From Candidatus Helarchaeota ASGARD archaeon Hel_GB_B (lineage in GTDB: Archaea > Asgardarchaeota > Lokiarchaeia > Helarchaeales > HEL-GB-B), in the NCBI GenBank assembly GCA_005191425.1, contig SUPR01000115.1, forward strand, positions 1 through 9,733: 9,733 nucleotides of DNA, in the 5' to 3' direction. Under the pieces are notes generated by a model. The model did not search any database and was not told the DNA's origin. It saw nothing but the letters and a program-made list of their open reading frames with translations. How positions within the stretch are numbered: position 1 is the stretch's first letter; each line of letters begins with the position of its first letter. A program made the position numbers and the translations under genes. Below, one piece after another: positions 1 through 9,733 of the stretch.

Positions 1-381
1 ATTATACGTCCTCCCAAATAACGATTTCTGCACATCATTACACCTACATGTCTGATATCTTGATATGTATTCGTCGTGTAATTTCTTTACAAGTTCGTAT
101 GATTTGAATGGCTTAAATATGTCTTTAAAATCTTTTTTCTCACGTCCAAAAATGAAACTTATCGCTAACGCTCCCCCAATGAGTGCCCCACAACTCCCAT
201 CAGTTGTTAAACCCAGACCATCTGCTAACCCACTAGCTGCTTTAAATACATCCTCACTCCAAATTCCAAGGGCTTCAAAAATAGCTGCTAATGAAGTCTG
301 GGCACATCCTGTACACTTTTGCTCATAAGATTTCCCTAATTCATATGCTTTATTCAAAATCGCCTCTAATGATTCATCCAT
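1..381 (-). CDS. C_GCAxxG_C_C family putative redox-active protein (3' end runs off the window)
   Basis: Not in the ORF track; translated by hand from ATG at 381: MDESLEAILNKAYELGKSYEQKCTGCAQTSLAAIFEALGIWSEDVFKAASGLADGLGLTTDGSCGALIGGALAISF...YQTCRCNDVQKSLFGRTYN. It is open for 127 codons to the window edge. The GCAQ, CGALIGG and CxC motifs are the family signature. GTGAG RBS-like motif at 386-390, 4 nt upstream. Confidence 0.88.
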   Translation of the reverse strand, partial: MDESLEAILNKAYELGKSYEQKCTGCAQTSLAAIFEALGIWSEDVFKAASGLADGLGLTTDGSCGALIGGALAISFIFGREKKDFKDIFKPFKSYELVKKLHDEYISRYQTCRCNDVQKSLFGRTYN

Positions 382-537
382 ATATCTCACTATTATTTTT
401 TAATTAAGAATTTTGATTCTCTTATGCATAATTGTTAATTGCGTTATTCTCATTTAATACCATCAAAAATTATCAAAATTAAACCTTTATTTTCATCTAA
501 ATTTCATAAATTAATGGTAACTTTACATATATTAATT

Positions 538-571
538 TAATCCAATAAAAATAGTAATCCAATAAAAATAG
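538..571. repeat. Perfect tandem duplication of a 17-mer, (TAATCCAATAAAAATAG)x2
   Basis: Read directly: 538-554 and 555-571 are identical. Confidence 0.9.
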
Positions 572-670
572 GAAAGTAGCCATTCTGAAAAAATTCTGCC
601 TTGTAAATATTAATTTATTGGTATCCTAATTTTTAAAATTTTAAATATTAAAACAAAATCTCAAAAAATC

Positions 671-700
671 CCATAATTTATCCGAGAATTCCATAATTAA
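671..700. repeat. Direct repeat CCATAATT(T/A)A with 20-nt period
   Basis: CCATAATTTA at 671-680 and CCATAATTAA at 691-700, separated by TCCGAGAATT. The repeat is real; a function is unproven. Confidence 0.55.
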
Positions 701-1239
701 ATAAAAAAATAATTCAAAGTAATAAAAAATAGAAGTCCACTTGGAAAATTTAATTTTAAAAAACTCTTTAAAACTGTAAATTATAATAGTTATCTGTATT
801 TGGGGCGATAAAAATAAGTTATAAATCTATTTCTATGCAGTTAAAAATATTTTATGTATACAAATATACTTTATTATTAATTATTTTACCAATAACAGGT
901 CTGATATCTTTAAATTTTAGGTTAAATTTATTTCTATTTACTAATTTTATTGATTAGATTTATAATTTTGGTACTTCGATTGAATTTATTTCATTATCAA
1001 TTTATTTTCTGATACTTTTTCTTTTTAACTTTTACTTTTAATTTACAGACTAATGGTATTATTGAGTTAATGCCCTTTCTATCGTCTTCGTTCCCTTAAT
1101 TGTACAATATTTGTTAAATATGCTTTAAATAAAATAATCTTAATCATACAAATTTCTGATAATTAACTTTATTAAATTAGTTAGGTTTAAGAATGATTTT
1201 TTGGAATTAGAGCTTGATAAACGTAGCTATATTAATTAA

Positions 1240-1247
1240 TTTTAATA
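1240..1247 (+). promoter_or_regulatory. Putative archaeal TATA box of the Ubl operon
   Basis: TTTTAATA ending 23 nt before ATG 1271. Such motifs are common in AT-rich DNA, and other candidates exist (e.g. TTTATTAAA near 1168-1176). Confidence 0.3.
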
Positions 1248-1255
1248 CGCCTTAT

Positions 1256-1262
1256 GGAAGGT
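1256..1262 (+). promoter_or_regulatory. Shine-Dalgarno-like site for the Ubl gene
   Basis: GGAAGGT 8 nt upstream of ATG 1271. This supports 1271 over the TTG at 1214 used by the ORF track. Confidence 0.55.
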
Positions 1263-1270
1263 TCTTAAAA

Positions 1271-1582
1271 ATGAAAAAGACTATATTAAAGGTTAGATTT
1301 GCACTTTCCAATGAACCAATATTTATTGATGTAGATAATAAAAGTCAGCCAATTAAAGAAATTTTATTGAATGCTGTGGACAAGTTAGAAGTATTGGGAC
1401 TAACTCATGAAGCAATTCAATTATCAAATGTTTTAGAGGACCATAATATTTACATTCAGGGTAGTCAAATTAACCCGGAAACAATCTTAAACACATTACC
1501 TTTGGAAAACAAAGTAATAAATTCCGAAGAAATTGAATATGCGGAAGTGCAATTATTACGAGAACATAGGGGTGGAAATTAA
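1271..1582 (+). CDS. Ubiquitin-like (beta-grasp) modifier, 103 aa, pro-form ending ...LLREHRGG-N
   Basis: C-terminal RGG (GG at 1571-1576) followed by one residue (Asn) and the stop. Pattern: beta (ILKVRFA), beta (PIFIDVD), helix (PIKEILLNAVDKLE), then IYIQGSQINPETILNTL, which resembles ubiquitin LIFAGKQLEDGRTLSDY. It lies directly upstream of E2-, JAMM- and E1-like genes. Start re-called to ATG 1271. Confidence 0.82.
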   Translation: MKKTILKVRFALSNEPIFIDVDNKSQPIKEILLNAVDKLEVLGLTHEAIQLSNVLEDHNIYIQGSQINPETILNTLPLENKVINSEEIEYAEVQLLREHRGGN

Positions 1583-1609
1583 TAATACAAATTTTGAGTG
1601 AGTCTATAG

Positions 1610-2374
1610 ATGGAAATCTCATTAAAAGAGAAATTAATCAAATATCTTATTATAGACGGAGAATTTTCTTTCATAATAGGAAATGAGATTTATATTTCAA
1701 AACATATTCTACCTATAAAAAAATTTTTTTTGTCAGTTTTAGAACAAAAAGGGGAAGATAGCGGCAAATTTTTACTAGAAATTCTGACCAATCCAAACAT
1801 AGTTATTTTTGGCGGATCGGTCTATTATTTGGAAAAACTAATCAATGTTAAGACCGCTATTCAAAAATTAAAGAGCGAACTCACTAGAAATCTGGATATT
1901 ATTTTAAAAGAAAATAGCGCTTTAATCAATCTATTTAATATTCTAAGTATTAATGATATTATAGAACTCTCTGAAAATGGTATCTCATTCTATTTGTTAG
2001 ATGGGAAATTATACGCTATAAAATACCTCTCAGAATATGTCCAAAAATATAACAATAAAAAATGGAAATTCCCTGGTTGTACTCTTGGCATATATATTGA
2101 TAATCAGTTAAGATTAGGTAATGTCGTAGTATTAAAACCGAAAAACTATATTCATCCATTTGTATATACAACTGGCCCTCCTTACAAAATATGTCTCGGG
2201 ACTTTTTATGATTCATGTGATGCAAAAAAGGTCAAGTCCTTAGCACTTGTGAATTCTTTAATAATGCTATTTATGACTGCGATTCAAATTTTAGTTTCAG
2301 GATATGATAGAAATGTTTCTCCTGCTAATGGTCATTTAACTGACGAAAAATATGATAAATATTTAATAAATTAA
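1610..2374 (+). CDS. Divergent E2/UBC-fold ubiquitin-conjugating-like protein with a ~150-aa N-terminal region of unknown type (254 aa)
   Basis: H182-P-F-V-YTTGPPYK-I-C195-L-G matches the E2 HPN(I/V)...G.ICL motif, with N->F and a 3-residue insertion. Downstream IQILVSGYDRNVSPAN resembles the Rad6/UBE2A IQSLLDEPNPNSPAN segment. Operon context agrees. Confidence 0.75.
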   Translation: MEISLKEKLIKYLIIDGEFSFIIGNEIYISKHILPIKKFFLSVLEQKGEDSGKFLLEILTNPNIVIFGGSVYYLEKLINVKTAIQKLKSELTRNLDIILKENSALINLFNILSINDIIELSENGISFYLLDGKLYAIKYLSEYVQKYNNKKWKFPGCTLGIYIDNQLRLGNVVVLKPKNYIHPFVYTTGPPYKICLGTFYDSCDAKKVKSLALVNSLIMLFMTAIQILVSGYDRNVSPANGHLTDEKYDKYLIN

Positions 2375-2391
2375 TGGACAAATGATATAAA

Positions 2392-3357
2392 ATGGTTAGA
2401 ATAATAAAATCACTGGACGATATATCATCAATTAAAATTAAAAGAGAACCTGATAATTGCCCTGTTGCATTGAAAAAAATAAAAATTACAGACAATGCGT
2501 TGAAAAAATTATTTTTAATGGCTAAAGCTGTTAATGAACATTTAGGGGGATATTACGAAGTATATTGCTTATTATTGGGCGAAGATGATATTATTGAAGA
2601 TATTTATATTCCAGAACAAGAAGCTGGTACTACAAGTGTGAATGTTTCTGAGGATAATTTAATAAAAATTATTAATAATATCGATTCATTAGAAATTACC
2701 AAAAAAATACTGGGCTGGGGGCATTCACATGGTAATTTTTCGGTATTTTCTTCATATACCGATGACCAAAATCATCTAACAATTCTTAACCAAACTTCCA
2801 ATTTCGTGAAAATTAATAATCAAGAAATTAAATTTGCCTATGGCTTAACTGTAAACGTTAAGAAAGAGATTTTTGGAATAGTTATTAGCCAATATACTTG
2901 TGGGGCTATTTTTCAAAGAAAAGGTAATTTCATTTATCTTCGAAACCAAGATAGTTTCGATGAGTTTAGTGAATATAATAATATTTTAGATATTGTTAAA
3001 AAACGAGTGAGAAAATATAATTGGGACCTTATACTTCCAAAAAGAAAAAAATTAATCGACTATTTGAATAATGAAAATGAATTAGACATTTTACATAAGG
3101 GCAACATTTCAATTAATGACCCTGTTTTTACTGATAATAAATCTACAAATTATGAAATCGTTTTTAAAAAGATTGACTTGTATACTTTACAAGATTTGCT
3201 CTCGTCAGATAGAATAACTGAGATGTTATTAAATTATAATCTATTTAAACAAATAGCTATCGAATTTGGTGAAGAAAAATTCAGAGTTTCTTTGTATTCG
3301 ATAATTAATGTGATTAGAAACCAGATAATGCATGAAATTATCGAGTTAAGTCAATAA
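2392..3357 (+). CDS. JAB1/MPN/Mov34 (JAMM, MPN+) metallo-isopeptidase with C-terminal extension (321 aa)
   Basis: Complete JAMM motif: E56 (YEVYCLLLG) and GWG-H111-S-H113-x7-S121-x2-D124. The IEDIYIPEQEAGTTSVNV segment resembles Rpn11 VVDVFAMPQSGTGVSVEA. Confidence 0.93.
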   Translation: MVRIIKSLDDISSIKIKREPDNCPVALKKIKITDNALKKLFLMAKAVNEHLGGYYEVYCLLLGEDDIIEDIYIPEQEAGTTSVNVSEDNLIKIINNIDSLEITKKILGWGHSHGNFSVFSSYTDDQNHLTILNQTSNFVKINNQEIKFAYGLTVNVKKEIFGIVISQYTCGAIFQRKGNFIYLRNQDSFDEFSEYNNILDIVKKRVRKYNWDLILPKRKKLIDYLNNENELDILHKGNISINDPVFTDNKSTNYEIVFKKIDLYTLQDLLSSDRITEMLLNYNLFKQIAIEFGEEKFRVSLYSIINVIRNQIMHEIIELSQ

Positions 3358-3385
3358 ATTATATAAAATTAATTGGGGTATTTAA

Positions 3386-4276
3386 ATGTCACAAAGTTTA
3401 AGATATGATAGACAAAATCAGATTAAAAAATGGGAACAAAAAAGGTTATTAATTTCAAAAGTATCTGTTATAGGTGCTGGCGCTTTAGGCAATTATGTTT
3501 GTGCTGGGTTAATTGGACTTGGCATCGGAAATATCGAAATTTACGATTTTGATGAAATCGAAATTCATAACCTAAACAGGCAATCAATGTTTACAGAAGA
3601 AGATATTGGTTTTAATAAAGCTGAAATTTTAACAAAGAGATTACAAGAAAGAAATTCAGAGATAAATATACAGGGTTATTCCGAAAAAATCACTGAGAAA
3701 AATATAGCGACCTTATTAAATGATACTGACTTGATAATTGATGCAGTAGATAATATAGAAACTAGAGCTGTTTTGTCAAGATTTTCTCTTATTAAAAATA
3801 TCCCCTTGGTTCACGGTGCTACATCTGCAGATGGTGGACAAATTGCGGTTATAACAAGAGAAACTCCTTGTTTAGAATGCTTTATGAATACCAATAGAAA
3901 AAACAGTTCACAATCGTGTACCGACAATCCTAATCCAAGTGTGGTTTATACAACACAAGTAATTTCCGGACTAATGGTCGAAAATACAAGAATTATACTT
4001 TTACCCCTAAATAAGTTAGAAAAACCAACTCCTCCACTTTTGTATTATGATCTTCTTTCTCCAAATAGGTTTTATCATGTGAATATACAACGTAAGAAAG
4101 ATTGCATTTGCAACGAAATCCTCAAAAACGCTAAATTAGAAAAACCTACTCTGGAAAAAATTAAGGTCGATCTTGATAATAGAGTAATAAACACTGTCGA
4201 AAAAATTGATACTAATAAAAATAACATCTCTAATAAAAAACGTACTCGAAAATTTACATTAAGTGATTTTATATAA
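3386..4276 (+). CDS. ThiF/MoeB/HesA-family E1-like Ubl-activating enzyme with C-terminal tail (296 aa)
   Basis: RYDRQ, G30-AGALG nucleotide loop, DFDEIEIHNLNRQ, DAVDN..TR, C162xxC165, putative catalytic C178 (SQSCT, codon 3917-3919) and C240-x-C242. Confidence 0.95.
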   Translation: MSQSLRYDRQNQIKKWEQKRLLISKVSVIGAGALGNYVCAGLIGLGIGNIEIYDFDEIEIHNLNRQSMFTEEDIGFNKAEILTKRLQERNSEINIQGYSEKITEKNIATLLNDTDLIIDAVDNIETRAVLSRFSLIKNIPLVHGATSADGGQIAVITRETPCLECFMNTNRKNSSQSCTDNPNPSVVYTTQVISGLMVENTRIILLPLNKLEKPTPPLLYYDLLSPNRFYHVNIQRKKDCICNEILKNAKLEKPTLEKIKVDLDNRVINTVEKIDTNKNNISNKKRTRKFTLSDFI

Positions 4277-4300
4277 TTTAAAAAATGATGAAAATGAATT

Positions 4301-4732
4301 ATGATGTCTGATGATGAATTATTAGCAAAATTTTTAGCTGAAAATAAAAAAGTTGGAGTGAAAAATAAATCAGAAAAACCTAAATTGATAAAAAATCGTG
4401 AAAAATTAAATAATAAACCTGACTTTTTTCTCCAAAAATTTTTAGACTTACAGGAAGACTCAGTTTTACCTCCAACTTTGTTTTTTACTCTGATAGAATT
4501 ATTTAATTTTGTTAATATACTTCTTGAAAAAATGGACAATAAAAACAGACCAAAGTTAAAAGAATTAATTAGATGGTCCCAATATGCAATTTATGACCAA
4601 GATCTTCAGCAATTAATTGATTATATATCTGAAATTAAGGAAACAAATAATATAAAAAAGGAGACCATTTTATATTCTGTGTTAGATGTTATGACCGCTT
4701 TATCTAAATTCTATTTAAAAGGAGCTGTCTGA
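4301..4732 (+). CDS. Hypothetical protein (143 aa), basic low-complexity N-terminus and predicted helical C-terminal domain
   Basis: Open frame that fills the gap between E1 and the TPR gene with 24- and 19-nt spacers. No recognisable motif. Confidence 0.75.
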   Translation: MMSDDELLAKFLAENKKVGVKNKSEKPKLIKNREKLNNKPDFFLQKFLDLQEDSVLPPTLFFTLIELFNFVNILLEKMDNKNRPKLKELIRWSQYAIYDQDLQQLIDYISEIKETNNIKKETILYSVLDVMTALSKFYLKGAV

Positions 4733-4751
4733 AATAAATAATCTTAAATCA

Positions 4752-7667
4752 GTGGACAAGTCTGTTAAAGAATTTCCCCTGATTTCAATTAAAAATAGTC
4801 TATTTATTTTGAAACCAAGTAATATTGAATTAAAACATATTATTGATGAATTGAGCGAAAATAATGTAAATAACAGCATTAATAAAATATTAAATGAATT
4901 TCAAAATAAAATTCTTTATAACGGAAAATTCTGGGAATTAGAATACGCAGGCAATCCTTATAAATTCATTGATAACATAAAATCATTCTATTTAAGTAAT
5001 CTTGAAGAAAAGTTCAATTCTATTAATCAATTAATTGCTTTTTTTTCGTCTAATTTGAAGAACATCGAGTTAATGTCTCTTCATAAATTAGGGTTTGTTA
5101 TAATTGACCATATTTTATATATAATTAAAAAAATAATTGATATAAATAAATTGGGCAAAAATAAAATTTTATTGGACGAACCTACTTCTTTTGTAGGAGT
5201 AGAAATTCTTGGAAAAAATAAATTGGGTGATTTAGTATTTCTTGACTCTAAAAACCAATTTAAACCCATTTTTTCTATTAGCTCTTCGAATTTACAATGC
5301 TCTGAAAATGATGATAATATTGATTTTATCATTAGAATTAATAATAGATTAGAAAATGCTACAAAAATTCTAAAAATACTTAGTGAAAAAAATTTCGAGT
5401 CCATTGAAAATAAAATTCTCTATATTGAATCTTGTCTACAGAAAATTGAAAAAAATCCCTCCATGATCACAATTAAAAAAATATTAATACTCGAAGAAGC
5501 ATACGATTTAGCTTATGATACTAAATATTATGATATTATCTATAAAGAACTTCTTAATAATTATTCTTTATTTATTAAAGAGCTACTATCATTAGGTGAA
5601 ATATCCAGATTTTCTCAATTTATTAATAAAATAACAACAAAATATGCTAATACAGTTATGGAACCAATTGTTGATATTGTTATTGAATTTGTAGACTCTA
5701 TTCGTGATATAAATACTGGAATAGATTTCTTAATTAAAATCTTCAATCTCGGTTCTAATACCCAAAAAGCCCTGATAAAAGAAACGATTGCTCAAAAATG
5801 TCATACCCTCCATTCATATTTAATTTCGAAACTTGATTTTTCTAGTATTTCTAATTTGCAACTTAAAATTTCAGAATGTCTATCTTTATCTGAGCAACTA
5901 AATGTTTTATTTGACCTTGCTCATTTAATTTTATCCTCGAAGAAAAATATAAGTCTCGATAATTATATCAATTTACTTGAACTTTATTTAGAAATCGCAA
6001 ATAGTTATAATAATAAATTACCTGTTGATCTAGAACTAAAATTCTACGGGATATACTCTGAAATTAAAGATGAATTATATAATATTTATATTTTAAAAAT
6101 TAAATCTTTAATTGATTCAATAATAAATGATTTACAACTAGATTTTGAGCAAATGGACCAAATTATCCTAAAAGTTCATTCAAATTATACTGATTATTCA
6201 GAATTTGACCGGGTATTGGCGAGATATTTTTATAATACTCTTGAATACATTAAAAATTCTCCAAATATGATATATGATACTTTTATTAAAATCGGAAACT
6301 ATGGAATTGCTATCTGTAAAGGGATATACCGAAAAAAAATAGAATCCCTTATCAAGAGAGAAGTAATTTTCCAATCTTTTTATTCTGAAGGAGTTAAAAA
6401 TCTGAAATTGAAAAATTATGATGTTGCATTAGAAAATCTACGTAGTGCAGCGATAATAAAGCCTAAATATTTCAGAATCTGGTTTTTTATTGGACAGGTA
6501 TATTTCAATCTAAAACTTCATGATAAAGCTAAAAATGCCTTGAAATTGGCTTATAAATATGCTGAATTTGGGGATTATTTTGGGTTATATCAACTTAGTT
6601 TAGTCCTTGAAAATTTAAATGAATATAAATATTCTCTCAACATTATTTACAGGTTATTAAAATCAAATCGCAACGATCATGAGGTATATGACCTTTTAAC
6701 AAAAATAAGCTGGAAATTAAAAAATTATGCGTTAATGTTTTTTTCGATTCATTTAACTATTAAAAGTTTAATTCAAAATTATCAACAAAATCTTCTATTA
6801 TCCACCGATTTAGATACTTATTGGCAATATTCTTTTGGAATGATTAATGAATTTATTTCAAGTCAAATTTATGCTAATAATCGGACCAAAAGACCGACAA
6901 AAGGAATCAAAAAAATTATGGTCAATACTCTTCATAAAATTGGTTCGGAATTAATTATTGTTGAGGAATTTGATAAAATATTTGATGTATATAAAATATT
7001 GAAAAAATTTAAGTGTAAAATAAAAGGGAACTTATCGAATTATTTATTTAAGAAGTTTGAAAATCTTGGTGTTTCATTTCACAAAAGAAATCAATTTATA
7101 TCAGCTCTTAAATATTATAATGAACTCATATATCTTAACCCAAGTCATGTTAATTCATACATTAAGATAGGAATTTGCTATATTCATTTAGAAAAATACC
7201 GGGACGCTCTTATTATATTTAAATTTGCTAATAAGTTAGCCCCTAATAATATTCAAATTTTAAATAATCTTGCTATTTTATATTATAATAAAGGTTTATA
7301 TGAAAAATGTTATTCAATATTACAAAAAGTGCTGGAAATTGACCCTACATATTTCATTGTTTATTACAATTTATCATTAGTCTCAATTAAAAAGGGCGAT
7401 TTTAAAAATGCTATTATAGTATATCTTAAATATTTGCAATTACAATACAATGAGAATAAAAATGTAGATTTTATAATAGATTTACTTCAAAAATGTGTCC
7501 TTCAAAAACAATTTGATGAGGAATTATTTAACCAAATTTTAGAATTTTTCACATTTATTGATGATTATGATGGGGTTTATGATAAAAATAAGTTATTTAA
7601 TACATTAATAAATTCTAATATAGATTTGAAATTTAAGGTGCAATTAAAGAAATTAAAAGCATTGTAA
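4752..7667 (+). CDS. 971-aa protein: N-terminal paralogue of the E2-like protein (aa ~1-210), helical middle, two TPR clusters
   Basis: GTG start. TPR consensus repeats at aa ~544-660 (e.g. IWFFIGQVYFNLKLHDKAKNALKLA) and ~769-900 (e.g. ILNNLAILYYNKGLYEKCYSILQKVLEIDP). Manual alignment of aa 52-183 to aa 63-195 of ORF 1610-2374 gives 35 identities with three 1-residue gaps. Confidence 0.88.
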   Translation: MDKSVKEFPLISIKNSLFILKPSNIELKHIIDELSENNVNNSINKILNEFQNKILYNGKFWELEYAGNPYKFIDNIKSFYLSNLEEKFNSINQLIAFFSSNLKNIELMSLHKLGFVIIDHILYIIKKIIDINKLGKNKILLDEPTSFVGVEILGKNKLGDLVFLDSKNQFKPIFSISSSNLQCSENDDNIDFIIRINNRLENATKILKILSEKNFESIENKILYIESCLQKIEKNPSMITIKKILILEEAYDLAYDTKYYDIIYKELLNNYSLFIKELLSLGEISRFSQFINKITTKYANTVMEPIVDIVIEFVDSIRDINTGIDFLIKIFNLGSNTQKALIKETIAQKCHTLHSYLISKLDFSSISNLQLKISECLSLSEQLNVLFDLAHLILSSKKNISLDNYINLLELYLEIANSYNNKLPVDLELKFYGIYSEIKDELYNIYILKIKSLIDSIINDLQLDFEQMDQIILKVHSNYTDYSEFDRVLARYFYNTLEYIKNSPNMIYDTFIKIGNYGIAICKGIYRKKIESLIKREVIFQSFYSEGVKNLKLKNYDVALENLRSAAIIKPKYFRIWFFIGQVYFNLKLHDKAKNALKLAYKYAEFGDYFGLYQLSLVLENLNEYKYSLNIIYRLLKSNRNDHEVYDLLTKISWKLKNYALMFFSIHLTIKSLIQNYQQNLLLSTDLDTYWQYSFGMINEFISSQIYANNRTKRPTKGIKKIMVNTLHKIGSELIIVEEFDKIFDVYKILKKFKCKIKGNLSNYLFKKFENLGVSFHKRNQFISALKYYNELIYLNPSHVNSYIKIGICYIHLEKYRDALIIFKFANKLAPNNIQILNNLAILYYNKGLYEKCYSILQKVLEIDPTYFIVYYNLSLVSIKKGDFKNAIIVYLKYLQLQYNENKNVDFIIDLLQKCVLQKQFDEELFNQILEFFTFIDDYDGVYDKNKLFNTLINSNIDLKFKVQLKKLKAL

Positions 7668-7781
7668 ATTCATAGATAAGTTATTGTGATAAGATAATAT
7701 TATAATAAAATAACAAATTATTTAAGCAAACTCACATTTTAAAGCCAGCAAGAAATTAGGATTTCAATTGATACAGTTAAT

Positions 7782-9536
7782 TCAACTACCATTCATATCC
7801 AAATAATTTAAAGAAAATTCTCTTATTATTTTTTCAATTTCAGTTTTTGAGTTTATTATTTTATCAATAGTAGTGTAATTCTCGTCTTTATTATGTTTTA
7901 GTAGCAATATTCTATGGGTGCAATTTTTCAAGGCCTCTGCATTATGTGTAGCGATAATTATTGTGGTATTAAAGTCGGAATTAATTTTGACAAGAAAATT
8001 TGTAATTTTTCGGGTGATAATTGGTTCTAAATCTCCAAATGGTTCATCTAACAATAATATTTCCGGCTTAGACAATAATTGAAGTATTAATGCAATTCTG
8101 ACTTTCTCACCCCAAGATAGCTCTTTTGTTCTGCGTTCTAATATATCAATTTCTAGTTCAAACTCATTAAAGAGAGGTGTTATTATTTTTTCATAAGCTT
8201 CAAAAGAAGGTATTGGAAACAAATCTCTAATTAATCGGTGATCGAGCCCCAATTTTTCTAATTTAGCATTCACTTCGTATAATGGTAAATCACCCAATCT
8301 AGACATAATATCAACAATGTTTTCTTTAATTCCAAGTTTTTTTGCTTTTTTAATCGCATTATGTATTGCAGTTTCTCCTTTTAAACCCATTTTACTCAGA
8401 ATCAAATCTTTTACATTAGCATAATATTCTAAATCAAGTTCTTGATGCATCAAATTTATTTTATTTCTGACCTTCATAGCTATTTGGCTTAAATTATAAA
8501 TATTGACTAATTTATCTGAATGATAAAAGATTTTTCCATGTTTAATCATTTCTACTCCCGCAAGGATTCTTAACAACACAGTTTTTCCAATCCCAGAACG
8601 CCCTAAAATCCCTAAAATTTCTCCTTTGAATATTTCCAATTTGGGGATCTTAAGCGAGAAAATCTTTTTTATTTTTGGAGAATAATAGGTGTGATCAAGG
8701 TCTTCAATTGACATAATAACTTTTTTCTTAGAAAATGATGGTAATTTGATTGAAGGTATAAGGACTTGCGAAATTTTATTACTAAATCCTTCAGGTTTCA
8801 CAATATCTTTAATAATGCCATGTTCTAAAATTGCAATTCTATCACAAATAGATTCAAGGATAATTGGGATATGTGAAGTAATTATAACAGTAATTTCGTT
8901 TTCTTTTGCTATTTTTTTAATATATTTAATTGAAATATTCTTTAATTCTGTATCTGACATTGTTAATGGTTCGTCTAAAAGCAAGAGTTGGAGATTATGC
9001 CCTACAAGAGCTAATTGGCGTGCTAATACTAGCCGTTGTTTTTCACCGCCACTTAATATTCCTGAAAACCATTCGGCTTTTTGGTCCAATCCTACAATTT
9101 TTAGAAGATAGAGTGCCTTCTTTTTCATTTTATTGTATTCATCACTTTCCAAATCGGGCAGGTCAACAAGTTCAGACCCATAGGTAATAACATTTAATCT
9201 TCTCATAACATTATGCAATACCGAATCTGCCCATAACCCAAAATTCCGCTGTAAATGGATTGAAGAAATTGTCTTTAATTTATGGACATCTAATTTATTA
9301 GTTTTACCACCTGAAAAAAGGTTGATCCCGTTGATCCTTACTGTTCCTTCATTAAAGTTCTCTACACCACGTAGAATGCGTACTAATGTAGTCTTCCCAG
9401 CCCCCGACTTTCCGAATAGCCCAAAAAATTCCCCTTTTGCTATTTTTAAATTGATATTCTTTAAAGCAGTAATTATTTTTCCATTAGATAATTTATATTT
9501 TTTAGTTAAATTGCTAATCTCGATGAAATATTCCAT
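7782..9536 (-). CDS. Tandem (double) ABC-family ATPase resembling methyl-coenzyme M reductase system component A2 (AtwA), 584 aa
   Basis: Two NBDs. NBD1: GKSGAGKT, LSGGEKQR, LLLLDE, TSH. NBD2: GRSGIGKT, LSWGEKVR, LLLDE, ATH. IHLQRNFGLW, KQRLVLARQLA and MHQELDL resemble AtwA LQRTFALY, KQRVVLARQLA and LHQEYDL (recalled from memory). No TM segments and no permease gene in the window. Confidence 0.8.
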   Translation of the reverse strand: MEYFIEISNLTKKYKLSNGKIITALKNINLKIAKGEFFGLFGKSGAGKTTLVRILRGVENFNEGTVRINGINLFSGGKTNKLDVHKLKTISSIHLQRNFGLWADSVLHNVMRRLNVITYGSELVDLPDLESDEYNKMKKKALYLLKIVGLDQKAEWFSGILSGGEKQRLVLARQLALVGHNLQLLLLDEPLTMSDTELKNISIKYIKKIAKENEITVIITSHIPIILESICDRIAILEHGIIKDIVKPEGFSNKISQVLIPSIKLPSFSKKKVIMSIEDLDHTYYSPKIKKIFSLKIPKLEIFKGEILGILGRSGIGKTVLLRILAGVEMIKHGKIFYHSDKLVNIYNLSQIAMKVRNKINLMHQELDLEYYANVKDLILSKMGLKGETAIHNAIKKAKKLGIKENIVDIMSRLGDLPLYEVNAKLEKLGLDHRLIRDLFPIPSFEAYEKIITPLFNEFELEIDILERRTKELSWGEKVRIALILQLLSKPEILLLDEPFGDLEPIITRKITNFLVKINSDFNTTIIIATHNAEALKNCTHRILLLKHNKDENYTTIDKIINSKTEIEKIIREFSLNYLDMNGS

Positions 9537-9558
9537 ATTTAATTGAAATTTACTAAAT

Positions 9559-9567
9559 TATTTAAAA
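9559..9567 (-). promoter_or_regulatory. Putative TATA box for a leaderless AtwA-like transcript
   Basis: TTTTAAATA on the minus strand ends 22 nt before ATG 9536, and there is no SD motif upstream. This geometry fits archaeal leaderless mRNAs, but the background is AT-rich. Confidence 0.35.
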
Positions 9568-9733
9568 TTAATGAGTAAGATTATTTTTTTTTGTTAATTA
9601 TTCATTTTTCTGAATAATATCAATTTAATTGTATTCTGTTTTAGTAATTCACCTAAAATTTAAAATCATATAGTGGGTTTTAAAAAGAATATTTATACTA
9701 TTATATTCGCTCAAAAAAAAAATTCTACATGTA

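What the first reader, a model, noticed from the sequence alone, without database searches (positions are those of the whole stretch)
1271..7667. Complete, non-canonical ubiquitin-like conjugation operon (Ubl-E2-JAMM-E1 plus two accessory genes) with no RING E3
Seen: four adjacent genes carry the catalytic motifs of a Ubl (RGG), an E2 (HP..V...ICLG), a JAMM protease (E...HxHx7Sx2D) and an E1 (GAGALG, CxxC, Cys178), followed by an orphan gene and an E2-paralogue/TPR fusion. Established: E1+E2+JAB+Ubl clusters mark protein conjugation rather than ThiS/MoaD sulfur transfer. Known examples are the bacterial BilABCD antiphage systems (Ubl, E2, JAB, E1 - the same component order as here, as I recall it), Bub and PRTRC cassettes, and the Caldiarchaeum/Asgard eukaryote-like Ub-E1-E2-RING-Rpn11 loci. 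Inference: this locus fits none of them cleanly. The Ubl is 103 aa and divergent, there is no small RING, the E1 is a minimal ThiF-type enzyme with a tail, the E2 has a large N-terminal region, and a second E2-like domain is fused to TPRs. It may be an undescribed archaeal Ubl system for antiviral defence or targeted protein modification. Novelty cannot be confirmed without searches.
Basis: partly seen in the sequence, partly recalled or inferred. Interest (0 to 1): 0.93.

Follow-up and report, generated by a model that had tools for sequence, protein, structure and literature searches.

The report
Non-canonical Asgard ubiquitin-like conjugation operon
This Asgard archaeon carries, besides its eukaryote-like ubiquitin genes, a compact six-gene operon for a second, apparently undescribed ubiquitin-like protein-tagging system: tag, activating enzyme, an uncatalogued E2-like carrier, a trimming protease and a catalytically dead E2 copy fused to TPR repeats; relatives of the system occur in closed Lokiarchaeial genomes that are probably the cultured strains.

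Summary
Six tightly spaced co-directional genes (1271-7667) encode six products.
- A 103-aa beta-grasp protein ending RGG plus one residue.
- A 254-aa protein whose C-terminal half models as a UBC/E2 fold, with an invariant His-Pro...Cys signature.
- A JAMM peptidase with all metal ligands.
- A single-domain ThiF-type E1 with an invariant crossover-loop Cys.
- A fast-evolving helical 143-aa protein.
- A 971-aa protein whose N-terminus is a catalytically dead paralogue of the E2-like gene, fused to TPR arrays.

The same six-gene block recurs on at least two independent contigs. The E2-like/JAMM/E1 core is rare: 63 cluster representatives among 1.84 billion. It is present in 11 of 14 genomes of one Lokiarchaeial family, including closed genomes, and there the tag gene is unlinked.

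No Pfam, NCBIfam or PADLOC model covers the tag, the E2-like protein or the accessory genes. It is not a Bil, Bub, SAMP or Caldiarchaeum-type system by their defining features.

Best reading: a thioester E1-to-E2 conjugation cascade acting on cellular proteins. Defence is not supported. All biochemistry is inferred.

The parts
391..1270 (.). 880-nt AT-rich (about 18-26% GC) spacer upstream of the operon; presumed promoter region; holds a perfect tandem 17-nt repeat at 538-571
   Evidence: No ORF of 60 aa or more except the TTG-extended Ubl frame. GC profile. No Rfam family or tRNA. Repeats.
1271..1582 (+). Ubl precursor, 103 aa. Beta-grasp fold with an extra helix. G101-G102 are codons 1571-1576; the one-residue cap Asn103 is 1577-1579.
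   Evidence: AF2 pLDDT 85.6, pTM 0.75. Foldseek best matches are SUMO/NEDD8/ubiquitin and Caldiarchaeum Ub, prob 1.00. VIA Z up to 9.2. 77% identical to the L006 homologue, with the residue after GG differing. ATG at 1271 matches the homologues' starts.
1610..2374 (+). E2-like protein, 254 aa. N-terminal domain (residues 1-100) has two hairpin-plus-helix units. UBC-like core spans residues about 101-254. H182-P183-F184 is at 2153-2161, candidate catalytic C195 at 2192-2194, S-P-A-N at 2318-2329.
   Evidence: AF2 model pLDDT 69.8. VIA-align: top 30-50 matches are all E2/UEV/RWD, Z 4.5-5.7, about 120 residues aligned over 101-253. hhalign against 18 canonical Asgard E2s gives P 0.005 in the register PPxV / HPN / Cys / NPxSPLN. 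Family conservation. No Pfam, NCBIfam, PADLOC or PDB sequence hit.
2392..3357 (+). JAMM/MPN+ metallopeptidase, 321 aa. Catalytic E56 is at 2557-2559 and H111-x-H113...S121..D124 at 2722-2763. The C-terminal extension (residues about 190-321) is shared only with the six-gene form.
   Evidence: Pfam JAB E 0.0021, below cut-off. Motif residues invariant in five homologues. Family profile's best PDB hits are the Caldiarchaeum Rpn11-like protease (8.1e-7), then AMSH and CSN5.
3386..4276 (+). E1, 296 aa, single ThiF/MoeB-type adenylation domain. GAGALG at 3473-3490, C162xxC165 at 3869-3880, crossover-loop C178 at 3917-3919, C240xC242 at 4103-4111. Non-conserved charged tail at 4118-4273.
   Evidence: Pfam ThiF 1.4e-55. 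NCBIfam ThiF/MoeB/UbaA hits all fall below the curated cut-offs. PDB hits: Uba1 active adenylation domain, ThiF, MoeB. Invariant Cys residues, and tail missing in L006.
4301..4732 (+). ORF5, 143 aa, helical, fast-evolving accessory protein of unknown role
   Evidence: Conserved in position in all three six-gene loci, but only 28% identical to L006. No family hits. Atlas gives a low-confidence helical model. No detectable homology to the about 280-aa gene that follows E1 in family f5.
4752..7667 (+). ORF6, 971 aa. Pseudo-E2 domain (residues 6-209, nt 4767-5378), helical middle, and TPR arrays (about residues 544-660, nt 6381-6731; about 769-903, nt 7056-7460). Candidate target-selecting or Ubl-binding subunit.
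   Evidence: hhalign of the ORF6 N-terminus against the E2-like family: Prob 92.5%, P 4.8e-7. His is replaced by K/R and Cys is not conserved. TPR Pfam hits up to 9.4e-19. A 1105-aa TPR protein with a weakly similar N-terminus (P 0.003) sits beside a 32%-identical E2-like gene in L007.

Best explanation
The operon encodes a self-contained ubiquitin-like protein conjugation cascade. It is distinct from the eukaryote-like ubiquitin system that the same genome also carries.

Inferred steps:
1. The JAMM peptidase removes the single residue after Gly102 of the 103-aa beta-grasp tag, and later reverses conjugation.
2. The single-domain ThiF-type E1, presumably a homodimer like MoeB/UbaA, adenylates Gly102 and takes the tag onto crossover-loop Cys178.
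3. The tag passes to Cys195 of the divergent UBC-fold protein.
4. That protein transfers the tag to lysines of cellular target proteins without a RING E3. The choice of target, or tag binding, would be supplied by the 971-aa pseudo-E2/TPR protein, in the way UEV proteins partner active E2s.

Shown here: folds, motifs, their conservation and the gene linkage. Every chemical step, the targets and the role of ORF5/ORF6 are inference. A housekeeping or regulatory role is favoured over antiviral defence.
For: - Ubl: confident beta-grasp model matching Ub/SUMO/NEDD8 and a bacterial Bil Ubl. GG is invariant with a variable short tail.
- E2-like: only E2/UEV/RWD structures top both VIA searches. Profile alignment to canonical Asgard E2s runs in the correct motif register, P 0.005. 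Cys is invariant and His-Pro near-invariant over 50 members.
- JAMM: ligands invariant, nearest to the Caldiarchaeum Rpn11-like pro-ubiquitin protease.
- E1: strong ThiF hit with invariant Cys178.
- Linkage: E2-like, JAMM and E1 are adjacent in most contexts examined. Two are exceptions: L015 has E2-like and E1 but no JAMM, and L007 has neither a JAMM nor an E1 next to its E2-like gene. A small GG-plus-tail protein sits directly upstream even in distant cassettes.
- Genome background: five other ThiF genes and a canonical Ub/E2/E1 cluster exist, so this E1 is not needed for those roles.
- Housekeeping: 11 of 14 genomes of family f5 carry it, at a syntenic locus. Their tag genes sit beside a zinc-ribbon gene and genes that, on my reading of the sequences, look like a cyclophilin-type PPIase and a RIO kinase.
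Against: - The E2 assignment rests on a medium-confidence model (pLDDT 70; the catalytic loop 185-199 is under 50) and Z about 5. By the tool's own notes that is within the range of common arrangements.
- Foldseek gave no significant PDB hit, and no sequence search reaches any known E2.
- The HPN asparagine that supports lysine aminolysis is Phe/Tyr here.
- The tag's fold matches MoaD about as well as ubiquitin (Z 8.0 against 9.2), so fold alone does not exclude a sulfur carrier.
- Distribution is patchy: 20 of 400 genomes of the phylum, 0 of 135 in family f4, and only G000 among the 7 genomes searched in its own order. That would also fit an accessory or mobile system.
- No expression or conjugate data.
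Confidence: 0.6

Rival explanations
1. It is an archaeal counterpart of Bil-type antiviral defence: the tag is conjugated to virion proteins on infection, and the TPR protein acts as sensor.
For: - Same gene order as BilABCD, and like Bil there is no E3.
- Patchy distribution in the window's own order, and different flanks in each six-gene locus.
- ORF5 and ORF6 evolve fast (28% and 35% identity, against 60-77% for the core).
- Helarchaeota viruses are reported to encode E1-like proteins (10.1101/2021.07.29.454249).
Against: - No PADLOC match except the generic E1 domain.
- No recognised defence genes among the neighbours.
- No relatives in IMG/VR contigs.
- The E1 lacks the Bil IAD-AAD-CYS architecture.
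- The core is present in 11 of 14 genomes of one family at a syntenic chromosomal site, with tag genes in housekeeping neighbourhoods.
Confidence: 0.13
2. It is an E2-independent SAMP/UbaA-like or ThiS/MoaD-like system. The E1 activates the tag for sulfur transfer or direct sampylation, the JAMM matures it, and ORF2 is not a tag carrier but has some other role.
For: - The E1 is a single-domain MoeB/ThiF/UbaA-type enzyme with zinc cysteines.
- The tag's fold matches MoaD at Z 8.0.
- Archaeal SAMP systems work with E1 and JAMM alone (established knowledge: Haloferax volcanii SAMP/UbaA/HvJAMM1).
- E2 evidence is only moderate.
Against: - ORF2 is adjacent to E1 (and, except in L015, to JAMM) across deep divergence in most contexts examined, though not in L007, where neither is nearby. 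It keeps an invariant Cys preceded by His-Pro in an E2-like register.
- No rhodanese, MoaE, ThiG or tRNA-thiolation gene is in any of the loci.
- The genome has five other ThiF-family genes for those roles.
- All curated ThiF/MoeB/UbaA NCBIfam cut-offs are missed.
Confidence: 0.12
3. The cascade conjugates the tag to something other than protein lysines, for example a lipid head group or an N-terminus/Ser/Thr, as ATG3/ATG10-type and UBE2W/UBE2J2-type E2s do. This would be consistent with the missing HPN asparagine.
For: - The position after His-Pro is Phe/Tyr in 48 of 50 members.
- The best single pdb_via match is UBE2W (Z 5.7), an N-terminus-specific E2 (established knowledge). The margin over other E2s is under 1 Z unit, so it is tied with them.
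Against: - No evidence on the acceptor at all.
- Bil and UFC1-type E2s also lack HPN yet modify lysines (PMC10557695; UFC1 from established knowledge).
Confidence: 0.08

Closest known systems
Bacterial BilABCD (Type I/II Bil; operon class 6C/CEHH), Chambers et al. PMC10557695; Ye et al. PMC11601596
   Same: Gene order Ubl-E2-JAB-E1. The tag is made with residues after the Gly that a JAB peptidase removes in Bil. There is no E3, so the E2 is thought to pick targets. The intermediates are cysteine-based.
   Different: - The Bil E1 is a multidomain IAD-AAD-CYS enzyme; here it is a 296-aa single adenylation domain.
- No sequence-level link between the E2 or Ubl and Bil proteins was found.
- The host is archaeal.
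- There are extra ORF5 and pseudo-E2/TPR genes.
- There is no defence-island context.
- In family f5 the tag gene is unlinked.
Eukaryote-like archaeal ubiquitin operons (Caldiarchaeum subterraneum and Asgard: Ub, E1, E2, small RING, Rpn11-like), PMC5654768
   Same: Archaeal. A beta-grasp tag with a C-terminal GG, and an E1-E2 cascade. The JAMM here is nearest in sequence to the Caldiarchaeum Rpn11-like protease.
   Different: - The tag and E2 do not match Pfam ubiquitin or UQ_con.
- There is no RING.
- The E2 has HP[F/Y] in place of HPN and a 100-aa N-terminal domain.
- The same genome carries the canonical system separately, on contig C128.
Archaeal SAMP/UbaA/HvJAMM1 sampylation (Haloferax volcanii)
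   Same: Single-domain MoeB-type E1 with zinc cysteines, a small GG-ended beta-grasp tag, and a JAMM peptidase.
   Different: Sampylation needs no E2, whereas here a Cys-bearing UBC-like protein is encoded next to the E1 in most loci examined. The E1 scores 120.9 bits against the UbaA cut-off of 450.
Bacterial Bub (6E/DUF6527) operons, PMC11601596
   Same: Ubl, E2, JAB and E1 components. A Bub E2 (9eav/9eae) is among the structural matches: Z 4.7-4.8, rmsd 3.4-3.5, 17% identity.
   Different: Bub works through Ser/Tyr oxyesters, its E1 and E2 lack catalytic Cys, it uses fused BubAB/BubCD proteins, and it carries the DUF6527 protease BubE. Here the cysteines are invariant, the genes are separate and there is no DUF6527.
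UFM1 system (UBA5 minimal homodimeric E1, UFC1 E2 without HPN)
   Same: Works-like analogy only: a minimal single-domain E1 paired with an atypical E2 that lacks the HPN asparagine.
   Different: The E1 matches UBA5 far more weakly (6e-8) than ThiF/MoeB/Uba1 (1e-20 to 4e-24). UFC1 appears only as a weak Foldseek match. The protease here is JAMM, not a UfSP cysteine protease.

Membership tests
BilABCD (Type I/II) | Gene order Ubl-E2-JAB-E1 | tested here: met
   Window order; Bil order as stated in PMC10557695.
BilABCD (Type I/II) | [quoted passage not shown] | tested here: not met
   296 aa with one ThiF domain covering residues 8-240; Bil definition from PMC11601596. A distant cassette (L016) does have a two-ThiF E1.
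BilABCD (Type I/II) | E2 (BilB/CEHH) and Ubl (BilA) sequence homology | tested here: inconclusive
   No PADLOC or NCBIfam hit, and the E2-family profile does not reach any PDB chain. The Bil Ubl 8tyz_B is a fold match at Z 8.0, tied with many other Ubls. No Bil-specific HMM was available.
BilABCD (Type I/II) | Defence-island or CapH/CapP/BrxR-type regulator context | tested here: not met
   Neighbours are metabolic or unknown genes in L066, L006 and the P0079 contig.
Canonical UBC/E2 (Pfam UQ_con PF00179) | Match to the family HMM | tested here: not met
   No Pfam hit for ORF2 or any of 50 family members. The same genome's three true UQ_con genes score 74-107 bits.
Canonical UBC/E2 (Pfam UQ_con PF00179) | UBC fold (helix, beta-meander, active-site loop, helices) | tested here: met
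   Residues about 101-253 align with about 120 residues of E2/UEV/RWD structures, and these fill the top of both VIA lists at Z 4.5-5.7. Caveats: model pLDDT 70, and Foldseek not significant.
Canonical UBC/E2 (Pfam UQ_con PF00179) | HPN motif followed by the catalytic Cys | tested here: inconclusive
   His-Pro and Cys are conserved with 12-residue spacing and align to HPN...C at P 0.005, but Asn is Phe/Tyr in 48 of 50 members.
Caldiarchaeum/Asgard eukaryote-like Ub operon | Small RING E3 and a ubiquitin matching PF00240 | tested here: not met
   No RING or ubiquitin Pfam hit in any of the six genes. The canonical ubiquitin hits lie on contigs C128 and C90.
Caldiarchaeum/Asgard eukaryote-like Ub operon | Rpn11-like JAMM protease with E...HxHx7SxxD | tested here: met
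   Motif invariant; best PDB hit is 6fjv, the Caldiarchaeum Rpn11-like protein, 8.1e-7.
SAMP/UbaA sampylation | UbaA equivalog (NF047750) and E2-independence | tested here: not met
   120.9 bits against a cut-off of 450. A conserved Cys-bearing UBC-like gene is encoded next to the E1 in most loci examined; L007 is an exception.
Bub (6E/DUF6527) | E1 and E2 without catalytic Cys, Ubl-E2 and JAB-E1 fusions, DUF6527 serine protease | tested here: not met
   C178 and C195 are invariant. The genes are separate. No DUF6527 hit. Definition from PMC11601596.
Ubiquitin-like modifier in the functional sense | ATP-dependent thioester on E1 and E2 and an isopeptide on targets | not testable with these tools
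   Requires biochemistry or proteomics.

The most novel reading that the evidence does not exclude
A vertically inherited second Ubl cascade of Asgard archaea runs in parallel with the eukaryote-like ubiquitin system. It pairs a MoeB/UbaA-grade single-domain E1 with a previously uncatalogued, deeply divergent branch of the UBC superfamily. In its compact form it uses a UEV-like dead E2 fused to TPRs as an E3-free target selector. That would make it a living intermediate between E2-less sampylation and E1-E2(-E3) ubiquitylation, and it would be testable in the cultured Lokiarchaeia.
Probability: 0.3. Interest if true: 0.8.

Novelty: new variant of a known kind. Interest (0 to 1): 0.62.

Why it matters
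Asgard archaea are the reference point for the origin of eukaryotic ubiquitin signalling, and surveys so far count ubiquitin parts by InterPro/Pfam families. This cassette is invisible to those models for its tag, its E2 and its accessory proteins. It is nevertheless nearly universal in one Lokiarchaeial family, including closed genomes that are probably the cultured strains.

If it conjugates proteins, Asgard cells run at least two separate Ubl systems. The E2 superfamily would also have an unrecognised archaeal branch, with its own pseudo-E2 partner. Both points bear on how E2s, UEVs and E3-free targeting arose. The six-gene form in this window is the most complete version seen, because it links tag, enzymes and a putative adaptor in one operon. 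That makes it the natural construct for reconstitution.

Tried and rejected
- **Complex prediction.** Complex prediction with E1(1-250) + Ubl(1-102) + E2-like gave no verdict (score 0.28, mark 0.32). It is not used as evidence either way.
- **Sequence searches for the E2-like protein.** Pfam, NCBIfam, PADLOC, PDB phmmer and a 50-sequence profile against PDB gave nothing.
- **Foldseek for the E2 model.** No PDB match at E 0.001 or better; E2s appear only among weak rows.
- **Other structure libraries for the E2 model.** AFDB clusters returned uncharacterised family members and, weakly, two 'UBC core' entries. The ESM-Atlas shape search gave trypsin-like and CesT/YbjN-type rows at TM 0.32 or lower.
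- **Ubl profile against PDB by sequence.** Nothing meaningful.
- **ORF5.** Against the about 280-aa gene that follows E1 in family f5, P 0.033, not significant. The fifth-position genes of distant cassettes are also not alignable to it. The Atlas search for ORF5 gave only generic helical matches.
- **Small GG-tailed proteins of distant cassettes against the Ubl profile.** Not significant.
- **Viral contigs.** The IMG/VR scan for the E2-like family found no relatives.
- **Expression.** Sequencing-run search: DNA holders only, from hydrothermal-vent and marine-sediment metagenomes; no RNA holder listed.
- **RNA genes.** Rfam and tRNA scans of the window were empty.
- **PIP-box reading of the E1 tail.** Rejected as a conserved feature, because the closest homologue lacks the tail.
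- **Literature.** Four full-text searches found no description of this cassette. This covers only the held library.

Full report
**Anatomy**

The window is a whole 9,733-bp contig (C20) of a 3.5-Mb, 94%-complete Asgard (Promethearchaeota) MAG with about 26% GC.
- Six + strand genes run from 1271 to 7667 with spacers of 17-28 nt.
- They are preceded by an 880-nt AT-rich gap with no Rfam or tRNA hit.
- A divergent C_GCAxxG_C_C gene and a convergent double ABC ATPase flank the block.
- Near-identical DNA occurs in hydrothermal-vent and marine-sediment metagenomes.

**The tag (1271-1582)**

No HMM library recognises it.
- An AF2 model from six homologues is confident (pLDDT 85.6, pTM 0.75) and is a beta-grasp with an extra helix.
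- Foldseek returns SUMO, NEDD8, ubiquitin and Caldiarchaeum ubiquitin at probability 1.00, TM by target 0.6-0.76.
- VIA-align gives Z 9.2-7.3 for 50 ubiquitin-fold proteins. These include a bacterial Bil Ubl (8tyz_B, Z 8.0) but also a MoaD (Z 8.0). The fold therefore shows a Ubl, not which kind.
- All homologues end in R/K/S-G-G followed by nothing, one or two variable residues, or a 27-residue tail. This is the pattern of a processed precursor.
- It is the best conserved gene of the block: 77% identity to L006, against 71% for E1, 60% for E2-like, 59% for JAMM, 35% for ORF6 and 28% for ORF5.

**The E2-like protein (1610-2374)**

Sequence searches find no known family.
- The family is small. 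There are five clusters in the word-indexed 5.8-billion set, and 63 representatives at E 0.001 or better among 1.84 billion with a profile.
- The AF2 model is of medium quality (pLDDT 69.8; the loop 185-199 is below 50).
- Foldseek against PDB is not significant, though UbcH5c, UFC1, Rad6 and UBE2F appear among the weak rows.
- VIA-align against 48,161 representative chains puts E2, UEV and RWD proteins in essentially all top 30 places. Z is 5.3-4.1, with about 120 residues aligned over model residues 101-253, and a Bub E2 scores Z 4.8 with rmsd 3.4.
- The second-look run gives 50 of 50 E2/UEV rows, Z 5.7-4.5. Z about 5 is modest by the tool's own caveat. The argument is the uniformity of the list and the coverage of a whole domain.
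- Independently, I extracted 18 canonical UQ_con E2s from this genome's relatives and ran hhalign against the 50-member family. This gave P 0.005 and an alignment in the expected register:
  - the P-x-V strand with PPxV;
  - Y-x-H-P-F-V with w-H-P-N-I;
  - K-I-C-L-G with x-I-C-x-D;
  - G-Y...S-P-A-N with N-P-x-S-P-L-N.
- Over 50 members, Cys195 and Gly231 are invariant. Tyr180, His182, Pro183, Tyr232 and Pro238 are at least 90% conserved. The residue after His-Pro is Phe or Tyr in 48.
- I read this as a deeply divergent UBC-superfamily enzyme with a 100-residue N-terminal domain made of two hairpin-plus-helix units. My confidence in the E2 assignment is about 0.75-0.8.

**JAMM and E1**

The JAMM (2392-3357) misses the Pfam threshold (E 0.0021). 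It keeps E56, H111, H113, S121 and D124 in all five aligned homologues. A family profile hits the Caldiarchaeum Rpn11-like protease best (8.1e-7), then AMSH and CSN5.

The E1 (3386-4276) is a single ThiF domain (1.4e-55).
- GAGALG, CxxC, CxC and the crossover-loop Cys178 are invariant.
- It misses every curated ThiF/MoeB/UbaA cut-off.
- In PDB it is about equally near the Uba1 active adenylation domain, ThiF and MoeB, and far from UBA5.
- Its 50-residue tail is absent from the closest homologue, so the PIP-box idea noted on this window is not a conserved feature.

**Accessory genes**

The ORF6 N-terminus (residues 6-209) is homologous to the whole E2-like protein (hhalign Prob 92.5%, P 4.8e-7, 200 columns). 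A plain BLASTP gave only E 0.077.
- The His is Lys/Arg, and the Cys183 of the window's copy is not conserved in the three homologues. It is therefore a pseudo-E2.
- This corrects the companion note that it retains the catalytic Cys.
- The rest is helical, followed by two TPR arrays.
- A 1105-aa TPR protein with a weakly similar N-terminus (P 0.003) lies next to a 32%-identical E2-like gene in another metagenomic lineage. This suggests, but does not prove, a recurrent partnership.

ORF5 is helical, fast-evolving and without detectable relatives beyond the six-gene loci.

**Distribution**

The full six-gene order recurs in a Lokiarchaeota MAG contig (L006) and in a contig that also carries MCR genes. 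The contigs are the same organism reassembled.

The phylum survey covered 400 genomes.

| Group | Genomes with the E2-like gene |
|---|---|
| Whole phylum | 20 of 400 |
| Family f5 | 11 of 14 |
| Family f4 | 0 of 135 |
| Window's own order | G000 only, of 7 genomes searched |

- The f5 carriers include three closed genomes of 4.3, 4.4 and 6.0 Mb.
- In f5 the cluster is E2-like, JAMM, E1 and an unrelated 280-300-aa helical protein. It sits at a syntenic site with a divergent zinc-ribbon gene upstream.
- In f5 the tag is encoded elsewhere in one or two copies ending HSGG plus 0-1 residue. One copy lies beside a zinc-ribbon gene and genes that, on my reading of the sequences, look like a cyclophilin-type PPIase and a RIO kinase.
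- Earlier scan note e1-2536139 described the tag-less operon in Promethearchaeum syntrophicum. My searches agree and add the location of the tag genes.
- That G167 and G168 are the cultured strains is my inference from genome size and closure only.
- More distant cassettes are L016, L068 from 'Euryarchaeota archaeon SM23-78', and L069. A cluster-mate of the L069 E2-like protein is annotated to a Nitrospirota MAG.
  - L016 and L068 have a 467-493-aa E2-like protein, a large JAMM protein, a 466-532-aa E1 (two ThiF domains in L016) and protein kinases nearby.
  - L069 (435-aa E2-like protein) ends just after the E2-like gene, so its JAMM and E1 are unseen.
  - In all three a small protein with GG plus a 3-5-residue tail lies immediately upstream.

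**Comparison and mechanism**

The genome has its own canonical Ub/E2/E1 cluster on C128 and six ThiF-family genes in all. This operon is therefore an additional system.
- It shares gene order and E3-lessness with Bil but fails Bil's E1 architecture.
- It fails Bub's Cys-less chemistry and DUF6527.
- It fails the RING and ubiquitin criteria of the Caldiarchaeum type.
- It fails the E2-independence of sampylation (see the membership table).
- The most economical mechanism is a thioester relay: JAMM-matured tag, then E1 Cys178, then E2-like Cys195, then target. ORF6 would act as a UEV-like adaptor.
- Defence is not excluded, but it has no positive support.
- The family-level conservation and synteny point to a cellular function.
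- All chemistry remains to be shown. The one complex prediction gave no verdict.

Noticed in passing
window 7782-9536 (-): Double ABC ATPase whose best NCBIfam hit is methyl-coenzyme M reductase component A2 (223 bits, cut-off 517). A homologous six-gene locus lies 7-10 kb from MCR beta/gamma and methanogenesis-marker genes. The organism is therefore probably an MCR-bearing (Helarchaeales-type) Asgard archaeon. No functional link to the Ubl operon is shown.
   Followed up: partly
window 538-571: Perfect tandem duplication of a 17-nt unit inside the 880-nt AT-rich region upstream of the operon; a possible regulatory site, or slippage.
   Followed up: no
L029-L036 (e.g. G167:C1:927023-927319 and 4123746-4124042): Family f5 genomes carry one or two unlinked paralogues of the tag, ending HSGG with 0-1 extra residue. 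One sits in a conserved neighbourhood: zinc-ribbon protein, tag, then genes that look (by eye, not searched) like a cyclophilin-type PPIase and a RIO-type kinase.
   Followed up: partly
L015 1549-3587 (Hodarchaeota MAG): An E2-like gene is followed directly by a ThiF E1, with no JAMM between them. The E1 has an extra C-terminal domain of about 80 residues after the CxxC, possibly a ubiquitin-fold domain. The E2-like protein carries a Cys-rich C-terminal tail. The E1 reading frame is interrupted by masked bases.
   Followed up: no
L016 and L068: Distant cassettes have Ser/Thr protein kinases adjacent (one in L016, two in L068). L016 has a two-ThiF-domain E1, and L068 has a ClpB-like AAA ATPase downstream. 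This hints at phospho-regulation or unfolding coupled to the system.
   Followed up: no
G166:C136:4815-6478: Two tandem E2-like paralogues (E 1.9e-60 and 7.6e-61) in one family f5 genome.
   Followed up: no
G000:C128:58831-65854: The genome's canonical eukaryote-like cluster: two UQ_con genes, a ubiquitin, and a 434-aa ThiF E1 that also matches the ubiquitin Pfam model at its C-terminal side.
   Followed up: no
window 4075-4539 (-), 5081-5404 (-), 2016-2225 (-): Antisense ORFs of 69-154 aa inside the operon genes. They are low-complexity products typical of AT-rich DNA and are taken as spurious.
   Followed up: no

Follow-up and report, generated by a model that had tools for sequence, protein, structure and literature searches.

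Several described systems resemble the locus analysed in the present work. Bacterial BilABCD operons (types I/II; 6C/CEHH) encode a ubiquitin-like protein (Ubl), an E2, a JAB protease and an E1 in that order, with a pro-tail on the Ubl, no E3 gene and reported dimerization of the E2, BilB, and they form isopeptides between the Ubl and lysine without an E3 (bioRxiv 2023.09.26.559546). Operons of type 6D are likewise organized around a stand-alone E2 (Prok-E2_D; PRTRC protein B, PF14460) that is accompanied by a Ubl, a JAB protein, an E1 and a helical accessory gene. The 6D E2s are described as being without the classical His and as having an invariant His C-terminal to the Cys (PMC1779556). Canonical E2s of the UQ_con family (PF00179), which include UbcH5/UBE2D, Rad6/UBE2A-B, Pex4, UBE2S and the HPN E2s of Asgard archaea, have a His-Pro before the catalytic Cys and a Pro at the Ser/Asp-Pro site, and the UEV pseudo-E2s (Mms2/UEV1, Vps23/TSG101, Asgard UEV-Vps23) are derived from E2s, are without the catalytic Cys and the C-terminal elements, and are fused to an interaction domain. 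The catalytic role of the HPN Asn is disputed, the residue being possibly structural, and UFC1, which has a TAK motif and no HPN, still transfers its modifier via lysine attack (PMC12032130), while the loss of both the Asn and the Ser/Asp site has been linked to non-canonical E2 families (PMC4604453).

The DNA analysed here, referred to as the window, is a whole contig of 9,733 nucleotides from a genome of 3,543,077 bases in 182 contigs, the Helarchaeota bin Hel_GB_B, which has been described as 3.54 Mb in 182 scaffolds with 28% GC (PMC6478937). Sequencing runs listed as containing this genome are hydrothermal-vent metagenomes, and none of those listed is an RNA run. Six closely spaced genes on the + strand of the window encode a Ubl candidate, an E2-like protein, a JAB/JAMM metallopeptidase, a ThiF-type E1, an accessory protein of 143 residues and a TPR protein of 971 residues (Table 1). 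The second of these genes encodes a predicted E2 of an uncatalogued archaeal family, which is probably active.

Table 1. Features of the operon and of its E2-like protein, in nucleotide positions of the window
Feature	Position	Strand	Remarks
Ubl candidate, 103 aa	1271..1582	+	ends Gly101-Gly102-Asn (one-residue pro-tail)
E2-like (UBC-fold) enzyme, uncatalogued family, 254 aa	1610..2374	+	
N-terminal module, residues 1-102	1610..1915	+	two helix/beta-hairpin units, then a ~30-residue helix
UBC/E2 domain, residues ~103-254, including C-terminal helix region	1916..2371	+	VIA Z 8.2, 4.1 Å over 130 residues (Pex4p); Z 8.4 (UBE2S)
Y180-x-H182-P183-F184, the family's HPN replacement	2147..2161	+	Y 96/99, H 96/99, P 92/99, F 80/99, N 0/99
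HPFV, from H182	2153..2164	+	
C195, predicted catalytic cysteine, in ICLG	2192..2194	+	99/99; paired with the catalytic Cys of the Asgard HPN E2s when profiles are aligned (not significant)
G231-Y232...S237-P238-A-N loop	2300..2329	+	family-specific GY and general E2 Ser/Asp-Pro site; G231 96/99, Y232 90/99, P238 90/99, S237 19/99
SPAN, residues 237-240	2318..2329	+	12/99
JAB/JAMM metallopeptidase	2392..3357	+	HSH-x7-S-x2-D intact; Pfam JAB E 0.002, below cut-off
Single-domain ThiF/MoeB-type E1	3386..4276	+	GAGALG, C162xxC165, predicted catalytic C178; Pfam ThiF E 1e-55
Accessory gene, conserved, 143 aa	4301..4732	+	homologue in locus L001, E 8e-10; no Pfam match
Pseudo-E2-TPR fusion, 971 aa	4752..7667	+	TPRs at ~552-604 and 775-899; Pfam TPR_2 E 9e-19 and others
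Pseudo-E2, TPR-protein residues ~9-212	4776..5387	+	copy of E2 residues 19-233; KPI for HPF, no conserved Cys

The assignment of this protein to the E2 enzymes, which had been proposed in an initial annotation of the DNA, depends on motifs, on fold and on gene context. The positions that were given there for HPFV, for C195 within ICLG and for SPAN, which lies in the segment IQILVSGYDRNVSPAN at residues 225-240, are all correct. Homologues were gathered into an alignment of 99 sequences, to which the conservation counts refer, and C195 is its sole invariant column, so the conservation of this residue among homologues, named in the annotation as a check, is complete. Y180, H182, P183, G231, Y232 and P238 are each conserved in more than 90% of the sequences, and no His after C195 reaches 90%.

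The AlphaFold2 model of the protein has a mean pLDDT of 91.2 and a pTM of 0.67, and it contains a helix, a four-stranded meander, a flap that bears the Cys, and crossing helices. Pex4p is the best VIA match among 48,161 PDB representatives, and about 49 of the best 50 rows of this first structural search are of UBC, UEV or RWD type, aligned over residues ~103-253; the UBC fold that the annotation had suggested looking for in a model is therefore present. The best 50 rows of a second structural search are all of these types, with UBE2S and Rad6 (Z 7.4-7.8) within about one unit of each other. The rows listed for the first search include BubB (Z 6.5) and Cap2 (Z 5.4), and BilB is not among them. 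The structural scores are middling (Z ~8, rmsd ~4 Å), and when the full model is submitted to Foldseek, E2s dominate the top of a list whose best E is 0.033 and which holds no match with E<=0.001. Because the structural list is uniform, because an invariant Cys follows the His-Pro, and because of the gene context, the E2 assignment is nonetheless strong.

The sequence itself matches no catalogued family. Scanning the E2 and sets of 18 or 99 homologues against Pfam, NCBIfam and PADLOC yields no significant family, a PDB sequence search with the E2 profile returns nothing, and the UQ_con model leaves the query unmatched and reaches an E of 0.089 for the best of the 99 members. When the source genome is searched with PF00179, three other genes are recovered, two of them with HPN, and the gene for the 254-residue E2 is not among them. 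A profile alignment against 15 Asgard HPN E2s pairs HPF with HPN and the two Cys residues with each other, but it is not significant (P 3%, E 0.014), and one of 20 shuffles scored better. The protein has in common with canonical E2s the fold (Z 7.4-8.4), to which the C-terminal helix region belongs, the His-Pro and the Pro at the Ser/Asp-Pro site; it differs from them in having Phe for Asn, a conserved Tyr180 and Gly231-Tyr232, an extra beta-hairpin at residues 143-154, an N-terminal module of ~100 residues and an identity of only 9-17%, as well as a Ubl, an E1 and a JAMM protease of its own in an operon which has no RING gene. The nearest named family by language-model features is Prok-E2_D (0.88, 169 common features), which can be taken as a lead only: in contrast to the description of that family, the classical His is kept in 96 of the 99 sequences, the downstream His242 is found in only 38, and PF14460 has no match among the 99 members or at the E2 gene in five genomes. 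Unlike BilB with its His151, the family conserves no His downstream of the Cys, and it keeps the C-terminal E2 elements. The protein belongs to the UBC fold, yet it does not show the features that define UQ_con E2s, Prok-E2_D or BilB. The literature searched, which included few subscription papers, holds no description of this E2 family, and since the family is missed by Pfam, NCBIfam and PADLOC, surveys of Asgard ubiquitin systems that are based on UQ_con would overlook what is proposed below to be a whole second conjugation pathway.

The domain boundaries bear on the claim of the annotation that the protein begins with an uncharacterized region of ~150 residues. Because the UBC fold starts at about residue 103, the last part of the claimed region, residues 103-150, already belongs to the E2 and forms its first helix and strands, and the extra module is reduced to ~100 residues. 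This N-terminal module folds confidently alone (AF2 pLDDT 85.7). Its best VIA match in the PDB has a Z of 4.9, which is helical-hairpin noise, and Foldseek gives no match with E<=0.001; this lack of a match is not proof of a new fold. Rows for type III chaperones were weak (E>=0.15) and were rejected. The two helix/hairpin units align with each other as an internal repeat (HHalign P 65%, E 6e-5), which suggests that they are probably the products of an internal duplication; a third unit, sought in the first hairpin of the UBC domain, was rejected (P 4%). The module is covered by 48 of the 99 aligned homologues, and the longer relatives carry other, longer extensions.

The SPAN sequence had been singled out as eukaryote-style, since it follows the penultimate helix in Rad6/UBE2A-B, UBE2G1 and Cdc34. 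It occurs 3 times in the 960,381 residues of long open reading frames of the source genome (~0.0008 per 254-residue protein), so its position in the E2 is not due to chance. S237-P238 corresponds to the Ser/Asp-Pro (CES/D) site of E2s, an equivalence which rests on a weak profile alignment, and the site residue is Ser in 19, Asn in 18 and Thr in 12 of the 99 sequences, while the following Pro is kept in 90. Canonical Asgard E2s read [S/D]PLN at this site, those of the source genome itself reading SPLN and DPLN. Since only the Pro is conserved, and since the canonical Asgard E2s too have a Ser/Asp-Pro at the site, SPAN is best regarded as a freely drifting inherited E2 feature and not as a eukaryotic signature; a special kinship with Rad6 was also rejected because the Rad6 scores are tied with those of other E2s.

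The HPF motif, by contrast with SPAN, is on the evidence of the alignment a true signature of the family: the residues found in place of F184 include Tyr, His, Ala, Leu and Cys, and Asn is found in none of the sequences. The distance from the His to the Cys is 13 in this E2, and it is 10 in UbcH5, so the three extra residues that the annotation had remarked upon are real, but they mean little, because the distance ranges from 10 to 18 within the family (exactly 10 in 28 of 96) and from 9 to 17 among canonical Asgard E2s. The points stressed in the annotation are thus mostly ordinary, and the interest of the protein lies instead in the uncatalogued HPF family, in the unmatched 100-residue module and in the recurrent pseudo-E2-TPR partner described below.

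It had also been argued that the loss of the Asn may signify a different chemistry. One form of this argument is that C195 is charged but passes the Ubl to another Cys, or to acceptors other than Lys, so that the E2 acts as a relay or forms ester or N-terminal linkages as UBE2J and UBE2W do. Given the complete absence of the Asn, such chemistry is possible, and a further hint in that direction is the lack of conservation at the Ser/Asp site (cf. PMC4604453); in addition, the conserved Tyr232 near the active-site loop could be an acceptor or a catalyst, and Bub systems use Tyr/Ser oxyesters (PMC11601596). The argument is nevertheless weakly founded, because UFC1 modifies lysine without an HPN and because the Asn is perhaps structural (PMC12032130). 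BilB (Cys138, downstream His151) makes Lys isopeptides (bioRxiv 2023.09.26.559546), and the pseudo-E2 of the operon has no conserved Cys that could receive the Ubl in a relay. Relay or non-lysine chemistry is on balance unlikely. Discharge onto lysine is the preferred reading, and F184 together with the family-specific G231-Y232 probably takes over the loop bracing which the HPN Asn provides elsewhere. A natural His-Pro-Phe E2 family is a ready test of the debated function, catalytic or structural, of the HPN Asn.

The neighbouring genes suggest the pathway in which the E2 acts. The ATG start of the Ubl was picked with the aid of the homologue in locus L001, the list of open reading frames offering also an upstream TTG at 1214. 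Among 20 homologues of the Ubl, G102 is invariant and G101 is at least 90% conserved, and the tails have 0 to ~25 residues; neither Pfam nor the PDB, which was searched also with the Ubl profile, contains a sequence match, and the beta-grasp fold of the protein is a candidate assignment read from its pattern of strands and helix and from context. The JAMM motif is kept in all 16 operon homologues, and the equivalent of C178 in all 14 single-domain operon E1s. The ThiF domain of the E1 is single, spanning residues 8-240 of 296. Genes similar to the accessory gene come after the E1 in most loci.

The catalytic steps can be proposed from homology. The JAMM protease would trim the terminal Asn of the Ubl to expose the Gly-Gly, the ThiF-type E1 would adenylate the Ubl and take it on C178, and the Ubl would then pass by transthiolation from the E1 to C195 of the E2, which would hand it on, most likely to lysines in its targets, with the JAMM protease reversing the modification. 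The N-terminal module of the E2 with its long helix may serve as a protein-interaction arm, and the pseudo-E2-TPR protein as an optional partner that recruits the substrate. Because the source genome has separate HPN E2s, such a pathway would be a second, RING-free one beside the canonical Asgard ubiquitin system, and it is likely that the gene encodes the active E2 of this second pathway. Elsewhere in the genome a canonical HPN E2 lies beside a gene of UEV type that is without the Cys and has a coiled-coil tail (G000:C128:58831-61639; loci L041 and L043), a pair which is probably the known Ub-ESCRT cluster.

Since the E1 has a single ThiF/MoeB domain and its best NCBIfam matches are ThiF and MoeB, all below the cut-off, the cluster might instead transfer sulfur in the manner of ThiS or MoaD thiocarboxylates, for a cofactor or for tRNA thiolation, with the UBC-like protein as a persulfide carrier. 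This is very improbable: the Ubl and the E1 are in every case separated by a protein of UBC fold whose Cys is invariant, C178 of the E1 is conserved, and no gene for a rhodanese, a cysteine desulfurase, ThiG or MoaE was recognized in the loci that were read.

The last gene of the operon is relevant to the question of specificity. The annotation had noted a region common to the E2 and the TPR protein, which it considered to be the N-terminal region of the E2 and possibly a new dimerization or E1-docking module. The common region is real. Pairwise BLASTP between the two proteins gives an E of only 0.26, but orthologues of the TPR-protein N-terminus occupy the same operon position in other loci, either fused to TPRs (L001) or standing alone (L028, L029), and their profile aligns with the E2 family with an HHalign P of 96.5% and an E of 9e-10. 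When the whole genome is searched with the pseudo-E2 profile, the E2 is the second-best match (E 4e-6). With six pseudo-E2 copies, from six loci, the alignment spans E2 residues 19-233 (P 96.2%), and the signal comes from the UBC core (P 93.9%, E 1.5e-7, as against E>=0.17 for shuffled controls), the N-terminal module alone having no significant, correctly placed match to the pseudo-E2. The proposed module is without a structural match, but the part that the two proteins have in common is a nearly complete, dead E2. The six copies have KPI, RPL or TPV instead of HPF, and neither the segment with the Cys nor the GY...P tail is retained. By these sequence criteria, residues 9-212 of the TPR protein are a UEV-like pseudo-E2, a dead duplicate of the E2. 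It differs from known UEVs in being derived from this E2 family, in being fused to TPRs, and in sharing an operon with its active twin.

The pseudo-E2-TPR architecture recurs in L001, in L002/L003, where the fusion lies directly upstream of the E2, and in L090, where it occurs in trans in genome G133. The proteins of L090 (5092-8673) and L002 (6520-9837) have 1100-1200 residues and are related to each other (E 5e-13), and the latter, near a TBP gene, lies just upstream of an E2 for which neither a Ubl nor a JAB nor an E1 is encoded within 10 kb. Pseudo-E2s were found with the 4-sequence profile in 3 of 400 Asgard genomes, and with another profile in G133, as against 21 genomes with the E2; the far greater rarity of the pseudo-E2 suggests that it may not be needed, although a protein so divergent may also be missed by searches. 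No shorter homologues of the TPR-protein N-terminus were found, and single-protein matches in family f6 (E>2e-4, several with stops) were rejected as noise.

Structure prediction for the complex of the E2 and the pseudo-E2 gives a score of 0.58, compared with 0.00 for the best control, with at least 73% contact agreement between runs and a partner pLDDT of at least 55. Of 80 solved complexes, 58 reach the mark applied to such predictions, as do 2 of 110 mismatched pairs, but those that reach it at 0.60 or under comprise only 7 of the 80 solved complexes and both of the mismatches, so that the predicted pairing is a weakly supported lead and not proof. In this lineage, the dead E2 duplicate fused to TPRs is a candidate for the partner and substrate receptor of the active E2, a role which we propose tentatively. 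It is more doubtful whether the second Asgard pathway as a whole obtains its specificity in this way, with the pseudo-E2-TPR protein paired with the HPF E2 and the TPRs bringing the substrate, which would amount to an independent invention of a Ubc13-Mms2-like pair joined to a substrate receptor, possibly with non-lysine chemistry. The architecture does suggest a way in which targets could be chosen in a pathway that has no RING E3s.

The distribution of the family is patchy at large and stable within certain groups. Members occur in 21 of the 400 Asgard genomes, namely in 11 of 14 genomes of family f5, 5 of 5 of f25, 2 of 7 of f24, Borrarchaeum and one more, and in 17 of 61 small-genome archaea related to another carrier, which to judge from their size and neighbours appear to be of DPANN type, with at most 4 copies each; in 6 other genomes of the same order as the source, a search with this query found no such E2. 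Proteins that resemble the E2 in structure are present in bacterial clusters as well. The operon is present in two complete, single-contig genomes (G142, 4.32 Mb; G137, 6.04 Mb). The order Ubl-E2-JAB-E1 is found in the window and in L001, L028, L029, L045, L049 and L085-L089, and Ubl-JAB-E2-E1 in L047. Family f5 has E2-JAB-E1-accessory, and in 5 of 5 genomes tested its Ubl is encoded elsewhere. The E2 of L002 has no Ubl, JAB or E1 nearby, the adjacent JAB is absent from L022, and tandem E1 domains appear only in distant relatives (DPANN-type, f24/f25).

This distribution bears on whether the operon might serve in antiviral defence, in the manner of Bil systems, by tagging the proteins of virions. 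The gene order is that of BilABCD (bioRxiv 2023.09.26.559546), and bacterial systems of equal layout having already been characterized tempers the novelty of the locus, as does the want of a special eukaryotic signal in SPAN. The patchiness, the absence from the 6 genomes of the same order and the four copies in one small genome would also fit defence, and there are uncharacterized phage proteins of similar fold. The locus differs from BilABCD, however, in its single-domain ThiF E1, in its pseudo-E2-TPR partner and in having no defence-island context that could be seen; its neighbours are housekeeping genes, it is stable in whole families (f5, f25), and the f5 Ubl sits apart, by eye beside cyclophilin-like and RIO-kinase-like genes. 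PADLOC recognizes none of the Ubl, E2, JAB and accessory proteins and sees only a generic E1 domain, and neither tblastn against phages and plasmids nor a scan of viral contigs found a relative by sequence. A defence function accordingly appears improbable, and conjugation in a second cellular Ubl pathway is preferred.

Several features of the related loci and of the window were observed in passing. In four f5 loci (L092-L095) the detached Ubl is present in one or two copies, often near the cyclophilin-like and RIO-kinase-like genes, and in nearly all f5 loci a conserved gene of ~225 codons with C-terminal zinc-ribbon motifs (L019:7171-7845 and its equivalents in L020-L026, L030 and L031) is divergent from the E2 and may encode a regulator or a partner. 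Genome G133 (C136) has tandem E2 paralogues (L027:4815-6478), both with His-Met-Phe for His-Pro-Phe; after them come, in this order, a JAB-like gene in which no metal motif is obvious, the active JAB and the E1. A dUTPase/dCTP-deaminase fusion gene lies between the Ubl and the E2 in L048 (3134-4267), and the 1.4-Mb genome G400 (L045, L103) has four copies of the E2 family, two of them on one contig. In f25 (L086:1411-5617, L087:10465-14578 and L089) the operon adjoins a conserved gene cluster that encodes a beta-propeller protein of FG-GAP/BBS-like type as well as a protein of 450 residues which has a faint match to UFL1 (E3_UFM1_ligase, E 0.009).

Within the window, the minus strand encodes a double ABC-ATPase (7782-9536) with no membrane partner in the window; in NCBIfam it matches methyl-coenzyme M reductase component A2 best (below the cut-off, at E 5e-66), which fits an MCR-bearing Helarchaeon, an mcrA-like gene being present in the source genome. 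At the other end, a gene for a putative C_GCAxxG_C_C redox protein (1-390, minus strand), truncated by the end of the contig, is divergent from the operon and is separated from it by ~880 AT-rich bases (18-24% GC) that contain a short direct repeat resembling TAATCCAATAAAAATAG at ~537-571.

Follow-up and report, generated by a model that had tools for sequence, protein, structure and literature searches.

An E2-like domain without the E2 catalytic residues at the N-terminus of a TPR protein in an Asgard archaeal conjugation cassette

No prokaryotes are more closely related to eukaryotes than the Asgard archaea, and the ubiquitin-like cassette analyzed here touches on the origin of target selection in ubiquitin-type systems. 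No RING E3 was found in the cassette. It ends with a protein that carries TPR repeats, and the question is whether the N-terminus of this protein is a second E2 and, if so, what such a domain does beside the enzyme. Coordinates below refer to the window, which is the whole stretch of DNA that was analyzed (9,733 nucleotides); all features are on the + strand.

The six genes are arranged in the order Ubl, E2, JAB, E1, small protein and E2', the last name denoting the E2-like domain under study. The translation of the Ubl precursor (1271..1582) ends in RGG-N; in L034 and L035, homologues precede the E2 gene, and no family model matched it. The E2-like enzyme (1610..2374) is followed by a JAB/MPN (JAMM) protease (2392..3357), which matched Pfam JAB at E 0.002, below the gathering score, and which occupies the same place in every related cassette. 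The next gene (3386..4276) encodes a small single-domain E1 of the ThiF/MoeB type (Pfam ThiF, E 1.4e-55; NCBIfam and PADLOC E1 matches) with 296 aa and one ThiF domain over aa 8-240. A small helical protein of 143 aa (4301..4732), of which five homologues were aligned, is always placed between E1 and E2'; Pfam, NCBIfam and PADLOC scans found no family for it. The six-gene order is conserved in the window, L034, L035, L036 and the P0015 contig, and partially in L037 and L038. The genes flanking the cassettes are housekeeping-like (ABC ATPase, proteasome alpha subunit and HAD hydrolase), and the same genome has three canonical UQ_con E2 genes outside the cassette.

Relationship between the E2 and the N-terminus of the TPR protein

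The preliminary description had aligned aa 63-195 of the E2 with aa 52-183 of the TPR protein at about 26% identity. This alignment is present, and a single BLASTP comparison independently gave the same register, with 33/122 identities (27%) and two gaps between E2 63-183 and TPR protein 52-172 (E 0.062). The Smith-Waterman score was 96, against a shuffle mean of 45-49 (sd 8), and one of 4000 shuffles reached 96. Other natural segments of the same AT-rich TPR protein scored up to 73 with the E2. Taken alone, the pairwise similarity is borderline and only suggestive. The modest E-value and the score of 73 are compatible with a chance resemblance caused by I/L/K/N-rich composition, the N-terminus being an unrelated alpha/beta domain. 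The low confidence of the 3D model of E2', described below, points the same way.

The family profiles were decisive for homology. When 17 E2-family sequences were compared with seven sequences of the E2' domain family by hhalign, the probability was 96.1% and P was 2.9e-9, over E2 62-222 and TPR protein 51-211. The homologous E2 stretch (aa 62-222; 1793..2275) was also recovered in the joint alignment. With reversed profiles, the probability was 0.0-0.1%; of 40 column shuffles, the best gave 0.4% (E 0.14), and the unrelated family of the small protein gave 0.1-0.3%. The first hhalign run, with only five and three sequences, had given 19.5% and P 0.0012; the stand-alone homologues of E2' were added later. 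Since the profiles take in homologues from genomes with less AT bias and the reversed and shuffled controls stayed at background, the result argues against a compositional origin. The conserved G and L positions also coincide between the families (G69/G58 and L105/L94, E2/E2'): G58 and L94 never vary within the E2' family, L105 is nearly invariant in the 17 E2 sequences, and G69 occurs in most of them and is invariant in the five closest. Furthermore, the gene neighbourhood ties the two families together. We therefore rejected chance similarity, which we regard as very improbable. The profile comparison identifies aa 1-212 of the TPR protein as a genuine second copy of the E2-like enzyme encoded nearby, in agreement with the earlier proposal that gene duplication produced an E2-derived domain fused to TPRs.

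Single profiles gave weaker signals. An E2 HMM applied to the ORFs of 13 loci had two stand-alone E2' proteins as its best non-E2 matches (E 0.024 and 0.044). HMMER with a five-sequence E2'-domain profile matched only four clusters among 1.84 billion representatives and did not reach the E2 family. Single-profile HMMER is thus too weak for the link between E2 and E2', and a profile-profile comparison was needed.

The E2' domain (4752..5387) corresponds to aa 1-212 of the 971-aa protein. It has an N-terminal extension in common with the E2, followed by the probable counterparts of UBC helix 1 and of the beta-meander and by one further helix; its boundary is the point at which the stand-alone homologues stop (equivalent of aa ~212). 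The GTG start at 4752, proposed previously, is supported by the orthologues, which align from residue 3, and by the first internal Met, which does not occur before residue 108. The most conserved motif, L158-G-D-x-V-x-L-D165 (5223..5246), corresponds to L169-G-N-V-V-V-L-K of the E2 in the joint alignment. Among 12 sequences, G159, V162, L164 and D165 are invariant and D160 is nearly so. The motif is placed on the last strand ahead of the lost HPF motif.

The AF2 model of aa 1-320 had a mean pLDDT of 59, with aa 72-171 below 50 and the later meander strands poorly formed; the helices at aa 218-318 had pLDDT 70-87. Because of the low pLDDT, the E2' model was not superposed on E2 or UBC structures and was not used for a fold search. 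Up to the second meander strand, its secondary-structure elements follow the order of the E2 model, with an offset of 10-12 residues. For the N-terminal 300 aa, no family was found with Pfam, NCBIfam or PADLOC. A Pfam scan of the full 971-aa protein (E up to 0.1) gave TPR-type families only, with no match to UEV (PF05743) or UQ_con (PF00179), and an ESM Atlas look-up of one stand-alone E2' member gave no usable match. At the level of homology, E2' belongs to the UBC/E2 superfamily through its profile similarity to the operon E2, of which aa 101-253 superpose on E2 chains.

The catalytic site in the E2 and in E2'

The operon E2 has 254 aa, comprising an N-terminal extension (aa 1-100) and a UBC fold (aa 101-253). 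Its AF2 model had pLDDT 80, and the top Foldseek matches were E2s. In VIA-align, Z was 7-8.4 against about 300 E2 chains, with 125-130 residues aligned. The HPF motif occupies aa 182-184 (2153-2161), and 2192-2194 is the codon of the catalytic C195; Y180, H182, F184, C195 and G197 are invariant in 17 E2-family sequences. Pfam, NCBIfam and PADLOC scans gave no family match for this E2, and the E2-family profile found nothing relevant among PDB sequences (E at least 0.9). Judged from the model, the UBC fold of the operon E2 is real, and with H182 and C195 both invariant the enzyme is active-looking.

In the TPR protein, C183 (codon 5298..5300) had been proposed as the retained counterpart of C195. 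Our alignments do not bear this out. The position is E in the P0014 orthologue and D in the P0015 orthologue, and it is located within a 12-residue insert that is missing from all nine stand-alone homologues. In both hhalign and the joint MAFFT alignment, every member of the E2' family is gapped opposite E2 K193-F199, C195 included. C183 was therefore rejected as a catalytic residue. The preliminary description had also paired H182 with K171 and regarded P183 as kept in P172. The pairing of H182 with K171 was reproduced by hhalign, whereas MAFFT placed P, E, R or Q opposite H182 and P172 is retained only in the three TPR-fused proteins. Also lost from E2' are the SPANGH motif and the C-terminal helices to which it belongs.

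Across 12 sequences of the E2' family there is no conserved Cys position. The domain has no conserved Cys about 8-12 residues past an HPN-like motif, as an active E2 would have, and the family has no conserved acceptor Cys of the HECT/RBR/RCR kind. It is a UBC-derived domain without a catalytic Cys, as in UEVs and other E2 variants. From these alignments, E2' is most likely catalytically dead.

Two of the three roles previously proposed, a thioester-accepting E3 equivalent and an E2/E3 hybrid, rest on C183 and are disfavoured by the same data. In either case the Ubl would be transferred from E2 C195 to C183 or to C228 and then to the substrate. C183 does lie about 11-12 residues past the K171-P172 remnant of the HPF motif, a spacing similar to that of the E2. 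C228 (codon 5433..5435) is invariant in the three TPR-fused proteins, so that a catalytic Cys specific to this clade retains a small probability. However, C183 follows the gap that replaces the Cys loop of the E2, and the stand-alone members have no equivalent Cys. C228 is in a helical region outside the shared domain, and this region is absent from the stand-alone proteins; since the three TPR-fused sequences are 53-54% identical, its invariance has little weight. We consider transfer through a thioester on this protein the least probable of the explanations examined.

Predicted pairing with the E2 and the role of the TPR arm

In the complex prediction suggested by the preliminary description, E2 and E2' were predicted to form a heterodimer with ipSAE 0.65 (0.68, 0.57 and 0.65 in three runs). 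The best of three controls gave 0.00, and the score was 0.00 when the E2 was replaced. In the tool's calibration, 58 of 80 solved complexes and 2 of 110 mismatched pairs attained the ipSAE mark, and the present prediction, with its own shallow alignments and three chains, is outside that calibration. The runs had at least 64% of contacts in common, and the pLDDT of the partner was at least 64. In the three-chain prediction, the small protein had no confident contacts to E2', which is no evidence against binding.

The predicted interface is large and pseudo-symmetric, is formed through the N-terminal extensions and extends over aa 102-122 of the E2, its UBC helix 1. It pairs equivalent elements (E2 20-22 with E2' 10-12, and E2 64-67 with E2' 55-56). 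Such pseudo-symmetry, as predicted, would be expected for paralogues descended from a homodimer. Homologous chains may default to a pseudo-homodimer in complex prediction, a caveat for the ipSAE of this pair.

The remaining part of the TPR protein (aa ~213-971; 5388..7667) consists of a helical linker and two TPR arrays, with Pfam matches to TPR_2, TPR_8, TPR_19, TPR_1 and ANAPC3 at aa 552-900. It is presumed to be a target-binding or sensor arm. The stand-alone E2' proteins have 153-198 aa and are encoded in the same six-gene cassette without TPRs. Thus, the TPR fusion is a lineage-specific addition and not the core of the function.

We favour, with a probability of about 0.6, the reading that aa 1-212 of the TPR protein are a dead E2 duplicate, a UEV-like pseudo-E2 that pairs with the E2, and that the TPR arm makes it a RING-less, E3-like substrate receptor. 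The third role in the preliminary description, a UEV-like inactive partner, fits all data, and the predicted heterodimer lends it computational support. On this reading, the JAMM protease would trim the Ubl precursor, the E1 would activate the Ubl, and C195 of the E2 would carry it. The dead copy and the E2 would pair via surfaces common to both paralogues, giving a pseudo-two-fold heterodimer. In the TPR-fused lineage, this heterodimer would hold E2~Ubl beside a partner bound and recruited by the TPRs, as a non-catalytic receptor; in relatives with a stand-alone E2', the protein would be a plain E2 cofactor.

A classical alternative is given by Ubc13-Mms2, in which a Cys-less E2 variant is paired with an active E2 and has a chain-building role. 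By analogy, the dead copy would bind an acceptor Ubl non-covalently, aim its lysine at the E2~Ubl thioester and set the chain type, and the TPR arm would serve only for localisation. The predicted heterodimer suits this possibility, as do the stand-alone proteins, which indicate a core function independent of the TPRs. However, the large pseudo-symmetric interface through the N-terminal extensions is unlike the small asymmetric contact of the Mms2 type, and E2' has no C-terminal half of the UBC fold. We judge a chain-building cofactor unlikely.

The distribution of the families bears on a further alternative. The E2' family comprises 12 sequences in four clusters at 50% identity among 1.84 billion representatives. 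Of 400 genomes of the phylum, 14 have a member of the E2 family and three have E2' (G000, and the stand-alone genes of G308 and G397); a genome of the same genus has neither. A search of these 400 genomes with the N-terminal 300 aa of the TPR protein found only the window itself. Seven weak matches (E 3e-4 to 1e-2) were rejected as noise, with stops or in unrelated frames. In a larger sister group of cassettes, the E1 is followed by proteins of ~290 aa (family f5) that are unrelated to E2 and E2' (hhalign 0.1%). Thus, E2' is not universal in cassettes of this E2 family.

This patchy, accessory-like distribution would suit a regulatory decoy or sensor switch. In such a switch, the dead copy would sequester the E2 by masking its E1-binding or active face and would release it only when the TPR arm detects a signal, for instance a protein linked to an invader or to stress, much as in gated ubiquitin-like defence systems of bacteria (Bil, CBASS Cap2/Cap3). 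UBC helix 1 of canonical E2s contacts E1 and E3, and the predicted interface covers this helix. The order Ubl, E2, JAB, E1 is also that of BilABCD (10.1101/2023.09.26.559546). However, the defence-model matches were to generic E1 models only, the adjoining genes are housekeeping-like, and no phage or defence-island context was seen. A switch of this kind seems rather improbable to us, slightly more so than the chain-building role.

Returning to the RING-less receptor, the cassette suggests how it may have arisen. An E2 gene would have given rise to a second copy within the same operon; this copy would have lost its active site but persisted as a partner, and in one lineage a TPR arm would have been fused to it. 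This would be a plausible route to E3-like specificity without a RING, HECT or RBR domain, parallel to the origin of eukaryotic UEV proteins but independent and from a different E2 family. More tentatively, and with odds clearly against it, the pseudo-E2 with its TPRs could be a new class of E3-like receptor independent of RING, HECT and RBR. It would mimic the partner in an E2 dimer, the heterodimer having come from an E2 homodimer, and present TPR-bound targets to the E2 active site. It would then be an Asgard solution apart from the eukaryotic E3 families, coexisting with the canonical Asgard ubiquitin system. The significance is limited by the great rarity of the family, by the refutation of the catalytic-Cys idea, and by the inactive E2-like domains already known in eukaryotes and bacteria. 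The system is small, with six proteins, and testable.

Comparison with known systems

UBE2O and BIRC6 are large proteins in which substrate-binding repeats are combined with a UBC domain that is active and carries a catalytic Cys. The TPR protein likewise has a UBC-derived domain in a large repeat protein, but E2' is without the catalytic Cys.

The UEVs (Mms2/Uev1a with Ubc13; Tsg101/Vps23; the Asgard Vps23-like UEV, PMC9192718) resemble E2' in being UBC-derived, without a catalytic Cys, paired with an active E2 and fusible to other modules, the binding role of E2' being a prediction. In contrast to UEVs, E2' does not come from canonical UQ_con E2s (no Pfam UQ_con or UEV match) but from a diverged E2 family that is confined to Asgard archaea and has an N-terminal extension of 100 aa. 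It has lost the entire Cys loop and the C-terminal helices, not merely the Cys. Moreover, its predicted heterodimer is large and pseudo-symmetric, and it is encoded within the conjugation operon.

The bacterial polyUbl operons ('6e', now Bub; Iyer et al. 2006, PMC1779556; Ye et al. 2024, PMC11601596) likewise combine Ubl, E1 and peptidase with a Cys-less UBC-like domain, classed as inactive and E2-like/RWD-like. There the Cys-less E2 is described as the sole E2, later shown to act via oxyester intermediates (PMC11601596). In the Asgard cassette, an active-looking Cys E2 and a dead paralogue coexist, and since the loop is deleted from E2', no conserved Ser/Thr can be defined at the catalytic position.

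Besides the gene order, BilABCD and the Asgard cassette have in common that neither includes a RING E3. BilB, the E2, is a homodimer in the crystal, which was proposed to matter for target recognition; in the large E1, BilD, an inactive adenylation domain is fused to an active one and a CYS domain is inserted (10.1101/2023.09.26.559546). The Asgard E1, with 296 aa and a single ThiF domain, does not have the BilD architecture. The cassette further differs in being archaeal, in the N-terminal extension of its E2 and in two extra conserved genes.

The Caldiarchaeum-type Ub-E1-E2-RING-Rpn11 operon (PMC5654768) is also archaeal and likewise encodes a Ubl precursor, a JAMM protease, an E2 and an E1 of small size. 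Its E2 is of the canonical UBC type, and a small RING E3 is present, whereas in the cassette described here, which has no RING, the accessory positions are occupied by the pseudo-E2, with or without TPRs, and the small helical protein.

Organization and distribution of the cassette

Six genes lie in a row on the + strand of the AT-rich window (GC 22-32%). They encode a ubiquitin-like protein (Ubl) precursor of ~104 aa ending in RGG-N (1271-1582), the 254-aa E2-like protein (1610-2374), a JAB/MPN protease (2392-3357), a ThiF-type E1 of 296 aa (3386-4276), a helical protein of 143 aa (4301-4732), and a 971-aa protein with TPR arrays in its C-terminal half (4752-7667). When the six proteins were searched against Pfam, JAB (weakly), ThiF, and TPRs were matched, and no match was obtained for the rest. 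The ~820 bases 5' of the cassette (391-1213), probably a long intergenic or promoter stretch, contain no ORF of at least 60 aa and are the part of the window with the lowest GC content (~22%). Three canonical UQ_con E2 domains, all above the Pfam cut-off, are encoded on other contigs of the genome (3.5 Mb, 94% complete): two on C128 (58831-59121 and 61289-61639), ~2 kb from each other, and one on C17 (1459-1881). Thus, the cassette is a second, separate, non-canonical Ubl system.

The closest named relative of the E2-like protein (E2) is from 'Candidatus Lokiarchaeota archaeon'. An AF2 model of E2 was prepared from a 17-sequence alignment (mean pLDDT 80), and its top PDB matches in Foldseek were almost all E2s, with weak scores (E 0.02-0.17). 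With VIA-align, aa ~101-253 superposed on the entire core of E2 chains (125-130 of ~150 residues, Z 7.0-8.4; Z of at least 5 for 294 chains). Y180, H182, F184, C195, and G197 are invariant in the family, and HPF replaces HPN. The superposition and the invariant residues indicate that this protein is a diverged UBC enzyme. Its 100-aa N-terminal extension consists of a hairpin, two helices, a hairpin, and a long helix.

A survey of 400 genomes of the phylum placed the E2 family in 14, with the gene order E2, JAB, E1 every time. Among all members of the E2-related domain family (E2', described below) with enough flanking DNA, E2' was always within one cassette: Ubl (~105-110 aa), E2 (~254-265 aa), JAB (~330-360 aa), E1 (~251-266 aa; 296 aa in the window), a small protein (~131-143 aa; 92 aa in L034, possibly cut short), and E2'. 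The full order was found in the window, at loci L034, L035, and L036, and on the contig of the TPR-fused orthologue P0015, and a partial one at L037 and L038. The neighbours outside the cassette vary, and both E2 and E2' are missing from one genome of the same genus. Thus, the cassette is an accessory element with a patchy distribution. Only the AT-rich clade that includes the window has the TPR fusion. On the P0015 contig (Logan SRR7614767), a small LRR protein is encoded directly 3' of the TPR gene, and methyl-coenzyme M reductase beta and gamma genes lie ~7 kb away.

The small helical proteins (also L035 5499-5894, L036 4794-5198, L037 1836-2240, and L034 7678-7956 on the - strand) form a conserved family for which no database gave a match. 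They share the N-terminal motif L-L-x-R-F-L-x-S-G-x-x-V-A-V-G-G-E, and their C-terminal helix is likewise conserved. The L036 gene for the small protein overlaps that for E2' by 4 nt. In sister E2-JAB-E1 cassettes, the larger group, an unrelated protein of ~257-326 aa (f5) follows E1, replacing the small protein and E2' (L024 5747-6619, L025 4804-5784, L032 5451-6317, and others). The f5 N-terminus, L-K-K-A-L-E-x-G-x-I-x-V-G, is weakly similar to the small-protein N-terminus (27 columns, hhalign P 0.006), and this motif may be a common docking peptide.

Homology and predicted pairing of E2 and E2'

The preliminary description proposed that the N-terminus of the TPR protein is a paralogue of E2, and this proved right. 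Its manual alignment was recovered by BLASTP (E2 63-183 with TPR protein 52-172; 27% identity, 122 columns, 2 gaps, E 0.062 as a single comparison). The Smith-Waterman score was 96, which was reached by 1 of 4000 composition-matched shuffles (mean 45-49, sd 8), and other natural 260-aa pieces of the TPR protein scored up to 73. Thus, the pairwise evidence is no more than suggestive. When profiles of five E2 and three TPR-protein sequences were compared by hhalign, the BLASTP register came back at a probability of 19.5% (P 0.0012).

Intermediates, namely stand-alone homologues, were the decisive step. Downstream of E1 in two of the 14 genomes with the E2 family, a small protein of ~130 aa (G308, L035) or ~92 aa (G397, L034; ORF from TTG, possibly cut short) precedes a protein of 198 aa (L035 5902-6498) or 177 aa (L034 7148-7681), respectively. 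These two proteins match the TPR-protein N-terminus (BLASTP 2e-6; HMM E 4e-4 and 8e-4) and are the best non-E2 matches of the E2 HMM (E 0.024 and 0.044). A domain profile detected only four clusters among 1.84 billion cluster representatives, two TPR-fused and two stand-alone, and further stand-alone members came from a word-indexed search. With 17 E2 and 7 domain sequences, hhalign aligned E2 62-222 with TPR protein 51-211 at 96.1% probability (P 2.9e-9). The controls gave 0.0-0.1% for reversed profiles, at most 0.4% (E at least 0.14) for 40 column shuffles, and 0.1-0.3% for the family of the small cassette protein, which is unrelated. Shuffling of 12-column blocks left a partial signal (best 59.8%), as expected from true local homology. 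In a joint MAFFT alignment, G69/G58 and L105/L94 are conserved in both families and invariant in E2', the [LV]Y-A-[IV]-[KR] strand and the L-G-[DN]-x-V motif are common to both, and a Trp is conserved in E2s and stand-alone E2'. At the level of sequence profiles, the homology is established.

At locus L033 (genome G133, contig C136), two tandem E2-like genes (2992-3762 and 3852-4655), both keeping the His and catalytic Cys, are followed by two JAB-like ORFs (4767-5720 and 5647-6987). Thus, E2 duplication within the cassette happened more than once.

E2, the small protein, and E2' (aa 1-215, the scored partner) were then modelled as one complex, with one family alignment per chain. Three runs gave ipSAE values for E2' of 0.68, 0.57, and 0.65 (median 0.65), and the best of three controls, including one with E2 replaced, was 0.00. 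Thus, the predicted binding depends on E2. When the tool was calibrated, the mark was reached by 58 of 80 complexes with solved structures and by 2 of 110 pairs that were mismatched, a calibration that does not extend to self-made alignments and three-chain jobs. At least 64% of contacts were common to the runs, and partner pLDDT was at least 64. All confident contacts joined E2 (aa 6-176) to E2' (aa 7-170), and none joined the small protein to E2'. Counterpart elements of the two chains lie antiparallel to each other (E2 20-22 with E2' 12-10, and 64-67 with 55-56), and the beta1-beta2 region of either chain packs against the helices of the other. The predicted dimer is pseudo-two-fold, as would follow from an ancestral E2 homodimer; for the bacterial E2 BilB, a homodimer has been reported (10.1101/2023.09.26.559546). 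Chains that are homologous may come out as a dimer by default, and the model supports, but does not prove, binding of E2' to E2.

Residues kept and lost in E2'

For the TPR protein, the AF2 model is of low quality (mean pLDDT 59). Up to residue 126, its secondary-structure elements nevertheless come in the E2 order, with an offset of 10-12 residues. By alignment, the common region takes in the later half of the N-terminal extension, UBC helix 1 with the helices after it, the beta-meander, and one helix that is the counterpart of the long E2 helix 213-230. E2' lacks the C-terminal helices of E2, which carry the invariant QIL...GY...P(AN) motif.

Judging from the alignments, the catalytic apparatus is lost. 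E2 H182 lies opposite K171 (hhalign) or P172 (MAFFT) in TPR-fused proteins and opposite E, R, or Q in stand-alone ones. The catalytic Cys had been thought to be retained as C183. This was wrong: E2 K193-F199, including C195, is a gap in every member by both methods, so that C183 is ruled out as the counterpart of C195. C183 is replaced by E in the TPR-fused orthologue P0014 and by D in P0015, and it lies within a 12-residue clade insert missing from nine stand-alone sequences. Among 12 E2' sequences, no Cys is conserved. G58, L94, F98, Y123, G159, V162, L164, and D165 are invariant in these sequences, and D160, N197, and T204 nearly so.

C228 (5433-5435; motif E-S-C-L-Q-K-I) lies just past the common domain, in a helical region. 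The three available TPR-fused sequences, which are closely related, all have this Cys. There is little support for the TPR protein as a thioester acceptor via this residue.

Stand-alone E2' proteins end ~15 residues past the equivalent of aa 197. All full-length ones (those of L034 and L035, and P0016-P0022) have a conserved, strongly basic C-terminal tail, R-I-N-R-R-R-R-F-D-T-K-I-I-A-A-F, in place of which TPR-fused proteins have R-I-N-N-R-L-E-x-A-T-K-I-[IL]. Possible ligands of the basic tail are nucleic acid and acidic partners.

Interpretation and known systems

The best reading is that E2' is a UEV-like pseudo-E2 partnering the active E2. A Cys-less domain predicted to bind E2 may also be an Mms2-like chain-building cofactor, which we consider unlikely, or a regulatory decoy or sensor, which seems slightly less probable still. 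As a UEV-like partner fused in the window lineage to a helical and TPR-repeat region of ~760 residues, the pseudo-E2 would provide a non-catalytic, E3-like substrate receptor.

In a limited literature collection, we found no description of this E2 family, of an E2'-TPR fusion, or of an active E2 beside its own dead paralogue in a prokaryotic conjugation operon. The E2/E2' cassette is relevant to the evolution of the ubiquitin system, and it is less exceptional than the preliminary description held. In being Cys-less, E2' resembles the eukaryotic UBC domains of Mms2, Uev1a, and Tsg101. The same likeness extends to the Cys-less UBC domains of Asgard Vps23-like proteins (PMC9192718) and to those of bacterial polyUbl/Bub operons (PMC1779556; PMC11601596).
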